Shown here: positions 1 to 64,000 of the stretch, one piece after another | Numbering within the stretch: position 1 is the first letter of the stretch | Layout: every line of letters begins with the position of its first letter | Virus record (IMG/VR): IMGVR_UViG_3300046170_000301 | Length of the DNA: 64,000 bases | Origin: a virus | Direction: 5' to 3' (one strand) | Translations under genes and position numbers: made by a program | The notes under the pieces: model-generated | What the model was told of the DNA's origin: nothing | Database searches by the model: none | Seen by the model: the letters and a program-made list of their open reading frames with translations, nothing else

Positions 1-1
1 G

Positions 2-1249
2 TTGAGCAAGTTTAGATGCTTGTGTTGTTCCACCACCAGCAATACCAAGTTGTTTTGTGATACCAAATCCTACTTTACCACCAACTCCCGTTCCAGTTTC
101 ATACTTTTGTGTTGGAGATTTCAATGGTTTCACTGCTGGTGTTTGTGGTCTTGGACGAACCTTTCCATCCATGGCACTTGGTTCACCTTGAGTATAGTTA
201 TTATCAAGTGGAACTATCAGCTCATCACCATGAAGTTCTACCAAATATCCACTATCAGGACCAGAAACTATACCACCAGTTTCAAAATGTCCCGCCGCCA
301 GTCTCTGTCGAACTACCTTTTCTCTAAACCCAGCCATCCGCTCGTAAGCATCAGGAATCATAGAAGAGCGTGGTTCTATATCTCTATCACTTCCATTGTC
401 TCTCTTGCTTTCATCTTCTTTGGTCATCACATCATCAAATGCTTCTGTTGAAGCAACATCTCTTATGTTTTCAATTCTCTTTTCTGCTTCTATATTTTCT
501 GCTTTATCAATACTCTGCTTTTGGAATTGTGTTTGAGCATTAATTGCTTTCACAATATCATCTAACTTGTCAGCAATAGTATCATTTCTTGTTTTAAGTT
601 GGTCAGCAATTTGAGATTGTGTAATGTTAGATTGTATTAAATTCTGTTGAACTTCATTTGTAGAGTTGCCAACAGAATTAGCAATAGCATTAATAGATTT
701 TGCTATCTCTTGAAGACCAAGAAGTAGTTCTTCTTTGCTAACTCGCTTCCCACTACCACCTTTATTGACAGATGTGGAGGTAGTTTTTTCTGTGCTTGGA
801 ACCAAATCAGATTTTGGTCTAAGCATTGGGTCGTCTTTATATCCTTTATAAAGTTCTAAGAACTGTTCTCTAAAGTTTACCTTTTTAGATTCATCTTTAA
901 AGAGTTTAAATATTCTATCAAATCTTTCTGCTTTTGATAGTTGTGTTTGTCCATCCTTCCCTCTTATTATCTGCCCAGCAATATCTTTTCTTCTTAAGAT
1001 ATCTTTAAGTTGGTTTTTCTTATTGCCTACATACTCACCACCAAACTTAAATCCTAGTGCTTTCTTGAAAAAATATCCCCTTTCAATACCAGCTTCTTCT
1101 AAAGAAGTATCATACTTTTCTGCTTGTTTTTGAGCAAACTTTCTTTCCTTTTCTGCTAATGCTCTTGCCTCAAGAACTTTAGATACAATATCTCCTACAA
1201 CATTTCTGTCACCAGAAGTATCTTGATAAGAAAAGGTAAAAGCTGTCAT
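2..1249 (-). CDS. Tape-measure/baseplate-hub-like virion protein, runs off the left edge; paralog of 1273-4629
   Basis: Not in the ORF track. ATG at 1249 (MTAFTFSYQDTSGDRNVVGDIVSK...), open to the window edge. Shares NDTIADKLDDIVKAINAQ and VELHGDELIV motifs with the neighbour (DSLIVSKLDAILQAFNLQ, AILHGTELVL). Confidence 0.7.
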   Translation of the reverse strand, partial: MTAFTFSYQDTSGDRNVVGDIVSKVLEARALAEKERKFAQKQAEKYDTSLEEAGIERGYFFKKALGFKFGGEYVGNKKNQLKDILRRKDIAGQIIRGKDGQTQLSKAERFDRIFKLFKDESKKVNFREQFLELYKGYKDDPMLRPKSDLVPSTEKTTSTSVNKGGSGKRVSKEELLLGLQEIAKSINAIANSVGNSTNEVQQNLIQSNITQSQIADQLKTRNDTIADKLDDIVKAINAQTQFQKQSIDKAENIEAEKRIENIRDVASTEAFDDVMTKEDESKRDNGSDRDIEPRSSMIPDAYERMAGFREKVVRQRLAAGHFETGGIVSGPDSGYLVELHGDELIVPLDNNYTQGEPSAMDGKVRPRPQTPAVKPLKSPTQKYETGTGVGGKVGFGITKQLGIAGGGTTQASKLAQ

Positions 1250-1272
1250 TTATATTTCCTTCCTTTTCATAT

Positions 1273-4200
1273 TTAGTTTCCTAAACCAATACGAAGTTTT
1301 TCTAATGTCTTAGCATTATATTCATTCTTAGTTCTCCATCTACCAGTAGCCAAAGGAACAAACTCAACTCCTGGAGCAGATGGAGGAGTAGATGGTTTTG
1401 CTTGCTGGTTTACTACTAAGTATTTTGTTCCGCCTCTATTATCTGGACCTTGTAAAGATTGAAACTTTGGTGCTTGTGTTGGAGATGGTTTTATTTCTCC
1501 AGACAAAGATGCTGTTGCTCTCGGTCCCCCGCCTTCCTTTTCTATCTGTCTCTGTCTACTTACTTGTTCAAGTATCCATCTATTTTTATCTTTTGATACT
1601 GGAATAACATTTCCCTTTTCATCAGTGACTTTATTGTTTTCAAAGTCAAAGTTTACCTTCATGTATTCACCTTGTTTATTTTGAACATTATAAGTTTTAC
1701 TTGTTGTCTTGGGAACAACTGGTTCCTGTGGTTCCACTTCTTGATTCTGCCCAGACAAATCAACTTCAGGAGCATCCTGTCTCTCCATTTCCTTGTTAAC
1801 TACAGTAACTTTACCACCACCTCTAAAGAACTTACTGGCATATGGTTGTGGATTCATATGTCCTGTTAATACTCCACCGTTCCATCCAGTTCCAAGTTCA
1901 AAGTGTAAATGTGGACCTTCACTGGCACCAGTGTTTCCTAATGTTCCAATAACTGGGGCATTTCCTTGACTATCTGGTTCTAATTTCTGTCCCTTTCTTA
2001 CATTAATACTATCTAAATGTCCATACAATGTATGTAATCCATCGTCATGTTTTACAACAACAAACTGACCCCATCCAGCATTTTTATTGTTTGGATTTTG
2101 CCATCCAGCAAACACAACAGTTCCTGGTTGTATCACAGATATTGGGGCACCAACTCTTGAAAATGGTCCACCAGAATAATCAACACCATTATGAGTTGGT
2201 CTATTTGATGTTCTAAATCCACTATAAACATATGCCGATGGGTCTTCACCACCTTTTACTGATAAAGCGTCGCCAATATCAATTTCAGGAGCATCAGTTG
2301 GATTTATCTTCCCGCTAATAGCCTTTATCAAACTATTAATAGGGTCCTGTAAAAATCCTAATAGTTTATCAACAAAAGATTCTTTCTTTATACCATACTC
2401 TTCATCTCTTTCAAGAACTTTCTTTTCTTCTTCCTTTTTCTTTAATGATGGTCCAATTGTTGGGAAGTTACCACCAACTGGAGTTTGAGCAATGACATTA
2501 GGGACATCAAATGTTTTCATTAATGGTCCCGCCATCTGCCTAATCAATGGAGCAACTGATGCTCCTGCTGGACCCATGCCACCAACAAAGTTCATGGTAG
2601 CTGCTACCATAGCACCACCAATATCATTAAATGGATTGAGTTTATCTTTATCTAATACAAGCTCTGTGCCATGAAGTATAGCAGTTCCAGGTTCTACATC
2701 CTTTGTTCCTTGTTCGTATCCTTCTGCTCCAGTAAAAGTATCAGAAATCTTAGAACCAGCAAATCCACCACCAATACCACCAAGTATACCACCGAGAACA
2801 GCTCCTATAGCAGCGCCAGGAGCAGCACCAACGCCACCAAAAAAAGCTCCTATAAAAGCGCCCAAAGCAGCTCCACCTTTTGCTCCAGCGGCACCGCCAG
2901 CTGCAGCACCAGCAAGTCCACCCCCCACACCAGATAGTGCTTGAACATCACTCTGCCCAGCTTTTTTTCTTTCTGAATATTCAAGTCCAGCAAAAGCATA
3001 TTTCAATGGTCCTGCTGCTCTACCCACTCTTCCCAATCCTTTTATTTTATTCAAAGCATTAACAGCTTTTCTCGTCTGTCCTGGCATTCTTCTCGCCAAT
3101 GCTCCACCTACTCTCGATGTCACCGCTTTAGTTGCTCTTGACTTCAACATATCAGGAGTCTTTTGTAATTTTCTAAGTCTCCTTCTCATATTTCTAAGTC
3201 TTTTTGGAGACTTTCTGTATAGTTTTTTGGCAAATTTACTTCTTAAATATTTTAAAATAAAGTTCCCCCCTTTGCCATCAGTTTTTATATTACCAGATAC
3301 ATCAACATACTCAAAAGTTCTAGCGGCATCTCTCTTCTCTTCCAATGCTCTTTCGGCAGCAGCATTCTCAGCTTCTTCTGCTAACTGTTTTGCTTTCTCA
3401 TTTTGAAGATTAAATGCCTGTAGTATAGCATCAAGTTTAGATACAATCAAAGAGTCCTGATTTTCAACAGTATCTAAAGCAGATATTAGAACTTGAGTGT
3501 TAGCTAATATAAGATTGTTTTGATTTTGAATTGAATCATTGATGCTTGATAGTTCTCCTTGAATCTTCAAGAAGTTAGACTTCATAAACTCAAAGATTTC
3601 TTTGTTTGTTTTGTAAGAACTTGGTTTAGATGTTGCTCTTTCTCTTTTTTTATTATTGATAACCTGTTCAAGTTCTTCTCTAATGCTGTCTGGTATATCA
3701 GATAGGTCTACCTCTTGTTGAGCATTGTCTGCTTCTTCCAAAACTTCAGCAGCAGTTTCTGCCTGTTCTTTTACTTCTTCAGTATCATTTTCTTCTTCAT
3801 CTCTAATTGAATCAAGAAAAGAATCATCTATAATACTTTCATCTTCATCATATTCTTCTTCATAATCATCTTGTATTGGAAACTCAAATGGTCCATCGTA
3901 AATAGGAGGAACAACTACAGGATTCTCATCTGGATATGCCTTAACAAGTTCAAGAATATATTCCTTAATCCTATCACGATATTCTCTAAGCTCTTCGTAG
4001 TCATCATAACTATTCAATCCAGTAACAGCAAATATCCACTCTCTAACAGCTTCTTTTGTTCCTGTAGATTTTTGGTTATCACCTTTACTGAACTTTGAAT
4101 AATATATTGCTCTATCAATATCAGATTTAAACTCAAGGTCATACAAACCAGTCTGTCCCCACATATATCGTGGTTGAATGTGTTGTAGTTCTGGATATAA

Positions 4201-4629
4201 CTTTGGATGATTTACATTTCTTACTGGTTTTTTTTCAATTTCTAGAACAGGTTTCTCTTCTACTGTAGGGGTAGGTTCTTGAACTGGAGCTGTTTGTTTT
4301 GATTCTGAAGCATCAGATAATCCATCTGAAGCATCAGATAATCCATAAAATATTTTTAGTTTTCTTTGAATGGAATAAAAAGCGGCAGAACTTTTTCCCG
4401 TTATAATTTCACTATCTATATCATCATAATATTCTGGCAAATCTGTTATTGATAACCAAGTATCTCTACTGGCAGAAATTCTTTTTGCTTTATCAATTCC
4501 TTCAGTTGTATGTGGAAGAACCCCATAACTAATTAAATGTCCTTCGAGAATTTCTCGATAAAAATCATTTCTAATTTTTTTTATTGCCGACAGAGGAATC
4601 TCCCCTTTTGATAACTTGAAATCGTTCAT
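1273..4629 (-). CDS. Tape-measure/baseplate-hub-like protein with C-terminal M23 peptidase domain
   Basis: Gly/Ala-rich hydrophobic segment; M23 motifs HNGVDY, YGHL and GPHLHFE; lies directly after gp26/gp51. Confidence 0.75.
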   Translation of the reverse strand: MNDFKLSKGEIPLSAIKKIRNDFYREILEGHLISYGVLPHTTEGIDKAKRISASRDTWLSITDLPEYYDDIDSEIITGKSSAAFYSIQRKLKIFYGLSDASDGLSDASESKQTAPVQEPTPTVEEKPVLEIEKKPVRNVNHPKLYPELQHIQPRYMWGQTGLYDLEFKSDIDRAIYYSKFSKGDNQKSTGTKEAVREWIFAVTGLNSYDDYEELREYRDRIKEYILELVKAYPDENPVVVPPIYDGPFEFPIQDDYEEEYDEDESIIDDSFLDSIRDEEENDTEEVKEQAETAAEVLEEADNAQQEVDLSDIPDSIREELEQVINNKKRERATSKPSSYKTNKEIFEFMKSNFLKIQGELSSINDSIQNQNNLILANTQVLISALDTVENQDSLIVSKLDAILQAFNLQNEKAKQLAEEAENAAAERALEEKRDAARTFEYVDVSGNIKTDGKGGNFILKYLRSKFAKKLYRKSPKRLRNMRRRLRKLQKTPDMLKSRATKAVTSRVGGALARRMPGQTRKAVNALNKIKGLGRVGRAAGPLKYAFAGLEYSERKKAGQSDVQALSGVGGGLAGAAAGGAAGAKGGAALGAFIGAFFGGVGAAPGAAIGAVLGGILGGIGGGFAGSKISDTFTGAEGYEQGTKDVEPGTAILHGTELVLDKDKLNPFNDIGGAMVAATMNFVGGMGPAGASVAPLIRQMAGPLMKTFDVPNVIAQTPVGGNFPTIGPSLKKKEEEKKVLERDEEYGIKKESFVDKLLGFLQDPINSLIKAISGKINPTDAPEIDIGDALSVKGGEDPSAYVYSGFRTSNRPTHNGVDYSGGPFSRVGAPISVIQPGTVVFAGWQNPNNKNAGWGQFVVVKHDDGLHTLYGHLDSINVRKGQKLEPDSQGNAPVIGTLGNTGASEGPHLHFELGTGWNGGVLTGHMNPQPYASKFFRGGGKVTVVNKEMERQDAPEVDLSGQNQEVEPQEPVVPKTTSKTYNVQNKQGEYMKVNFDFENNKVTDEKGNVIPVSKDKNRWILEQVSRQRQIEKEGGGPRATASLSGEIKPSPTQAPKFQSLQGPDNRGGTKYLVVNQQAKPSTPPSAPGVEFVPLATGRWRTKNEYNAKTLEKLRIGLGN

Positions 4630-4631
4630 TG

Positions 4632-4784
4632 CTATTGCTGTTTCTTAGCTTCTTCTTCTTGAATGTGCTGAATCAATAGAGCAACATACACTTCACGTTC
4701 CCAAGGCATCATATTCTCAAGCTCCGTTAAAGAATATTTATGGAACTGCATCAGATTGAAGTTCGTTTTGTAATACCCTTCCAA
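4632..4784 (-). CDS. gp51: Baseplate hub assembly protein, gp51-like
   Basis: Hand translation (L/M)EGYYKTNFNLMQFHKYSLTELENMMPWEREVYVALLIQHIQEEEAKKQQ*; the ENMMPWERE motif and position after gp26 are typical of cyanophage gp51. Confidence 0.8.
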   Translation of the reverse strand: MEGYYKTNFNLMQFHKYSLTELENMMPWEREVYVALLIQHIQEEEAKKQQ

Positions 4785-4801
4785 CGTATTGTGGAAGAGT
4801 G

Positions 4802-5515
4802 CTATACGAAAAAATTTTGTAGTCCCTCAATAACATACGAAGATTCCACACCAGTATTTGGATTCTTCACTTTAAATTCATGACGTAGTTTAGGCATGGT
4901 CTCATAGAATTTTTGAATGGCTTCAAACTGTTTGTTTGTCAACGTCTCCACCCATTCTTCCATCTCTTTCTTTGATGTGGTAGACATATCCCACACTTCT
5001 TCACCATCAAATACTTGTTCAATGTGGTCAGCAATAAACTTAAATACTTCTTCAGTTTTGATATCTTTATCGAGGAACTCAGACTCAATAAATCTATCCA
5101 TACTTGGATACTTTATAATGATACCAAGAGTATCTGTCAACATAATCTTATTGGTATGACCTTCTAGTTTAATTACCTCAACCTCTTCAATGTTGATTGA
5201 TGTTTCTACTTCTGTTTCATTATCATCACGACATGTTACTTTCATTTTAATCATTTCACCAGCAGAAGCAGCACGAATCTTTAAGAAGATATATTCCAAA
5301 TCAAATGATGGAAGTTCTTCTACTTTGATTCTACTGGTAACACAGTTACTAATGAGTTCTTTGATTGCTTCTTTAATTGGTCCTTCTTCTTCTGATTCTA
5401 AGGCAAGGAGAAGAACCTTTTCTTCTTTAACAATATATGGTCTGTATTTAATTTTCTTTTTGTTGGAAGGAAGTTCAAGTTCAAGAGTTGGATAACCAAT
5501 TTTAGGTAATGACAT
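4802..5515 (-). CDS. gp26: Baseplate hub subunit gp26
   Basis: MSLPKI...IKYRPYIVKEEKVLL...FDLEYIFLKIRA...IEGLQNFF is the T4-like gp26 pattern. Confidence 0.9.
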   Translation of the reverse strand: MSLPKIGYPTLELELPSNKKKIKYRPYIVKEEKVLLLALESEEEGPIKEAIKELISNCVTSRIKVEELPSFDLEYIFLKIRAASAGEMIKMKVTCRDDNETEVETSINIEEVEVIKLEGHTNKIMLTDTLGIIIKYPSMDRFIESEFLDKDIKTEEVFKFIADHIEQVFDGEEVWDMSTTSKKEMEEWVETLTNKQFEAIQKFYETMPKLRHEFKVKNPNTGVESSYVIEGLQNFFV

Positions 5516-5544
5516 ATATCTTTAAGTCAAGTCGATGTAAATAT

Positions 5545-6252
5545 TTATCCCTCAAATTTACGAACGTCTGAAGTATAAATGCTGTGAGTTGTGTAATAAA
5601 AATTACCAGTTACTTTTGTAATCTGTGATGTTCCATAAGATAAAGGAACCGCATCAACTGAATAAGGAAAACATTTTTCAATTACATATACCAATGGCAC
5701 TCTACTGTTTGGAGCGGTCTTTCCTCTTTCTGTCTTGGCAATTCTAAGTACTGCTTGATATTGATTAGGATATTTCAATCTAATAGACCTATTTACATTC
5801 CTTTCTTTTGCTTCGTTTTTAAAATTTTTTAAGGAGTCTGTAGTTCTTTGTATAGGATATTCATTAAACAAACCAGCACTAAAAATATAATTGTGCCAGG
5901 CAAGAAGAAACTTATATGGTGCCATGTTGGCATCACACATCCAAGTTAAACTGAAGTCACTCAAAAGTCTTGTATGTGGATAATTCTTCTGTCCTTCACC
6001 AAGATACCTACCATTAACCTGACCAGTGGCAGCTTGAGAATTAGGTAGTTGTGCTTCATCACAGAACATATTAATTAGAGAACCAGGATTGCCAGCATCA
6101 TTTGCTTCAGGAACTTTTATATTATAGTTCTGTAATACTCCGTTAAGTTCCGTAAGTCCACTAAAATCAAACTCAATGTCATATCCATTTGTCATGGACA
6201 TTCCGCCGTTGGCGGAAATCGCTGCCATGAAATTTGTTATTGAACCTGCCAC
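5545..6252 (-). CDS. Tail tube initiator / tail-tube-like protein (gp54/gp19 family)
   Basis: CDEAQLP and FPYSVDAVPLSYG...KVTGNFYY tube-fold motifs; lies between gp26 and gp4. Confidence 0.65.
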   Translation of the reverse strand: MAGSITNFMAAISANGGMSMTNGYDIEFDFSGLTELNGVLQNYNIKVPEANDAGNPGSLINMFCDEAQLPNSQAATGQVNGRYLGEGQKNYPHTRLLSDFSLTWMCDANMAPYKFLLAWHNYIFSAGLFNEYPIQRTTDSLKNFKNEAKERNVNRSIRLKYPNQYQAVLRIAKTERGKTAPNSRVPLVYVIEKCFPYSVDAVPLSYGTSQITKVTGNFYYTTHSIYTSDVRKFEG

Positions 6253-6283
6253 TCTAAATATATCTGATGGACCACTTATATTT

Positions 6284-6721
6284 ATGGCGTATTCTGGAGT
6301 TTATAAACCAAAAAATCCACAGAAGTATAAAGGAGACCCAAATAATATTATATACAGGTCTATGTGGGAAAAAAAGTTTATGATTTTTTGTGATAATAAT
6401 GATAGCATTATAGAATATTCTAGCGAAGAAATTATCATACCATATCGTTGTCCTACTGACGGTAAGTTACATAGATACTTCCCAGATTTTTACATCAAAG
6501 TTAAATCAAAATCAAATCAAATAAAAAAATATCTCATTGAAGTGAAACCAAAGAAACAAGTTACTGGTCCAGACAAAAATCCAAAAAGAAAAACTACTGC
6601 TTGGAAAAGAGAAGTAATGACTTTTGCTAAGAACAGTGCTAAATGGGAAGCGGCGAAAGAGTTCTGTGAAGATAGACAAATGAAATTTCTTATCCTAACA
6701 GAAGACCACTTAGGAGTATAA
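6284..6721 (+). CDS. gp4: Head completion nuclease gp4
   Basis: True start MAYSGVYKPKNPQKYKGDP at 6284; YRSMWE, HRYFPDF and IEVKP motifs; CTAAATA late-promoter core at 6254-6260. Confidence 0.9.
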   Translation: MAYSGVYKPKNPQKYKGDPNNIIYRSMWEKKFMIFCDNNDSIIEYSSEEIIIPYRCPTDGKLHRYFPDFYIKVKSKSNQIKKYLIEVKPKKQVTGPDKNPKRKTTAWKREVMTFAKNSAKWEAAKEFCEDRQMKFLILTEDHLGV

Positions 6722-6722
6722 G

Positions 6723-7553
6723 GTGGCAAAGAAAAATAATTTAAAACCAAAAGCATACGCCAAGAATAATATTGATAGATGGTCGTATCTAACTGGTTAC
6801 GAACTATCTTCTCTTAAAGGATATACAAGAGACCAGTTACGAGGCATTGCTTCAAGATATGGTATCAAAAATGCTTCTCGTTTATCTGGTGATGAAGTAA
6901 TAAAACAGATTCAAAACTCAGAAGATTATAAAAAAGCAGGAGAAGAACAAACAAAGTTAACCATATTTGAAAAGGTAAAAAAGGCAACTGGCGGAGAAGC
7001 AAAGTCAACTGAATGGTATAAAAGAACACTGAAAACATTAAGTAAAGATATAACAAAAGAACCAGCAAGGATGACACAAGAACAGAAGATGGAATCTGTT
7101 CAAGCACTTGTTCATCAAGACCAAAATGTTCTAAGGCGTAGAGTATTTCCAGGTCATTTATATTTCTTTGAGTATAAAGCAGAAACTCCAGACCTACCAT
7201 ACTATGATAAGTATCCTTTGGTATATGTTTTTAAAGTAAGTGGGTCTGAATTTTATGGAGCAAACTTACACTACATCAACTATAAAAAAAGAAAAATAGT
7301 TATCGAAAAATTACAAAAAGACCTCATCGATATACCTAAAAAAATCATCCATAAATATTTAAATAAAAGATGTAAGAGTTTGTTTATAGACTTAGCAAAA
7401 GACGAATGGGTGACTTCTATTTTTCTTCCAGTAGAAGATTTTGTTCTAATGAAAGGCGGTGGTCGTATAGAGTATCCAAAAGAAATGGTCTGGGAAGAAA
7501 TGGATCAATATTGGAATGACCGTATCAAAGGAACAAGAGTAGAAAGAGGGTAA
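6723..7553 (+). CDS. gp2: DNA end protector protein gp2
   Basis: PGHLYFFEY...LPYYDKYPLV...FYGANLHY motif. Confidence 0.8.
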   Translation: MAKKNNLKPKAYAKNNIDRWSYLTGYELSSLKGYTRDQLRGIASRYGIKNASRLSGDEVIKQIQNSEDYKKAGEEQTKLTIFEKVKKATGGEAKSTEWYKRTLKTLSKDITKEPARMTQEQKMESVQALVHQDQNVLRRRVFPGHLYFFEYKAETPDLPYYDKYPLVYVFKVSGSEFYGANLHYINYKKRKIVIEKLQKDLIDIPKKIIHKYLNKRCKSLFIDLAKDEWVTSIFLPVEDFVLMKGGGRIEYPKEMVWEEMDQYWNDRIKGTRVERG

Positions 7554-7557
7554 TCTA

Positions 7558-8589
7558 ATGGCATTTTCACTCGCTGAGCAAGAAGCTATACAGGAAGCAT
7601 TACAACAAAGAAGCGATCAGGAAGCATTACAAACTGGCCAACAAGATTTATATTCATCTCAAAGAATTAGTGTAAAATCTGCTATTTCGGCAGAAAATTA
7701 TCAAGTAGAAAAAGGAGCTACTATATTAAAATATCCAGATAAAATGCTGGATAATAATACCGACTATGTAATATTTGGATTTTATAAGTACGACCCCCCA
7801 TTTGGTAGAGGACAAGGAGGAGATGGCAGTTTAGATTTTGATTCTGGAAATGCAGGATACAATTCTTATGCCAAGTCTGGCATAGGAAAGAAAAGAATCC
7901 GTGGAATGGATCCAATTCTTCTATACATGCCAGAAGATATTCAAGGACAATACAGTGCTAAATGGCAGGGCACTGGATTTGGTGCTACTACAGCTGGGTT
8001 ATTAAGTGCTGCTGGAACTTCAGCTAATATCATGGCTGGTCTAGAATCTTTACCAGCAGTAATAAAAAATGGTGTGTTCAAAGCAGAATTAGAAAAAATA
8101 AACAAACTAACTGGTTCAAGCGTATCTTTAAATCAATTTACTGGAGCAGTATCAGGAACAATAATAAATCCAAATACAGAAATGACTTACGAAGCTCCAG
8201 AAATGAGGGGATTTAGTTTACAATTTAAAATGATTCCAAACAATGGTGTAGAGTCGAAAACTATCAGAAAAATATGCAACAGATTTAAGAAAGCAATGCT
8301 TCCAAGATTTGGTGGACAAGCAATCTTTGGAACAGTTAAAAATGCCCCAAACCTTTTATCAATTCCAGCATTATGTCAGGTAAATTTTATGTCTGGAAAC
8401 GGAATGCACCCATACCTACCACAATATAAATTATGTGCCATCACTGATGTTTCTATTAACTACACACCAGATGGTTCATATGCTACATATGGTGATAAGG
8501 CTCCTGTAGCAACAGTATTAAAAGTTACTTTTAAAGAAACCAAGCTGTTGTTCTCAGATGAAATCAACGAAGATGGAGTAAGTTTCTAA
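7558..8589 (+). CDS. gp48: Baseplate tail tube cap gp48
   Basis: LYMPE, INPNTEMTYEAPEMRGFSLQFKMIP, NYTPDG and FKETKLL motifs; upstream of gp53. Confidence 0.8.
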   Translation: MAFSLAEQEAIQEALQQRSDQEALQTGQQDLYSSQRISVKSAISAENYQVEKGATILKYPDKMLDNNTDYVIFGFYKYDPPFGRGQGGDGSLDFDSGNAGYNSYAKSGIGKKRIRGMDPILLYMPEDIQGQYSAKWQGTGFGATTAGLLSAAGTSANIMAGLESLPAVIKNGVFKAELEKINKLTGSSVSLNQFTGAVSGTIINPNTEMTYEAPEMRGFSLQFKMIPNNGVESKTIRKICNRFKKAMLPRFGGQAIFGTVKNAPNLLSIPALCQVNFMSGNGMHPYLPQYKLCAITDVSINYTPDGSYATYGDKAPVATVLKVTFKETKLLFSDEINEDGVSF

Positions 8590-9242
8590 TGGCATACTTT
8601 GAAAACATACCAAACATCGAATACGATACAAAACCAATTCAGTATCCTTTTTCTGAATCTGATTTTGTAGTAGCAAAAAATTTCTTCAGAAGATATCAAG
8701 TCAATCCTGATGTCTTTTCTTACTCAGTTTTCTTTAAGCAATATGCTATTGAAGAAGGAGAAAGACCAGACACTTTAGCAGACAAAGCATATGGAGACCC
8801 TTTCCTTGATTGGGTTATCATACTAACAAATAACCTCGTCAATCCTTTATTTGATTGGCCTTTATCTCAGTATCAACTAAGAAAATATTGTGAATCAAAT
8901 TATGATGACCCATATGGAACTATCATACACTACGAAACGTATGAAATAATCAATGATGTTGGTAACGTTGTTCTGAAAGAAGGGTTATCTGTTGACGAAA
9001 CTTTTTACAACGGCATATTTAAATATTGGAATGGTGATGAAGTAGTTCAAATTCCTGGCGCTCAAGCATGTAGACCGATAACAATCTTTGAATACGAAGA
9101 CCAAAAGAACGAAGAGAAAAGAGAAATCTTTTTGTTGAAACCAGATTATATTGAGTCTTTCATATCTGACTTCAGAAAAACAAATCTATATCAAAAGTCA
9201 AGTGACTACATCAATACAAAACTCAAGAAGACTGGAGTATAA
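8589..9242 (+). CDS. gp53: Baseplate wedge subunit gp53
   Basis: YFENIPNIEY...GERPDTLADKAYGDP.LDWVIILTNN...DWPL. Confidence 0.9.
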   Translation: MAYFENIPNIEYDTKPIQYPFSESDFVVAKNFFRRYQVNPDVFSYSVFFKQYAIEEGERPDTLADKAYGDPFLDWVIILTNNLVNPLFDWPLSQYQLRKYCESNYDDPYGTIIHYETYEIINDVGNVVLKEGLSVDETFYNGIFKYWNGDEVVQIPGAQACRPITIFEYEDQKNEEKREIFLLKPDYIESFISDFRKTNLYQKSSDYINTKLKKTGV

Positions 9243-9273
9243 AAAAAGAGGGGCAAATGCCCCTCGACTTTTT
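9241..9273. terminator. Probable bidirectional intrinsic terminator between converging gp53 and gp32
   Basis: A-tract, hairpin GAGGGGCA-aa-TGCCCCTC, then a T-tract. Confidence 0.7.
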
Positions 9274-9328
9274 TGACCATTTTTTGGCGGAAATTTTTTC
9301 TCCAATTAATGGTTTTTGTTTTTCAATT

Positions 9329-10234
9329 TTAGTCTTCCTCAGCAAGACGAGCGAAGTAACTAAGAGCATCGTTATCTTCATCAGAAGAACTACTCACACC
9401 AGCAGAAACTGGTTCTTTAGCAGTAATGTCTGGAGCATTGAAAGACATGGGTTCTTCTTCTTCCTCATGCTGTGCCTGACGGACAGCAGGAGAAGGAGTA
9501 GAATCAAGTCCAAGAGCAATGTTCAAACGATTATTAAGTTCTTCATAATTTTTGAACTCAGAAGGAGCAGTGAATGCTTCAAGAGAATACTGTTGCTTCC
9601 AGATGGATTCCATCTCTTCTTCATCAGGACTAAGAGCGGTAGGAGAAGCAAACTCAGAAGAATCGTAGTTCCAATAACCACCAATTGTTTTGATTTTCAG
9701 TTTGAAGTTAGCACCTTCCCAGAAGTCAAAGACGTTAACAGGAGTTTCGTCTTGAAACTCGGGTTGCATGGCAGCAAGAATCTTGTCATGAATCTTCTTA
9801 CCATACCTGTAGAGAAAAACTTTACCGTTGTTTTCTGGATGCTTGGAGTCGTTTACGACATAAATGTTGCTGTAGTAAGAAAGCTTACGCTTACGTTGGC
9901 GAGCAATATCTTTATCAGATTCATGACCGCTGTTCCACAGCTTCTGGTTGGTAGCACAAATGGGACACTTATCACCATTGGTAGTGAGACAGTTATCAAT
10001 CAACCAACCGCCAGGACCTTGGAAAGCATGAGAATAAATCTTTGCCCAAGGGAGAGACTCCCCTTCGGGAGCAGGAAGGAAACGAATAACAGCGTATCCA
10101 TTTCCAGAAGCATCAAGTTCTGGCTTCCACAGACGCTCGTCGGCACCATTACTATTGGTGCTGGACTTTTCAAGTTCCTTTTGAAGGAAGTCAAAGTTGG
10201 TCTGGGATTGACGCTTAAAATCAGCAAAAGACAT
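9329..10234 (-). CDS. gp32: Single-stranded DNA-binding protein gp32
   Basis: GNGYAVIRFLP, HAFQGPGGW, GANFKLK, NYDSSEF and acidic tail ending SYFARLAEED. Confidence 0.95.
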   Translation of the reverse strand: MSFADFKRQSQTNFDFLQKELEKSSTNSNGADERLWKPELDASGNGYAVIRFLPAPEGESLPWAKIYSHAFQGPGGWLIDNCLTTNGDKCPICATNQKLWNSGHESDKDIARQRKRKLSYYSNIYVVNDSKHPENNGKVFLYRYGKKIHDKILAAMQPEFQDETPVNVFDFWEGANFKLKIKTIGGYWNYDSSEFASPTALSPDEEEMESIWKQQYSLEAFTAPSEFKNYEELNNRLNIALGLDSTPSPAVRQAQHEEEEEPMSFNAPDITAKEPVSAGVSSSSDEDNDALSYFARLAEED

Positions 10235-10290
10235 ACGGATTACCTCAGATTTATTTGGATTTGGCCTTTGTGACTTGTGGTCACCTACAC

Positions 10291-10333
10291 ATTATAAGGG
10301 AGGCGGAGGGTAAAGTCAACCCCCTTCCGCCTC
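10291..10333 (-). promoter_or_regulatory. Sigma70-type promoter for gp32 overlapping a GC-rich hairpin
   Basis: TTGACT (10314-10319), 17 bp, TATAAT (10291-10296); inverted repeat GAGGCGGA...TCCGCCTC spans it. Confidence 0.7.
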
Positions 10334-10666
10334 AAGTTGGGATTTAATGACAGAGATCTTCTTGGTAAGGTCATCGAACATCTCAAGGATGTTATCAGTA
10401 GGAGATGCCCCAAGCATCACGACAGCATCTTTCATTGATCGTGCCATCTCTTGTGCTTCTGGGTCATCACTTAATGTCAACCGATGATAAAAAATCTTCT
10501 GTTTTTCAATAAATGTTTCAAGAACATTGAAGTATTCCATTTGTTTTTCAGGAGATAAAGCAGGAAATGCTACCATTGACCTCATACAAAACTGCTGAAG
10601 GTCAGACATTTCCTGAATATCACCACGAACTAATTCAGATTTAAAAAATTCAGACATATTATACAA
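10316..10666 (-). CDS. Conserved cyanophage/cyanobacterial protein (DUF1825-like)
   Basis: FFKSELV...EKQKIFYHRLTLSDDPEAQEM pattern; usual position upstream of gp32. Confidence 0.65.
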   Translation of the reverse strand: MYNMSEFFKSELVRGDIQEMSDLQQFCMRSMVAFPALSPEKQMEYFNVLETFIEKQKIFYHRLTLSDDPEAQEMARSMKDAVVMLGASPTDNILEMFDDLTKKISVIKSQLEAEGG

Positions 10667-10904
10667 GCATAAGTTTTGCTCTTGATGTTTTCTTAATGAA
10701 GTTTAACTTCTGGGCATCGTATTTAAGTTTCTCTTTCAATGGTTTTGAAATTAACTTAGATACTGATTCAATTTCAATTTCATTCTTCTCACAGTAGTGA
10801 ACAATAGCGTCAATATAATTCATTGAGTTTTCGTGTGCTATCTTTTCAACATCCTGTGAGAACCTCGCCGTTGTCATAAACTTGTCCTCCAGTTTTTCTA
10901 TCAT
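10659..10904 (-). CDS. gp33: Late promoter transcription co-activator gp33
   Basis: NYIDAIVHYCEKNEIEIESVSKLISKPLKEKLKYDAQKLNF; start placed at MIEKLEDKF. Confidence 0.85.
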   Translation of the reverse strand: MIEKLEDKFMTTARFSQDVEKIAHENSMNYIDAIVHYCEKNEIEIESVSKLISKPLKEKLKYDAQKLNFIKKTSRAKLMLV

Positions 10905-11574
10905 TTTTTTCTCTATACTCCTCGATGTACTCTTGTAACCTATCAAGATACTCTTTTTTAGGAGGCACAGCTTCAACTTGAACGTCTCCGTTCTCACAAA
11001 CAATAATAGTAACAAGTTGCTTTACAGATAAACCATAGAGTTCTTGTAACATACAGGCATAAGCACATTCTTGAACAAAATAGTCGTAAAGATATGCCTT
11101 ATTCTTTTCCTTTGCTGATGTTTTAAAATCAATTATTGATAGTTCACCATCATATTCTGCTATACAGTCCACACGCCCAGCGATTTGTAAATAGTCAGAA
11201 TAGAGTGCCGCTTCTTGTAGGTATATGTTATTTATCTTATTTAAAATTTTAGTCGAGGAGTCAAACATAATCCACGGCAAAGGTAGGTCTCTATATTTTT
11301 TGGTGTCCAACTCATTGTTGAGATAATCTTCAATGAGTTTATGGACTCTTGTTCCACGTCCAGCAGCACGATTAGAAATTGCTTGTGCTTTATCTTTACC
11401 TACCCTTGCTTTCCATTTAGCAAGACTTGCTTGCTTTCTACTATTGCTTCCAATCACGGTGGTTACAGATGGATATTTTCCCCCACTTGGTACACAATAA
11501 TGTCGCTTGCCATTTATATTAACGGTGTTCAATTCAATGGGGACAATCGAACCAACGTGATTGAATGTTTTCAT
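10846..11574 (-). CDS. PD-(D/E)XK exonuclease (Cas4/RecB-like fold)
   Basis: YPSVTTV, RGTRVH and AGRVDCIAEYDGELSIIDFKTS motifs. Confidence 0.85.
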   Translation of the reverse strand: MKTFNHVGSIVPIELNTVNINGKRHYCVPSGGKYPSVTTVIGSNSRKQASLAKWKARVGKDKAQAISNRAAGRGTRVHKLIEDYLNNELDTKKYRDLPLPWIMFDSSTKILNKINNIYLQEAALYSDYLQIAGRVDCIAEYDGELSIIDFKTSAKEKNKAYLYDYFVQECAYACMLQELYGLSVKQLVTIIVCENGDVQVEAVPPKKEYLDRLQEYIEEYREKNDRKTGGQVYDNGEVLTGC

Positions 11575-12323
11575 AATCCTAAATTAATTTTACTAATGAG
11601 ATAAGATTTAACCAAACCAGACCTTACGATATCTTCAATGCCAAATTCAATGAGAGAAAACTCATCCATATTCTGAAGAATTTTTTGGAAGTCAATGATT
11701 CCAGACCTCTCGTTGCTTCTTTGTAGGTCTGTTTGATTAGCATCCCCACAAAACATAATCTTAGTATCTTTACCAACACGAGTCATGATTGAATCAAGTT
11801 CGTGGAAGTTAAGATTTTGACATTCATCTACAATAACAATACAGTTATCTAATGTAGAACCACGTAAGAATGATGTGCTCCAGAAACTAATAGTTTCCTG
11901 TGCTTTTAGATTCTCATATAACATTTCAAACGAAGCATCATCTGGCATTTCAAACATGTATTTTACCATGTTTTTGTATGGAATCTGATAGAGAGAAGAT
12001 TTATCTTCATGTGTTCCAGGAAGGAATCCAATCTCTCTTGTAGCAACCAATGAACGAACGATATAAACTTTATCGTATGGCGAATCTTCGTTTAATACAT
12101 CACGAAGAGCTAAGTAAAGAGCAACAAATGTTTTTCCTGTACCAGCACAACCATAGACAAATAAATTCTGATCGTTTTCATACTCCTCAAACATAACACA
12201 TTGGTTATCTGTTAGAGGTTCAACAGGAATCATGTATGCCTCATCAATAGGCTTGCGACGCTTCTTTTGCTTCACACTCATACCTTGTCCAGGTCCTTTC
12301 GTAGTCTTCTTTCTTACTGGCAT
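11571..12323 (-). CDS. phoH: PhoH-family protein
   Basis: GCAGTGKT, REIGFLPG, DECQN, GDANQTDL and DIVRSGLV motifs; start MPVRKK at 12323. Confidence 0.92.
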   Translation of the reverse strand: MPVRKKTTKGPGQGMSVKQKKRRKPIDEAYMIPVEPLTDNQCVMFEEYENDQNLFVYGCAGTGKTFVALYLALRDVLNEDSPYDKVYIVRSLVATREIGFLPGTHEDKSSLYQIPYKNMVKYMFEMPDDASFEMLYENLKAQETISFWSTSFLRGSTLDNCIVIVDECQNLNFHELDSIMTRVGKDTKIMFCGDANQTDLQRSNERSGIIDFQKILQNMDEFSLIEFGIEDIVRSGLVKSYLISKINLGL

Positions 12324-12327
12324 ATGA

Positions 12328-12597
12328 TTAACGATACTTGTCGGTAATAGTTTTGTTTCCTTTGACTGCTGCCTGAGGAGCAATCTTGTTCTTCATAATG
12401 TCATGGAATCCAGGATGAGTTCTGCTCATCTTGTCTCGCCAGTCACCTACCTCACCAGAGGAAGGACAAGTAAGTGGATCACTCCAGTCTCTTGTCCAGT
12501 CTGGATTATCAGTCTTCCACTGATCCCAATCATGGACGCTGAGCACAACGTCCTTTTGTTCACCAGTTTTAGTATTAATTACAGGGTATGTCGCCAA
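12328..12597 (-). CDS. Conserved cyanophage hypothetical protein
   Basis: TTG start after a GGAGGTG SD; ATYPVINTKTGEQK...WKTDNPDW..DW, the usual neighbour of phoH. Confidence 0.7.
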   Translation of the reverse strand: MATYPVINTKTGEQKDVVLSVHDWDQWKTDNPDWTRDWSDPLTCPSSGEVGDWRDKMSRTHPGFHDIMKNKIAPQAAVKGNKTITDKYR

Positions 12598-12695
12598 AAA
12601 TTTCACCTCCTAAATTTTGTGAAGTTATTTATTGTTTAAATGGGAAGATATTTTCATAATATGATTTGTAAAATCTTCCATGGATACATTACAGA

Positions 12696-12951
12696 ACCCA
12701 TTGATTTTCTACCCCCCCAAGTGCTTCTGCACAGATAGGAAATTGCTTGACAAAGATTTTTTTACATTCTTTAGCAATATCCATATGCTCTTTTTGCGTT
12801 CCATGTTTTTCTCGGAGTGCAATACCCATTGATTTTCTACTCCCCCAAGTGCTTCTGCACAGATAGGAAATTGCTTGGCAAAGATTTTTTTACATTCTTT
12901 AGCAATATCCATATGCTCTTTTTGCGTTCCATTTTTTTCTCGGAGTGCAAT
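12696..12951. repeat. 128 bp tandem duplication of the thyX 3' end
   Basis: Copies at 12696-12823 and 12824-12951 are identical apart from three substitutions found by eye. Confidence 0.9.
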
Positions 12952-13476
12952 ATATGTGATCCATGATCTACAACTACCTGCCATATAAAGACGGGTAGGA
13001 GTTGCCAGAGGAAGAACAAAACGGGCACACTCTTTAGCAATACCCTTCTCTATCATTTGCTTGTAGATATCCATGCCACTTTGGAAGTGTCGTTGGATAG
13101 TAATCTCAAGCTCTTGCTTCAAGAAAGGATCAACATCATCGATAGAGTTCTGCCTGTTCTTTGTATCCTGACTGCGAAGATCAAACATAGGGATCTCATC
13201 CGCCAGCATAGAACTATCAGCATACCGCTGAGAAAACTCTTGAAATGTGAACGAACGGTGGCGCAGGATTTGAGCTGAGATACCACGATTCGTTTCAATC
13301 TCAAGCGTCATGAACGCTTGCTCAAACACAGACCAGTGGTTGTGCTTGATACAATACTTCAGGAGACCAGCGACGTTAGGATTCTCCTGATTGTTGGGGT
13401 TCGAGACTCTCGCTACGTAACCCATCATCTTCTCTGCTTCTGGTGTCACTGACACCAACTTCACTAACTGACTCAT
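12709..13476 (-). CDS. thyX: FAD-dependent thymidylate synthase ThyX (C-terminus altered by a tandem duplication)
   Basis: HWSVFE, QILRHRSFTFQEFSQRY and ECARFVLP motifs; start MSQLVKLVS at 13476. Confidence 0.92.
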   Translation of the reverse strand: MSQLVKLVSVTPEAEKMMGYVARVSNPNNQENPNVAGLLKYCIKHNHWSVFEQAFMTLEIETNRGISAQILRHRSFTFQEFSQRYADSSMLADEIPMFDLRSQDTKNRQNSIDDVDPFLKQELEITIQRHFQSGMDIYKQMIEKGIAKECARFVLPLATPTRLYMAGSCRSWITYIALREKNGTQKEHMDIAKECKKIFAKQFPICAEALGGVENQWVLHSEKNMERKKSIWILLKNVKKSLSSNFLSVQKHLGG

Positions 13477-13642
13477 AGTTGTATCCAAATCCTCTTTGTG
13501 TTTTTTCGTAGTTAATAAGGTCTCGACGAAGTTTTTGAATGGTAGCATATCTTTGTTTCAGGATTTTATATTCTTCATCATTATAAAGATGTCCTTTATC
13601 TAAAGCAGCTTTTATTTGCTTCGTTAATGTTTTGTAGCTCAT
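13376..13642 (-). CDS. Conserved cyanophage hypothetical protein
   Basis: ORF directly behind a consensus promoter; KAAL...HLYNDEE...RGFG pattern. Confidence 0.6.
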   Translation of the reverse strand: MSYKTLTKQIKAALDKGHLYNDEEYKILKQRYATIQKLRRDLINYEKTQRGFGYNYESVSEVGVSDTRSREDDGLRSESLEPQQSGES

Positions 13643-13666
13643 GGCAGTATTAAGTTTGTCATGTAC

Positions 13667-13703
13667 ATTATAGCAAAAAAAAGAGGGGTTGTCAAGACCC
13701 CTC
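13667..13703 (-). terminator. Intrinsic terminator overlapping a consensus sigma70 promoter
   Basis: GAGGGGTcttgacaACCCCTC followed by T8; TTGACA (13690-13695), 17 bp, TATAAT (13667-13672). Confidence 0.75.
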
Positions 13704-13847
13704 GGATTCTAAGAGTTGTTCAAACCAATCTCGTAAATGAACAAGATAACACGACCAATACGTACACCCTCTATAGATTAGTTGATAACATGCTGGTGGT
13801 CTGTTATCTTTATCCATGTCATCATGATGATAGACATAGTTATCCAT
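13692..13847 (-). CDS. 51 aa peptide with a YRG motif (DUF4278-like)
   Basis: Hand translation MDNYVYHHDDMDKDNRPPACYQLIYRGCTYWSCYLVHLRDWFEQLLESEGS*. Confidence 0.6.
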   Translation of the reverse strand: MDNYVYHHDDMDKDNRPPACYQLIYRGCTYWSCYLVHLRDWFEQLLESEGS

Positions 13848-13850
13848 TTA

Positions 13851-13961
13851 TCATTTTGCTGTTTTACATTGACAGATTTGACAAAGAGCAGCTTGATGCT
13901 TCCTATCCTCTTTTTGTTTTTGTTGTTTAATCATTTGAAGAACATTGAGTTTAGTTGTCAT
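13851..13961 (-). CDS. 36 aa basic, Gln-rich peptide
   Basis: MTTKLNVLQMIKQQKQKEDRKHQAALCQICQCKTAK*; its start overlaps the stop of the upstream ORF. Confidence 0.55.
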   Translation of the reverse strand: MTTKLNVLQMIKQQKQKEDRKHQAALCQICQCKTAK

Positions 13962-14098
13962 CATTTGTGACCCTCCTTCACGAAACGAATGCCACGATAA
14001 GCTTCGTTGTATTGCTGAGGTTGCTGCTGTGCTTGTGACTGTTTTTGGCGACGAGCTTCGATGTCATATGCAACACCACGATATACTACTTTAGCCAT
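13961..14098 (-). CDS. DUF4278-family YRG peptide (45 aa)
   Basis: MAKVVYRGVAYD...QQQPQQYNEAYRGIRFVKEGHK with two YRG motifs; GGAGG SD upstream. Confidence 0.8.
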   Translation of the reverse strand: MAKVVYRGVAYDIEARRQKQSQAQQQPQQYNEAYRGIRFVKEGHK

Positions 14099-14130
14099 TA
14101 GGATTTCCTCCAAAGAAATGAGATTGTTAA

Positions 14131-14229
14131 GTCCCGTTCCTTCGGGCGGTTTGCGTTCGCTATTTGAAAATAGCGAATGAACGTCCCGTTCCGCCGTCCT
14201 ACTTGCGTCCGATTTCTCGGATGAACGTG
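14131..14229 (-). ncRNA. Tandem glutamine riboswitch-like aptamers (glnA / Downstream-peptide class)
   Basis: Two units of CGUUCA-hairpin-CGCAA...GGAACG (14187-14227 and 14135-14183) between a promoter and a YRG peptide gene, the known context of this class. Confidence 0.8.
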
Positions 14230-14234
14230 GATAC

Positions 14235-14286
14235 ATTATAGCGTATCTATACTATGTAGTCAAGGGGCTTTGTAAAATGTGATACA
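14235..14286 (-). promoter_or_regulatory. Sigma70 promoter with upstream NtcA-type box
   Basis: TTGACT (14258-14263), 17 bp, TATAAT (14235-14240); TGTA-N8-TACA at 14271-14286. Confidence 0.7.
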
Positions 14287-14442
14287 ATATTTTATATGAG
14301 CCAGAAAGTATCGTTCTTCCCCTTACAAGACTTTCTTATTTTAATACCGTATCCATTTTCCATCAGGTGTCTGGCATTAAGAACCTTTACGTCATCAATC
14401 TTGGTAACTTTCCAATACTGAATACAAAATGTATTTTGTTTG

Positions 14443-14748
14443 CTACTTTACATTTTTCTTTTTAGATTCTTTTGGTTTTACTCCCCACAGTTTTGGATTT
14501 CTCCTGCCATCAGTCCATTCCATACTTTGAATAACATTACCAAGCCTATCATAATAAGCATCAAAGATATCACAACTTAATCCCATCACAATATCATACC
14601 ATTCTTCATCATCTTTTTTTGATTTAACAAGATATGTATTTGATGGGAGAGATTTGTCTTTTGCTGCTTCAATATCACAGTTTGAAGCTATTACTTTGAT
14701 AGAATAATTCTCAACAAATTTTACATCCTCTCCCGACATAACCATCAA
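14443..14748 (-). CDS. Conserved cyanophage hypothetical protein
   Basis: DKSLPSNTYLV...IFDAYYD...GRRNPKLWG; coupled to the upstream ORF. Confidence 0.65.
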   Translation of the reverse strand: MMVMSGEDVKFVENYSIKVIASNCDIEAAKDKSLPSNTYLVKSKKDDEEWYDIVMGLSCDIFDAYYDRLGNVIQSMEWTDGRRNPKLWGVKPKESKKKNVK

Positions 14749-15176
14749 CCCCTATTTCCCCACTGAATCTGTGGGAACGCTTCCTCCACACACGCCCTGG
14801 TGACCTTGTAACGCTTGCCAAGTGCTTTGTCCTTGACCATAGTCAAGACCGACGCTTCCTCTTCGTGTAGGCCCTCCAGCATCTGAATGAAGAGGTTCTC
14901 ACGCTGGGTCTGGTTCAAAGATGAACCACCCTTAAAAAAGATGTATAGTTTACGATACTCTTTTTCAAGAATAGTATGCTCTGTTCCTTTAGGAGCATCG
15001 TTAGGAGTGTATGGAACTTCACCTTCGGGAAGAAGACAGATAACACTTTCATCAAAATTGGCAATCAAAATTTGACGAAGAGCGTCGCTGTTATTTTCAC
15101 GAATTAGTTTAATCTTTTCTACTTTGGTTTTGGCGTTACTCACTTTTTGGAGCACTTCAGAAATTAGTAATCTCAT
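14745..15176 (-). CDS. Conserved T4-like cyanophage hypothetical protein
   Basis: MRLLISEVLQKVSNAKTK...LPEGEVPY...RENLFIQMLEGLH; TATAAATA late promoter at about 15213-15220. Confidence 0.7.
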   Translation of the reverse strand: MRLLISEVLQKVSNAKTKVEKIKLIRENNSDALRQILIANFDESVICLLPEGEVPYTPNDAPKGTEHTILEKEYRKLYIFFKGGSSLNQTQRENLFIQMLEGLHEEEASVLTMVKDKALGKRYKVTRACVEEAFPQIQWGNRG

Positions 15177-15224
15177 TTTTAAAATATGATAATGGAATTT
15201 TTTTCTTAATACTATTTATAGCAA

Positions 15225-15461
15225 TCAATGATAATCATCCTCTTCTTCTTCCTCTTCATGCTCAACAAATCTTACAGAATAAAGTTCTTCATTAATCCAG
15301 AACCCATCTTCGTCAAGCATTTCGGGATGAGGATGGAATGTATTATTTGGGGCAAAGTAGTTATAAGCAAAATCATTTACTGTCCATCCAATTGATATAC
15401 CAACCACTAGAAAAAGCATCATGATTGTTGCCGAGAAAAAAAGTATAACTTCGATAGACAT
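15225..15461 (-). CDS. Small membrane protein, cyanophage-conserved
   Basis: N-terminal TM helix, then HPEMLDEDG and an acidic tail. Confidence 0.6.
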   Translation of the reverse strand: MSIEVILFFSATIMMLFLVVGISIGWTVNDFAYNYFAPNNTFHPHPEMLDEDGFWINEELYSVRFVEHEEEEEEDDYH

Positions 15462-15478
15462 TTGTATTGCTCCTTAGG

Positions 15479-15640
15479 TTAACTACCCTCCCAAGAAAAA
15501 TCAAATGTAATTTGAATTTTTTTATTGAGGAGGGAAATGATCTTATGTAAATGTATTCCTTTTTTGTTTTCTTCTTTCTTTTCCCTCCTGAGCATCAGCT
15601 CTACACCCCTATTTATGGGGATTTCCTGTCTTTTATTCAT
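15479..15640 (-). CDS. Hypothetical protein (53 aa)
   Basis: Hand translation MNKRQEIPINRGVELMLRR...FDFSWEGS*; start overlaps the glutaredoxin 3' end. Confidence 0.55.
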   Translation of the reverse strand: MNKRQEIPINRGVELMLRREKKEENKKGIHLHKIISLLNKKIQITFDFSWEGS

Positions 15641-15890
15641 GTTTCTTTGAACTTACCAATCCTTTATCTACAAAGTATTTAACTGTAGGAACTAGCCCCC
15701 CAACTTCTTCGTCATCAATAATAACATATGGAAAGCCAGAAGCAAAGGGATACTTGATTTTGAAATCTTCCTTCAACATGTCTCGGGGAATCCTTACCTC
15801 AGTATAATCTTTGATTCCAGCTCTACTCATCAACTCTTTTATCTTAACACAGTATCCACAACCTGTTGTAGTGTAAATTGTAATGTCCAT
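15633..15890 (-). CDS. nrdC: Glutaredoxin
   Basis: IYTTTGCGYC active site; FPYVIIDDEEVGG; start MDITIY at 15890. Confidence 0.85.
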   Translation of the reverse strand: MDITIYTTTGCGYCVKIKELMSRAGIKDYTEVRIPRDMLKEDFKIKYPFASGFPYVIIDDEEVGGLVPTVKYFVDKGLVSSKKHE

Positions 15891-15916
15891 AAAAAATGGG
15901 GGATTTTCATCCCCCA
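15891..15916 (-). terminator. psbA terminator
   Basis: TGGGGGATgaaaATCCCCCA followed by T6. Confidence 0.75.
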
Positions 15917-15942
15917 CAGCATACCAAGTTTTTTGGATTATG

Positions 15943-17971
15943 TCAACCAATCACTGGTGCTTTGAGAGCCACAGGAGTGGATTCAACGGAGGCAAGATCC
16001 AAGGGAAAGTTGTGTGCGTTCCTTTCGTGCATCACCTCAAATCCAAGGTTTGCTCGGTTGAGGATGTCAGCCCAAGTGTTGATAACACGACCCTCAGACT
16101 CCACAATAGACTGGTTGAAATTGAAACCATTAAGGTTAAAGGCCATAGTAGACACGCCAAGAGCAGCGAACCAGATACCAATAACAGGCCAAGCAGCCAG
16201 AAAAAAGTGAAGGCTACGGGAGTTATTAAACGAGGCATATTGGAAAATCAGACGACCAAAGTAACCATGAGCAGCTACGATGTTGTATGTTTCTTCTTCT
16301 TGTCCAAACTTGTATCCGTAGTTTTGGGAGTCTTGTTCTGTGGTTTCACGAACGAGAGAAGAAGTAACCAGACTTCCGTGCATAGCACTAAAGAGGCTGC
16401 CACCGAATACCCCAGCCACACCGAGCATATGGAAGGGATGCATAAGGATGTTGTGTTCTGCTTGGAAGACGAGCATGAAGTTGAACGTTCCCGAAATTCC
16501 AAGAGGCATTCCATCACTGAAGGAACCTTGACCGAAAGGATAGACAAGGAACACTGCAGAAGCAGCGGCAACAGGAGCAGAATAAGCAGTACAAATCCAA
16601 GGACGCATACCCAGACGATAGGAGAGTTCCCACTCTCGACCCATATAAGAGAAGACACCGATAAGGAAGTGGAAGACCACTAGTTGATAAGGACCACCAT
16701 TATATAGCCACTCATCGAGGCTGGCAGATTCCCAGATTGGATAGAACACATAACCCATAAGTTTCCTTATGGTGCTGACTATATCATCACCCTAAATTGA
16801 GGGTGTCGGGCGCTAATGTCGTATTACAGGTCACGCTTGACCAACCGACTAGTCGATGAACCTTACACAGAAGTATCGTCTGTGTCTTGGCTGCTGATTG
16901 CCATACCAGTAAAAGGGTTAGGTTTCCAGCAATTCACCCGATTTTCTTATACCATTACTGATATAAGGCACTCCTTTACGAATGCAATCCAATCGCATTA
17001 GAACTTGGAACAACAGCACCAGAAATGATGTTGTTTCCATACATGAGTGAACCAGAAACAGGTTCACGAATCCCGTCGCCTACATCTAACAAACAACCAT
17101 ATCTTTTGACTTAGGTTGTTTCTGTTGACGGATTTGATTTGCTCGTTTTGCATTTTCTACTCTTCCACCATTTTCTACCCACTCTTTCCAAGTTTGTAGA
17201 TGAGAAATACATTCGGTTATTCTTTCTGCTCGTCGTACTCCCATATAAGGAAGTATTTTTTGTAGAATGAATAATACCTTTTCTTTTTCTCCAATGTGAA
17301 GTGTATAAACTTGTTTACCTTTTACAGTTTTTCTTGATGGTGAGAAATAAGACTTATCTAAAAGTTTACTCAACCTTTGGATAATATCTTCATCTACCAT
17401 AGAAACTTTAATAAAAGGTGCTGGTGGTATTTTAGAAACTTCATAACGGTCTTTGGAACGATTATCTATTCCAAAGTATCCTTCACCTTCTAATAAACCA
17501 GCAATCCAAGCAACATCAGTTTCAGTTAGGTTTAACATTTTACTCTTGCATCTTCTGTATTATTTATACAGCATTAGCAAGAAAAAGTCAACAGTAGATG
17601 TGTGGACTATATCTTCACCCTTCATAGAAGGGGCTGGGCACTCTAGCCTGTTATTAAGAGGACTGAACCTCTCAGGTAGTCTCTGAACCTTCCTTAGGTG
17701 TACCTAAGGCTTGGCTGCTGATTGCCTTTCGGTTTCCAGCAATTCACCCAGTTTCGTCAATACTCTTACGAGTAAGGGACACCGATTAGTTAATGTCTAC
17801 GGGTGGTGCTCCAATAAAAGCAACGATGAAGCAGACAGTTGCGGCGAGCAACGTTGGAATCATTAGGGTTCCAAACCATCCGACATAAAGACGATTGTTT
17901 GTTGAAGTAACCCACTCACAGAATGATTCCCAGACGTTAATTCGTTGAGGTCTAAGAACTGTAGTTGTCAT
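15943..17971 (-). CDS. psbA: Photosystem II D1 protein, three exons: 17971-17793, 17078-16982, 16746-15943
   Basis: Joined exons are 179+97+804 = 1080 nt, giving 359 aa with continuous ...PPVDI/DGIREPV...AIGLH/FYPIWE...HNFPLDLA. Confidence 0.95.
16747..16981 (-). mobile_element. Group I intron 2 of psbA (235 nt, no ORF)
   Basis: P1 GCAU|UC...GAGUGC with a U.G wobble at the splice site; terminal G; same P/Q/R/S core (AAUCAGCAG, GUUCAUCGACUA, AUGAUAUAGUCA). Confidence 0.92.
17079..17792 (-). mobile_element. Group I intron 1 of psbA (714 nt) with homing endonuclease ORF in P9
   Basis: Exon ends in U with P1 pairing GACAU/GUGUC; terminal G; core AAUUGCUGGAAA, AAUCAGCAG, GUUCAGAGACUA, AAGAUAUAGUCC; ACAUCUA/UAGAUGU closes the loop holding the ORF. 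Confidence 0.92.
17086..17538 (-). CDS. Single-motif LAGLIDADG homing endonuclease
   Basis: [12 protein letters not shown] motif, VSMVDEDII and ILPYM segments; own promoters TATAAATA (17561-17568) and TTGACT-17-TATAAA. Confidence 0.85.
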
Positions 17972-18041
17972 AGTTAGTTAAAAAGACGGTAGTGTTTAGT
18001 TATGTAACGAGAGATGTAAAGTTTTGTATCCCCCATCACAT

Positions 18042-18075
18042 TATTTATAATACAACCTTCTATTTATTCTGTCAA
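18042..18075 (-). promoter_or_regulatory. psbA promoters: sigma70-type plus T4 late-type
   Basis: TTGACA (18070-18075), 17 bp, TATTAT, overlapping TATAAATA (18042-18049). Confidence 0.6.
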
Positions 18076-18169
18076 TGGGTATCAATGCTTACTAATCTGT
18101 TGAGGCCCTGACATTAGAGTCCCTTATCAAACCAGATAAATAGAAAATAAGTGCCCACCATCGTCTATA

Positions 18170-20425
18170 ATGGCAAAGACATTCTCAAAATTTGGTCTGA
18201 AAAGAAGTTTGAATCTTGGAGATATACCAGATAGAAAGGCAGCGTTAAATAATATCCTAGACAACTTACGAGGGGCAAGAGAAAGTTTTACTTGGGAAGA
18301 CATAGAACTGTTAGGAGATATAAGTTTAACAGAAATAACAACTGAAACATTTACCAGTGCTTCTAATGCTACAGTAAAAAGTATAACTTCAAACGGAACT
18401 CTTCAAATCTATGAACCACTAATTACTTTAGAAAATAGATTTGATAAAGCATACTTCACAACTTCAGAACCTTTCTTTGCTGGTGGTGACGGTTTAACAG
18501 CAAAGTATTATGATAGTAATGCTGTATTACGTCAGACTCCAGAAAATGCTGCATCAAATTTCCTTGGATTTGATACAAATCTACTAGCAAAGACGGATAA
18601 TTTTTGGGAGCGTGGCAACTTTGTATATGATAGTAAAATTATTGTCGAGTTGCTATCTCTTTATGGTGGCGTAGAATGGGAAGGGTATTTCAAACCAAGT
18701 GAAGATGGATTACACAGATTAAGAATAGCCAGTGGCGGATTTGTAAAGATAGAATTTGATGACTTCACAGAAAGTAGAGAATTTACTCTTGATGCTAGCA
18801 ATGGAACATTTAATTATAATAACTATGACTTCACAAAGATGACAGTTCTTGCTGACCAAACAAAGCTAGACCAGTCTACAGATTTAGAAACAGCAGTTGT
18901 TGATGGAACTTCAAATACGATAGGAGACCCAAGAACAATCACCGTAGATTTAGGTTCTCTATCTAAGTGGGAAGCATATAAAATAAGAATCTCATACTTT
19001 ATTGATGAGGCTGCATTAGCACCAGGAGCAGAAGTATCAAAGTCTATCAATGTAAATATTGTTTCTCCTAGTAATCAAACATTTAATGATTTAAATTACA
19101 AAAGACTTTACACAAAAGACTACTTCCAAAACTACGACATTGGAGACTTTAAAGCATTCATTGAAGACTCTATCAGTAAAGGAGGAACAGAAATTGGATT
19201 ACAAGGAACTATTGGTGATACCGTAACAAACTTCAATCCTATTATTTCTTACCACGAGTTTCCAACCTCAACATCACAAATTGAATTAGAAGTAGATGGG
19301 TGTGATGTAGTTTTAGACAGAACTAATATTAAAATATCAAACTCTAGACCAAACTCAACAGAAGATATTGAAGTGGGAAACTTTATTTTTGGTGATGGTA
19401 TTCCTGATGGTTGCAGAGTAACAAAAGTAATTATCAATAATAGCGTTGAAGTTTATCCAGTTCTTACAGGAACATTTAATAATGCAACTTTAACCTTTGT
19501 TAATCATAGAGGTCTTGTTGCTTTTGGTGATGGAGATGTAGCGCAAGATGGCATCACAAACATCACTAATTCAATTAACTTAGCAGATATAAAGAGAGAC
19601 CAAGTTTTACTTTCTTCTGGACTTTCTTCTACATTTGATGATGAAAGAGAGGGAACTACAGGAAACACTTTAACAGGAAGACTAGTAGAAGAATATGATG
19701 GTTCACAAATTGTCTTCAAAGATATTACATCTTCTACTGATATTGGCAATCAAAGATTTTATGTTTATCAATCATTTGGATTGAACAATGATGGATTAGA
19801 TACATTCTGCGTAGGAGTTTATGCAAAGAGAATTAGAGCTGGCGATGGAAACAATGCAGCAAACTTTACCTATACAAACACTGGTGCAACTAATGTTGTT
19901 GTAAAACTTGATGATGTAAATGACTTAACAACTGGGATGTGTGCTCATCTATTCCCAACTATTAACTACGGTTCAAGAGAAGATGGTTCGGTTGATGAAT
20001 TGTTTAGTGAGGTAACTATTACAAATATTTCTGGGAATGATGTTACTCTCACTCATGAGGGAGGTGGTTCTGTATTGATTGCAGATTTAAATTACTTACC
20101 AGATGTAATCACACGAATCACATTCTCACCTACAGATATTAACAAAGAAGTTTGCTTTAGACCAACAGATACTTCGCCACCATTTAGCGCAAGTCCTATT
20201 GGATTAACCACAAACTTTGATGTTGCTATGGTTGATGACTTCACATCAAACGGAGGAGGTAATTTGAATCCTGGTGGTAAAGTTGCATACTTTGCTCTTG
20301 AAATCAATCATAATACTGGAGATGTAGCATCAAACGTATTAACATATTCCAATCAAACAATATCAAACTACTTGCCAATCGAAGATGATGCTGGCAATAC
20401 TTTCTATATGATTTTAGGAGACTGA
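18170..20425 (+). CDS. Virion structural protein with PA14-like segment
   Basis: GDGLTAKYY...GGVEWEGYFKP...YKIRISY resembles PA14; Thr/Asn/Gly-rich beta composition. Confidence 0.6.
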   Translation: MAKTFSKFGLKRSLNLGDIPDRKAALNNILDNLRGARESFTWEDIELLGDISLTEITTETFTSASNATVKSITSNGTLQIYEPLITLENRFDKAYFTTSEPFFAGGDGLTAKYYDSNAVLRQTPENAASNFLGFDTNLLAKTDNFWERGNFVYDSKIIVELLSLYGGVEWEGYFKPSEDGLHRLRIASGGFVKIEFDDFTESREFTLDASNGTFNYNNYDFTKMTVLADQTKLDQSTDLETAVVDGTSNTIGDPRTITVDLGSLSKWEAYKIRISYFIDEAALAPGAEVSKSINVNIVSPSNQTFNDLNYKRLYTKDYFQNYDIGDFKAFIEDSISKGGTEIGLQGTIGDTVTNFNPIISYHEFPTSTSQIELEVDGCDVVLDRTNIKISNSRPNSTEDIEVGNFIFGDGIPDGCRVTKVIINNSVEVYPVLTGTFNNATLTFVNHRGLVAFGDGDVAQDGITNITNSINLADIKRDQVLLSSGLSSTFDDEREGTTGNTLTGRLVEEYDGSQIVFKDITSSTDIGNQRFYVYQSFGLNNDGLDTFCVGVYAKRIRAGDGNNAANFTYTNTGATNVVVKLDDVNDLTTGMCAHLFPTINYGSREDGSVDELFSEVTITNISGNDVTLTHEGGGSVLIADLNYLPDVITRITFSPTDINKEVCFRPTDTSPPFSASPIGLTTNFDVAMVDDFTSNGGGNLNPGGKVAYFALEINHNTGDVASNVLTYSNQTISNYLPIEDDAGNTFYMILGD

Positions 20426-21724
20426 ACTTGCTAACAAGAAATTATACTCTTCTCCGTTAACTATAACTGGTAGTTTATGAGTAAACTTTTGTGGTGGTGT
20501 GAGACCAGTAACAGATTCTACAATAACATTTTGAACCCCGTCCATTGCGATGGGGTTTCCTTTTAATACCATGTTACCAATACTCATTTCTTGATTGGTA
20601 GCAGACCTCCCAGCAATAACAGCATACTCTAATGTTCCAGACGCTTGGTCAAGTTCCCATGGTTGAGTATTATCCGAAAATGCTCTAAGTCTTTGGATAT
20701 TATCTGGGTCTGAACTTGGGTCAATGATAAAAATACCAGGACTATGCTCATCAAATAATTTTTCTGTGCTTGAGTTAAATCCATCAAGGTCAATCGTTCT
20801 AATATTACCACCAACTTTCAAAGGATTGGCATCAAATACATTATCGTTAGACCTCGTATATTTCTTACGTCTAAAATAATCAGCAGCGTCAAGAATAGAT
20901 TCTAAGTAATCAAAGTTATCACCAAAACTTATTCTCAATATATTATTAGAATAATCAAACCCATCATCTTGAAACTCTGGGAGAGAAAGATTTCTCAAAG
21001 ACTGTTGAGTTACTTCATTATTTCTTTCAAAAATTAATGGATAGTTTACTGTAGATGTAATACTTATTGGGTTTACAAGTTGTCCTCTAGTATAACTAGT
21101 TGCTATTTGAAATCTATCAATAGCATTAGACAACACAACAAAATAATCTTGAGTGTAACTCAAAGGATTTGGGAGGGGGAATAAATTACAAATAGCATAT
21201 GGATACCTATCAGTCGAATCAAATGTTCCTGGTTCTTCTCCTTCGTATTCAATGTCTACTAATATTAATGTATTTGTTCCAGCAATTCCGCCAATAGTAT
21301 AATCATTTTCATTGAATCTAATAGTTCCTGGTCCGTCGAAGAATGTATCTCTAAGTCTTACAGTAACTTTTGTGGCAATATCTGTAGTAGTTAACCCATG
21401 AGGTTCATTAAAAGTTACTGTAAGACTGTCATTAACTGAGTTGTAAGTTAGATTACTGATAGACCTACCAGCTTTTAGTTTAATTGGGTCGCCATTTCCA
21501 TAGCAAGCAAGCAAATCAAATCTAAAAATTTTATTGCTAATAATTTCGTTGTTAGGAAGTCCAGGTTTGTATACAACTTTACTAGTATTTTTTGTATTGC
21601 CAGCAAAGACAGAGATATCATCTGATATACTACCACCAGCTAAATTGTTAATAGATTTTACTTCATCTATTGTTTCGGATAGGTTAAAACTTCTAACATA
21701 CCCTTGATTAATTGAAACTGCCAT
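20414..21724 (-). CDS. Virion structural protein (fibre/baseplate-associated)
   Basis: In an operon of large structural ORFs; C-terminal THKLPVIVNGEEY motif shared with neighbours. Confidence 0.55.
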   Translation of the reverse strand: MAVSINQGYVRSFNLSETIDEVKSINNLAGGSISDDISVFAGNTKNTSKVVYKPGLPNNEIISNKIFRFDLLACYGNGDPIKLKAGRSISNLTYNSVNDSLTVTFNEPHGLTTTDIATKVTVRLRDTFFDGPGTIRFNENDYTIGGIAGTNTLILVDIEYEGEEPGTFDSTDRYPYAICNLFPLPNPLSYTQDYFVVLSNAIDRFQIATSYTRGQLVNPISITSTVNYPLIFERNNEVTQQSLRNLSLPEFQDDGFDYSNNILRISFGDNFDYLESILDAADYFRRKKYTRSNDNVFDANPLKVGGNIRTIDLDGFNSSTEKLFDEHSPGIFIIDPSSDPDNIQRLRAFSDNTQPWELDQASGTLEYAVIAGRSATNQEMSIGNMVLKGNPIAMDGVQNVIVESVTGLTPPQKFTHKLPVIVNGEEYNFLLASSVS

Positions 21725-24700
21725 TAGTTATTTACCTGAACTACCCAACCAACATTTCTTAAAAACTCTACCGCAGCAAATCCAGTATATGCATTAGCGT
21801 CAGTTCTTTGAGTTACACTACTGACATTAATTTTTATATGACCGAAATCTGTTTCACCAGCAGAGTTTTTAAACTCAATGACATCACCTGTTTTTAATGT
21901 ATCACCATTACTATAGTTTACCCCACCACTATTTATTGCTGTTACTGAATATGAAGCACTATTATAAATGATTGGCGTGATGTCAGTAATTGTAACTTCA
22001 ACATCATCTCCAGTTGACCCCAAATTAGAACCAGCAATAACAATAACATCACCACTTTCGTAACCAGTTCCACCATCAACTAATGTGCAGTTAGTTACTT
22101 GACCAAATGTAGTACTTTGCGAATCTGTATCCACTGTTACAAGTATTCTAGCACCAGAACCATTTGCTTTTGTTCCATTGTCTTCAAATGTTCCACCTGT
22201 CGTATAGTTTCCATCAGTATTTCCTGGTGCGGTGAATGTTCCAATAGAACTCACAACCTTTTCATCTGCATCTACAGTGACTTGAATATTTGCAGAAATT
22301 CCTTGACCATCTCCTGTATTACCATCATATGTTAAACCAACATTTGTGTATGTTTTTGTGATTGGGAAATAACCACTAGCAACTCCACCAACTCCACCAA
22401 AGTTAGTAATCTCTCCACCAGTAACTGTTGGTTGAGTTGCAATACCAAGACCATTTACAATACCCGTAATAATTGGATATGGTGTTGGAGCTGAATTAGA
22501 ACCAAGAAGATTAATAGTAACTCCTCTTCTAACTACTTTCTGGTAGTTCTTTACCAAATCAAATAGTATATTATCGACTGCACTAGTAGAAAGAATGTTA
22601 GCAGATAAATCTAACTGCTTTAATTTTCTAAGGTTTTCAAACCCACCAACATAATTATCAAATTGATTATTGTTTAAAGAAACATATTGAACATTTGGTA
22701 TTTGATTGCTCAAGAAAGGAAGAGTGCCATCAAAATCATTGGAAGATGCATAAAAATATCCCAGATTAGGAGCACTAAAGTCTGGTGAAATAGATGTTAA
22801 ATCATTTCCACTTACATTAATATAATCTAAAGAGTTTTTAGCGGTATATGCAATGCTACCAACAAAGCTATTGTTATATAAATCAATTCTACTTATACTA
22901 AAAGAAGATGAAAAGTTTGGTAGTGGTCCTGTCCATCCTTCATCAGAAGTTCTGATGTCTCTAAGTTGTGTACATTTTTCTAGGTCTGGGAAGTCTCCAG
23001 TAAATCTTCCTGCTGCATACAACATTAGATTTTGTAGTGTATCTTTAAGTGGAGTAAAAGTATTTCTACCAATTGGACCAGCGAAATTTCCATTGTTTAC
23101 CCTAAGATAGAAAGTAACTACTTCTCTTGCTTGTTCAAAAGTATCATCATATAAACATTTAGTTTCTGTTTGTCCTGGTCTTCCAGCAATAAGTCCATTA
23201 CAATCACTCAAATCAACACTAGATAATCTAGAGTTTCCGATGAACTTGGGAATATATCCACGAACACCAGAACCAATCAATCCCATACCAGTGAGACCAC
23301 TACATCCAGCATACTTATAAGGAGCATCATTAGATGGTTCATTAGCAGAACCTATCACACCATCCCATCCAGTGTAAAAAGACCCAAAGTTCCTAGTGTA
23401 AGCAGCATTAAGAGTTTCTAACGTTGTAATGTTTGCTAGAGTTGGACCAGATAATCCAGTGCTATGTATTCTTAAATAAACAAGTTTCTGACTTACTAAT
23501 GAAAAATTAGTATTGACTAAATTGTAATTATTAGATAAATCTAATCTTTGTAATGACTCTAGTTCCTGAATATTTTTTGTAGTTGAACTTGATGTTCCAG
23601 CACTTCTAAAGTCATTTCCAATAGCATAAAATTCTCTAAGCTTATGAGTATTGCCATCAGAAGTTCCATAGAAATTAGGCAGTTCTCCACTTGGATTTAA
23701 ACTATCTGGATAGAAGTATGGAGATCCTGACCTATTAATATTTAAATACTCAAGGTCTTGAAACTTCTCAAATATACCTTGTTCAATACCACCAAAAAAG
23801 TTACCACGAAAAAATAAAGTTTTTAATGTTGCTGGCAGTCTATCAATAACATTTTGATTTAATTTTGTGTAATCTCTATCAGCACCATTATAAAAAGGAT
23901 TGTTATTAATATTAAAGTATTCTAAATTAGGAGCAAAAAAATTAATGTCTGGAAAATCTGTAATACCGTTATTATAAAAATCTAATCTATCAAGATTGTT
24001 AAGTCGTACTCTTGGTATTTCTTGAATATTTGTGTCTACAATTTCTAATCTAGTGATGACATCTGGACTATAGTAAACTTCAATATATCTTTCTGCAGAA
24101 AATGGTGACCTATAATCTAAAATAGATTGATTGTCACTACCAATGTTTTCAAAATCTTCATTACCACCAATGCCATCAGTTCTATAAAGTCTCCAACTTA
24201 CCTTTCTACCAAGAACCTGATTGAAATCAACAACACCATGAAAATTTCTAAAGAATCCTTTGAACTTCAAAGGAATACCTTTCATAGCATAGATGTATTT
24301 TGTTTCTCCGTTAAGATTTATTTTAATTCTATGAGTTGGGACTTCAGAATCAAACTTTTTCTCAGTAGCAACTGTTGTTGTTTTTATTTTGCCAGCTTTT
24401 AATGTGCCTCCAATTTCTACGTCAGCACCATAGATAATAGTATCACCAATAGTGCTCCAAGAACTAACTCTTGATGTAGAAATGTCTCCCCACTTTAGTT
24501 TTGGTGTAGCATCATTCGTATCAATAAGAGTATATCTAAATGCAGTAGAATTGATACTACCAGATACTTCTAAGTTTCCACGTAATTGGAAATCTACTCC
24601 CCCAGAATCAGATAAACTACTTTGATACGTAGAAACATCATTAATATATCTATCAAAAGTTCTCCAAACTGGGGAGGTTAAATTAGATATAGTTTGTAAA

Positions 24701-24894
24701 TCATTTGAATCAAATACAGAACCTTCGTTAATATTTTCTGGGTCAGCATCTTCAGCAGTAGTTGAAATACCTCTAATGATTTCAAGGTCATCAATATTCA
24801 AATCAAGATTTTCTAGTGCCAGTCTTCTATCAGGAACATCTGCTAGAGAAAGTGGAACTGCTATACCAAAAATTCTATTATTCTTAATAGCCAT
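21724..24894 (-). CDS. Leucine-rich-repeat virion/fibre protein
   Basis: Many LxxLxLxxN repeats (LNNLDRLDFYNNGI, LESLQRLDLSNNYNL, LRKLKQLDLSANIL), then Gly-rich GGTGYESGD repeats. Confidence 0.7.
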   Translation of the reverse strand: MAIKNNRIFGIAVPLSLADVPDRRLALENLDLNIDDLEIIRGISTTAEDADPENINEGSVFDSNDLQTISNLTSPVWRTFDRYINDVSTYQSSLSDSGGVDFQLRGNLEVSGSINSTAFRYTLIDTNDATPKLKWGDISTSRVSSWSTIGDTIIYGADVEIGGTLKAGKIKTTTVATEKKFDSEVPTHRIKINLNGETKYIYAMKGIPLKFKGFFRNFHGVVDFNQVLGRKVSWRLYRTDGIGGNEDFENIGSDNQSILDYRSPFSAERYIEVYYSPDVITRLEIVDTNIQEIPRVRLNNLDRLDFYNNGITDFPDINFFAPNLEYFNINNNPFYNGADRDYTKLNQNVIDRLPATLKTLFFRGNFFGGIEQGIFEKFQDLEYLNINRSGSPYFYPDSLNPSGELPNFYGTSDGNTHKLREFYAIGNDFRSAGTSSSTTKNIQELESLQRLDLSNNYNLVNTNFSLVSQKLVYLRIHSTGLSGPTLANITTLETLNAAYTRNFGSFYTGWDGVIGSANEPSNDAPYKYAGCSGLTGMGLIGSGVRGYIPKFIGNSRLSSVDLSDCNGLIAGRPGQTETKCLYDDTFEQAREVVTFYLRVNNGNFAGPIGRNTFTPLKDTLQNLMLYAAGRFTGDFPDLEKCTQLRDIRTSDEGWTGPLPNFSSSFSISRIDLYNNSFVGSIAYTAKNSLDYINVSGNDLTSISPDFSAPNLGYFYASSNDFDGTLPFLSNQIPNVQYVSLNNNQFDNYVGGFENLRKLKQLDLSANILSTSAVDNILFDLVKNYQKVVRRGVTINLLGSNSAPTPYPIITGIVNGLGIATQPTVTGGEITNFGGVGGVASGYFPITKTYTNVGLTYDGNTGDGQGISANIQVTVDADEKVVSSIGTFTAPGNTDGNYTTGGTFEDNGTKANGSGARILVTVDTDSQSTTFGQVTNCTLVDGGTGYESGDVIVIAGSNLGSTGDDVEVTITDITPIIYNSASYSVTAINSGGVNYSNGDTLKTGDVIEFKNSAGETDFGHIKINVSSVTQRTDANAYTGFAAVEFLRNVGWVVQVNN

Positions 24895-24898
24895 ATTT

Positions 24899-27800
24899 TT
24901 ACTGCTGTTCTATGTAAGTTAGTGTAGCCTGAACTTCAGTTGATGCTGGTTCTTTTGAAGTTGCTATAAAGAAGTATGCTGTAGTATTTAGAAGGTCTGG
25001 TGTAATGGTTTCTTTTTCAAAGTCAAATATATTATCCAAAGAAATAGTCTTTGTATCTTGACCAACATATAGTTTATCAATTACTTCATATGGTCTTAGT
25101 TGAGATTCATTTTGAACATCAACTAATGCAGAAGATAATCTATCATTATCAGTAAAGTTTGGAGGAGCATCAGTAAGGTTGCCAGTTGTTGTTTTAGTAT
25201 CTCCAATAGGACCAACTTCAATGCCAGTGGTGTCAATAGTCATGTTATTAGTAACAATCCATCTTGGATTATATGTATTAGTTACTTGACCAACTTCTTT
25301 AATAATTGGTCCATTAATTCTAGCACCATCTCTAGATTCAATAAAGAAATACAGTGGATATGGATTAAAGTTTAGTGCCTTGGTTAAAAGTTTTCTGAAT
25401 GTTTCAAGACTGACTGGTATATACCAAACAGTAATATCAGTTAACTGGTCTGTTGCTGCTTGATAAAGTTTACCAGATAGTTCTATAAGTTGATAAGTTA
25501 CTAAGTTTCCTTCTTCGTTTGTGCTAAACGTAATAACATCCGAATTAAAATATACACCAGCACCAACATTAGGAGCTTCATCACTTCCAGTAGGGTCTGC
25601 TGAATTAAATCCAACTTCAGCATTCTGTGGATTAAATGTGAATGGGAAAGAAGAAGACCTCACATACCATTTATTAACATCGAATGATGGATAGACTGCT
25701 TGAATATCTGCTACAGGAAGTTCACTTCCTTTTACTTGTTTACATGCAATAAACTGAGCATCGTTAACAGTGATGTTGACAAACTGACATCTACCTGTAT
25801 TTGAACCAGGAGGTGATGGTATACGATAATCTACAGTAAATGCAGGGGTTCTACCAAAATTTGTTTCCCCAATTTCATACCCATCCACATCCCTAGCAAT
25901 AGCTTCAGAAAAACTTTCTGCGTATAGTTTATAGTCATCGGTAAACTCTGTTGAATTTCCTTGCTGGTCAAACCAATTAATACCACCAGTTCCATCAGAA
26001 ACTGGTTTCAATGATGTAACCCCAACACGCCAATCTGCATATTGTCCATTGGAATATGTTCCAACATCCCTAGCACTAGCACCAATAAACAATAAACTAT
26101 TTTTTCTACCAACAACAGGAATACCAGATGCTGCTAGAGCAGTATATTGAGATAATCTACCAGCAAACTCTACTGGATAATTCACAATAGTATCAAAACC
26201 AGCTCTATATGTTTCTGGTATTTCCCTATCAATTAAATACTCAGTTGCTACTAAATCTTGTAGTCCTCCAGTGGCATTAGGATTAATAGTTTGTAGTTCT
26301 GCTGTTGTATATCGTGGTTCTAGACCAGAAATATCTTCTAAAGTAGAGTCATCAAAGTCTCCAATATAAGTATTCCATATTCTATTTGCAATTATTTTTG
26401 AGAAATAATCTTTTTGTAAAAATACTGGTTGAATTTCAACATCACCTGATACACTACCAGTCAATGTATTATTCAAAATAATAACATTCCCAGCAATTTG
26501 TTGAATGATAGTGTCTGCTGGTATAGATACATTTGTTTGATTAGGGTCTACAATATCACCCGCTCTTAGAAAATCAACATTATCTAGAGTTATAGTATTA
26601 GAATCAGAATTTGTAGCAGATTTTACTAGTTGTTTCAGTTCAACTTTTGTTCTATCAAATCCACCTACGATAGGAGGGAATGCAAAGAATCTTTCTGTTC
26701 CGTTGTATCCTGCTTCTAAGTTTGGTTGATAAGCGTAACCAAACCCAGGACATGATTTACATTTCACAATAGTAATTTCAGACAAACCATCAGAAGATAC
26801 AGAAAGTTCTTTAGGAAAAATAGATTGTTTGTTTTTAATATTCTTACCCAAAGAATTATTGATTACTGATTTTGGTTGAATTGCAACAAGAGTAGTGGAA
26901 CGTTGTGCTCCTTCTACCGTTTCAACTGGAGCGGTTTTTGGATTTGATGTAGCAGATGCTACTTTAACAGTTCCTTCATCGCCGCCATCAATATAGCAAC
27001 TAGTTCCATACTTGTAGATATACTGAGGTGTTCTTACATTAAGATAATCATTTACAATCAATGAATATTTAAACTTATAATAAGGGTCTCCCATGCATGG
27101 TTGACCTAGTTGATTCTCAATGACTAGACGATGAAGTTTAACCCACCTAGCGTCTCCACCACCAATAGGAACATAAGCATAAAACTGAACACCAATAGCA
27201 CCATACCAACCAAACTCAATTTTATACATGGTTACATTTTCTGCAACCCAGTTATACCCACTAGGTCCATTGCCATTTAATGGGTCGCCATTCCATCTGT
27301 CTCTGGTGATAACAGTTTCATATACTTCTCTATCTTCTAGACCAGTAAATACTGTATTATTTTGAGTATCTTTTGTAATTAAAACTTGGTCTTCTGGTAA
27401 CAGTTGATTCTTTGCTAAAACCTCATCGCTAAGAGGGACAACACTCCTTCTAACAATACTAAAGTTAGAACCTCTAATCTGAAACACTAAATCGTCAGTA
27501 TCATTTCCGATACCCCATTCAATAATGACATTGTTATCATCTCTTGCATCATTAGATGCCCTAACACCAAAAGTATATCCACTAATTCTTCCTGGTTGAT
27601 ATCTAAATGCTTTTCTAGATTCTAGATATGCTCTTGATACTTGATTAGTTGCATATCCTGGTCTTGAATTTTGATAAACATTAATATCATCTCCAGTTAA
27701 ATTAAGTGCTTGGACAATAAACTTTTGGACCAAAGCATTAGCATTTACTTCATCAGAATCAAATGGAACACCATTTAATTTATCAAAAGAGTTTCTACCA

Positions 27801-29104
27801 ATGTCTCTCCATGTTTCTGTCCACGTATCTACCTGTGCAAAGAATGCAGCGGAATCTGCATATGCAGGATTAAGTGGCGTCAACATGTTAGAGAAAAACG
27901 CATCCGATGATCCGAATGTCATATCAGATACGATTCTAGCAGTAGTATTACTACTAACTCCTTCAATAGGAATCTCTTCTAAATCTCCTTCATCCAAAAT
28001 TAATCCAATTTCTTCATTAAAATGAAGAACTTTATCCTCCATTCTATACTGTCTTACTGTTCCTATAATTTCTTGTGTATCAGTTCTTCTAATTTGTTCT
28101 CCAGTAACAAAATTATTAATTAAATAGTCCTGTTCGTTAATTGTTTGAAATACTGCATTACTGCCAGTTACAACAGTATCTAATGTTACATGATTAGGAA
28201 TATAAGGAAGGAAGTTTTGAGAGTATCCAAAGTCAACATCTTTGTATTCATCATAAAGTAATGCACCAATTTTTAAGAAATTATTAAATCTTCGATAACT
28301 TTCAGCAGAGTATCCTTGTTCAAAATCTGGGCCATAAGGATATGAATACGGAGTTCTGAATGTCTCTAGAATGATTGCAGATTCTTCTTTTGCTTCTCTG
28401 TATCTAGAACGGAAATGATTTCCATAAACTCTATTTTTCCTAGTTGCCCAAGATGCTGGTTGATATGTACTACCGTCATTACGATAAAAAAGAAACTCAT
28501 CATCATCCAACCCATAACTAGAAACATTAGAAAATAATCCTAACTGTTCTTCTGCTTTTGGATATCCAAGAATAGTTGTGCTGACTTCACTAAACGCAGC
28601 AAACTGTTCTTCAACTGGAAATGTTGGGTCTACTTTCAATGAAGAAAGTTTAATAAGTTCACCAAAAAGAGATGAGTTTGAAGTTACTGATTGTGCTAAC
28701 TTACAAGAATCTTCTCCAGTAACTTCTAATACTTTTCTAGTTTCATATACTTTCATAGAACCTTCAAGTCCAGTAGGAAGAAGAAGTTTATCTCCAGAAG
28801 AAATTTCAGATATAAATGCTCCAGTTCCTGCTTCTGCTGTAACAATATCTCCAGTTACAGAAAAGTTTCTACCAGTTAGTTTTATATTTGTTACCTTAGT
28901 ATAAGAAGGTTCATCCGTAAAAACTACTGACGTTGCTTTTTCTGCTGTTGCTTCAGAAGCAAGAACAATATCTTCAGTAGATACAAGTGGCGTTCCACCT
29001 TCATCAAATAATGGTTGTCCAGTTTGTAAATTGTATATGGGCACATTAGCGGAGGTGATAGGAGCTGGTCTCCTATCATGCCCGATTTTAATCTCTTTCG
29101 CCAT
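24899..29104 (-). CDS. Large virion structural protein (1401 aa)
   Basis: FRYQPGRIS, VTMYKIEFGWYGAIG and YIDGGDEG motifs; paralog of 29108-32743. Confidence 0.65.
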   Translation of the reverse strand: MAKEIKIGHDRRPAPITSANVPIYNLQTGQPLFDEGGTPLVSTEDIVLASEATAEKATSVVFTDEPSYTKVTNIKLTGRNFSVTGDIVTAEAGTGAFISEISSGDKLLLPTGLEGSMKVYETRKVLEVTGEDSCKLAQSVTSNSSLFGELIKLSSLKVDPTFPVEEQFAAFSEVSTTILGYPKAEEQLGLFSNVSSYGLDDDEFLFYRNDGSTYQPASWATRKNRVYGNHFRSRYREAKEESAIILETFRTPYSYPYGPDFEQGYSAESYRRFNNFLKIGALLYDEYKDVDFGYSQNFLPYIPNHVTLDTVVTGSNAVFQTINEQDYLINNFVTGEQIRRTDTQEIIGTVRQYRMEDKVLHFNEEIGLILDEGDLEEIPIEGVSSNTTARIVSDMTFGSSDAFFSNMLTPLNPAYADSAAFFAQVDTWTETWRDIGRNSFDKLNGVPFDSDEVNANALVQKFIVQALNLTGDDINVYQNSRPGYATNQVSRAYLESRKAFRYQPGRISGYTFGVRASNDARDDNNVIIEWGIGNDTDDLVFQIRGSNFSIVRRSVVPLSDEVLAKNQLLPEDQVLITKDTQNNTVFTGLEDREVYETVITRDRWNGDPLNGNGPSGYNWVAENVTMYKIEFGWYGAIGVQFYAYVPIGGGDARWVKLHRLVIENQLGQPCMGDPYYKFKYSLIVNDYLNVRTPQYIYKYGTSCYIDGGDEGTVKVASATSNPKTAPVETVEGAQRSTTLVAIQPKSVINNSLGKNIKNKQSIFPKELSVSSDGLSEITIVKCKSCPGFGYAYQPNLEAGYNGTERFFAFPPIVGGFDRTKVELKQLVKSATNSDSNTITLDNVDFLRAGDIVDPNQTNVSIPADTIIQQIAGNVIILNNTLTGSVSGDVEIQPVFLQKDYFSKIIANRIWNTYIGDFDDSTLEDISGLEPRYTTAELQTINPNATGGLQDLVATEYLIDREIPETYRAGFDTIVNYPVEFAGRLSQYTALAASGIPVVGRKNSLLFIGASARDVGTYSNGQYADWRVGVTSLKPVSDGTGGINWFDQQGNSTEFTDDYKLYAESFSEAIARDVDGYEIGETNFGRTPAFTVDYRIPSPPGSNTGRCQFVNITVNDAQFIACKQVKGSELPVADIQAVYPSFDVNKWYVRSSSFPFTFNPQNAEVGFNSADPTGSDEAPNVGAGVYFNSDVITFSTNEEGNLVTYQLIELSGKLYQAATDQLTDITVWYIPVSLETFRKLLTKALNFNPYPLYFFIESRDGARINGPIIKEVGQVTNTYNPRWIVTNNMTIDTTGIEVGPIGDTKTTTGNLTDAPPNFTDNDRLSSALVDVQNESQLRPYEVIDKLYVGQDTKTISLDNIFDFEKETITPDLLNTTAYFFIATSKEPASTEVQATLTYIEQQ

Positions 29105-29107
29105 TTA

Positions 29108-32100
29108 TCACTGCTCCTCCCAGGTAATGCTCGCTAGTATCTCTCCTCTATTTACATAACTTCCAGTTCCGTCTCCACTCTTATAGAATGACTTGGATGA
29201 AGCGCAAACATATAGTGTATCAACTAAATCTGTAAGTGGGAAAGAAAGATAATCTTTGTTGTAATCAAAATATGGTTGTAGATTAAACTCTGCACCAGAA
29301 TTTGGAGAGAATAATGTTGTAACTACAGTTCCAGTTCCAGGAATTGGAGACCTTTGCTCACTATCAGTTGCAACAGCAGACAATCTAGAAAGTGAAGATG
29401 ATGGGAATGGAGTTGTAATTGAACTGAAATCTGGGTCATTAGGATTTGGACCCGCCCACTTACCAGCATACAAGAATCTTCCCCTAATAATAATTGGGTC
29501 AAGCGTTACTTCATTTGCACTGAAATAATACTTACCATTTTCTTTTTCAAGAAGTCCTAGCATTGTGAATGCAAGACCAGATGTATCACCTTCTACAGTG
29601 TACCTAAAGTATCCATATACTTTTTCCCCCTCTGCCAAATATGTTCCACCAGTTTCTGTAATCTCTGCAGTTGGAAGTAGAGTTTTCTTTCCTCGTTGTC
29701 CAATGTTTATGCCACTATTAATAGCAACACTAGCAAGACCATTTGGAGTATCAAATGTCTGGAAGATTGGTGATTTAATTAACTGAATAACAAGAGATTC
29801 TGAACTTGATGTAGCGCCAGTAGCAAGTCTTGTTGGATAAATCTGAACTCTATTTCTTACACCATTGATTTCTTTTCTACACTTAAGTCCAACAAGTGGT
29901 TGTGGTCTATCAACAACTAAAGAAATATCTCCAGTAGTAGCACTTAGAGTTCTGCTCAAATAAAGTCTGCTGGTATCTGCCCAAACAACTCTAACATCCT
30001 GGTCATTGGGGTCTCCAGTAACAACTCTAGCATTCATATAATAATCACCAACATCAGGACCACCATTAGTATTAGTAATCTCCAAAGCAGGAGCATTAAT
30101 ATAACTTACCCCAAAAGTTTGGTTTTGATTTGTTCCAGAGTAATCAAATAATGTTGCATTAGCAGAATCTTGAATCAAATACTTAGAACCACCAACTTCT
30201 TTTAGTGTTTCTGAGGCATAACTAAACAGTCTTACAGTTCCTCTATCACCACCATCAATGTAGTAAGAAGCACCATACTTAGTTAGTTGTTCTGAGAAAG
30301 AACCGTAGCCAGATTCCGTATTGGCAATTCTAGATTCATTTAGATAACCATATCTATTTTCACTACCACCACCATATACCATGTAAGTAATTGGTAGTGT
30401 AGCATTACCAAGAGAAGCAACTTTCAACTGGTTAGATGCTCTAAGGTGATGAACTCTTACCCATCTTGCTTCGTTGTTTTCTACAGGAACATAAGCAAGG
30501 AATGTAGCACCAACAGCACCATACCATGAGAATTCAATCTTATACATGGTAACTTTTGTTGGGTCTAAATCCCATACACTTTCAAATTGAATCTGGTCTC
30601 CTGTTGCTTCCTCAAGAACTGGTTGACCAGCTCTTTTATCAATTACATTGTCACTATAAACAACATCAGTATCAATTCCATTTAGTTTCTCTCCACTAAA
30701 TCTACTGCGAGGAACACGATACTCATATACTTTATAGTATTCTGGATTTACATTAAACCAAACCCAGTTTTTATAAAGTCTCTTGTTAACATAGTTAATC
30801 TGTGCTTTCAAATCAGTAATATTTGATGTTGCTGTATCAATGTATCCAACAGAGTTTGGATCGGATGCACCACCAGCAGGATAAACATATGGGAAAGCAC
30901 CATCAACATATCCAGGAGCAAAATCATTTAGAGAACTATCTGTATAGTTTTGTCCTTTATATGCTCTAACATCATTTGGAAGAATAAATGGTGTTGGAGT
31001 TTGTAAAGTAAATCCTGCATTTGCAAGGTCCCCAGAAGTTGTTGATGCAATATTAAATGCACCGACATCACTATATGCTAACGAGGTATCAGAACCTCCC
31101 CATGGGTTTGTTGGATTTGTTGTGCTTCCACCACCAACAGAAGTATATGATTCTTCATTAGAAGGATTGGAGCACAATCTTACTTGCTGATAAACTCCAC
31201 CAGCCTCAGAAAGAACATTTCTAATCTCATGAATATACCAAATAGAACCATCAGGAAGTGTATCTAATGTATCTGAAGTTATATTTTCAGTCGAACCATT
31301 CTTATTGAAGTATACGTTCTGTCCTTGTTGAAGTAATTCCTTTCCTTCTGGAACAAGAACTTTCATCCACTTGTATGCATTAGAACCATCATCAAAAAGT
31401 TCTACAATATTATAGTTTACTTTTTCTTTTAACAGAGAAACATCATGTGCTGCACCATGAGTCATAATCAACCCATCTCGTAGCACACACATCTCGCCAG
31501 CGGCAGAACCTGATGGCGCTGGAATAGAAGCGAATCCAGCAACTCCAAGTGCATCAATAAGAATGTCAAAAAGATTAGCAGCAGCGGTAGCAGCACCACC
31601 CTCAGCAGAAGTTAGTGTTCCCGAACCAGCAGCATAAGCAGATACAGAAGTTAATCCATTAACACCAGTTACAGAGATATTACTTGGAGCAGAACCGCCA
31701 AGAATAGTAGTAATAGCGTTCTTGATAGCAGTGTATCTATTAATCTCTGCTCCTGGATTATCAAGATAAAGACCTTTGGTATACTTGTTAAAAAATCTTA
31801 GGGTGTTATAAACAGTGCTGGCATTACCACCATACTTAAGGTCATGTAATACACCCTCAATGACAAGACCAGAGTCTCTACGACACTTATCGTATTCTTC
31901 TGGGTCATTTTCTGGGTCTCCAGGAACAGGAACAGCAACTTCTTGGAGGTATCTTTTGTTTGCTTTTAATACTTCATAAGCATTAGGATATTTTGGTGCA
32001 TTAGATTCAATCTGCGGAACACCGACCCATGCATAATCTTGAAACTGCTGGTCAGATGCAGTTCCAAATGGAAGAGGATTATCTCTAATAATAGATTGAG

Positions 32101-32743
32101 TTCTTCTTACACAAGTAAAGTTATCACCAAGCGCATCATTTCTAGACTCATAATAATATCCATCAAATTTATCAAAAATACCATACTTTTTAATAGCAGG
32201 GTTTCTTACAGCAACATTACCATATCCTTGATTAGTATTATAGATTGTATAAGGAGCACGATTTAGTTTAACCCCAAATGTAGCAGCAGAAACACGTCCA
32301 GGTTGATAACGGAAAAATCTTTTTGATGTAAGAATAGAATAATTATCTGCTGGTGCTTCAATCATAGCACCTGCTTCTTCAGCAATGTGGGTTAGGCCCC
32401 AGTCTTGGTCTCCACCATAATTATTGTAAAGTTCATACAAACTACCATTATCTTGATACTGCTCAAGAGAAGTAAACTGCTCTGGGAATGAAGTCCACTC
32501 AGTTGGGTTTACATCATAAGTGTTAACGTCAGCAAAAATACCAAGTGCTACCTCAGAACGAGGTATTCCAAGTAGTGATAATGCTACTTCGGATTGTTGT
32601 TTATTCTGTTCTTCAACAGGAATAGGTGATTGGTCACTGGCAACAACAACTGGAACAGAATTAGCAGATGTTTGTTGACCAGGAGGGACTGGGGCGGTTC
32701 TTCCGACAACAACAACTGCTGAATTATTATTTACACCTGCCAT
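29108..32743 (-). CDS. Large virion structural protein (1211 aa)
   Basis: FRYQPGRVS, VTMYKIEFSWYGAVG, YIDGGDRG, C-terminal TWEEQ, internal KCRRDSGLVIEGVLHDLKYGGN; TATAAATA promoter at about 32802-32809. Confidence 0.65.
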   Translation of the reverse strand: MAGVNNNSAVVVVGRTAPVPPGQQTSANSVPVVVASDQSPIPVEEQNKQQSEVALSLLGIPRSEVALGIFADVNTYDVNPTEWTSFPEQFTSLEQYQDNGSLYELYNNYGGDQDWGLTHIAEEAGAMIEAPADNYSILTSKRFFRYQPGRVSAATFGVKLNRAPYTIYNTNQGYGNVAVRNPAIKKYGIFDKFDGYYYESRNDALGDNFTCVRRTQSIIRDNPLPFGTASDQQFQDYAWVGVPQIESNAPKYPNAYEVLKANKRYLQEVAVPVPGDPENDPEEYDKCRRDSGLVIEGVLHDLKYGGNASTVYNTLRFFNKYTKGLYLDNPGAEINRYTAIKNAITTILGGSAPSNISVTGVNGLTSVSAYAAGSGTLTSAEGGAATAAANLFDILIDALGVAGFASIPAPSGSAAGEMCVLRDGLIMTHGAAHDVSLLKEKVNYNIVELFDDGSNAYKWMKVLVPEGKELLQQGQNVYFNKNGSTENITSDTLDTLPDGSIWYIHEIRNVLSEAGGVYQQVRLCSNPSNEESYTSVGGGSTTNPTNPWGGSDTSLAYSDVGAFNIASTTSGDLANAGFTLQTPTPFILPNDVRAYKGQNYTDSSLNDFAPGYVDGAFPYVYPAGGASDPNSVGYIDTATSNITDLKAQINYVNKRLYKNWVWFNVNPEYYKVYEYRVPRSRFSGEKLNGIDTDVVYSDNVIDKRAGQPVLEEATGDQIQFESVWDLDPTKVTMYKIEFSWYGAVGATFLAYVPVENNEARWVRVHHLRASNQLKVASLGNATLPITYMVYGGGSENRYGYLNESRIANTESGYGSFSEQLTKYGASYYIDGGDRGTVRLFSYASETLKEVGGSKYLIQDSANATLFDYSGTNQNQTFGVSYINAPALEITNTNGGPDVGDYYMNARVVTGDPNDQDVRVVWADTSRLYLSRTLSATTGDISLVVDRPQPLVGLKCRKEINGVRNRVQIYPTRLATGATSSSESLVIQLIKSPIFQTFDTPNGLASVAINSGINIGQRGKKTLLPTAEITETGGTYLAEGEKVYGYFRYTVEGDTSGLAFTMLGLLEKENGKYYFSANEVTLDPIIIRGRFLYAGKWAGPNPNDPDFSSITTPFPSSSLSRLSAVATDSEQRSPIPGTGTVVTTLFSPNSGAEFNLQPYFDYNKDYLSFPLTDLVDTLYVCASSKSFYKSGDGTGSYVNRGEILASITWEEQ

Positions 32744-32809
32744 TTTTTACTCCTAATGTGCTTTAATTGCGTAGCAACTTGTATGGTTATTTCTTTAATA
32801 TATTTATAA

Positions 32810-35578
32810 TTAAGAGACTACCGAGAACACTCCTTTAGCAATAAGGAATCTTTCTCTTAGTTGAATATATCCAGTTCCTTTTGTTGGTGTTGCTCCCACT
32901 CCAGTAATAGTAGTGGCAGTTAAATTACCAGATGAAGACTCTTCTAGATAAGGAAGCAATACAAGTTTATTTTGAGCACCCGCTTGCTTTTCTTTAATTC
33001 TCCAAACATCAACATTAGATGATGGGCTGAATGAGTGTGCAACTAGTTTGATATAATCATCAACAGCAACTGCATCAAATGTTGCAGCATTACTTACAAC
33101 AACAGTGTATTCTCCAGAAGAATATGTTCCAATTCCAAGAACATTATTAATATCGTTACCGATATCTTTATACTCAATGCCAGTTGCTTGGTAAACGTTA
33201 TATGTATTTTGAGTTGGTGCCGATATCAAAGTACTATTTGCTGCGGGCATTCTAAATCTAATCTGCCCAATAGTAATGTCATCAACTGGGTCCAAATTAC
33301 TATCAACTGGATTGACATATGTAAATACATCCCCACCAGCACCAGTAAGAATAGGACTAGCAAAGTCTACGGTTTCTGTTCCTCCAGATACAGTTGCTTC
33401 ATACACATTGAATCTTAGAGTAACATCACTCAAATCTTTTCCAACTCCAAATTCAATATATTGATACACAGGGGTTTCATTATCAACTCCATACTTAACG
33501 GAGATATTTACCCCATCATAGTCACTATCATACAAATCAGGAACAGCAATGTATTCATCAGAAGGACCTAGTATAAGATTATTCAATACACTTGTATTGA
33601 CAGAACCATAAATTTTAATTCCAGAACCACAGTTTCTTACAATACAACCATTAATAGCAAGAACTTTTCCCGTAGTAAAGTCTAATGCTCCTGGATAATT
33701 CTGGAATACTGATGCATTTACTTTAGTATTCTCACAATCTGTCATCAATACACAGTCAGTCTCATATCTTTCTGTTTCTGCACCATTAATAAAGTTACAG
33801 TTTTCAATAGAAAAATTAACAGACCCTTCTGCAAACAAAGCAGGACCAGAACTATTTCTTATTTTAACATTTTGTAATTTAACAAACTCGCTATTAGGCA
33901 ATCCAATTAAAGCGTTATTTGTTTCTAATCCCAAATCACTAAAGTCATATAATATTTCACCAGTAGCATTACCATCAAGTGTAATATCACCTAAAGTAAA
34001 ATTGTTTAGTGTCCAAGTAGATGAAGCATTTTCAAAATTATATGTCTTAGAGATAAACATAGCATTACGAAGACCAGATCTCTCAACAGAACTAATGTTT
34101 GTTGTTGTCCAGTATTGCTTTTTAAATATTGTAGCATCTGCTAATCCACGTAAAGTAAATCCATTTAGTAACTCAATAGTGTCAATTAAATACAAACCAC
34201 CAGGCATAATTAAGAAGTTTTTGCCAGAACTAGCAGCGGCATCTATTGCAGTTTGAATAGGAACAGTATCATCATGAACAATGCTAATATCATTATTTAA
34301 ATCTCCTTGAAGACCAGGAATATCAATCCAAAAAGAACCTTCACCACCATTAATATTCCTGATAGCACCAGTTGCCCATCCTCTTTTAGAATCCGATGGA
34401 GGATTTACTGGCATATGAACAGTATTGCTTGAGTATTCTCCCTTAGAATTTCTATTTGTCCATGAAGTTACATCATACTCACCATAATCCTGCCAGTTTG
34501 CATTCAATGTGTCTGATGTAAACTCTTTTGGTCCAAGAACTGCAATAAGTTTAAATGGCGTTTGGTCTGTTCCAATATTTGTGATGGCATTTTGAGCACT
34601 TACTTCTGCATCTGCTCCAGAAAACTCTGCTCGGTAAACAAGAATACCATTTCCTCTCACTCTTGTTAAGTTTAACACATTATAATTTGCTTCATTTATC
34701 TCGTTGGATGAAAGATTTTCTACAACGTCTGGATAAACAACAAACTCACTAACATCACCATTGTCTAGTGTGTAGTGAGCGAAAGCATATGCATAAAAAG
34801 AATGGGGAGTTTTTCCATCGTTAAATAAAACAGATTCAAATGAAGCAGTAATGGTTTGAGACCCAATAACAGGAGCACTTGGAAGGTCTTGTAATGGTGT
34901 CAAACTAGCACCAAAGATTTTTACATAATGATTAGCAGCAAAGTTAGAAATGTCTAATCTATTTTGTAAAACAACTTTCAAATAAGTATTAGAACCATCA
35001 ACTTGATACGAACTAGAAGAAACTTCATACTCATCGCCATCACCAGAAGCACCAAATTGTTCAGCAACACCGAAGTCTGTTTCTACTGGAAGCAACATAT
35101 TATAGTATGTTGTTCCATCATTAGTAAACTGCCATCTTTGTGATGCTTCACTCCATTTTAAAACTGTATCATCTTCATCACCACGATTAACAATAATGTT
35201 TGCATCATCTGTTGGAGGACCAACAACATCATTATTAAGTTTAATCTCGTTAGAACCAACCCCAAGATTACTAAGTCCAATGCTCGTTCCGTTTACCCGC
35301 AAGGAACCATTAATAACTACATCTCTTGATGCTGTAATGTCTCTAAAAGTAACATCAGAAGTAGTAGAAATCTGTTGCGGCAATCCTGCCCATTGAAGTC
35401 CAGTGCCAGTTGAGGTTAGGTATTGGCCAGATGTTCCAACACCAATACCATCACCGCTAGTATCTAATGGACCAAGTATTGTTAATACTTTACCAGTACT
35501 AATTTTAAGTCCTTTAATAGCTTCAACCTGACCATCATTGTCTAGGTTAGTTATTCTATCAGTTTTTACGAGAGACAT
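32810..35578 (-). CDS. Tail fibre/spike protein with right-handed beta-helix (pectate-lyase-like) region
   Basis: N-terminal fibre motifs (GTSGQYLTSTGTGLQW, NRG...WSE..QRWQFTNDG); DDTVPIQTAID...MPGGLYLI and repeated INGCIVRNC-type strands. Confidence 0.7.
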   Translation of the reverse strand: MSLVKTDRITNLDNDGQVEAIKGLKISTGKVLTILGPLDTSGDGIGVGTSGQYLTSTGTGLQWAGLPQQISTTSDVTFRDITASRDVVINGSLRVNGTSIGLSNLGVGSNEIKLNNDVVGPPTDDANIIVNRGDEDDTVLKWSEASQRWQFTNDGTTYYNMLLPVETDFGVAEQFGASGDGDEYEVSSSSYQVDGSNTYLKVVLQNRLDISNFAANHYVKIFGASLTPLQDLPSAPVIGSQTITASFESVLFNDGKTPHSFYAYAFAHYTLDNGDVSEFVVYPDVVENLSSNEINEANYNVLNLTRVRGNGILVYRAEFSGADAEVSAQNAITNIGTDQTPFKLIAVLGPKEFTSDTLNANWQDYGEYDVTSWTNRNSKGEYSSNTVHMPVNPPSDSKRGWATGAIRNINGGEGSFWIDIPGLQGDLNNDISIVHDDTVPIQTAIDAAASSGKNFLIMPGGLYLIDTIELLNGFTLRGLADATIFKKQYWTTTNISSVERSGLRNAMFISKTYNFENASSTWTLNNFTLGDITLDGNATGEILYDFSDLGLETNNALIGLPNSEFVKLQNVKIRNSSGPALFAEGSVNFSIENCNFINGAETERYETDCVLMTDCENTKVNASVFQNYPGALDFTTGKVLAINGCIVRNCGSGIKIYGSVNTSVLNNLILGPSDEYIAVPDLYDSDYDGVNISVKYGVDNETPVYQYIEFGVGKDLSDVTLRFNVYEATVSGGTETVDFASPILTGAGGDVFTYVNPVDSNLDPVDDITIGQIRFRMPAANSTLISAPTQNTYNVYQATGIEYKDIGNDINNVLGIGTYSSGEYTVVVSNAATFDAVAVDDYIKLVAHSFSPSSNVDVWRIKEKQAGAQNKLVLLPYLEESSSGNLTATTITGVGATPTKGTGYIQLRERFLIAKGVFSVVS

Positions 35579-35627
35579 TCTGCTATACGAGCACTAGATT
35601 TCCTTTTATGCATGTATTTATATCATT

Positions 35628-35650
35628 AAAAAACCCTCCCGAAGGAGGGT
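35628..35650 (-). terminator. Terminator after hli
   Basis: ACCCTCC-TTCG-GGAGGGT followed by a T-tract. Confidence 0.8.
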
Positions 35651-35656
35651 AAAATA

Positions 35657-35773
35657 TCAAAGAACTCCAGGAATTAGTTGCCCAGTAGTAAGATAAGTTC
35701 CAACGGCAATAACAAAGCCAAGCATTGCCAAGCGTCCGTTGAGAATTTCTACACGATCGTTGAATCCAAACAT
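35657..35773 (-). CDS. hli: High-light-inducible protein (38 aa)
   Basis: MFGFNDRVEILNGRLAMLGFVIAVGTYLTTGQLIPGVL*: ExxNGRxAMxG and TGQxIPG motifs; AGGAGG SD. Confidence 0.92.
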   Translation of the reverse strand: MFGFNDRVEILNGRLAMLGFVIAVGTYLTTGQLIPGVL

Positions 35774-35796
35774 TTGAGTTTCCTCCTTAAGGTAAA

Positions 35797-36627
35797 TTAG
35801 AATTTGAAGCCAAGACCAACAGTACCAACAGGTGAATACTGTCCGTCGTTGTTTTGATTGACGCTGTTATTTTGGAAAGGGAGCTTCACGTTAGCAAAAC
35901 CAACAAAGGAATCACTAAGGCGAGCTTCACTTCCAATCATAGCATAACCACCAGTGTTCTCACCATACATATTGTAAGAATTGTTAGGAGCACCGATAGC
36001 ACCGCCAACACCAACACCAGCGTTCACGTTCCAGGTAGCAACTGTGGAACCACCCTCAAGGGTCTTACGAGACAGAGGGTAATCAAAAGTCACAGCACCA
36101 CCCAGAAGGGTTTGGTTGTTGTCGTTGAAGGTCAGTTCGGGACGAAGGGAGATGGCGGCGTTGTTGTCCCACTGATACACACGGGCACGACCAACAATGG
36201 TAGCACCAGCAGTGTAATCTCCACCAACAGAGTCGTCGGAATAACCAGTGAAACCAAGACCAACGTAGTTACCAATCTGATAGTTACGACGTTGATCATC
36301 AACCTCAAGAGCAGTCAACCTCGGACCATATTCAGAACGAAGAGCAGCAGCAAGAGCGGCATCAGCAACAGTATAAAACTCAACAATGTTGGAGAGACAA
36401 TGATTAGTAAGTGCGGCCATTTGAGCACGAGTGGCTGGTTCTCCTGGACGGAAGGTTCCATCAAGAAACCCTTCAGCACAACCATAACGCTCCTTAAGGT
36501 TCAGGATCGCTTGATATGCCCAGTTAGTAGGCTGGACATCAGGAAACTGTACCTGTGGCGTTGCCATGGCAGGAGCAGCAAATGAAGTGGCAGCAACAGC
36601 ACCAGCAACAATAGAACGAAGTTTCAT
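35797..36627 (-). CDS. SLH-domain outer-membrane (Som/porin-like) protein
   Basis: Signal peptide; FPDVQPTNWAYQAI..L.ERYGC..G..DGTFRP...TRAQMAAL matches the cyanobacterial porin SLH domain; C-terminal GLGFKF beta-signal. Confidence 0.8.
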   Translation of the reverse strand: MKLRSIVAGAVAATSFAAPAMATPQVQFPDVQPTNWAYQAILNLKERYGCAEGFLDGTFRPGEPATRAQMAALTNHCLSNIVEFYTVADAALAAALRSEYGPRLTALEVDDQRRNYQIGNYVGLGFTGYSDDSVGGDYTAGATIVGRARVYQWDNNAAISLRPELTFNDNNQTLLGGAVTFDYPLSRKTLEGGSTVATWNVNAGVGVGGAIGAPNNSYNMYGENTGGYAMIGSEARLSDSFVGFANVKLPFQNNSVNQNNDGQYSPVGTVGLGFKF

Positions 36628-36696
36628 AGTTTAAGTAAAAATAACTACAAGGTTTATTTAGTGTTCTCCATTACATTTTCGTAATGTTTTGGAGAA

Positions 36697-36767
36697 AGCG
36701 AGTGACGGGGATCGAACCCGTGACAAGAGCTTGGAAGGCTCGCATGTTACCGCTACACCACACTCGC
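36697..36767 (-). tRNA. tRNA-Gly(UCC)
   Basis: Acceptor GCGAGTG/CACTCGC; anticodon arm GAGC-CTTCCAA-GCTC; GGTTCGATCC T-loop. Confidence 0.9.
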
Positions 36768-36799
36768 AAGGGTGTGAGGGCGTTACTCCTCCATATAGT

Positions 36800-37054
36800 T
36801 TATCCGAAACTGATGACATCTTCAGATATGGGGGAAATATTATCTGTCATATAAAAATCGTAAAGTGTTCCTCCAGTATTAAAATCAGTTGTTGTGCTAA
36901 TTTTAATATCACCAACACTGGCAAGATTGTTACGTGAACGAACTTTGTTATATAAATCAAACAAATCAGTAATTACATCATCGTAACCAGCATCAAGAGC
37001 TTCAATAAGAACACGACGAATGAAATCTACAGAGCTTGATTGTTCTTGTGTCAT
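36800..37054 (-). CDS. Hypothetical protein
   Basis: MTQEQSSSVDFIRRVL...EDVISFG, behind a consensus promoter. Confidence 0.55.
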   Translation of the reverse strand: MTQEQSSSVDFIRRVLIEALDAGYDDVITDLFDLYNKVRSRNNLASVGDIKISTTTDFNTGGTLYDFYMTDNISPISEDVISFG

Positions 37055-37078
37055 AGTGTTTTTTGAAAGGACCTTCAA

Positions 37079-37107
37079 ATTATAGCAGTTGAAGCGTGTG
37101 CTGTCAA
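37079..37107 (-). promoter_or_regulatory. Consensus sigma70 promoter
   Basis: TTGACA (37102-37107), 17 bp, TATAAT (37079-37084) with extended TG. Confidence 0.75.
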
Positions 37108-37112
37108 CTAAG

Positions 37113-37184
37113 TCGGAGCATTTGGAATCGAACCAAAATCGCCAGTTCCCAAAACTGGAATGTTGACCATTATACTATGCCCCG
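37113..37184 (-). tRNA. tRNA-Pro(UGG)
   Basis: Acceptor CGGGGCA/TGCTCCG; arm CCAGT-TTTGGGA-ACTGG. Confidence 0.85.
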
Positions 37185-37267
37185 TTTCGATGTATGAACA
37201 TGATACCATAGATAGGAACCATGATCAAGAGAAATGCCAATAAACCAACGAATATTGGCATTTCCAT
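37175..37267 (-). CDS. 30 aa single-TM peptide
   Basis: MEMPIFVGLLAFLLIMVPIYGIMFIHRNGA*; stop falls inside the tRNA-Pro 5' end. Confidence 0.4.
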   Translation of the reverse strand: MEMPIFVGLLAFLLIMVPIYGIMFIHRNGA

Positions 37268-37290
37268 TAAATTGGCAATTAAATTAGTAA

Positions 37291-37542
37291 TCATCTCACC
37301 TCAAAATCTAATCTACGAACCTTTCTTTTACGACGGTTCTCCTGAAACTCCATATCTTGTTTATTCAAGAGTTGGGGGGTCGTCTTCTGTCGGGGGTTTG
37401 ATATAATTTCCACTAAGGATAAGTTCTTGGCGCTTATGTTTGTACCACGGATGCTCGTAAGGTTGTCGCATTGGCAACTTCTCATCTGTGATGGGTGCTC
37501 CTCTAATTGCTTCCCGCAATTCTTGCATCTGATTATTAACAT
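37291..37542 (-). CDS. Zn-ribbon hypothetical protein, cyanophage-conserved
   Basis: CxxC...CxC motif; C-terminal RRKRKVRRLDFEVR. Confidence 0.65.
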   Translation of the reverse strand: MLIIRCKNCGKQLEEHPSQMRSCQCDNLTSIRGTNISAKNLSLVEIISNPRQKTTPQLLNKQDMEFQENRRKRKVRRLDFEVR

Positions 37543-37642
37543 CTATAATCATCCTTTTAATATCTTCCAATTTTTCATGAATATCTTGATGATGAAACCG
37601 TAGAGGTTTCTGAATCAATTTGTTTAATTTCTTTTTCTTCAT
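37361..37642 (-). CDS. Hypothetical protein overlapping the Zn-ribbon gene
   Basis: MKKKKLNKLIQKPLRFHHQDIHE...; long overlap with 37291-37542. Confidence 0.45.
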   Translation of the reverse strand: MKKKKLNKLIQKPLRFHHQDIHEKLEDIKRMIIDVNNQMQELREAIRGAPITDEKLPMRQPYEHPWYKHKRQELILSGNYIKPPTEDDPPTLE

Positions 37643-37659
37643 ATTATTTATATGGATAA

Positions 37660-37733
37660 TGGGAGATACTGGATTTGAACCTAAGACTTCTTGGTTCATA
37701 GCCAAGCACTCTGTACAACTGAGTTAAGAGAGT
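37660..37733 (-). pseudogene. Chimeric pseudo-tRNA (anticodon AUG; probably Arg(ACG)-derived 5' part fused to another tRNA's 3' end)
   Basis: Good D and anticodon arms (CTTGG-CTATGAA-CCAAG), but the T-stem (TTAGG vs CCAGT) and acceptor do not pair. Confidence 0.65.
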
Positions 37734-37740
37734 ATTAATT

Positions 37741-37815
37741 TGGCGAAGGGTGAGAGATTTGAACTCCCATCGCAAGGTTTTGGAGACCTGCATCTTACCA
37801 TTAGAATAACCCAAC
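37741..37815 (-). tRNA. tRNA-Trp(CCA), imperfect acceptor stem
   Basis: AGGT-CTCCAAA-ACCT arm, encoded CCA end; acceptor GTTGGGT/ACCCTTC has two U-U mismatches. Confidence 0.65.
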
Positions 37816-37827
37816 AAAATTTATAGT

Positions 37828-37881
37828 GGGAGTGTGGAGTCGAATCAACGAAGGTTTTACCCTCACGGTTTAGCAAAACCT
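37828..37881 (-). pseudogene. tRNA-Ser(GCU)-like remnant
   Basis: GGTT-TTGCTAA-ACCG anticodon region, long variable arm GAGGGTAAAACCTTC and TTCGAC loop; no 5' half. Confidence 0.45.
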
Positions 37882-37942
37882 TGATAGGAACTAGCATTAT
37901 AGAAAATTATAGGGAGTGGAATTTACTCCCTTCTAAGTATTA

Positions 37943-38581
37943 CTAGGCAGCAAAACCAACCTTTGTTTTTATAATAGTTCTATTTGACTTAAACAAGGAA
38001 ATACCCGTTGGCTTACCGTAGTTTTTAACAGTTTTAAGCCTATCTTCGTTGGAATAAAAATCTCTTCGTATTCTTTTTGATTTATCAATAATCAACTCAA
38101 TAACATCACTTATAGGGCAACTTCCTATAACAGTTGAATATAAAATAGTTTTACCTTCATCATAGAAAGCAAAAAGTTGATCCAATTGTTCCAAAAACTT
38201 TACTGTTGATTTTTGATTGTATGAGGTTCCCATATATTGATGAATTAAATTCAAATAATAATCCACACAAACAGCGTGAATACTCCTCAAGGATAGATCA
38301 AGGCTTCCATCAGATCTTGTGTAGTAATAAACTTTAGCAATACCATTTCTTCGAGTATAAAGATCTTTTGAAATAAAAGGGGACTGTTCTTCTGGAAAAG
38401 ACATCCATAGATGATCCAAGCGGGTACTAGGACATTCGTTAAGTGGCTTATCCATTTTAAATTCTTTGATGGAAACATTCATCAAACAAAGATGATGCTC
38501 ATCTTCACGCTTACGCCATTCTGATAGATGCCCCTGAAAAAGAACCTGCTTACCTTCAAATGGAACTAATTGGCTTCTCAT
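37943..38581 (-). CDS. Hypothetical protein inside the tRNA cluster
   Basis: 212 aa ORF, no motif recognised; followed by hairpin GGGAGT...ACTCCC at about 37912-37930. Confidence 0.6.
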   Translation of the reverse strand: MRSQLVPFEGKQVLFQGHLSEWRKREDEHHLCLMNVSIKEFKMDKPLNECPSTRLDHLWMSFPEEQSPFISKDLYTRRNGIAKVYYYTRSDGSLDLSLRSIHAVCVDYYLNLIHQYMGTSYNQKSTVKFLEQLDQLFAFYDEGKTILYSTVIGSCPISDVIELIIDKSKRIRRDFYSNEDRLKTVKNYGKPTGISLFKSNRTIIKTKVGFAA

Positions 38582-38645
38582 AATATAGTATCAATTATTA
38601 TTAATAAGAGTAACAATTTACCCGTATGTTACTTGGAACAACCAA

Positions 38646-38717
38646 CAGGCGTACCTGGACTCGAACCAGGAATAAGGGTTTAGAAGACCCGTGTGATATC
38701 CGTTTCACCATACGCCC
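38646..38717 (-). tRNA. tRNA-Arg(UCU)
   Basis: Acceptor GGGCGTA/TACGCCT; GGGT-CTTCTAA-ACCC; CCTGG-TTCGAGT-CCAGG. Confidence 0.88.
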
Positions 38718-38805
38718 ATAAGAGTCTTCCCTGTTTGAGCATCGTTGAGAGGCTTGGGAGAGGTAGGACTTACACTAAGTTTGGACCTCCGTTGCTAATG
38801 AAGTT

Positions 38806-38834
38806 ATTATATCACTCCTTGGGACAATCGTCAA
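38806..38834 (-). promoter_or_regulatory. Sigma70 promoter for the tRNA cluster
   Basis: TTGACG (38829-38834), 17 bp, TATAAT (38806-38811). Confidence 0.7.
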
Positions 38835-39246
38835 CCCAGGTAGCACAGAGTCTCATTGGTCCTCCAAGTAGTCCAGCATCACCACTTTGATTTTCTGGTT
38901 TTGCTTCTTCTTCAACATATCTTGGTTGATATCTTTTGTTGTCTTCCTCAATTATTCTATCATACTCTGGGGTTACTTTGTCAATAGATTTATCAACTTC
39001 CATTTCAATTTTAGAATCTAGTGCCTTTTCAGTATGTTCTTTTGGTATCACATATTGAAGATTAAAGTGTTGAACAATAGCACTGTAAATTTTTAATAGT
39101 TCTTTCTCATCTATTTTTAACCAACCAGAAATACTTGCAACAAGAAATAATAAGATTGAAGAAATTATCAATCCTTTAAATTTTTTTCCACTTAAGATTG
39201 GAAGAATTTTAAATTTTCCATCTTTGACTTCAAATAATTTAAACAT
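38812..39246 (-). CDS. Membrane-anchored hypothetical protein
   Basis: One TM helix; C-terminal GGPMRLCATWVDDC. Confidence 0.6.
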   Translation of the reverse strand: MFKLFEVKDGKFKILPILSGKKFKGLIISSILLFLVASISGWLKIDEKELLKIYSAIVQHFNLQYVIPKEHTEKALDSKIEMEVDKSIDKVTPEYDRIIEEDNKRYQPRYVEEEAKPENQSGDAGLLGGPMRLCATWVDDCPKE

Positions 39247-39532
39247 CGTTTTCTTTGTAAAATTTTTCTATTGCATCATCTACAATTTGTTTATAATCAA
39301 TCTGTTTTTTATCTCTCAATTTCTTAGTATCAAAAGTTAAAGTTGGTGTTATCGAATTATCTTCTTCGACAGTTACCTTTAAACCAAAAATATTTTTCTT
39401 TAGTTGAATATTTAATGTATTTACACTCTCTAAAGATACCTCTACCTTATCATTTTCTGCTTTTATGAATCCAGATTTTGCCAAAATATCAACAACGTCC
39501 TTTTCGGATTCTGGAAAATTATCGATTGACAT
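39239..39532 (-). CDS. Hypothetical protein
   Basis: 97 aa ORF overlapping the start of the next gene. Confidence 0.55.
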   Translation of the reverse strand: MSIDNFPESEKDVVDILAKSGFIKAENDKVEVSLESVNTLNIQLKKNIFGLKVTVEEDNSITPTLTFDTKKLRDKKQIDYKQIVDDAIEKFYKENDV

Positions 39533-39581
39533 AAAAAAAGAGAAGATTTTCCTCCTCTATTTATTCTACTATTTAATTATT

Positions 39582-39944
39582 TCAAACTCTTGAATAACAA
39601 ACTCTTACATGTCCTTGAGATGGAATTGCAATAGAAGAGAATGCACCGTAAGAAAGATCAAGATCTCTACCACCAACATATGGACCTCGGTCATTCACAC
39701 GAACAATCACAGATTTACCATTAGATTGATTTGTCACTCGTAGTTTAGTTCCAAAAGGAAACCAACGATGTGCTACAGAATTACCGTAGGCATTGTAGGT
39801 TTCTCCATTAGCAGTTGTCCTACCGTGGTATCCATCACCAATACCATAATGTGAAGCAGTAGTGCATCCGCTGGACGCTTTTGCTTCTGGAGTTGCCAGT
39901 CCCAAAGAAGCAACAGCAAAAAGAATAGATGAAAATAGGCGCAT
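39582..39944 (-). CDS. rlpA: RlpA-like lytic transglycosylase (DPBB domain)
   Basis: Signal peptide; GRTTANGETY, AHRWFPFGT and VRVNDRGPYVGGRDLDLS motifs. Confidence 0.9.
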   Translation of the reverse strand: MRLFSSILFAVASLGLATPEAKASSGCTTASHYGIGDGYHGRTTANGETYNAYGNSVAHRWFPFGTKLRVTNQSNGKSVIVRVNDRGPYVGGRDLDLSYGAFSSIAIPSQGHVRVCYSRV

Positions 39945-40058
39945 TAAAATTAAATTGAACTCGACATCCTCCAAGTGTGCTGGAGGATACCCAACATAAC
40001 ATGGGTTGAGCAGGTTGTCAAGGGGTCAATCTAAATACTTTTAAATCGCCACAATACA

Positions 40059-40211
40059 ATGTATCATATTAACAAAGATGACATCATCAATTTAGTTAGA
40101 GCTTGTGAAAGGTATCAAGAGTCATCAAGTTCAGAATATATGTGGGAGAAGTATCAAAAATTAATAAAAAAATTAAATATCTATTACGAACAGAACTACG
40201 ACCAGAACTAA
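40059..40211 (+). CDS. Hypothetical protein (50 aa)
   Basis: MYHINKDDIINLVRACERYQESSSSEYMWEKY...; CTAAATA at 40031-40037. Confidence 0.55.
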   Translation: MYHINKDDIINLVRACERYQESSSSEYMWEKYQKLIKKLNIYYEQNYDQN

Positions 40212-40666
40212 CTTCTCCAAAGTTTTCCTTCTGCTTTACGTCTCCTAAGTAAACCAGCTTCTACTTTACTACCAGGATTTCTATACATCTCAAGAACTTT
40301 TGGAACATCATTCCAGTTACGTTTTTTTAATGTCCTCGTAATTGTATTGAAACCAGAAGAACCATAGAAGTTAGCACCAAGATTATAAGCAAAACTTAGT
40401 AGTGCTCCACGCTGATTCATATTCATCTCATTCCAGTATGGAATCTTTGTTAGTGGTGGAAGGAACTCTTTCGTAATTTGATTAATTAGAAGAGAATCAG
40501 CAACACTCTGGGATATTTGCTGGTCAAGTGTAAATGGTTTGCCATTGTAATCTCTTATGCTACCCCATCCATTAGTAATAGGAAGACCACCAGAAAGAGG
40601 GTCTGGATATGCTTTTAGATGGCAACCTTCAAACTCTTTAATTAACTCTACTCCTTTTTCTGGCAC
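40208..40666 (-). CDS. GH24 lysozyme (endolysin domain)
   Basis: LIKEFEGCHLKAYPD...GWG, ALLSFAYNLG and GLLRRRKAE motifs. Confidence 0.9.
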   Translation of the reverse strand: MPEKGVELIKEFEGCHLKAYPDPLSGGLPITNGWGSIRDYNGKPFTLDQQISQSVADSLLINQITKEFLPPLTKIPYWNEMNMNQRGALLSFAYNLGANFYGSSGFNTITRTLKKRNWNDVPKVLEMYRNPGSKVEAGLLRRRKAEGKLWRS

Positions 40667-40695
40667 CTCATATTTACTAGTAGGAGTAGAGTTTG

Positions 40696-41394
40696 TTACT
40701 TTTTTGCTTCAAAGGTTCTCCCCCATCCTGACGTAGGACCTTCTGGAGTCCACCTACGAGCCAGTTCTGAACGTTTGTAGATGGTACCCTTGCCGTTGTA
40801 TACCGAGCTTGTGTAGGCGTCGTTGAGGGAGCCGTAGGGGTCGTTGACGACGTAATCACCCGATAGGGTCTTTCCTATGACCACAACCATGTGCCCACCT
40901 GTAGGATTAGCAAGAGTGCCACGATGAAGTATCCCAATAACCACTGGTCTTCGCTTAGAAAGTTCACGATCAAGGTCATTAAAGCTAAGATGATAATGAA
41001 AGCTTGATTTAATTCCATAAGAATTTAACACTCTCGTCTGTACTAAATGGTTTGCAGTGTCACCAATAGAGAACACTTTTCTGATGTAAGCATCATCTCC
41101 TTTCTTACCAAGCAATGTGCCAGGTTTAAAATATTCAAGACACATAGCACAAGCAGAACTATTACAAGTTCTATTGGCATCTCTATAATTATCTGTCTGT
41201 GGATAATATGGAACGTTGAGAACAAGGTCTGCTGGTTTTGCCAACGGTGTTCTATATGTTTTAACCCAATCTGCTTCATCATAAAGAAGTTCTGGTTTCA
41301 ATACAGAAATTTCAGAAGCAAGTTTTGCTACTGCTTCTAAATGTTTCGGATTATTCTCGTCAAAATATTTGAAAAAATTCTTGAAGTCAATCAT
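40696..41394 (-). CDS. C39-like peptidase (cell-wall/lysis associated)
   Basis: LNVPYYPQTDN...CNSSACAM, GGHMVVVIG and VNDPYG catalytic Cys/His/Asp motifs. Confidence 0.85.
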   Translation of the reverse strand: MIDFKNFFKYFDENNPKHLEAVAKLASEISVLKPELLYDEADWVKTYRTPLAKPADLVLNVPYYPQTDNYRDANRTCNSSACAMCLEYFKPGTLLGKKGDDAYIRKVFSIGDTANHLVQTRVLNSYGIKSSFHYHLSFNDLDRELSKRRPVVIGILHRGTLANPTGGHMVVVIGKTLSGDYVVNDPYGSLNDAYTSSVYNGKGTIYKRSELARRWTPEGPTSGWGRTFEAKK

Positions 41395-41734
41395 TGTTGT
41401 CTCCGTATAGGTTTATAAAATACTCGGCATCTACTACAACTAAAGGTTTTTCACCATTCTTTTTGATGACAACTATTGGCTCGTAGTTACCTTTATTGGC
41501 AACTGCCTGTTTGTATGCTTCCCAGATATTTAGTTTTTGTGTATTTTTGCACTCGATTGAATGTGGGAAGGATTTTCTGGCAGCCCGAGCCATTATAATA
41601 TCTTCACCACCAGCTCCCATAGACCTCGATTCAATGTCTTCTGGGTGAATATTAAGATGTTCTATTAATTTATTTCTAACCCACTGCTGTAATCTTCTAC
41701 CCTTATTTTTAGCCGAGCTTGGTTTAATTGGCAT
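41387..41734 (-). CDS. PD-(D/E)XK nuclease / Holliday junction resolvase-like protein
   Basis: SAKNKGR.LQ, GAGGEDI and IECK motifs. Confidence 0.75.
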   Translation of the reverse strand: MPIKPSSAKNKGRRLQQWVRNKLIEHLNIHPEDIESRSMGAGGEDIIMARAARKSFPHSIECKNTQKLNIWEAYKQAVANKGNYEPIVVIKKNGEKPLVVVDAEYFINLYGDNND

Positions 41735-41762
41735 CAGTATCCTCCATTATAATCCAACCCCT

Positions 41763-42905
41763 TTAAAGTTTAAATTGTGAAAATTGATTAGATTTCATAT
41801 CTTGCTTTAGACCACCAATTACATATGTTTCTTGCTCCGTTTCTTGTGGAGCAACTTGAAGACCCTTGGAGTTCAACCAGTGCTCAGTCCAAGGAAGTGG
41901 ATTACTATTAGCAGGAACATCAAAGATTGGTTTCAATCCAATAGCTTTGAGACGACGATTGGCAATCCACTCTACATATTTACCTAATAATTTGTCATTA
42001 AGACCAATCATACTTCCATTCTTTGAAGAGGTATTTTGCCCATTGTTTCTCTTCATCAACTGTCTTCTTAAACATTCTGATTGTATTCTCTCTTTCCTTC
42101 TTCTGCGATCTGTTTCATCTCTGGATCATCGCCTTCATTCCATTTGTTCAATATCTGTTGTGTCACAACTACATGCTGGTTCTCATCCCGACTGATGAGG
42201 GATATGATTTTAGCAGATCCTTCCATGAGTTTGAGTTCACCGAATGCAAATGAGCACGCAAATGACACATAGAATCGTATTCCTTCCAGAATATTGACAT
42301 TGGCGATTGCCCTATAGAGTTTCCGTTTGAGTTCATGTCTGTCATAAGTTCCCTGTTGGATGTCCTTCCACTGCATATTTCCACAGATTACCAGAATCGT
42401 ACTCGTGAGCATCGTTCACAAAATCATCATATGATGATGTTACACTTTCTGCACGTTCTAATATTTTCTCGTCTTTTAAAATTGTATCGAATACTTCGGC
42501 TGGATCTGAGTAAACATTCTTGATGATGTATGTGTATGAACGACTATGGATCATCTCCATAAATTGCCAGACGTTCATGCACGCTTCCAACTCTGGAAGA
42601 GAACAATATGGTGCGAATGCCATACCAGGCGCCCTACCTTGAACAGAGTCTAACATGATCTGATATTTCAGATTTGAAGTAAAGATGTGCTTCTGTTCTG
42701 CTGTTAAGTTCTGATAATCAGAACGGTCTTTCTGTAGGGAAACTTCCTCTGGTCTCCAGAAATAGCCTAATTGTTGTTGAGTTAATTTCTCGAACACTGG
42801 ATATTTAGACCCATCGTATCTTTGAACTCCTAAAGGTTGTCCAAAAAACATGGGTTGTTTCTTTGTTTCTACTTCTTTTGTATTAAAAACAGTCAGACCT
42901 GACAC
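41763..42905 (-). CDS. nrdB: Ribonucleotide reductase class Ia beta subunit, broken by several indels in this assembly
   Basis: [33 protein letters not shown] and VAPQETE motifs spread over three ORFs. Confidence 0.88.
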
Positions 42906-42919
42906 GTTATTCTCCGTTG

Positions 42920-45208
42920 CTAAATTTTACAGGATTCACAATCATCTTCTTGTTCGACAGAACAATCTTCTAATAATTTATTTAAACTTTCTTTGACATC
43001 AACCTCATCAGTTTTGAGGTCATTTGTGTTTTGATAGTAGGATGTTTTCCAACCGTATTTGTATGTAGTTAAAAAATCATTTGCCATCACCGACACTGGA
43101 ACTTCATTGTCAGGGTAGTTCTCTGGATTGTAACTCCAGTTACCAGATATAGGCCTGATCAAAGAATTTTTGCATCACAGATATAATTTTAATATATCCT
43201 TCATTATCTTTCATATCCCAAAGAATTGTATAGTTATTCTTTAGATGTCCGTAGGAGGGAACAATCTGTTTAAGAGGCCCTTTCTTTGATTTTTAACGGA
43301 CAAGTAGTCTCTAGGTGGTTCAATTCCGTTTGTTGCGTTTGACACAATGGAACTGCTCTCCGAAGGCATTTGTGCGGACAGAGTGCTGTGCCTGAGTCCG
43401 TGTTCCAAGATAGATGACCTAAGACTATTCCAATCATAGTTGAGTTTGTTTGGTACGATCTCATCTACTTCAGTCTTGTAAGTATCAATCGGTAATATAC
43501 CACCAGAATATTTTGTACGATTAAAATATTCACACTTACCTTTTTCTTTTGCAAGTTGATTAGATGACTTTAACAGATAATATTGAAATGCTTCAGTAAG
43601 ATCATGAGTCAATTGCCATGCAGATGAATCACCATAGTGTTCTCCGTTCTTTGCCAAGTAGTGTGCAAGACCTATAAAACCAATACCAAGAGATCTTCTT
43701 TTTTTAGTTGAATTCTCTGCGGCCTTTACTGGATATCCCTGATAGTCAATTAACTCCTCCAGGCCCCTTACAGATAGGTCACAGAGGTCTTCTAATTCCT
43801 CTAGTCTATTAATCTTTCCAACATTAATTGCGGATAAAATACAGAGAGCGATCTCTCCATCAGGGTCATCAATGTGTGAGATTGGTTTTGTGGGTAAAGT
43901 AATTTCTTGACAAAGATTACTCATGCTCACTTTATCTATAAAAGATGAATGTGAGTTGCAATGATCAATATTCATCAGATAAAGACGACCAGTTTCTGCA
44001 CGTTCCTTAAGAATGTTTAAGATTAATTCTTGAGCATCTACTTGTGACTTAGGAACTGATTCATCTAACTCATATTGAGTGTATAGTTCATCAAAAGATT
44101 CCGTACCAAAACTATCATAAAGCCCTGGCACATCATGAGGAGAAAAAAGTGTGATCTTCTCGTTTGTAATAAACCTCTCATAAAATAATTTACTCAATTG
44201 AATACTATAGTCTAGTTTCCTTACACGATTATCTTCTGTTCCTTTATTGTTCTTGAGTACAATTATGTCTTCTATTTCTTTGTGCCAGATTGGGAAGTGG
44301 ACAGTCGCTGATCCACCTCTAATGCCGTTCTGAGTGCAACATCTGACAGTACTTTCAAACTTTTTGAGGAAAGGTACAACGCCTGTGTGCTGTACTTCTC
44401 CACCCCTGATTTTACTGTTGATGCCACGGATGCGGCCTGCGTTGATACCGATACCCGCCCTTTGTGCAACATATTTGCCGATAGCCATATCAGAACTAAA
44501 GATGCTATCGAGGGTGTCATCAGAATCAACAAGAACACAGCTAGCAAATTGTCTAAGAGGAGTTCGTACCCCGCCCATGATAGGCGTGGGGATGTTGATT
44601 CGGTGTTTCGAGATTGCTTGGTAGTATCTGGTGACATAATCGAGTCTTGTTTCTTGTGGATATTCTGCAAATATAGTCATCGCAATCACAAGATACATGA
44701 ACTGAGGAGTTTCATAAACTTGCCCAGAACTTCTATCTTGCACAAGATATTTATCAACTACTTGTCTGAAGTCCAGCATATGTAAATAGATAATCCCTGA
44801 TCATGGTCAATGAAGCATTAATTTTGCATTCTTCATCTGAATATTTACAAGATTCATATCATAAACATCTAGAATCATGATATAGCAGCAATGCATCAAA
44901 ACATGTTGGCAGTTCCTTTCCTCCAAATGTCATATACTTTTACGAATAGAGAATAAAAGTAATCTTGCTGCAACAAATTGATAGTTAGGATGGTCAAGTG
45001 AAATAAGGTCGCTTGCTGAACGAATAAGAATCTCTTGGATTTCTTCTGTTGTAATACCGTCATAAAACTGAATACCAGAATTCATTTCTACTTGAGAAGC
45101 AGAAACTCCACCAATACCTTCACATGCTTCGTCTACCATTTTGTGGATTTTGTCAAGATTTAGCGGTTCAACGGCACCGCTTCTCTTTTTTACGTTGATA
45201 CTGCTCAT
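42920..45208 (-). CDS. nrdA: Ribonucleotide reductase class Ia alpha subunit, broken by indels; 44770-44940 garbled
   Basis: ATP-cone, QFASCVL, SNLCQEI, QMPSESSS, KTSYY and CESCKI motifs across three ORFs. Confidence 0.9.
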
Positions 45209-46200
45209 ACTTTTTTCCATTCGATTAACTTTAACTTTGCTTCTAATCCTTGATAAGTATTGTATTTTACCACACTTTGAACATCGTGTCCAGATAAAAC
45301 CATGTCGTTGACATCTTTATCTGTTATAGAACTTGGCCATATCACTACTGGATAACCTTTGTCGATTGTCTTTGATATTTTATCAACGATTTCTCGGTTT
45401 CTTGGTTCGTTATCAAATACGAATGTAAATTGATAATTGAAAGTGCTAAGGTCAACATCGCTACCGCACATAGCAATACTGTTCCTAATGAACATGGAGT
45501 CAAAGGGTCCTTCGGTAACATAAATCTGTTTCTCCAAATCAACTCTATCCCAACCAAACACTTTTTGTTTGGCATCATCTAACATGACACTGATGTATCT
45601 TAGCTTTGCTTTAGGGGCAAGTGAACGTCCTTGATATCCGAACATCTTACCATCTTTATCCCTCATTGGGATTATAATACGAGGACTATCTTTCCTCAAA
45701 GTATCAAATACTTTCTTTTGAGAATTAGTCCACTCTTTAAATTTAGGACAATAGAAAAAGTAATCTAACTCTTTAATTTTTCTTGATTCTAAGTATTGTC
45801 TGGCTGGGTGAGAAGTATTTAGATTTGATATTGATTCCAAGTTTACATCTCTTTTTGTTTTAACAAAAACAGGTGGTTTGAAATTGAAATCTGGATTCTT
45901 TGTTTGTGTTCCTTTGCCAGTCAGACCTTCTTTGTATCTTTCCAACACATACTGGTCATGAAGATGTGGACAATTATCCTTCAAGAAATTGGTAAATGTC
46001 CTTCCAACTCCACAGTTATGGCATTTGAAAACAAAGTCATTTTTTATCTTAAACAGATATCCCCGAGTTTTATCTTTTCTTTTTTTACTGTCTCCACAAT
46101 ATGGACACCTGAAATTATAAAGGGAATCTTTTTTTCTTGAGAATTTTAGTAATTGAGGTGATATAAGATTGATGTATTTAACATCAATGTAACTCATCAT
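45205..46200 (-). CDS. gp61: DNA primase gp61
   Basis: CPYCGDS...CHNC zinc finger; EGPFDS, FDNEPRN and KDVND Toprim motifs. Confidence 0.93.
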   Translation of the reverse strand: MMSYIDVKYINLISPQLLKFSRKKDSLYNFRCPYCGDSKKRKDKTRGYLFKIKNDFVFKCHNCGVGRTFTNFLKDNCPHLHDQYVLERYKEGLTGKGTQTKNPDFNFKPPVFVKTKRDVNLESISNLNTSHPARQYLESRKIKELDYFFYCPKFKEWTNSQKKVFDTLRKDSPRIIIPMRDKDGKMFGYQGRSLAPKAKLRYISVMLDDAKQKVFGWDRVDLEKQIYVTEGPFDSMFIRNSIAMCGSDVDLSTFNYQFTFVFDNEPRNREIVDKISKTIDKGYPVVIWPSSITDKDVNDMVLSGHDVQSVVKYNTYQGLEAKLKLIEWKKV

Positions 46201-46607
46201 CTAGTCTGTTCAATACGTTCCTCTATGGTAACACCCCTGTCGCCTACTGTCAATAGGTCTCCGAAGAACTGTGCTGAACCGATGATGAAGATGGCCGCCG
46301 AGGCAATGCCAATGGTCATCCAGCGAAAGTTATAAAACTCTCCCATCTTTTCTTCAAGAGATTTAATCTTTTCTTTTATATCTTTAATATATTCAAGAAG
46401 ACCTTCATCTGATTTATTACATTGGTCTATTCTTTCTTCATGTTTAGCAAGAATAGCAGCAATATTATTGTTGGTTTCACTGATTTTATTTACAGCATTA
46501 TCCAACTTATCCAACATCTCCCTTGAAAGTTCTTCGTATATCTCAACTCTTTGAGCAAGAAGTTCAAAAGATTTATCCATTTCAGATTTTACTGCTTTAC
46601 CAAACAT
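46197..46607 (-). CDS. Coiled-coil protein with C-terminal TM segment
   Basis: KLDNAVNKISE...LAKHEERI...FRWMTIG; usual neighbour of the primase gene. Confidence 0.65.
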   Translation of the reverse strand: MFGKAVKSEMDKSFELLAQRVEIYEELSREMLDKLDNAVNKISETNNNIAAILAKHEERIDQCNKSDEGLLEYIKDIKEKIKSLEEKMGEFYNFRWMTIGIASAAIFIIGSAQFFGDLLTVGDRGVTIEERIEQTR

Positions 46608-46626
46608 TTATTTTCCTCGTAAGTTC

Positions 46627-47346
46627 TCAAACATTACGAACTGAAAAATCAAGAACTTGCTGGAAAGTAGCAGCATCCTTGTTTAACATATAACGGAACC
46701 TATCTTTATTATCATCATTCAATTGAGAATAAGCAGCAGCAATTCTTTTTGCTGAAAAGTTGTCGAGGTTCTGTTGTGTTCCATCACCAAAAGTAATCTT
46801 AGCAAAGTTTGCTTCTCCTCTTGGGTCAAGTTCAGATGTAGCAACTTGTAGTGCTACTTCAAGAGCATCAACTCCAGTGTTTTCGTTAATCATGTCACCC
46901 TCCATTTCGTAAGAATTTTTTAGTGATGCTTTTTTCTGTTGTTCGGATGCTTTCTTTTTAAAATCAGCAAGACGAGCTTTCATTAAAGTATCCATCTCTT
47001 TAGTCTTGTCCTGCATTTTTGCTTTAGCTTCATCTCTTTTTTTCTGAAGCTCTTTAGACCTCTTGAGCTTTTTTTGTTGCCCAATAGATTTTTGTGCTCT
47101 CTCGGTTTCTGAAGGAGCAGCTTCTAGAATTTGTTTGTCTAGTTCTTCTTTCATTTTTTTACGTCTGGAAATACGAGAGAGTAGATTTTTTGCCCCCTTT
47201 GTTCTGCCGTCAATATAATCTTTATTATTTTTTTTATATTTACGACGCTGTTTTGTATTAACAAATACAAATGCTGGTGGAAGTGCAAGTCCACTTCCAT
47301 CACCTGCTATCATTTCTTTTAAATTAGATTCAGTTTCTTTAGACAT
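46627..47346 (-). CDS. Conserved cyanophage hypothetical protein (probable head-associated)
   Basis: LALPPAFVFV, IDGRTK and NLDNFSAKRI...YMLNKDA motifs. Confidence 0.6.
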   Translation of the reverse strand: MSKETESNLKEMIAGDGSGLALPPAFVFVNTKQRRKYKKNNKDYIDGRTKGAKNLLSRISRRKKMKEELDKQILEAAPSETERAQKSIGQQKKLKRSKELQKKRDEAKAKMQDKTKEMDTLMKARLADFKKKASEQQKKASLKNSYEMEGDMINENTGVDALEVALQVATSELDPRGEANFAKITFGDGTQQNLDNFSAKRIAAAYSQLNDDNKDRFRYMLNKDAATFQQVLDFSVRNV

Positions 47347-47675
47347 TCTTCATCAATTTGGTTGTTTAAAGCCGAGGGCAATCTATCGAGAAATAATAAA
47401 AATGCTTTCAAAACTGGCCAATAGTTAGACTCTATTTTGAAAAATAAAAGAGGTGTGGTAGCTTCATCAAATACATTATATAATAATATAATATGATTCA
47501 AAATAAGATTCACCTTCAATTCACCTTGGGTTTCATAACGACGAAATAATCTTTTAATGTATTTAAAAGTATTTAGGTCTTCTTGAAAGTCATCATATGT
47601 TACGCAAGTAGGGTTATCATAATTTTTCATAGCGAAAAGAACCCAATTGTCCTTGTTCAATTCATCAAAATTCAT
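47319..47675 (-). CDS. Conserved T4-like hypothetical protein
   Basis: FAMKNYDNP...DLNTFKYIKRL...LILNHII.LYNVF. Confidence 0.7.
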   Translation of the reverse strand: MNFDELNKDNWVLFAMKNYDNPTCVTYDDFQEDLNTFKYIKRLFRRYETQGELKVNLILNHIILLYNVFDEATTPLLFFKIESNYWPVLKAFLLFLDRLPSALNNQIDEECLKKLNLI

Positions 47676-47681
47676 TGATTA

Positions 47682-48272
47682 TCAAGCAACGGTCACAGTC
47701 AATATTGCTACATCAGAAATAACTTCTGGAGCACCAGCAGTTGAGGTAAGTTTGACACGATACTTTCTACCGTCATCATCAGTAGTTAATCCAGTAAGAG
47801 ATAGGGAAGCAGTTGTTTCTCCAGAAATAGTTTTCCAACGAGTTCCTGTTGCTTTCTGTGATTGCCACTGATAAACAATATCTCCAAGGTCAGGGTCATC
47901 AGCAGCAGTTACAGAGAATGTAACGGCTCCAACAGCATCATCCGTTGCTTGGTCTGTAGGTTGAACAGTAATATTAATTACAGAGGTTGCATCTGCTGCT
48001 ATAGCATCATCATCTTGAGTTTCCTGAGCATTAGGCTCTGGGTCTGCAATGATTATTAGATGCTCTGCTTTATGTCTGGTATGTCCTTCACAATCTGTAT
48101 AAGTGTAATAAGACCACCATCCAGGAGCATTAAGACCACGCTCTTTATTCTCTTCAAGAGCTGCTTCTGTATTGTCAATAAAGACAATTGTTTTTGATTG
48201 AGATGATTCAACTACACCACGTCCAGCTTTAGTTACGTTAGTGTTTGAGTCATCTTTCCCGTATAGAGACAT
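47682..48272 (-). CDS. Virion protein with C-terminal Ig-like domain
   Basis: ITVQP...YQWQ...DDGRKYRV Ig pattern; TATAAATA promoter at about 48308-48315. Confidence 0.75.
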   Translation of the reverse strand: MSLYGKDDSNTNVTKAGRGVVESSQSKTIVFIDNTEAALEENKERGLNAPGWWSYYTYTDCEGHTRHKAEHLIIIADPEPNAQETQDDDAIAADATSVINITVQPTDQATDDAVGAVTFSVTAADDPDLGDIVYQWQSQKATGTRWKTISGETTASLSLTGLTTDDDGRKYRVKLTSTAGAPEVISDVAILTVTVA

Positions 48273-48342
48273 TCAACCTCTCCAAAAATTTACTTTTTAC
48301 CTACAAATATTTATAAAAATAGGGGAGTTTCCTCCCCGTAAA

Positions 48343-48510
48343 TTATCTCTTCTTTTTTACTTTACTTACTAATGCTCTCAAAAAACTTCTAACGACTTGA
48401 AAAACACCCTTTTCTTTCAACCATGGAATGTAAGACAATGCTTCGGATATTGCCCATAAAGCAGCAAATACAATTGCGGCTCCATGAGAAATCAAAAAGC
48501 ACTCAATCAT
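48343..48510 (-). CDS. Small holin-like membrane protein (55 aa)
   Basis: MIECFLISHGAAIVFAALWAISEALSYIPWLKEKGVFQVVRSFLRALVSKVKKKR*: TM helix and basic tail. Confidence 0.55.
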   Translation of the reverse strand: MIECFLISHGAAIVFAALWAISEALSYIPWLKEKGVFQVVRSFLRALVSKVKKKR

Positions 48511-48686
48511 TTCTCAGAGCAGTTTTTGAGAAGAGCAACTCTTACGCTAGTTGAAATGAGGTCATCGATATCATTATCGGTTGTCTGAACATAGCGGTCA
48601 AGAAGGTCAACTACGAGAAGCTTGGTGTTGCAAGAGTTGAGGAATTTAAAAAGAATTGGTCTAAAAAGTTGTACTAAATTGTCCAT
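48507..48686 (-). CDS. Hypothetical protein (59 aa)
   Basis: MDNLVQLFRPILFKFL...LVVDLLDRYVQTTDNDIDD; AAGGAG SD; ATGA overlap with the next gene. Confidence 0.65.
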   Translation of the reverse strand: MDNLVQLFRPILFKFLNSCNTKLLVVDLLDRYVQTTDNDIDDLISTSVRVALLKNCSEK

Positions 48687-48890
48687 AATTTATTCTCCTT
48701 AAGGTAAGTTGGTCGTGGGTTTCCCTAATCTATTTATGTAAATTGGGGTCTTTCAACTGAGGAGACATTGTTTTAGATTGTCCCTTCATTGCTTTCTTAA
48801 GATACTTTCTTGTTTTCTTTTTATTTTCCATATCGTCAGGACCACCGTCTTCTAATTTAGGCATCACCTCAACGGTAGGTTCTGACTTCT

Positions 48891-49772
48891 TTACTTTTTT
48901 TCCTCTTCAATCTCCTTACGAAGTTCTGCTTCCTCTTTCATTTTTTTCTTCTTAGAAATAATCTTGGAAACTTTCTTACGACGATTTAGAAGATACTTAT
49001 CGGACTTATCGTGGTCACCATCATTGTCAATATCCTTATCTTCTTTCCCTACTGGGTCAAGTGCTTCATTGGTCTTTTTCTTTTCTGGAAGACCTTTATG
49101 CTTAGTAGAAGCAAACTTCTCTGCTTCCTTTCCAGTCATTGACTTAGCAGCTTTATCAACTTCTTTAGAACCACCTCTCATTTCGCCTTTCTTTTTAGCG
49201 TGAACCATTCCCATGAAGCGTTGTTGTGCTTTACTTACTGACTTCTCTTGAAGTTCTTCGCCATCATGCTCGACTTCATCACCAGCTTTCACACAGTTAT
49301 CAACTCTCTTACCACCTTTTATCTTGGTTCCCATTTGCTTGTATCCTTTCCAACAAGCTTTACCATCTAAACCTTTCTTCTTGTCTGCTTCAAATACATA
49401 AGTGAAACCATCAAGTTCAAACTCGTAGGTTTCTTTCTTCATATCCTTATCTTTCTTCTCACAGCGGGAGCACCCCTTCCCGCCGCAGTAAGAGCAGGTA
49501 TCACACGACTCCTTCGTAACCAGTTTCGTGGTGTCCTTAATCTCTGCTCCGTGTGATTGTTTAATACCAGAACCAGTCCGTAAATCAACAGCAGGGTCAG
49601 GAGATGAAGCGTTTGCTTTTGGGTCTTTTTTGGAAGTGTCATCTTGCTTCTTTTTAGACTTGTCTAGCGTAGGAATACCCTCTTCGCCTAAACGTTTTAC
49701 AGTTCCTTCAATGAGTGCTTTTGAGAACTCGTCATTATAATGAACAGAGTTTACTGGTTTCTGTTTTTCCAT
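48891..49772 (-). CDS. Lys/Glu-rich putative internal head/prohead core protein
   Basis: Mosaic of motifs: [11 protein letters not shown]...[18 protein letters not shown]...[26 protein letters not shown], and a Cys cluster. Confidence 0.65.
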
Positions 49773-49798
49773 TATTGTTAATAATACTTTTGCTTTTT

Positions 49799-50020
49799 CT
49801 ATTTAGTATTATTAACATTTATCTCACGTAAATCAGTTACCCAGGCACGAAACATTTCTCCCTTTTCTGTAACGGCAATTACATAGTTAACACCAGGACG
49901 AATAATCTTTCCCTTTTGTTTTGTGTTAACATCTAAAACAACATCGCCTTCTTGAAATATTTCTTTTCTAATATATCTTTCTTTAGTTGCTTCCTTTCTG
50001 AATTGCCTGAAATCTTTCAT
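49799..50020 (-). CDS. Hypothetical SH3-like protein
   Basis: [13 protein letters not shown]...[21 protein letters not shown]. Confidence 0.6.
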
Positions 50021-50052
50021 TAACCTTATTTTAATATAAGGTATTTATTCAA

Positions 50053-50139
50053 CGGAGAGTAGGCGAATCGAACGCCTAAGGGCTTTAACACCTCGACGCT
50101 TTTCAAGAGCGTTTCCGTCGCCAATCGGATTGTCCCTCT
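50053..50139 (-). tRNA. tRNA-Ser(UGA) with a replaced 5' half
   Basis: ACGCT-CTTGAAA-AGCGT arm, long variable arm, TAGGC-GTTCGATTC-GCCTA; acceptor AGAGGGA/ACTCTCC mismatched at both ends. Confidence 0.75.
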
Positions 50140-50526
50140 TTATAATTTATCTCTATATGGTTCATATTTTTTACCAAGAGATAGAGTAGATTTAGATTGA
50201 ACTTCTGTAGTTGGAATAAAATATATATCTCCTAACTCAGTTACTACAAGTAAATAATCACAGGAATTATTATCAAATTTGTGAATTGTATTGCCAGAAC
50301 GATTAGCTCTAATAGACCTAAGTTGGACACAATAGTTAGAATTTTGCAAGGTCCTTGTAGATTTTACTTGAACTTTTTTTAAATTGCCATCAACTTCACA
50401 AACTAAATCATAACTTTGATTATCAACCAAAGGAACTGAAACATTATAACCTTTTTTAGTTAGAAAAGCAATAGCGTAAGATAATCCTACAGTTCCTTGA
50501 GATACTGGAGTGAGATTGGCGAACAT
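50140..50526 (-). CDS. Free-standing PD-(D/E)XK homing endonuclease (I-Ssp6803I-like, group-I-intron-associated family)
   Basis: GYNVSVPLVDNQSYDLV...KVQVKS...CDYLLV...IYFIP pattern; TATAAATA at 50551-50558. Confidence 0.8.
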   Translation of the reverse strand: MFANLTPVSQGTVGLSYAIAFLTKKGYNVSVPLVDNQSYDLVCEVDGNLKKVQVKSTRTLQNSNYCVQLRSIRANRSGNTIHKFDNNSCDYLLVVTELGDIYFIPTTEVQSKSTLSLGKKYEPYRDKL

Positions 50527-50557
50527 ATAATACCTGTATATTATACAGTTTATTTAT

Positions 50558-50589
50558 ACAGGTTCCGTCGCCAATCGGCTTGACTCTCC
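50558..50589 (-). pseudogene. Orphan 5' half of tRNA-Ser
   Basis: GGAGAGTCAAGCCGATTGGCGACGGAACCTGT; GGAGAGT is the perfect partner of ACTCTCC at 50054-50060. Confidence 0.8.
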
Positions 50590-50615
50590 AAAAAATGGAG
50601 CAATGCTTCAACGTA

Positions 50616-50936
50616 TTATTTATTTTTTATGTCTTTAACTTGTTTAGAACTCCAAACAGCAAAAGCAATGACTGCAAAATAAAATAAATAATCGTCAATC
50701 ATTACTAGAAAAAAAAATAAAGAACCACCATAACGAATGTATTCTGGAACTGGAAGTTTTTTAAAAAACCAACGAATTTGTTTTTCAAATACAAAATACA
50801 ATAGTGCTAATGCTGTTACTACAAATTCACTATAAGGAACAACAAAATACAATGAGATAATTACAAAGATTGTGAAGTAATGTCTCTCTGGTATTTTTGA
50901 AATTAAAGAGACATACTTCTTAATTAATTTTTTCAA
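50616..50936 (-). CDS. Hypothetical membrane protein
   Basis: Several hydrophobic helices. Confidence 0.6.
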   Translation of the reverse strand: MKKLIKKYVSLISKIPERHYFTIFVIISLYFVVPYSEFVVTALALLYFVFEKQIRWFFKKLPVPEYIRYGGSLFFFLVMIDDYLFYFAVIAFAVWSSKQVKDIKNK

Positions 50937-51347
50937 TTAACGGTCATCCTTCGCACGATTCTCGGAATAGTATACATCAAAATCACCACCAGGATAGCGC
51001 TTCATAAGTTTTTTAACATTACCTTCAATGACTTCATCAAAAGAAACATTAAGAGCAACACACGCTTGAGCAACATACCACATCACATCACCAAGTTCAA
51101 TAATAAGGTGTTCCCGATTATCATCATTCCAAGGCTTACCCTGAAAAATCATTTTCTTGATAATCTCAAGAAACTCTCCACCTTCAGCATTGATACCAAC
51201 ACCAGCAGTAAGAAGACGTTCAATGTTAGCACCTTTACCGTCAAGTTCTACCATCCTATCAGACAGTGCTACGAAATCTTTAGAGGCATCACTAGTCACA
51301 GCATCAACGAACTCTTGATACCGTTCAAAATCTACATGTTCTGTCAT
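50937..51347 (-). CDS. mazG: MazG-like nucleotide pyrophosphohydrolase
   Basis: AEGGEFLEIIKK...ELGDVMWY...KLMKRYPGG. Confidence 0.92.
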   Translation of the reverse strand: MTEHVDFERYQEFVDAVTSDASKDFVALSDRMVELDGKGANIERLLTAGVGINAEGGEFLEIIKKMIFQGKPWNDDNREHLIIELGDVMWYVAQACVALNVSFDEVIEGNVKKLMKRYPGGDFDVYYSENRAKDDR

Positions 51348-51349
51348 AG

Positions 51350-52744
51350 TTAGATAATAAATTGGGAAAATTTGTTTAATCGTTTTTGCCTTTCGGAAAC
51401 TTCCTCCAGGACTTCAAAGGTTTCTTCTGGTGCTTCTGTAACCAATTCAGCACCTTCCGAATCCTCTACATTATACAGCTTCATCTTTGCCCTGTCAATG
51501 CCCACAGTAAATCTCTTGTGGAAGATGGTATCGTTATATCGGTTCTTGAGCTGTTTGACCATGATACGACCAGACTGTTCAAGTTCCTCAGTAGCGATAA
51601 GAGCAAACATAAAGTCAGCAGTAGCGGGAAGACCAAAAGACTCAGAAGTGTCGGTAAGGTCAACGTCACTATTGCCAAAACCACTCCTAGTTGTTTGAGT
51701 TGCTGAAACAATAGGAATGTCGTTTTCAACAGCAAGACCTCTAAGTTCTTCAGCAATTGCTTTAACATAGCTGTAGGAGTTTACAACGTGACCTTTGTAT
51801 CTAGAAGAAGCACAGATGTTTAGATAATCAATAAAGATAATATCTGGTCTAAAATCTTTCTTCAAACTAAGGTCACTCAGCAATGCTTTAAAATGTTCAG
51901 CATGTGCTGCTGCCGTTGGATACTCTTTGATGATAAGTTTACCTTGAGTTTTCCTACCAATCTCTTTAACTCTTGAAGTAAAGATTGTTTCTGGAATTGA
52001 ATTAATATCTTTAATATTAACATTAAGAAGATTAGCATCAATCCTTTCAGCAATCTTTTCTTCCGACATCTCAAGTGTAATGTAAAGAACATTTTTTCCT
52101 TGAGATATACAAAAAGCAGCACAATGACACATGAAAAGAGATTTGCCAACACCAGTTCCAGCAAGAGCAACATTAAGAGTTTTGTTTGGCAAACCACCTT
52201 TAGTAATCAAATTAAACTTTTCCAAATCAAATGGAATCTTTGATTCTTCTTTGTGGTAATACTCGTAACGTTGTTCTACATTATCAACATAATCGTGACC
52301 TATGTATTCATCGAACGATACTGCCAGGGCCTCTTGTAATATCGAGGGGATAGCACCTCTCGATATTTTTTCATCGCCTTCTCCATCTGCGATTTTGATA
52401 GATTGGAGTAGGGCATTATAGATTGCTCTGTCTTTACACCACTTCTCTGTGCTGTTAACAAGCCAATCTTTGTCAATCCACTCTTCAGTGAACTCTTGGA
52501 TTTTCTTAGCGCCTTCTTTATATACGTCTTCAGTAAGGTCATTTCTTTCTTGTAAAGATAAAATCAAAACTTCCTTTGTTGGAAGTTTATCGTATTTTGT
52601 AGAGAAGTCCTGTATTTCTTCGTACAGGACTCGTTCGGTATAATCCTGAAAATATTCAGGTTTAAGAAAAGGAACTACCTTTCTATAATATTCCTCATTA
52701 CATAAAAGATTTCTAAGTATTGTTGTTTCAATCTTCTCCTTCAT
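51350..52744 (-). CDS. gp41: Replicative DNA helicase gp41
   Basis: [32 protein letters not shown] and KQLKNRY motifs. Confidence 0.95.
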
Positions 52745-53760
52745 CTACTGCTCCGTAAAGAAATTCTCTTTTTACTTGTTTTTCTAACTGATTCACAATA
52801 TCTTCAGTAAAATATTTTTCAGGATTTTTTAGGATTTCTTTGCCGTAAATCTTTTTACCATCAACTTCATACCTTCCCGCGGCGACTTTCCATATCTTAG
52901 CACGTTCTGCCAGTTCCAGCAACCCATAATACTTCTCAAGTCCACGGGTGTCGAAGAACAATCTGACTTCTGCTTTGGAACCTTCACGGGTCAAACGGGA
53001 CTTCTTCGCCTCACATTTAATAATGTTTCCGACCAAATCGGTTCCGTCCTTTTCTTTCTTTTTAGATAAGAAGATAATAGTGGAAGCAGAATACTTAAGA
53101 CCACTACCACCACCCATTTCTTTTGTAGGGTGATAAGCGCCGATGACATCATAGGTGTGGTTGGTAACAATCATAGGTATGTTAGCTTTACCAAGTTTCA
53201 ACGTCAAGATTCTGAAAACAGATTTAACAAGTTGAGCTTTAGTCATGTCACGAACGTTTTTATCATTAGAAGCATCTTCAACTTCTTTGTTCGTAGCAAG
53301 CATACCAAGGGAATCGAGAACAAACATAAGAGGTTTTCTTTCCTCTTTTGGTGTCTCCATATACTTATCTATAATACGAACTGATTGTGTTCTGAACTCT
53401 TCAATCGTAGCAACTGGAAAGATAATCATTCGTTTTGAATCAATGCCACGACTTTCAATCATCTTCTTACTGATGGCAGATTCAGTTTCAAAATAAATTA
53501 CTCCCCCCCTCTGGATTAGCATTGAGGAAGCTACGAACAACACTAAGACAGAAAAAAGTTTTACCAGTTCCAGATTCTCCAGCGAGAGCTGTGATTTTAT
53601 TGGATGGAATTCCACCATACAAACTACCACTAACGATAGCATTGAACATATAACTTCCAGTATCAACAAAAGATTCCACATCTCCAGCAGAAATGCCATC
53701 AGATACGAACGAGGCAAACTCATTTTTACTCTCTTTAATTACTTGTGATAGAAATTCCAT
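52728..53760 (-). CDS. uvsX: RecA-like recombinase UvsX, with one extra G in a homopolymer near 53503-53509
   Basis: DTGSY...GESGTGKT in one frame; DSLGML, DMTKAQ and MGGGSGLKY in another. Confidence 0.9.
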
Positions 53761-53765
53761 AGTTG

Positions 53766-56258
53766 TTATAAGAAACTTAATATTGATATTTTTTTCTCGA
53801 TATCCCATCCGATACATTCTAAGACATTTTTGAGTGGGCCATAAAATGACTTCTCAAACTGTGTCTTATAGTCCACATACTTATCGAGTTTGAATTCTTT
53901 TGGCAATGTGCCGAAGAATGAGATTACATTCTCTTGGAATGGATTAGGGGTTTTGAGGTAGATAAACTTAATTTTCTCTCCTTCTTGGATAAGAGCGTAC
54001 TTATGAGTAAGTCCAAGACCCCGAATGTAGTAATTATACAGTAATGCACCTCGGACATGAATAGGTGTGCCCTTCTGATAAATGTATGTATTACTTTTAT
54101 ACTTGTCGAGACAATTAACACCTCTGGGGAAAGAAATATCCAAGTAATCTTGGAGTTTAGTTTCTTCTCTAACTTTACCAATGTATTCAATCACATCTTC
54201 GTTTGTCTGATTGATAATAATTGTATAAGCTTCAAGAAGTTTGTTCTTAAAAAATGCTGGAGTAGATGACCTTGCCGTTTCCATACCACAGATTTTCATC
54301 TTTGGTTCGTGGTAACGAACTCCTTCGCTATCCCAGACATTCAATATATATCTCTTCTTGGCAGTCCAAATACCTTTTGAAGCAATATTCTCTCGCTTCA
54401 TTTTCATCTTTTGGTCATAAGCATTGACATAATCTGCCAGTTCTTGGTAGGACTTTTCAATATAGTTCTCGATTTCAGATGAACATATCTTGTCAAGAAA
54501 GTTAACAATTTTTTCTTCTGTTACATCTTTACCACCAAAAATTTTATCTACAAGAGGACCAAGATTGAGATACAATGAATCTGTATCGGAAGCAACAACA
54601 TAATCTGTATCACCAGTTTTAAGTATGTTATTAATATACTTATTCATCTTATTAGCAATCCATCGAATAGAAAGCTGACCAGATGTTGTAATTGCTTCAG
54701 CAATTTCTAACTTATAGTATCGAAAATGCTCATTGCCAATAGCACCATAAGCTGAGTTGAGTTGAATCTTTCTTGCCATCTGAATATTATTACAGCGAGC
54801 AATCTCTTTCTTCAACTCTGTTGTTGGGGTTTCTTCATACTGCTTCTTGGCAGCAATCATTTTCTTTTTGTATACCACACGTTCTTTATAGATTTTTTCC
54901 ATCAACTTAGGAAGAAATCCTTGCTTAGTGGTATCATAAAATGTTCCATTAGCACAAAGAGTTTGACCACGAAGGTCTGAAAGGTTTTCTTTTTTATTAA
55001 GAAGCCTCTCAATATTTGCTGATGGATGTTTGTGGTCAAGCAACGTCTCGGGTGAGAGATTGTATTGCATGATTAAATGTGGGTATAGGGAGTTCAAATC
55101 AAAAGATACTACCCAATTATACATACCAGGAATAGGTTCTTTTACATATGCTCCAGAATATTTGTTATCTTTACGACTTTCTTTCTTGGGTGGAATAGCG
55201 ATTTTTTGTTTTGCCAGATAGACGTAAATGATATTATCCCACATACGCACCTGAGAATAAACATCTTCATAGTTTACCTTAGCGTCGTATGCCATAGTGA
55301 TGGCAAGTTCAATAAGTTTCATCTTGTCATCTAACTGGTCAACCAATCGAACGTCGATAATATTATATTCTACAAATTTCTGCCAATCATTTGTATAGAA
55401 ATCTTTAAATGTATCATGCTCGCTATGGTCCAATTTCTGTGACCCAAGTTCAACAAAAGCAATATGATCCAAACGATATGATTCTTGATTTGTGTAAGTA
55501 AACTTACGATACAATTCAAGATAATCCAAGATGGCAATACCCATAATGTCATAAGCAATATTCTTACGACCTTTGATATAGATTTCTCTGCTGAGAATTT
55601 TCTTCCATGGAGATAGCATTTCTGCTTCTTTAGTTCCAATCACTCTTTCAATACGCCGAAAAATATAAGGCATATCGAATAGTTGAACGTTCCATCCAGT
55701 AATAACATCAGGGAAGTTTTCCATCCACCAGTGAATGAAAGCTTTGAGCATTCCAATCTCTGTGTTGAAGTGCATGTAATGAACATCATCATGTTTGTTA
55801 TCAAACGGACGAGTTCCAAAAACAGTGATAGTGTTCATGTAACTATCCTTGACGCTGATAAGAAGGATTTCCTGGTCGGCAGATTCGATATCAGGAAATC
55901 CATTCTCAGCACCAGTTTCAATATCAAGAGTAAAAATTCTGATTTTGTTTTTATCAAACTTGATTTCATCTTCAGGATACTCTTCAAAAATATACTGACT
56001 CGGATATCTGGTTTGACCACAGATTTCAAAATCTTCTAACTCTCCATGCTCTTCAACAGCTTTTTTGGCATCACGAATTGTTCCCTGTTTTACTGGACGA
56101 ACATATCTACCATCAAGTGTTTTCCAATCAGTTGATTTTGCCGAAGGCAAATACAGTGTAGGATTAAATTTAACTTTGTCTTTAAAAGGAAGACCATTTT
56201 CGTAACCACGAACAAGAACGTTTTTTCCAGATTGTTCAACACTTGTGTAAAACTTCAT
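53766..56258 (-). CDS. gp43: Family B DNA polymerase gp43
   Basis: DIET exonuclease motif, [23 protein letters not shown] and KKRY. Confidence 0.97.
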
Positions 56259-56539
56259 TCGTCAATTTCAATAAATTCATCATCAGGTTCTTGCTCTTCA
56301 TTGATAAGTGTCGTGTATTGAGCAAGAATAAAAGTATTAGGTTCGGCAATAACACTAATGTTTGCTGACCTAACTATAAGTTCCTTATCAGAAGAGTGCT
56401 CTGGGAAAGGACCCATACAGGTCCCTTCAATCTCATGTGGATATTTTAGCACACAGTCTGGTTCTCCAAACTCGGCATCTGGGATTTCTTCAACGTCCGA
56501 AATTAACCAGTGCCCATCAAACTTAATCAGTTTTATCAT
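56255..56539 (-). CDS. Hypothetical Sm-like protein
   Basis: GEPDCVLKYP motif; usual gene upstream of gp43. Confidence 0.65.
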   Translation of the reverse strand: MIKLIKFDGHWLISDVEEIPDAEFGEPDCVLKYPHEIEGTCMGPFPEHSSDKELIVRSANISVIAEPNTFILAQYTTLINEEQEPDDEFIEIDE

Positions 56540-56916
56540 ACTACTTCTGGGTTAACTACTTTGTCAATTTCTTCTTGTTGTTGTTTGACATTTTCTGTTT
56601 CGTTTGCCTGCTTTACTTGCTCAACCTTTGCAACATATGCTTGATCAAGTCCAGCATCTGGAGTTCCAATAGCAACAAAAGAATCGTAGGGAATCCTAAA
56701 TTGAGAATCAATTGCATAAGGACACCAGCGACTGAACTTTACTTGAAGGTCTTGTTGTGGGTTATCCTGATTGTTTAGTTGAACAAGTTCCAAAACATAG
56801 GGGTGAATCATGACTAGACATACGCCTTTCTTGTCTTCACCTTCTCCATCATAAGCTTCTTTGAGTTCGCAAATAATCTGTTCTCCAGATTTTAGAATTA
56901 CAATAGACGAGTTCAT
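56536..56916 (-). CDS. Hypothetical Sm-like protein
   Basis: Start MNSSIVILKSGEQIICELKE after a GGAGG SD. Confidence 0.65.
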   Translation of the reverse strand: MNSSIVILKSGEQIICELKEAYDGEGEDKKGVCLVMIHPYVLELVQLNNQDNPQQDLQVKFSRWCPYAIDSQFRIPYDSFVAIGTPDAGLDQAYVAKVEQVKQANETENVKQQQEEIDKVVNPEVV

Positions 56917-57018
56917 AAATCCTCCAATGGGTTTTTCTAGTATAGCACAAAAAAGAAAAGGGGGCAAGTGCTGATTCTGACCAGCACTGCCCCAGCGGCG
57001 ACGATACAATTATATTTA

Positions 57019-57450
57019 TTATTCAGTCAGAAGCATAGATGATGTAATTTCATATAGTTTTTTACGTTGATGTTCTGGAATTACCTTATCCAGTTTAATA
57101 GTTAAAAGTCCATCCTCAAAGTTTATAGAGGATACTCTAAGCTCTTCTCCCAGTTGGAAGGTGCGGGAGAAAGACCGCTTGGATAATCCTTGATGGATGT
57201 AGCTTCTTTCAGTATTTGGTTTCGTAATTTTGCTGGTAACTGAGAGAACGTTTTGTTCTGTAGATACTTCAATCTCATCCTTTTTAAATCCTGCCAAAGC
57301 AATTTCAATTGTGTAGTTACCATCTTTATCTTTAAATGTATTGTAAGGTGGATAATTGACGTTGTGTCCAGTCATAGAATCCAACCTGTTGAATACATCA
57401 TCAAGACCAAGAGCAAATGGTTCATATGATTTGAAAGTGGTTGTCCACAT
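57019..57450 (-). CDS. hsp20: Small heat-shock protein
   Basis: NYPPYN, IEIALAGF, HQGLSKRSF and FEDGLLTI motifs; start MWTTTFK. Confidence 0.92.
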   Translation of the reverse strand: MWTTTFKSYEPFALGLDDVFNRLDSMTGHNVNYPPYNTFKDKDGNYTIEIALAGFKKDEIEVSTEQNVLSVTSKITKPNTERSYIHQGLSKRSFSRTFQLGEELRVSSINFEDGLLTIKLDKVIPEHQRKKLYEITSSMLLTE

Positions 57451-57552
57451 AATTTTTTTCCTTTTAAAGCGAGTGTATTGTATGAACCCCGAAGGCATTC
57501 ATACAATAATTATAACACTTTTAAGAAAAAACGGGAGTGTGGACTCCCGTAA

Positions 57553-57681
57553 TCATTGTTCGGTCATTAACACAGTGTATCCTTGATTACGATACCAGTC
57601 GAGATGTTTTTTGCCCCAGAGTATTTCTTTCCAGACAGTCTCTTTCTGTGGTGTTAAAAATTGAACTTTAATTTTTTTCAT
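57553..57681 (-). CDS. Hypothetical protein (42 aa)
   Basis: MKKIKVQFLTPQKETVWKEILWGKKHLDWYRNQGYTVLMTEQ*; ATGA overlap with regA. Confidence 0.5.
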   Translation of the reverse strand: MKKIKVQFLTPQKETVWKEILWGKKHLDWYRNQGYTVLMTEQ

Positions 57682-58103
57682 GCCTCAGTTTTTTTTCTTC
57701 CAATGTTATATTTACTTTCAAGATTCCACTCATCTTTTTCTTTGAAAGAAAGAACCTTGATTTGATTTAAAGGAGCAACATCTTCAATCTTTTCTTCATC
57801 CACAACTGTGATGAGACCCCAGTCATAAAGAAGTCGAGTGATTCTATTTCTTCTTTGAACATCATTGAGGGAAAGATTGGTTCTCTTACCATCAAGAGCA
57901 AATAGTTCTTTGAAATGAACAATGTAATATCTACCTTGTTTATGAAGAATGTGACAAGATTGATAAAGCTTTCGTTCCTTTCGTGATGCCACACCAATTC
58001 TTGTTAGAGTCTCACGAACTTTTAAAAAATCATCAGGTTGAGTTAAAGAAACTTCAACCATATCAGAAGGTTGCCAATTAATTTCAGGGTTTTCCATTGT
58101 CAT
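57678..58103 (-). CDS. regA: Translational repressor RegA
   Basis: DDFLKVRETLTRIGVASR...LYQSCHILHKQGRYYIVHFKELFALDG. Confidence 0.95.
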   Translation of the reverse strand: MTMENPEINWQPSDMVEVSLTQPDDFLKVRETLTRIGVASRKERKLYQSCHILHKQGRYYIVHFKELFALDGKRTNLSLNDVQRRNRITRLLYDWGLITVVDEEKIEDVAPLNQIKVLSFKEKDEWNLESKYNIGRKKTEA

Positions 58104-58489
58104 TTGTTATGTCCACCTTTATTTAACATTTTTTTTATATTTTCCAAATCACCATTCGTAAGGATTCTCAAGGCGGCTACAGCTTTATTGTGGTTGAAAC
58201 CATAATATTCTTTTACCAACTCAAGATTCTCAAGGGATTGTTTTTTTATCCAAGGAGAAAATCTCTTTCTCGGAGTCAAATTATTTATATAAAAATCATA
58301 TTGCATTTTCTTGTCAAGGTGCCCATTTTTATTCATCTCATTGGCATACAGAATAGTGTCAATAAAAGATGAGAAACACTTATTAACAATAAAAGGTGGA
58401 TATGCTTTAGTTGCTTCAGCATCACCATCCAAAAGATTTTTCTTTGATTGGTTAATGCTGAAAAGATAATCTTTCAGTTCTGGTTTCAT
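58100..58489 (-). CDS. gp62: Clamp loader small subunit gp62
   Basis: YPPFIVNKC...ANEMN...QYDFY...RKRFSPW. Confidence 0.9.
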   Translation of the reverse strand: MKPELKDYLFSINQSKKNLLDGDAEATKAYPPFIVNKCFSSFIDTILYANEMNKNGHLDKKMQYDFYINNLTPRKRFSPWIKKQSLENLELVKEYYGFNHNKAVAALRILTNGDLENIKKMLNKGGHNK

Positions 58490-58689
58490 AATGTTTTGAT
58501 TGGTCCTACAATTCCTTTTCCTGATTGATTGAGACGATATATTTCAGTTCTACCATTTTTAGTGGTAACAATAATCTCATCTCCTTGAAGCATAGCAGTT
58601 TCTACATTGTTCCCAAAAGTTTGAATAACTCCTTGAGACGCTGTAAATAATTGTGCTTTGCCATTCTTGGCACGAACAAATGTTCCCAT
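58486..58689 (-). CDS. Hypothetical protein
   Basis: 67 aa ORF coupled to gp62. Confidence 0.6.
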   Translation of the reverse strand: MGTFVRAKNGKAQLFTASQGVIQTFGNNVETAMLQGDEIIVTTKNGRTEIYRLNQSGKGIVGPIKTL

Positions 58690-58713
58690 TTTGGTAGTCT
58701 AATAGTTTCTTAG

Positions 58714-58878
58714 TTATCTATAATCAGCTGGATGATATTTTAAATATTCAAGAAATGTCATTTTTATTTCTTTATTTGTCATACCACAATGCTCAGCTGC
58801 TTTTGGTAGATTCATTGTAGCACGAAACAAACCTTCGTTTGCTTCCTTGACATTTTCTGGTGTTGTTTTTTTCTTCAT
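58714..58878 (-). CDS. Small HTH-like hypothetical protein (54 aa)
   Basis: MKKKTTPENVKEANEGLFRATMNLPKAAEHCGMTNKEIKMTFLEYLKYHPADYR*. Confidence 0.6.
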   Translation of the reverse strand: MKKKTTPENVKEANEGLFRATMNLPKAAEHCGMTNKEIKMTFLEYLKYHPADYR

Positions 58879-59267
58879 AGATATCTAACTTCATCAATGT
58901 ATCCAGCAGTTATTCCCGAGTTAATCATTGCTTCCGAATAACTTCCTAGTTTTGGTGGGACAGAAAAGTAAATAACATAATAAGAATCTGGTTGAAGATA
59001 TTTAAGAAGTGCTCCATTGCACAAAGCTTTTTTTACATTATCAGTTCTTTCTGCTCCTGGTCGCTTTTTATTTCCCGGCTTACCACCTTTTGCTTCGATA
59101 TATTCTATTCTATATGGATAGTCTGCTATAAAATCAAGCTCAATACCAAGTTTTTTTATGCAATAATCTTTTCCAATTATAATACCATTTTTACTTTTAA
59201 CATCAAGTTCTACTAAGTTTTCAAACTCATCTCCAGATTTTTTACTTTCAGATTGAAAATTAATCAT
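58875..59267 (-). CDS. PD-(D/E)XK-family nuclease
   Basis: GDEFE...ELDFI...IEAKGG...RTDNVKKA. Confidence 0.65.
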   Translation of the reverse strand: MINFQSESKKSGDEFENLVELDVKSKNGIIIGKDYCIKKLGIELDFIADYPYRIEYIEAKGGKPGNKKRPGAERTDNVKKALCNGALLKYLQPDSYYVIYFSVPPKLGSYSEAMINSGITAGYIDEVRYL

Positions 59268-60214
59268 TTGAATTCACATCCCATCATAATTTCAGTAAGA
59301 CAAGCAAGCAGATTAATCTCTTGGTCAGCAACAAAAGAAATCTGATATTGATAACGAGCAATAATCATAATAGCTTCTGGAATAGATGGGGACTTTAGAT
59401 TTTCATAAAGAACATCATAAATTTTTCTCATCACGATATTAGGGTCATTATCAATATTTTCCACAACCCATTTCTTGACCATAGTAAACTCTTTGTTTTT
59501 CAAAGACCTCACCAAATCATCAAGATTAACATCAGCGATATCAACAAGAATACCAGCATCAATCTTTCCAACTGCAGCATGGCGTTGAGTTTCATTAATC
59601 AACCTACGCCAATCTGGATAGTAACGTTTGATAAGTTTGATTAGAACTTTGTCGTTATACTCTACAGAGTTTTCATCCAGGATTTTTTTAAGGCGGAAAA
59701 AGAATTTTGCCTGTAGTTTATCGGACTCCTCATGTTTAACTCTAAAGTCAATGACTGTACAACGAGAATGTAAGGGGTCAATAATTTTGTTGGGAAAATT
59801 ACAGGTAAAAATAAACCTACAGTTGCTGTGAAACTCCTCTACAGCACTCCTGAGCGAGAGCTGGACATCATGGGTGGTGTTGTCTGCTTCGTCGATGATA
59901 ACGACCTTGTGGGCTGCATCAGCGGTCAATGAGACGGTCGTAGCGAACTGCCTGGCCCTGTTCCGAACTGTATCCAGAAAACGTCCCTCATCAGAACCGT
60001 TGATGACGATATAAGATGCTCCAATCTCATCACACAATGCTTTAGCAACAGTTGTTTTGCCAACACCAGCAGACCCACAAAGCAAAAGATTAGGGATTTC
60101 CTTTTGTGTAATGAATCCCTTGAAAGAGTTTTTAATTGTCGAAGGAAGAATACAATCCTCGATAGTGTGAGGACGGTATTCTTCTGTCCATAGATACTTT
60201 TTATTTTCCATCAA
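59264..60214 (-). CDS. gp44: Clamp loader large subunit gp44
   Basis: YRP, GSAGVGKT, IIDEAD, LHSRC and PDWRR motifs. Confidence 0.93.
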   Translation of the reverse strand: MMENKKYLWTEEYRPHTIEDCILPSTIKNSFKGFITQKEIPNLLLCGSAGVGKTTVAKALCDEIGASYIVINGSDEGRFLDTVRNRARQFATTVSLTADAAHKVVIIDEADNTTHDVQLSLRSAVEEFHSNCRFIFTCNFPNKIIDPLHSRCTVIDFRVKHEESDKLQAKFFFRLKKILDENSVEYNDKVLIKLIKRYYPDWRRLINETQRHAAVGKIDAGILVDIADVNLDDLVRSLKNKEFTMVKKWVVENIDNDPNIVMRKIYDVLYENLKSPSIPEAIMIIARYQYQISFVADQEINLLACLTEIMMGCEFK

Positions 60215-60882
60215 GGTTCACAAGCAATATAGTAAGTCAAATCGAGTTTGGTGTGTTTCCATTCAGTAATAAGTTTACTGGAAATCTTCACCATATAATC
60301 CCCAGGAAGAAGACGGATATTGTCCATCTTCATGTACACTTCATGGTTTCCTGTAGTAGTTGCTGAGCATAACTGTGAGTATACATTGCTGGTTTCGTTT
60401 TCTTTATCACACAAGTTCAAGGAAACTTTATCTTCTTCTGAGTTAATCCTCAAATCTGGGATTTCATATACGGAACGAGCTTTAAGAAGAGCAGTCAAAT
60501 CTTGCTGTGTAAAAGAAAACTCCATATCAGCACCAAGAAAATTAACTTGTTTTTCTGGTGCTGCTTTAAGAGTAATCTCTGGACTTGAAAAATAGTATCG
60601 TGCTGTTTTGTTTCTGCTTCGGATGTTTACATAAGTTTCGTTATCAAACTCAAGAACTGGGTCATCAAACAAAGAAAGACCAGCAAGAAACTGATTCAAA
60701 TCATAGATACCAAATTTTCTGGGGAAAGTTTCTTGACATTGATATTGAGCAATAGCACTTTCCCCTACGCTAATTGTGCTTAGTTGATTTCCCTCCCGAA
60801 TCAAAATTGAACTGTTAATGGTAGCGAAGTTCTTCAGAACCATCATTGTTTGCTGTGAAATAATAACCTTAGTCATAATCAA
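60211..60882 (-). CDS. gp45: Sliding clamp gp45
   Basis: LKNFATINSSI, FGIYDLNQFL and LTYYIACEP. Confidence 0.92.
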   Translation of the reverse strand: MIMTKVIISQQTMMVLKNFATINSSILIREGNQLSTISVGESAIAQYQCQETFPRKFGIYDLNQFLAGLSLFDDPVLEFDNETYVNIRSRNKTARYYFSSPEITLKAAPEKQVNFLGADMEFSFTQQDLTALLKARSVYEIPDLRINSEEDKVSLNLCDKENETSNVYSQLCSATTTGNHEVYMKMDNIRLLPGDYMVKISSKLITEWKHTKLDLTYYIACEP

Positions 60883-61169
60883 GAATAGTGTTTGTCAGAA
60901 TGAAGAAGAAGCATGGTGTAATGCATTGCTTTAAATAAATCCATTTTGTTTTTTCCATTCTTTTGACCGTACCTATCTCCATACTTAACAAGATTTACTT
61001 GGCAAAAATCTGGTGCCCTTCCTTTGGAGATGGCAAGGTCAATTGTTTGGATGTCAGCAGAACCTTCTTCTGTTCCACAATAATGACTTTTGTATGTACT
61101 CTTCAGATATTCTATAAACTCATCAAGAATTTCACCCTCATTGTATTTCCATTTAAACTCTTCCATCAA
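60879..61169 (-). CDS. DUF3310-like hypothetical protein
   Basis: YLKSTYKSHY...NLVKYGDRYGQKNG...DLFKAMHY. Confidence 0.65.
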   Translation of the reverse strand: MMEEFKWKYNEGEILDEFIEYLKSTYKSHYCGTEEGSADIQTIDLAISKGRAPDFCQVNLVKYGDRYGQKNGKNKMDLFKAMHYTMLLLHSDKHYS

Positions 61170-61333
61170 CCCTCCATAACAAACTTCAAGTCATCATAAT
61201 AGCACTCATTCATGTTGCCGTCAAGGTCTCGGACAGTAAGTTTTTGACCCTTTCCATCAATAATTCTAACGGTGTTGCCGTTCCGAAGAACAGCAACATT
61301 TCCGTTGTAACTATGATACTCAGTTTTCTTCAT
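61166..61333 (-). CDS. Hypothetical protein (55 aa)
   Basis: MKKTEYHSYNGNVAVLRNGNTVRIIDGKGQKLTVRDLDG...MEG*; overlaps both neighbours. Confidence 0.55.
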   Translation of the reverse strand: MKKTEYHSYNGNVAVLRNGNTVRIIDGKGQKLTVRDLDGNMNECYYDDLKFVMEG

Positions 61334-62426
61334 CAGACTCTACAGAATTAGCATCGACTTTTCCATACAAGTCAAGGAAAGCACTCTTGGTTTCGTCATC
61401 AAAACGATTTACACAAACTTTAAGTGCTTTCATTTTGTTACCGAAGATAGAGTAAGCACGAATGATGTGGGTAAGACGACGAGTAGAGATGACTTCATCA
61501 ATACCACCTTCATCAAAAGTTCGTCGAATCTGATTTGCCCAGAAAGCAAGACGCTCACAGAACTCTTCATTATGGCAATCAAGTTTCTTAGAAAGCTTCT
61601 CAAGAATCTTCTGCTCAGTTTTAGGAGTAGGATAATCTTGCTCAAAAGTCAAAGCAAAACGCTCAAGGAATGCTTCGTTCAAAACATTGGTGCCGATAAA
61701 TCGACCATCATCAGAACCTTTACCTTTGGTGTTTGCTGTAGCAATCACAGTAAAACCATCTGCTGGTTGAATACATTTACCAGTTTTCTTCAGGAACACA
61801 CCCTTACCTTCAAGAATAGATTGAAGACAAAGGATTTTGTTTGAAGCAAGGTCAATCTCATCAAGGAGAAGAACAGCACCTCGCTCAAGTGCTTCAATCA
61901 CAGGACCGTTGTGCCAAACAGTATCGCCATTGATAAGACGGAAACCACCAATCAAATCATCTTCATCAGTTTCGATGGTGATATTAACACGAATGAGTTC
62001 ACGCTTTAGTTGAGCACAAGCTTGTTCAACACTGAAAGTTTTGCCATTGCCAGACATGCCAGTGATGAAGACAGGATAAAAAATACCAGAAGAAATAATT
62101 TTCTTAATATTAGTGAAGTTGCCAAAGCTGACGAAGTTAGCATCTTTTTCAGGAACAAGAGATTGGAAGGGAATCATAACATGCTCTACTTCTTGTTCAG
62201 CAGGTTCAGCAGAAGGAGAGTTGTAGGTGTTTTCGATTTGTTGGGCAGTAAGATTCCACTGACCACGACCAACTTTATAATCTTCAAGACGCTTGCTAAT
62301 AGTCACATAAGTGCTTTCAAATTGCTTAGAGGCGTCGATGATAGCATTGCTACCAATTTCGTTGCCATAGTATTCTTTGAGATAGTCAACGATTTCGGCG
62401 GTGGTCACGTTAAAAGAGCGAGGCAT
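61320..62426 (-). CDS. cobS: CobS-like MoxR AAA+ ATPase
   Basis: GMSGNGKT, ETDEDDLIGG, LLLDEIDL, ATANTKG, FLERF and ISTRRL motifs. Confidence 0.9.
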   Translation of the reverse strand: MPRSFNVTTAEIVDYLKEYYGNEIGSNAIIDASKQFESTYVTISKRLEDYKVGRGQWNLTAQQIENTYNSPSAEPAEQEVEHVMIPFQSLVPEKDANFVSFGNFTNIKKIISSGIFYPVFITGMSGNGKTFSVEQACAQLKRELIRVNITIETDEDDLIGGFRLINGDTVWHNGPVIEALERGAVLLLDEIDLASNKILCLQSILEGKGVFLKKTGKCIQPADGFTVIATANTKGKGSDDGRFIGTNVLNEAFLERFALTFEQDYPTPKTEQKILEKLSKKLDCHNEEFCERLAFWANQIRRTFDEGGIDEVISTRRLTHIIRAYSIFGNKMKALKVCVNRFDDETKSAFLDLYGKVDANSVESDEEN

Positions 62427-62506
62427 GATGTAAAAGTCCTTTGGAACTATTTAAGTATAGAGTGTTTGAGGGAGAAATCTCCCCCGAGTGGACAGTTTTG
62501 AAACTG

Positions 62507-64000
62507 TCAGGAGATGAGAGAAGCAAAAGAAGACAAAACCTTTTTATTGGTTTTCTTGTTTTTCAGCATAGAGCGAAATGCTTTGCCAATATCTGCTGGT
62601 GTGGCATCTTCTTTAACTTGAAATTCTGTAGAAACCTCAAGGTTATTACTGGCAAGGAAGTAAAGAGCATCGTAAGCAGTATCAGTAAATTCAAAAGATT
62701 TATCTTTAGAGAAAATTTTAAAACATTCTGGATTACATTCTCTATAATAACTTTTATAAAAAGACCTGAAATCATGATTACTTCCAATACGGAATCCAAT
62801 AATATTAACATCTGGATTACGGTCTTTGAGATTATCAAGAAGAATATAAGTTGGGAAATTATTGAGATAGTTATAACTAAAAGACCGATAAACTTTCCCA
62901 GTTTTCCTGTCACGAAGACGTTCTTTATTCGAAATTTTCTTAATACAATAGGAACCATAAGTTTCATTATATGTTGTGTTGTAAGCTGACATATTGGATT
63001 CTCCATCAGTCAAAATAACAACATTGGTTTTTTGAATCTTGTTCTTGTTTTTGAACTCAGGAATGACGGAGTTCAACACAACAATAGTATCATTAAGAGG
63101 AGTTCCACTCAAGTCAACTCCATGGGGAGAACAAAGATGACCATCACCAGCATTGGCACAACGCCAGAGGTTTAGCATGGATTCTTCAAACTTACTATTG
63201 TTAACTCTACTAGTAACAAAATTAAGCAAAGAGAAATGATTGGAAATTTTATAAATAAACTCCTTCTCTTCATGACATAAATGATCACCATTATAACTAT
63301 AATTCCACTCATTAGTGAAAGCATAAACTTCAAATGGGATTTGAGTTTTACGACAGAACCAGCAAAGATTCATCAACTGCTTCACTGTGGCAACAAGGTT
63401 TAGTGCCATAGAACCAGACCAGTCGAGAATAAAAATCATGCCATGATTCTTACCTTCAGGAACAACAGCAACTTTACGAAACAAATCTTCGTTATACTTG
63501 TAAGTATGAAGTTTTGAGGTATCAAGAACGCCTGTCTTATTCAACATAATACGTTGATAAGCATCAGCAGATTTTTTACTCTCAAACTCTTTTACAAGAT
63601 AGTTGACTTCTTTCTGTGATTCTTTTTTGAACTTTTTATATTCTTCATCAACCATAGTCAAACTTCCAGTATTAAAATAATTTGTATAGAATGTGGTGAT
63701 GTGTTTTGTGAGTCTATTGTTATCAACAATAACTTTAGAAGTGTCTACATCTGGAAGTTCAATATAAACATCATCAGATTGTAACTTATCAACCAAAGTT
63801 TTAGACATCTGATTAAAGTTACTTTGAGTTTTAGAAACTCCTTCACCTTTCAAATCGCCACCAATGGGCAATCCATCATTACCAGATTCATCTTGACCAG
63901 AAGGTTCTGCTTCTTCATCATATCCAGAAGTTCTTTCGCCTCCACCTTCTTCGCTTTTGTTTTCAGAAGTGCTTTCGCCTTCACCTTCTTCGCTTTTGTT
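62507..64000 (-). CDS. CobT-like vWA-domain protein; N-terminus lies beyond the window
   Basis: MIDAS motif DWSGSM, GTPL and LTDGE; frame stays open to the right edge through an acidic linker. Confidence 0.8.
   Translation of the reverse strand, partial: NKSEEGEGESTSENKSEEGGGERTSGYDEEAEPSGQDESGNDGLPIGGDLKGEGVSKTQSNFNQMSKTLVDKLQSDDVYIELPDVDTSKVIVDNNRLTKHITTFYTNYFNTGSLTMVDEEYKKFKKESQKEVNYLVKEFESKKSADAYQRIMLNKTGVLDTSKLHTYKYNEDLFRKVAVVPEGKNHGMIFILDWSGSMALNLVATVKQLMNLCWFCRKTQIPFEVYAFTNEWNYSYNGDHLCHEEKEFIYKISNHFSLLNFVTSRVNNSKFEESMLNLWRCANAGDGHLCSPHGVDLSGTPLNDTIVVLNSVIPEFKNKNKIQKTNVVILTDGESNMSAYNTTYNETYGSYCIKKISNKERLRDRKTGKVYRSFSYNYLNNFPTYILLDNLKDRNPDVNIIGFRIGSNHDFRSFYKSYYRECNPECFKIFSKDKSFEFTDTAYDALYFLASNNLEVSTEFQVKEDATPADIGKAFRSMLKNKKTNKKVLSSFASLIS
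63932..64000. repeat. 39 bp imperfect coding tandem repeat (ESTSENKSEEGxG) in the acidic linker
   Basis: ctttcgcc..caccttcttcgcttttgtt occurs twice, 39 bp apart. Confidence 0.7.

Follow-up and report, generated by a model that had tools for sequence, protein, structure and literature searches.

A predicted −1 ribosomal frameshift joining a C39-like peptidase to a GH24 lysozyme is conserved in T4-like cyanophages

Introduction

Among the closest described systems are the transposases of the IS3 family (IS911 and IS150, with their products OrfA and OrfAB), for which it is well established that the heptamer A_AAA_AAG serves as the slip site, that the stop codon of the upstream open reading frame (ORF) lies just past it, and that a stem-loop follows downstream. 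The downstream catalytic domain of these elements lacks its own start, and only the trans-frame fusion supplies it. The same A_AAA_AAG is found in Escherichia coli dnaX, where a hairpin lies at a similar spacing and tau and gamma are two products of one message at a fixed ratio; there, the frameshifted product is the shorter one, and a Shine-Dalgarno (SD) sequence 10 nt upstream contributes. The tail-assembly chaperone gene G/GT of phage lambda likewise has a conserved −1 frameshift that gives a short and a C-terminally extended product. Its slip site is G_GGA_AAG, no structure is required, and the products are structural-assembly factors.

Lysis genes with two domain-sharing polypeptides from one locus are known from the endolysins CD27L, CTP1L, and Lys170, in which internal translation starts are used and the shorter polypeptide consists of the C-terminal binding domain. 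In addition, several cyanophages carry in-frame endolysins (ACG-2014f gp209, S-CBS2 gp054, and S-CREM1 gp9; PHROG 3617 and 10051), which hold the two domains described below and their N-terminal module in one polypeptide, in either domain order. These need no recoding, and only the fusion is made.

T4-like cyanophages are among the most abundant marine viruses, and their lysis of Synechococcus is poorly understood. Here, we analyzed a peptidase-lysozyme pair of such a phage, for which a preliminary description had proposed that the peptidase is made both alone and, by a −1 frameshift, as a peptidase-lysozyme fusion. The putative frameshift site shares its heptamer, stop position, downstream stem-loop, and startless downstream domain with the IS3 family, but it serves a phage lysis pair instead of a transposase and has no conserved upstream SD-like element. 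In contrast to dnaX, the shift would add a whole enzyme domain, and the 0-frame stop follows the heptamer directly. Unlike lambda G/GT, the site would join two catalytic domains, and unlike CD27L and its relatives, the short product would be the N-terminal enzyme and would arise by frameshifting, not by internal initiation.

Results

The locus and its slip site

The window, by which we mean the whole 64,000-nucleotide stretch of DNA analyzed (IMG/VR record IMGVR_UViG_3300046170_000301), comes from a T4-like cyanomyovirus (Kyanoviridae), whose nearest isolate is Synechococcus phage S-PM2 with 71% nucleotide identity over the locus. The neighboring genes in S-PM2 match those of the window, namely, nrdB, a small PD-(D/E)XK/RusA-like nuclease, the peptidase, the lysozyme, and an RlpA-like lipoprotein. 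The match to S-PM2 NrdB, the small subunit of ribonucleotide reductase (window 41766-42866, minus strand), was split over four frame segments (−3, −1, −2, and −3), and these three frame breaks are either assembly indels or marks of a decaying gene. The features of the peptidase-lysozyme region are as follows.

41245..41394, minus strand: N-terminal helical module of about 50 aa before the peptidase domain (pLDDT 79-94 over residues 1-40)
40696..41394, minus strand: 0-frame ORF encoding a C39-like (papain-fold) cysteine peptidase of 232 aa (ORF list, Pfam PF13529; TAA at 40696-40698)
40709..40711, minus strand: −1 frame TGA, one codon upstream of the heptamer (translation)
40699..40705, minus strand: slippery heptamer A_AAA_AAG in X_XXY_YYZ phase
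40644..40693, minus strand: predicted stimulatory hairpin with a 12-bp stem (5' arm 40682-40693, 3' arm 40644-40655; ViennaRNA)
40664..40666, minus strand: GTG inside the hairpin loop, the sole canonical start candidate for a separate lysozyme (ORF list)
40208..40699, minus strand: −1 frame segment of 163 codons, comprising an 11-codon linker and the GH24 lysozyme domain (TAA at 40208-40210; Pfam PF00959)

The peptidase ORF ends in F-E-A-K-K-stop; as read in the preliminary description, its last minus-strand codons are GCA AAA AAG TAA, and the heptamer occupies 40699-40705. Translation of the −1 frame from the heptamer gave S-K-K-V-T-N-S-T-P-T-S-K-Y-E-V-P-E-K-G-V-E-L-I-K-E-F-E-G, which bears out the earlier claim that this frame is open through a Thr/Ser/Pro linker into the lysozyme. 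The −1 frame TGA closes the frame upstream, indicating that the overlap of the two frames is confined to the slip site. The predicted trans-frame product contains 232 + 163 = 395 aa. The lysozyme GTG had also been described as lacking a properly spaced SD sequence, and cctactagtaaatatgag upstream of it indeed has no SD match. The heptamer itself was not rarer than chance, with 40 copies of AAAAAAG in the window compared to 39.9 expected. The motif by itself is therefore no evidence, and its significance rests on the comparative evidence.

Domains of the peptidase and the lysozyme

The Pfam family Peptidase_C39_2 (PF13529) matched residues 59-187 over its full profile with 46.2 bits (cut-off 24), and Q66, C82, H168, and D185 were invariant in an alignment of 30 peptidase sequences. 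An AF2 model of the peptidase was modest (pLDDT 66, with a low active-site region); its top Foldseek matches were all papain-like proteases and were weak (E 0.015-0.1), and a sequence search of the PDB gave no match. The peptidase was found only in cyanophages (105 records), where it is repeatedly fused to cell-wall glycosidases. Both observations support the inference that it is a putative peptidoglycan peptidase acting in lysis. The lysozyme domain matched Phage_lysozyme (PF00959) with 72.1 bits (cut-off 22.3) and contains the catalytic Glu...Asp...Thr motif in the segment EFEG...YPD...PIT, and its relatives in the PDB are GH24 muramidases and endolysins.

The N-terminal module has the consensus I-D-L-H-N-F-F-K..D-E.N-P.H..A-V...W..Y-R over ~48 aa and had no match in Pfam or the Protein Atlas. 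Its comparison with the 50-aa extension of the lysozymes that start at an ATGA overlap (described below) gave an hhalign probability of only 6%. The module may serve in targeting or oligomerization.

Conservation of the heptamer and its phase

A protein-based search of IMG/VR yielded 79 usable loci with 48 distinct junctions, and this set is our unbiased sample. In 60 of the 79 loci, A_AAA_AAG falls on the final codon or two of the peptidase, and the lysozyme lies in the −1 frame. Eleven others showed an ATGA overlap without the heptamer, seven had no adjacent lysozyme, and in one, the two domains were in frame. S-PM2 shares GCA AAA AAG TAA and also has its lysozyme in the −1 frame, and a second, independently deposited S-PM2 genome record showed the identical junction. 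In a frame-anchored pattern scan, contigs with six As numbered at least 120, versus five with seven; these counts were selected for the heptamer, hence they give no estimate of prevalence. Pooled, 175 loci with 109 distinct junctions among the matches listed carry A_AAA_AAG in the same phase. The check proposed in the preliminary description, whether AAAAAAG and the −1 register are conserved in related cyanophages, was thus strongly positive. The −1 frame was open into the lysozyme in 106 distinct junctions (again among the matches listed), with linkers of 6 to 26 codons and spacers that were all 2 mod 3.

The heptamer and its phase were invariant in all 48 distinct junctions of the protein-based sample. 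In these junctions, the codon before the heptamer was GTA, GCA, ACA, ATA, or GAA (Val, Ala, Thr, Ile, or Glu) and always ended in A, and third positions near the heptamer varied freely. The terminal Lys-Lys was always encoded by AAA AAG, compared to 22 of the 98 Lys-Lys pairs in the long ORFs of the window. Peptidases from loci without the cassette stop right after G-W-G-R-x-F and have no K-K, indicating that the slip site is what accounts for the lysines. These features show selection on the nucleotides of the slip site and not on the protein. Moreover, the position of the −1 frame TGA was the same in 92 of the 109 distinct junctions, and a stop codon directly followed the heptamer in 96 of them.

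The downstream hairpin

The preliminary description made no mention of a hairpin past the heptamer. The 70 nt after each heptamer were then folded. In nearly all junctions, a stem of 9-16 bp begins 3-9 nt past the heptamer. The stem in the window (core CTCTACTCC/GGAGTAGAG) begins pairing 6 nt past the heptamer, with a ViennaRNA dG of −17.4 kcal/mol (z −3.1). At least five unrelated stem sequences were observed at the same place, differing completely between clades; examples are GAATCAACACCACA/TGTGGTGTTGATTT, CGCCAACTAA/TTAGTTGGCG, CCCCTC/GGGGGG, and CCCCCACTAT/ATAGTGGGG. In the largest stem family (B), 97.8% of the cells pair, and five pairs show compensatory change, a level reached by none of 500 shuffles, whereas slid controls showed 28-48% pairing. 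The stem family of the window (A) showed 93.5% pairing cells and three compensatory pairs. No such stem was found at that position in loci without the heptamer. The linker reads Ser/Thr/Pro because the 5' arm of the hairpin complements the 3' arm, whose codons specify the opening residues of the lysozyme domain. From folding and covariation alone, we predict that the hairpin is a stimulatory structure.

The hairpin loop TCCCTCAA of the largest stem family has its complement in the E-F-E-G codons, TTGAGGGA, located 12 nt past the stem (for example, L010 3187-3277), and an H-type pseudoknot could form there. Covariation gave no evidence either way for this pseudoknot, both segments being nearly invariant and constrained by the protein. 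The stem family of the window has no such complementarity.

An upstream SD-like stimulator as in dnaX was also considered and is unsupported; only 7 of the 48 distinct junctions have GGAG, GAGG, or AGGA. The GGGGGAG in the window, 12 nt upstream of the heptamer, encodes the conserved W-G-R motif, which is also present in non-frameshift homologs.

Start codons of the lysozyme and seven-A variants

Before the catalytic Glu, ATG, GTG, and TTG are all absent from 52 of the 106 distinct junctions, S-PM2 among them, and 78 contain neither ATG nor GTG. The start codons that do exist are scattered, are not conserved in position, and lack SD-like sequences. The GTG of the window at 40666 is unconserved as well, with S-PM2 having ATT there. 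In a minority lineage (S-SRM01, L059, L066, and others), an ATG overlaps the peptidase stop as ATGA, and in another class (L027 and others), the ATGA overlap occurs and the heptamer is absent. Judging from these ATGA classes, coupled restart does occur in the peptidase-lysozyme gene pair and has clearly arisen in some lineages.

Seven As were found in six loci with two distinct sequences (L008 and L212; L211 and L213-L215), compared to the 175 loci with six As, among the matches listed. Translation of both variants gives precisely the predicted trans-frame product, and both retain the hairpin. One of them was found in four contigs from different samples, and it is probably a real lineage that has lost the requirement for a frameshift. 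The preliminary description had named two findings that would refute it, seven As in the reads, or homologs that lack the heptamer and give the lysozyme its own SD and ATG. Neither refutation succeeded; sequences with seven As proved to be rare (two distinct ones versus 109 with six As), and in most homologs, the lysozyme has no start codon of its own.

A second slip site and other architectures

In S-CAM7 (genus Mazuvirus; L087 ~1880-1935) and two IMG/VR relatives (L216 and L217), the peptidase ends in G-R-V-F-F-P-Q-stop. In this clade, T_TTT_TTT is the phased heptamer, a stop in the −1 frame closely precedes it, and the lysozyme lacks a start codon. Five to six nt downstream lies a long hairpin (GTAGAACC.CCTAA / TTAGG.GGTTCTAC), and the differences between its copies are G-U compatible. 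In a tree made by a quick method, with midpoint rooting only and partly pattern-biased sampling, the S-CAM7 clade fell among in-frame fusions that form a well-supported group. In the other large clade, A_AAA_AAG was the dominant state, and other architectures were nested there as derived states.

Single ORFs with the peptidase followed by the lysozyme were observed in ACG-2014f (about 45 isolates in the phage collection) and in L218-L226, and those with the lysozyme followed by the peptidase in S-CBS2 and S-CREM1. The same peptidase is joined to a glucosaminidase domain (PF01832) in the podovirus S-CBP1 (L090 1360-2262) and to another C-terminal domain in S-N03 (L089 1183-2451); the latter domain had no Pfam match to support the GH19-type resemblance seen by eye, and it is left unassigned. 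The peptidase thus appears, from these combinations, to be a reusable domain of cyanophage endolysins. PHROG 3617 (405 positions) aligned collinearly with both halves of the window product, the peptidase covering 3-235 (E 1e-105) and the −1 frame product 245-405 (E 3e-53). In DSL-LC02 and DSL-LC03, a separate lysozyme is headed by its own copy of the peptidase N-terminal module (BLASTP E 5e-12; L004 2083-2230 and L005 2340-2490), whereas the lysozyme ORF of the frameshift class has no such module.

Discussion

The comparative data support the earlier interpretation that the phage makes the peptidase alone plus a peptidase-lysozyme fusion by a −1 frameshift; the set ratio of the two remains an inference. 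We consider it highly probable that the junction is a canonical −1 programmed ribosomal frameshift, from which a 232-aa peptidase and a 395-aa peptidase-lysozyme fusion would be made. The slippage, its efficiency, and the role of both products in lysis are inferred, as there is no protein, ribosome-profiling, or reporter evidence, and a search of the literature found no proteomic evidence for the trans-frame protein. We propose that most ribosomes would stop at the TAA that adjoins A_AAA_AAG, releasing the 232-aa peptidase, while some would pause at the hairpin with two Lys-tRNAs on AAA-AAG. Promoted by the hairpin, these tRNAs would slip back one base in tandem to AAA-AAA. The adjacent stop codon would probably promote slippage as well; such "shifty stops" are known to do so. 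How readily AAG slips also depends on the tRNA-Lys repertoire of the host. The shifted ribosomes would then read the 11-residue linker and the GH24 domain, giving a 395-aa bifunctional peptidoglycan hydrolase. Since no separate translation start exists for the lysozyme, the fusion would be the form in which it is made, although a minor route from the GTG is not excluded in the window.

Alternatively, the peptidase and the lysozyme could be two ordinary genes, the latter starting at the GTG at 40666 or by termination-reinitiation, with the hairpin regulating this start. The window does have this GTG in frame before the catalytic Glu, so that some independent initiation cannot be excluded in this phage, and the lineages with ATGA overlaps show that coupled restart occurs in the gene pair. 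However, about half of the junctions have no start codon of any kind before the catalytic Glu, and where starts are present, neither a conserved position nor an SD-like sequence accompanies them. Independent genes would also not keep spacers of 2 mod 3 or an invariant, phased heptamer, and the stand-alone lysozymes of DSL-LC02 and DSL-LC03 carry the N-terminal module that is missing from the window lysozyme ORF. We therefore regard two independent genes as improbable.

The same fusion protein would also result if RNA polymerase added one A (one U in S-CAM7) at the slip site, so that the fusion would be in frame in some mRNAs. A homopolymer is indeed present (A6 in the window and T8 in S-CAM7), and the seven-A genomic variants show that a fused ORF is viable. 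Six As are, however, short for efficient slippage by bacterial polymerase, which usually needs 8-9 or more. Furthermore, the run is always in X_XXY_YYZ phase, its seventh base is always G and never a longer run of A, and the structure 3' of the run is conserved at a spacing typical of ribosomal frameshifting; transcriptional slippage is thus quite improbable, somewhat more so than two genes. Least credible of all is an indel introduced by sequencing or assembly, by which the true gene would have seven As and be a simple fusion ORF. The preliminary description had cautioned that this assembly has homopolymer indels, and the caution holds elsewhere, with nrdB broken in frame, but not at the heptamer. 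One extra A would fuse the ORFs, and the two seven-A sequences exist; nevertheless, six As in the same phase were found in many independent samples, and, among the matches listed, the 175 loci against six exclude an assembly error at the heptamer. The two independent S-PM2 records agree as well, and the architecture recurs in the S-CAM7 clade around another slip site.

The cassette has been kept in many lineages even though a single inserted base that fuses the frames is tolerated. This persistence suggests selection for the ratio and for the product with the peptidase alone. As a tentative and rather doubtful proposal, the frameshift could fix the stoichiometry of free peptidase to fusion, in which case the shared N-terminal module could allow a hetero-oligomeric lysin to form, or its efficiency could sense the translational state of the host (nutrient or light) and thereby time lysis.

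The mechanism of frameshifting is textbook, and its context in a lysis gene is new. A full-text literature search, outside which paywalled literature and recoding databases remained, found no published description of a peptidase-lysozyme frameshift, and to our knowledge, no other −1 frameshift joining two catalytic domains of a lysis enzyme has been described. If the prediction is true, a large group of T4-like cyanophages obtains its lysozyme solely through recoding, current annotations are in error, and the known cases of −1 frameshifting gain one in which two catalytic domains of a lysis enzyme are joined. The cyanophages would then also offer a natural series for asking why recoding is kept, including A_AAA_AAG, T_TTT_TTT, ATGA coupling, in-frame fusions in both orders, and separate genes. 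None of the CDSs inspected in the annotations of S-PM2 (two records), S-CAM7, S-SRM01, DSL-LC02, and DSL-LC03 has a slippage join. The "putative lysin" of S-PM2 (S-PM2p157; L001 2559-2777 and L351 1159-1377) is a 219-nt ORF for a 72-aa C-terminal fragment, which begins at an internal ATG and does not include the catalytic Glu; this misannotation arose because a start codon is missing. Similarly, the GenBank annotation of S-CAM7 has only a 273-nt "lysin" ORF.

Directly downstream of the lysozyme, an RlpA-like DPBB protein (PF03330) with a lipoprotein-like N-terminus is encoded at window 39582-39974 (minus strand), and it is possibly part of the lysis module. Its best genome match (82% identity; locus L241) was a contig placed in a Crocinitomicaceae MAG; this contig is probably of cyanophage origin and mis-binned.

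Follow-up and report, generated by a model that had tools for sequence, protein, structure and literature searches.

The window analysed here is a 64,000-nucleotide stretch of viral DNA (IMGVR_UViG_3300046170_000301), and the junction of interest lies on its minus strand. A zero-frame CDS at 48891..49772 (-) encodes a lysine/glutamate-rich modular protein of 293 aa (P0001) whose 3' end reads ...CGT AAG GAG ATT GAA GAG GAA AAA AAG TAA. The slippery heptamer A_AAA_AAG (48900..48894, -) is in phase with this frame, and the zero-frame stop TAA (48893..48891, -) abuts its 3' side, in the 'shifty stop' position. The first two bases of the TAA finish a Val codon (GTA) when read in the -1 frame. Read from G48894, that frame gives 54 residues before a stop at 48732..48730 (P0002, 54 codons plus stop, 48730..48894, -). 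The 293-aa protein would be the short isoform, and a long isoform would be 347 aa. An earlier note on this DNA had reported the same heptamer and stop and an open -1 frame behind them; the sequence bears this out, and the 54-residue peptide is identical to the one given there.

The -1 frame is blocked upstream by a TGA at 48909..48907, close 5' of the heptamer. After the heptamer it contains no start codon other than GTG 48867 and ATG 48864, which come ten codons in. The ATG (48862..48864, -) belongs to an invariant E-[VI]-M-P motif and would be the start codon if the downstream ORF were a separate small gene. An internal Shine-Dalgarno-like AAGGAG (48912..48917, -) lies 11 nt 5' of the heptamer and is a candidate upstream stimulator. 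An interrupted 14-bp hairpin (48835..48886, -) begins 7 nt 3' of the heptamer and encloses both GTG 48867 and ATG 48864, which argues against independent initiation there.

The 293-aa protein contains a Pfam DUF3008 module at residues 180-232 (E 7.5e-7) and matches phrog_4359, an uncharacterised PHROGs family, over its full length (E 3.7e-78). It carries a Cys cluster and a DxDxDGxxDxxD-like acidic motif. The near-invariant block at residues ~241-257 (window 49000-49050, -) fits the DxDxDGxxDxxD calcium-binding loops of thrombospondin type 3 or dockerin-like repeats, and a fused relative (L050) has a sub-threshold Dockerin_1 match (E 7e-4). The protein Atlas gave a poor model (pLDDT 0.57) and only viral hypothetical clusters; DUF3008/DUF6321 modules are joined there to other phage proteins too. 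The earlier description of the product as a late, internal-head-like protein finds no support. Searches of Pfam, PHROGs and the Atlas matched P0001 only to DUF3008 and uncharacterised families, with no match to the T4 internal head proteins (IPI-III), and TATAAATA is absent between 50551 and 48315.

The protein family is virion-associated in one distant relative, S-SCSM1, where both corresponding genes are labelled virion proteins in GenBank; the virion proteome of this phage was determined by mass spectrometry (PMC9602691). The second of the two is a free-standing DUF3008 gene that begins MP from its own ATG, with AAGGAG 7 nt upstream and no heptamer. The possibility that E-[VI]-M-P is cut by a T4-type prohead protease was weighed and rejected, since the -3 residues do not fit L/I-x-E: across the aligned extensions, the residues before the E of [TVHS]-[VI]-E-[VI]-M-P do not match this cleavage pattern, nor is a capsid-targeting sequence recognisable. 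Extension residues 7-17 (48844-48876, -) hold an invariant (T)VEVMP.[IL].D that resembles a segment of bacterial class-I release factors (...AAVEVMPEIED..., P0053). The release-factor profile match (whole-library E 2.8e-5 over 14 residues) is probably chance, if a curious one beside a stop codon.

To sample relatives, we scanned IMG/VR with protein seeds, all of them peptides without the C-terminal EEKK, and obtained 69 loci. The C-terminal region is present in 42 of these, and 35 of the 42 have GAA AAA AAG followed by a stop (TGA or TAA), directly or one codon later. In all 35 heptamer-bearing loci the -1 frame encodes the E[VI]MP extension, and GAAAAAAAG plus stop is kept in all 35 loci carrying both parts. 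Six loci without the heptamer also lack the extension and lead into a different downstream gene through an ATGA overlap. The stop lies one codon further on in L008-L011 (AAG CAG TGA), where the heptamer is still in phase. The 35 loci are related, so their number is not a count of independent events; they contain 26 distinct junctions. The sample is deep, as the extensions are only 14-49% identical to that of the window (18 other extensions aligned).

In an alignment of 22 junction sequences, GAAAAAAAG is the sole invariant 9-nt block, and the ATG of E-[VI]-M-P is invariant as well (22/22). The heptamer codons AAA AAG, with GAA before them, occur in 24/24 distinct sequences; other conserved Lys columns prefer AAG over AAA by about four to one, and are variable. 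We judge from this codon usage that the heptamer is conserved beyond amino-acid need. The same junction is present in the cultured phages S-PM2, S-CAM1, S-RIM32, S-RIM44, Sf-CH11 and Sf-CH3. The closest relative (L002, IMG/VR 3300001533_000006; 89-97% identical) retains the heptamer, the stop and most of the hairpin. In its extension (L002:2275-2510, against window 48700-48935), the loss of 38 nt takes out the lysine-rich KK.YLKKAMK motif, changes the frame and leaves 27 aa, which suggests that the distal extension is dispensable or decaying in this lineage.

Several features indicate that the region directly after the heptamer is coding in the -1 frame. The spacer between heptamer and ATG is 8, 9, 10 or 21 codons long depending on the clade, and the frame offset is always 2. 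Spacer entropy by -1-frame codon position is 0.76/0.48/0.98, the pattern found in the flanking true coding sequence, and nearly all variation in the V-E-V codons that precede the ATG falls at third positions. Exchange of TAA and TGA among relatives is synonymous in the -1 frame (GTA/GTG, both Val). In the TAA-type junctions (window, L002, L013, L015 = S-RIM32, L016, L019 and L024 = S-PM2), the heptamer is followed by GTA, which cannot start translation, and several of them, the window included, have no start codon before the conserved V-E-V. The extension matches phrog_11250 (E 6e-12) over residues 2-41, and thus already ahead of the window's first start codons. These lie 9-10 codons inside the conserved region of this family, within the hairpin, and the ATG has a GAGG only 2 nt before it. 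For an independent small gene (T4-GC 843 / phrog_11250), we searched the window for a start and ribosome-binding site of its own at the start of the conserved region and found none.

GenBank records differ on where the second ORF starts: S-CAM1 uses a GTG that overlaps the stop, S-PM2 and S-RIM44 use an internal GTG, Sf-CH11 uses the ATG, and Sf-CH3 leaves the ORF unannotated. Among the records examined, none has a joined CDS; the parts are annotated as separate genes.

Natural in-frame fusions of the two parts occur. At the syntenic position, L050/L051 have a single, diverged 281-aa ORF with an internal K-I-E-I-M-P, found on 10 contigs (L050:1321-2166). On a 196-kb contig (L072:3290-3480), a 23-nt deletion removes heptamer and stop and fuses ...RKEIE to VVEVMPEIDDG... 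in frame. The motif Met is retained inside both fusions, where no start is needed. As evidence for a trans-frame product at the other junctions, these fusions are indirect. With P0002 alone as query, a search for homologues of greater length found nothing, and an exhaustive HMMER profile search returned mainly small ORF calls; the fusions P0039 and P0040 were found by profile search. A third apparent fusion (P0030, L073) was discounted because its pilon-polished contig has broken genes next to it as well.

The body and the extension share modules. DUF3008 lies in the extension of S-PM2 and S-RIM32 and in the body of the window's protein, so both frames draw on one module pool, and DUF3008 and DUF6321 are exchanged between body and extension in different phages. 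On some metagenomic contigs (proteins P0034 and P0016), the extension ORF continues into a different module or into the next small gene, which is homologous to window 48507..48686; the cluster's module boundaries thus appear fluid.

We examined four candidate stimulators of slippage: the Shine-Dalgarno-like element, the hairpin, the host tRNA and the stop codon. GGAG is conserved throughout one large clade: its GAG codon comes after a K, A, Q or R codon whose third base is always G. L005/L006 lack the element, Sf-CH3 has a weak version of it, and the S-PM2 clade has AAGGAGG only 7 nt upstream. It could be a by-product of Lys/Glu-rich coding.

The window hairpin has a predicted stability of -21.6 kcal/mol. 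Relative to dinucleotide shuffles its z is -5.05, and relative to sequences in which the -1 frame was synonymously recoded it is -2.9. Most clades show excess downstream stability (z about -2.3 to -4.0). The S-PM2 clade has no significant downstream structure, and neither does the in-frame fusion L050. RNAalifold over all clades returned no consensus structure, and counting pairs on a named helix within a clade gave 0 double changes and only C-to-U wobble changes. With no compensatory changes and no consensus fold, the hairpin at this site is a thermodynamic prediction. A search of Rfam gave no frameshift-element match, the DnaX element included, and two sub-threshold chance matches (PK-repBA and a CRISPR repeat; E 0.19 and 1.8).

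The heptamer A_AAA_AAG is highly shift-prone in E. coli, where tRNA-Lys(UUU) is the sole Lys decoder (PMC5009743, PMC6771820). One picocyanobacterial genome reached via psbA (a Synechococcus sp. MAG, G001), and thus from a possible relative of the host, has 44 tRNAs and UUU as its only Lys anticodon. The phage tRNAs in the window are Gly, Pro, Trp and Arg. The phage psbA (15943-16758, -) has its best matches, at ~90% amino-acid identity, in genome contigs of Cyanobium and sub-cluster 5.2-type Synechococcus, some of them freshwater and estuarine MAGs, a hint at a host from outside the open ocean. As for the stop codon, its invariant position, 0-1 codon after the heptamer, suggests that it may contribute.

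Counts within the window carry little weight. The earlier note had argued from two identical contexts that random error was a poor explanation. The 10-mer AAAAAAGTAA occurs 2 times in the window against 0.96 expected, and 19/100 shuffles reach 2, so this argument is weak alone and the window count does not establish significance. A scan of the window also found a third in-phase A_AAA_AAG TGA at 16201-16210 (+), after a 103-codon ORF and with a 158-codon -1 ORF. This site is antisense to psbA (15943..16758, -), and we rejected it as a spurious chance look-alike. Its presence means that heptamer-plus-stop matches from a single window need comparative support. The signal beyond chance is comparative, and we locate it in the invariance of the heptamer, the adjacent stop and the -1 phase.

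A second gene of the window has a comparable junction. A C39-like peptidase gene (40696..41394, -) ends GCA AAA AAG TAA (site 40696..40705), and a GH24-type lysozyme follows it in the -1 frame (region 40644-41394, -). Among 80 IMG/VR loci, the heptamer lies 0-1 codon from the stop in 46/58 distinct junctions. The lysozyme motif is at frame offset 2 wherever it could be located (41 of those 46). A motif-anchored scan that included the window gave 47 distinct junctions, with A_AAA_AAG and the -1 phase kept. In 42/47, a hairpin with z below -2 starts 3-10 nt downstream; the sequence of its arms differs between clades and their complementarity is kept. No ATG, GTG or TTG precedes the LIKEFEG motif in 31/47. 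The run is usually no longer than 6 A and may follow C, T or A; the in-phase A_AAA_AAG is constant. A two-domain endolysin is probably made by frameshifting at 40696-40705.

The earlier suggestion that frameshifting recurs in this phage thus holds for two genes, the peptidase/lysozyme site being conserved in the same way. As a phage-wide habit, it is not supported. A scan for AAAAAAG plus stop in five complete cyanomyovirus genomes found long ORFs ending in this way at these two genes only, which speaks against a phage-wide system.

The anatomy of the site, its conservation, the -1 phase, the coding signature of the extension and the natural in-frame fusions are direct observations. The best explanation of the comparative data is the one the earlier note had proposed, an alternative C-terminus reached by -1 frameshifting. 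Specifically, we favour a programmed -1 ribosomal frameshift of the dnaX/IS911 type that would yield 293-aa and 347-aa isoforms, with a probability of about 0.75. Most ribosomes would read GAA AAA AAG, meet the TAA and release the 293-aa protein. A fraction would slip back one base, either with both tRNA-Lys on AAA AAG or with a P-site tRNA-Lys on AAG and the stop in the A site. These ribosomes would continue with GTA AAG AAG..., adding 54 residues to give the 347-aa isoform. Slipping may be favoured by a single tRNA-Lys(UUU) that pairs weakly with AAG, by a slow-to-decode stop directly 3' of the heptamer, by the internal AAGGAG 11 nt upstream and by the stable hairpin 7 nt downstream, which would also bury the only in-frame ATG. 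Slippage itself, the role of each stimulator and the role of the extension are what we infer from the sequences.

An alternative is that the junction separates two genes, the downstream ORF (T4-GC 843 / phrog_11250) being translated from ATG 48864 or GTG 48867, possibly by re-initiation 27-30 nt after the TAA. The A-run would then be kept for some other reason, a C-terminal Lys-Lys or an A-rich translation enhancer for example. GenBank does list two CDS, the second starting at GTG or ATG, and metagenome gene callers also split the junction, but annotators disagree on the start and pass over the ORF in Sf-CH3. The invariance of the ATG in the MP motif would suit a start codon, yet the M is retained in the in-frame fusions too, and in the window this ATG sits within the -21.6 kcal/mol hairpin with no usable SD spacing. 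The free-standing S-SCSM1 gene, starting MP with AAGGAG 7 nt upstream, also speaks for separate initiation. Against this, coding periodicity and the PHROG match begin upstream of the ATG, the TAA-type junctions offer no start codon for that upstream part, and the frame is always -1 despite varying spacer lengths. We consider two wholly separate genes unlikely. Since the ATG is invariant, a short protein may be made alongside the fusion, by separate initiation or by re-initiation.

Transcriptional slippage, in which RNA polymerase adds one A within the A7 run, would give the same fusion but for one extra Lys. A homopolymer is the substrate for it; the run at this site is 7 A in all loci and always G-flanked, and sequence data alone do not separate the two routes. 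Efficient slippage by bacterial polymerases usually needs runs of ~9 or more. The parallel endolysin site usually has six A's and a variable preceding base, with only the in-phase A_AAA_AAG constant, and the zero-frame phase is kept even where the stop is one codon on (L008-L011). Phase matters only for ribosomal slippage, so its strict retention counts against the transcriptional route, and both the nearby stop and the hairpin 7 nt away are in keeping with a ribosomal signal. For these reasons we rank transcriptional slippage lower and regard it as improbable. A one-base homopolymer assembly error, or a recent frameshift mutation that split one gene, is scarcely credible. Homopolymer runs are error-prone, and errors seem frequent on two pilon-polished contigs met in the protein search (L073), but the same A7 run, stop and -1 arrangement recurs in 35 metagenomic loci and six cultured, independently sequenced phages, and is therefore not an error.

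We found no description of frameshifting at these cyanophage genes in the literature searched, which included the cyanomyovirus comparison of Sullivan (2010) and the recoding catalogue of Atkins et al. (2016). Few marine viruses are as abundant or as well sequenced as the cyanomyoviruses, and this junction is annotated in them as two genes with inconsistent starts, or the second ORF is omitted. Should the -1 frameshift prove real, it would be the first case of recoding described for this family, going by the literature searched. Gene models for T4-GC 842/843 would be corrected in every Synechococcus-type cyanomyovirus, and proteomics searches would gain a concrete trans-frame target. Together with the peptidase-lysozyme site, it would point to a reusable cassette that makes two isoforms from one message.

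A broader version of this idea is speculative and, in our estimate, rather unlikely. Kyanoviridae would use a 'Lys-Lys-stop' -1 cassette (A_AAA_AAG, adjacent stop, hairpin) at two unrelated genes, giving a peptidase-lysozyme endolysin beside free peptidase and a long, virion-associated DUF3008 form, with isoform ratios as a read-out of host translational state (light, nutrients, tRNA modification). Because slippage would compete with termination and depend on the host's single tRNA-Lys, isoform ratios could report that state.

The proposed frameshift resembles several known systems. T7/T3 gene 10A/10B is alike in that a -1 shift a few codons short of a phage gene's stop lengthens the protein by ~50 residues and makes a second isoform; the T7 gene 10B extension is 53 aa, against 54 aa here. 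Unlike the T7 product, the protein studied here was not identified as a capsid protein in any search, and only a relative in the distant S-SCSM1 is known to be virion-associated. The T7 signal is G_GUU_UUC with a distant 3' element (PMC5009743). A 'shifty stop' (Weiss et al., 1987, as cited in PMC5009743) is a stop codon placed immediately 3' of a slippery run, so that slow termination promotes P-site tRNA slippage; it was defined in synthetic and E. coli contexts, unlike the site here.

IS911 and IS3-family OrfAB have the same A_AAA_AAG, together with an SD-like element upstream, structure downstream and the fusion of two consecutive ORFs that overlap in the -1 frame, to which the candidate SD-like element, the predicted hairpin and the proposed fusion here would correspond. 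The IS ORFs overlap substantially and their fusion is a transposase, whereas at the present junction only a few codons overlap, the heptamer runs straight into the stop and the proteins have no relation to transposases. The E. coli dnaX tau/gamma system has the same A_AAA_AAG heptamer and a sole tRNA-Lys(UUU), which for the host here is inferred from one picocyanobacterial genome. In dnaX, an internal SD-like element lies ~10 nt upstream and a stem-loop ~6 nt downstream (PMC5009743, PMC6771820); the candidate element and the predicted hairpin here lie at 11 and 7 nt. There is no sequence or Rfam similarity to dnaX, and the upstream and downstream elements here are not uniform across clades. 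The outcome also differs: dnaX ribosomes that shift soon reach a stop and make the shorter product, whereas here the zero frame stops at once and the shift would lengthen the protein. As the mechanism would be of the known dnaX/IS911 type, what is gained is not a new principle but a new, conserved and testable instance of it.

Follow-up and report, generated by a model that had tools for sequence, protein, structure and literature searches.

A putative free-standing homing endonuclease gene joined to a tRNA-Ser gene in a T4-like cyanophage, and a half-tRNA that is probably its homing scar

The window, a 64,000-nucleotide stretch of DNA that is part of the genome of a T4-like cyanomyovirus, probably carries a free-standing homing endonuclease cassette that homes without an intron and brings with it a tRNA-Ser allele likely to be immune to the nuclease, and the half of a tRNA-Ser gene that stands in front of the cassette is probably a scar of its arrival. 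The observations that carry this reading are the anatomy of the locus, the family membership of the nuclease, the presence/absence polymorphism of its gene, the linkage of that gene to one of two tRNA alleles, a co-conversion tract in a near-isogenic pair of loci, and purifying selection on the nuclease.

The replication genes of the window have about 75% nucleotide identity to those of Synechococcus phages Sf-FR1 and S-PM2; no close relative of the window was found among the phage, IMG/VR and metagenome collections searched, so that the junction described here has been seen once. All features of the region 50589..50053, like the genes that precede it, are on the minus strand. The gp41 helicase (52744..51350), MazG (51347..50937) and a membrane-like ORF of 106 aa (50936..50616) are followed by a weak hairpin with a T-run and then by the orphan 5' half of a tRNA-Ser(UGA) gene (32 nt, 50589..50558), recognized by alignment to intact cyanophage tRNA-Ser genes; the gene order mazG, small ORF, tRNA-Ser is common to the window, S-PM2 and S-RIM32. 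The left edge of the cassette is a T4-type late promoter box, TATAAATA (50558..50551), which shares one T (50558) with the orphan half and is identified by the same box upstream of the ORF in relatives. It lies within a leader hairpin region (50563..50532, from sequence and RNA folding), beyond which are the 128-aa nuclease ORF (50526..50140), identified by matches to Pfam PF11645 and PDB 2OST, and a tRNA-Ser(UGA)-like gene (50139..50053) that is matched by the Rfam tRNA clan and by ARAGORN at a lowered threshold only. The orphan half is separated from the ATG by 31 nt, and the stop codon of the ORF from the tRNA by 0 nt. A 16-nt exact direct repeat comprising the D arm occurs in the orphan half (50563-50578) and in the adjacent tRNA (50113-50128), and these are its only two matches in the window, where none would be expected. 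The original prediction had placed here an orphan tRNA-Ser 5' half ending with the 5' strand of the anticodon stem, a late promoter inside an inverted repeat, a 128-aa PD-(D/E)XK ORF and, straight after its stop codon, a second tRNA-Ser with a different anticodon stem, with no room for a ribozyme; each of these features is there, the inverted repeat extending to 9 bp.

Two kinds of element known to occupy tRNA genes can be set aside. A group I intron is ruled out because there is no ribozyme core, neither a group I intron nor any other ribozyme giving a match to an Rfam covariance model at E up to 10, and because the D arm is present twice; the flanks of the nuclease ORF are therefore not two exons of one tRNA gene. 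An integrase-type element with an att duplication in a tRNA gene is ruled out by the lack of a recombinase gene: no integrase family has a match at the locus, and the 128-aa nuclease is the sole ORF between the repeats.

The nuclease matches Pfam PF11645 with 80.1 bits (cut-off 26.1; E 2.1e-22) over profile positions 7-113 of 138; this Pfam entry is the ssp6803i family (PMC3424549). A second match is to PDB 2OST (E 1.5e-10), with identical SYDLV and KVQVKS blocks. That entry is the crystal structure of I-Ssp6803I, a PD-(D/E)XK homing endonuclease encoded by an intron in the tRNA-fMet gene of Synechocystis; the window nuclease has only about 35% identity to it over 96 residues. Residues D40, Q53 and K55 are invariant in 12 relatives; these D...QxK motif residues are presumably catalytic, in line with the published I-Ssp6803I structure. 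Apart from PF11645 the only Pfam match is a weak one to DUF4365, and the Pfam search gave no GIY-YIG or HNH catalytic domain; the nuclease would therefore act like the products of seg and mob genes but is none of them. By its sequence the ORF is a free-standing putative homing endonuclease gene with the PD-(D/E)XK fold, of the I-Ssp6803I family, to our knowledge the only characterized family of homing endonucleases with that fold. Eleven relatives are full length and 73-83% identical to the window nuclease, with the key residues kept, and pairwise dN/dS is 0.03-0.16; such purifying selection argues for a working protein rather than a gene in decay. The window nuclease is distant from every sampled donor (dS about 0.9). 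A model made by AlphaFold2 from a shallow 12-sequence alignment was of low confidence (pLDDT 46) and was not used.

A protein search of IMG/VR and a metagenome collection yielded 19 further full-length nuclease loci (13 and 6, respectively), and at every one of them the stop codon of the ORF is followed after 0 nt by G1 of an intact tRNA-Ser(UGA) called by ARAGORN. Upstream of the ORF these loci have a TATAAATA-type box and a 6-bp/7-nt hairpin; the box is at the same distance from the ORF in most relatives, with one-base variants in L010/L013 and L154. Four different left contexts join the cassette within about 17 nt upstream of the box: the end of a conserved small gene, a terminator (L004), an intergenic site (L153, of which L070 is the empty counterpart) and, in the window, the interior of a tRNA gene. 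One cassette clade (L004) is just downstream of psbA. Loci without the nuclease gene exist in the same genomic contexts and have short spacers. The orphan half is a different matter from the cassette itself, since it is found at 0 of the 19 other full-length loci, and an IMG/VR pattern scan for D arms with a late-promoter box no more than 12 nt downstream, a pattern that does match the window, gave no second case; this argues that the half-tRNA is a one-off scar of a single illegitimate left junction. The idea in the original prediction that homologs would be associated with duplicated tRNA halves is thus not borne out, and neither is the idea that the cassette carries a replacement tRNA half, because it holds a whole tRNA gene.

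A pattern scan gave 120 cyanophage tRNA-Ser(UGA) loci, or 134 instances once earlier loci were added, and haplotypes were defined as 450 nt of upstream sequence plus the tRNA. The main classes of tRNA-Ser, CTG-type and CGC-type, differ only at two neighbouring base pairs of the anticodon stem, and the difference is compensatory, both pairs being changed on both strands so that the stem is preserved. The nuclease gene is found in 11 of 52 CGC-type but 0 of 38 CTG-type haplotypes (Fisher 0.002), and either the gene or a 3' remnant of it in 18 of 52 versus 0 of 38 (Fisher 2e-5), counts in which many of the nuclease-bearing loci were found via the nuclease itself and amount to only about 6-11 haplotypes that are phylogenetically non-independent; the linkage could partly reflect shared ancestry. 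The remaining 34 of the 52 CGC-type haplotypes have neither gene nor remnant, so that the 90 haplotypes of the two major alleles divide into 11 with the gene, 7 with remnants and 72 without. The remnants, present at some loci, are the last 15 nt of the ORF, and L034 is a precise deletion between 8-nt repeats; together these indicate that the nuclease gene is lost and the CGC-type tRNA left behind. Each allele is found with several acceptor stems and in the same genomic context, and L025 has the opposite allele to L031 and L119 with tRNAs and flanks otherwise identical, which favours local conversion over simple clonal descent. In distant tRNA-Ser genes linked to the nuclease gene (L004, with 83% identity of the nuclease, and L155, with 48%), the stems are likewise not CTG-type. 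From this distribution we infer that the altered stem positions are the target of the nuclease, which could nevertheless be at another place in the tRNA or close to it, and the CGC-type allele is probably immune to the nuclease.

The clearest view of transfer comes from a comparison of L004, which has the nuclease gene, with L073, which is empty. Their upstream sequences agree at 99% over 3 kb and at 100% over the last 150 nt, up to a point inside the loop of a terminator. Beyond this break, L004 continues with the promoter, the nuclease gene and a tRNA-Ser that is very different from that of L073, where the terminator is completed and a tRNA-Ser of the CTG type follows. Past the tRNA the two are 77-92% identical for about 750 nt, after which identity returns to 99-100% over 2 kb. 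This pattern bears the signature of homing with co-conversion on one side, and it indicates that the promoter travels with the nuclease gene and the tRNA as a single block. The comparison with empty-site relatives that had been suggested along with the original prediction therefore has an answer, in that the L004 block replaces the resident tRNA-Ser of L073 and is accompanied by a co-conversion tract. That prediction also proposed a mobile nuclease unit that supplies its own tRNA without splicing, and this much agrees with the restriction of the nuclease gene to CGC-type haplotypes and with the L004/L073 pair; the unit is not a new class of element, its mechanism being the known one of intronless homing by a free-standing homing endonuclease (PMC2330249, PMC3984707).

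In the window, the orphan half aligns base for base, up to position 31, with the tRNA-Ser genes of DSL-LC02 (its closest match), S-PM2 and S-RIM32. It consists of the 5' strand of the acceptor stem, the D arm and the 5' strand of a CTG-type anticodon stem, and breaks off at the boundary of anticodon stem and loop (position 31/32); a T-run is upstream of it, as in S-PM2. Since in S-PM2 and S-RIM32 an intact tRNA-Ser(UGA) occupies the corresponding place with respect to gp41 and mazG, the orphan half is the front of the resident tRNA-Ser, still where that gene belongs. The half has a single T-to-G change, which falls on a D-stem position that is identical in all 134 tRNA-Ser instances (L001-L138). 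The orphan half thus has the stem of the allele that is never linked to the nuclease gene, and the adjacent tRNA has the CGC-type stem of the linked allele (50112..50108 with 50100..50096; anticodon 50105..50103).

The adjacent tRNA is itself irregular. Its 3' acceptor strand, as had been predicted, pairs at 7/7 positions with the orphan half but at 5/7 with its own 5' strand, the mismatches being A1.C72 and A7.A66, and where it has A1 all 134 instances have G. ARAGORN does not call it at the default setting, only at a lowered threshold, but does call at default the hypothetical product of the orphan 5' half and the adjacent 3' part, and the Rfam tRNA-clan score of the adjacent tRNA is 37 bits, below the gathering threshold, versus 49.2 for an intact relative. 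The opposition of A7 to A66 suggests a crossover, within the adjacent tRNA, between a donor 5' strand and a 3' strand of the resident type. A T-loop variant that had been taken for a CTG-only marker of such a chimera is refuted as one by L150, a CGC-type tRNA-Ser that is linked to the nuclease gene and has the same T arm; because L150 shares the T arm, the acceptor-stem mismatch alone still points to the crossover. Given its two acceptor-stem mismatches, the adjacent copy may be non-functional or decaying. The copy that the original prediction expected to be restored is an allele with an altered anticodon stem, and it may not function. Recombination across the 16-nt repeat would remove the nuclease gene and leave a CGC-type tRNA-Ser with complete pairing, and ARAGORN calls this product.

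The proposed course of events begins with co-infection, during which the nuclease would cut tRNA-Ser genes with an anticodon stem of the CTG type, the symmetric anticodon arm being the most likely site, and repair from the donor would copy the nuclease gene and the linked tRNA together. In the CGC-type stem, the two compensatory base-pair swaps would keep the fold of the tRNA while altering both half-sites of the DNA target. No near-isogenic relative of the window was found in the searches, and its own insertion event is reconstructed from the single sequence. Its resident tRNA-Ser would have been CTG-type and, as in S-PM2, situated downstream of mazG; a break at tRNA position 31, or 3' of it, would have been repaired from a donor cassette, with the right end recombining inside or beyond the tRNA. 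The left end would have had no homology to the donor past the 31-nt half, because the gene upstream of the donor cassette has its homolog elsewhere in the window, at 37542..37291, and would have been joined illegitimately to the cassette promoter via 1-2 nt of microhomology, orphaning the resident 5' half. This order of events at the left junction is our reconstruction from the sequence. The value of the orphan half is that it probably marks where the nuclease cuts.

The junction also has consequences for the leader of the nuclease gene. The 9-bp inverted repeat of the window pairs 50563..50555, which consists of the orphan stem strand and the start of the promoter, with 50540..50532, which holds AGGT 5 nt before the ATG; the native inner arm of the hairpin is at 50548..50542. 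The D loop of the orphan half is complementary to codons 2-4 of the nuclease gene. By lengthening the pairing to 9 bp and adding the pairing of the D loop with codons 2-4, the junction causes a read-through RNA (50575..50515) to fold with -18.8 kcal/mol (z -3.7), versus -3.5 for an RNA that starts inside the hairpin. Translation of T4 homing endonuclease genes, that of segB included, is confined to late transcripts whose start lies inside a hairpin sequestering the ribosome binding site, and the late promoter of I-TevI is repressed by I-TevI itself, by way of an operator similar to its homing site (PMC2988022). The order of late box, hairpin and ATG in the cassette is that of the T4 homing endonuclease genes, segB among them. 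In the main clade, 13 of 21 positions of the leader hairpin agree with the CTG-type anticodon arm, a match reached in 2% of shuffles. As regulatory or operator traits, the leader folding and the likeness of hairpin to anticodon arm are suggestive only.

Other explanations of the locus can be weighed against this one. The tRNA could have been partly duplicated without cleavage by the nuclease, through slippage, unequal crossing-over or other illegitimate recombination, so that the nuclease gene is merely between the copies; T4-type phages recombine heavily, the left junction has just 1-2 nt of microhomology, and a single instance of an orphan half is known. Such an origin is nevertheless unlikely, as the orphan half ends exactly at the stem/loop boundary, in the region cut by the type enzyme of the family, the orphan is the never-linked allele while the adjacent copy is the linked one, and the promoter edge of the cassette is the same in three other independent contexts. 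An artefact, namely an assembly or amplification chimera of phage strains with and without the nuclease gene, would be in keeping with a junction that is unreplicated, the window having no close relative in the collections searched. It is made highly improbable by the length of the shared repeat, which at only 16 nt is below the usual assembly k-mers, by the join of stem strand to promoter, which is in neither parental form and must therefore be contained in reads, and by the normal synteny of the flanks.

Two further alternatives accept the junction but give its parts another role. If the orphan half were joined as RNA to the downstream 3' part, the tRNA would be functionally split and the nuclease ORF an unconventional intervening sequence, which would suit both the perfect pairing of the 3' acceptor strand with the orphan half, compared to 5/7 with the adjacent 5' strand, and the fact that at default ARAGORN calls only the product of these two parts. 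This is barely credible, because no ribozyme or intron model matches, the late promoter is downstream of the orphan half so that late transcripts lack it, the orphan half is substituted at an otherwise invariant D-stem position, none of the 19 relatives is so arranged, all having ordinary intact tRNAs, and the join would be situated after the D arm and before the anticodon stem, a place at which we know of no bacterial or phage system that splices. Alternatively, the PD-(D/E)XK protein could be a tRNA-associated phage factor, for processing or counter-defence, that is co-transcribed with the tRNA and is not a homing enzyme at all; the ORF does abut the 5' end of a tRNA in many unrelated phages and is under strong purifying selection. 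A role of that kind is quite improbable in view of the sporadic presence and absence of the gene at one locus, its remnants and precise deletions, the co-conversion tract in the near-isogenic pair, the different tRNA species that adjoin the gene in the sister phages River4 and Chester, and the identity of the family's only characterized member as a DNA homing endonuclease (PMC3424549).

The position of the gene in front of a tRNA extends beyond cyanophages. Homologs were sampled in nine further phages, and those in Thalassavirus, Tsarbombavirus, Saclayvirus, Vequintavirinae and an uncultured phage of 735 kb end 0-30 nt before a tRNA gene: 0 nt before tRNA-Pro in River4, 1 nt before tRNA-Tyr in both Acinetobacter phage CP14 and UPEC06, 14 nt before tRNA-Ser(GCU) in BCP12 and about 30 nt before tRNA-Cys in the 735-kb phage. 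In Chester the ORF overlaps a tRNA-Tyr-like sequence that ARAGORN rejects, in EC106 it is directly after tRNA-Ser(UGA), and in WPEC5 no tRNA is near it. Because the gene precedes different tRNAs in the sister phages River4 and Chester, coupling to the 5' end of a tRNA looks like a trait of the family. In the only comparison that could be made, the tRNA-Pro of River4, beside the nuclease gene, is identical to that of Chester without it, although the tRNA-Pro site of Chester holds another ORF and so is not cleanly empty; an altered tRNA allele therefore does not accompany every member of the PF11645 family. It is possible, if doubtful, that the PF11645 nucleases of phages form a homing guild welded to tRNA genes and that the half-tRNA of the window has been co-opted as a silencer of translation. 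In the first part of this joint reading, each nuclease gene, in many unrelated phages, may be tied at a distance of 0-30 nt to the 5' end of a single tRNA gene, cassettes of promoter, nuclease and tRNA may carry whole tRNA genes between phages, and the targets may be DNA encoding the symmetric stem-loops of tRNA arms, with immunity obtained by compensatory swaps that leave the tRNA intact. In the second part, the orphan stem strand and D loop may form base pairs with the first codons of the nuclease mRNA and with the region that binds the ribosome, and so silence read-through transcripts.

Among characterized systems, SegB of T4 is functionally the nearest analogue of the nuclease of the proposed homing cassette. 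SegB recognizes a conserved tRNA stem-loop as DNA and drives the inheritance of itself and of flanking tRNA genes (PMC2330249), its cleavage followed by microhomology recombination duplicates segments of the tRNA region (PMC13096335), and its gene has a late promoter with an RNA structure that sequesters the ribosome binding site (PMC2988022). Like the cassette nuclease, it is encoded by a free-standing gene in the tRNA region of a T4-like phage. The folds are unrelated, GIY-YIG in SegB versus PD-(D/E)XK in the cassette; SegB reads the T-arm, whereas the cassette nuclease would read the anticodon arm; segB is not fused end to start with one tRNA gene; and no allele-specific immune tRNA, such as the CGC-type allele appears to be, is described for SegB in the literature cited. 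I-Ssp6803I shares PF11645 and the motif blocks with the cassette nuclease, and its target is the anticodon region of a tRNA gene, the anticodon loop of which is interrupted by the self-splicing group I intron that encodes it. The settings differ, I-Ssp6803I being in an intron of the tRNA-fMet gene of a cyanobacterial chromosome and the cassette nuclease in a phage, without an intron, in front of tRNA-Ser. I-Ssp6803I acts as an oligomer on a long pseudo-palindromic site (PMC3384342), which fits a target in DNA that encodes a stem-loop.

The T4 enzymes SegF, SegG and SegE are examples of intronless homing and marker exclusion (PMC2988022, PMC3984707). They cut the allele that lacks their gene, with asymmetric co-conversion and with resistance by target polymorphism, as the cassette nuclease would be predicted to do; their targets are protein-coding genes, whereas the cassette co-converts the gene of a structured RNA and its resistance would consist of compensatory base pairs. 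F-CphI of cyanophage S-PM2 targets the insertion site of the psbA intron and cooperates with an ORF-less intron (Zeng, Bonocora and Shub 2009, cited in PMC3984707). By this description it is set apart from the cassette nuclease, which is coupled to tRNA-Ser and has no intron. A literature search found no paper on PF11645 genes beside phage tRNA genes, and in the literature searched no description was found of the free-standing phage form of PF11645, of its end-to-start fusion with a tRNA gene or of the immunity by compensatory stem changes that is proposed here.

Phage tRNAs are now viewed as counter-defence cargo. SegB has been shown to amplify phage tRNAs (PMC13096335), and a cassette that moves tRNA genes is therefore of current interest. 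If the homing interpretation is true, the I-Ssp6803I family would extend from a cyanobacterial intron to free-standing genes of phages and would as a whole be specialized for tRNA genes, and the cassette would give a concrete cause for the turnover of tRNA genes and alleles in phages and for their horizontal spread. The natural CTG-type and CGC-type alleles would then be a ready test case of immunity by compensatory mutation in the gene of a structured RNA.

Just upstream of tRNA-Ser, loci L034, L021, L041, L063, L064, L068, L071 and L091 carry footprints of nuclease-gene loss. At L034, the PF11645 (I-Ssp6803I-family) nuclease gene has been removed by a single clean deletion between 8-nt direct repeats, and at the other seven loci the final ~15 nt of the nuclease ORF are kept 5' of tRNAs with the CGC-type anticodon stem. 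Two nuclease families share the 5' flank of tRNA-Ser(UGA) as a hot spot: a gene annotated as an HNH endonuclease, unrelated to the PF11645 nuclease, is also found directly upstream of this tRNA in L001 (DSL-LC02; 2147-2536), L110 and L137. The HNH-annotated gene is found beside both stem alleles of tRNA-Ser (CTG-type and CGC-type), and in DSL-LC02 its ORF extends into tRNA-Ser(UGA), up to the anticodon.

In Vibrio phage Chester, a PF11645 ORF (L140:1195-1680) overlaps with the beginning of a tRNA-Tyr-like sequence. ARAGORN did not call this sequence, its acceptor can pair only via two G.U pairs, and it differs greatly from the intact tRNA-Tyr found in the sister phage River4. It could be a further tRNA that a PF11645 cassette has damaged or replaced.

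The small gene that lies 5' of the nuclease/tRNA-Ser unit in most relatives has a homolog in the window, an 83-aa ORF on the minus strand (37291-37542) with the C-terminal sequence RKVRRLDFEVR. This ORF is followed by ~100 nt (37185-37290) and then tRNA-Pro; no tRNA-Ser was found after it, and the window's tRNA-Ser is instead at the S-PM2-type site, defined by its location relative to gp41 and mazG. Downstream of this tRNA-Ser is a 73-aa ORF (49799-50020), the homolog of which in phage Sf-FR1 (SfFR1_145, L139:1770-1991) carries the annotation NrdB small subunit. With only 73 aa and no Pfam match, the protein is unlikely to be NrdB, so the Sf-FR1 record has probably mislabelled SfFR1_145.

Immediately 3' of the late-promoter box, the leaders of L006-L016 have a conserved hairpin with a 6-bp stem and a 7-nt loop (e.g., L007:228-254), which is like the anticodon arm of CTG-type tRNA-Ser, the putative target, at 13 of 21 positions, a result obtained with 2% of shuffles. 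This likeness resembles that of I-TevI, the operator of which mimics its own homing site (PMC2988022).

In the window (50515-50575, minus strand), codons 2-4 of the nuclease ORF have 8 nt of complementarity to the D loop of the orphan tRNA-Ser 5' half, which lies upstream of the cassette promoter, and an AGGT-containing stretch 5' of the nuclease ATG pairs at nine of nine positions with the stem strand of the orphan half and the start of the promoter. The predicted folding energy of read-through RNA in this interval is -18.8 kcal/mol (z -3.7), versus -3.5 kcal/mol for RNA that begins within the hairpin. The orphan half, itself a scar, may have acquired a role in keeping the nuclease from being translated early.
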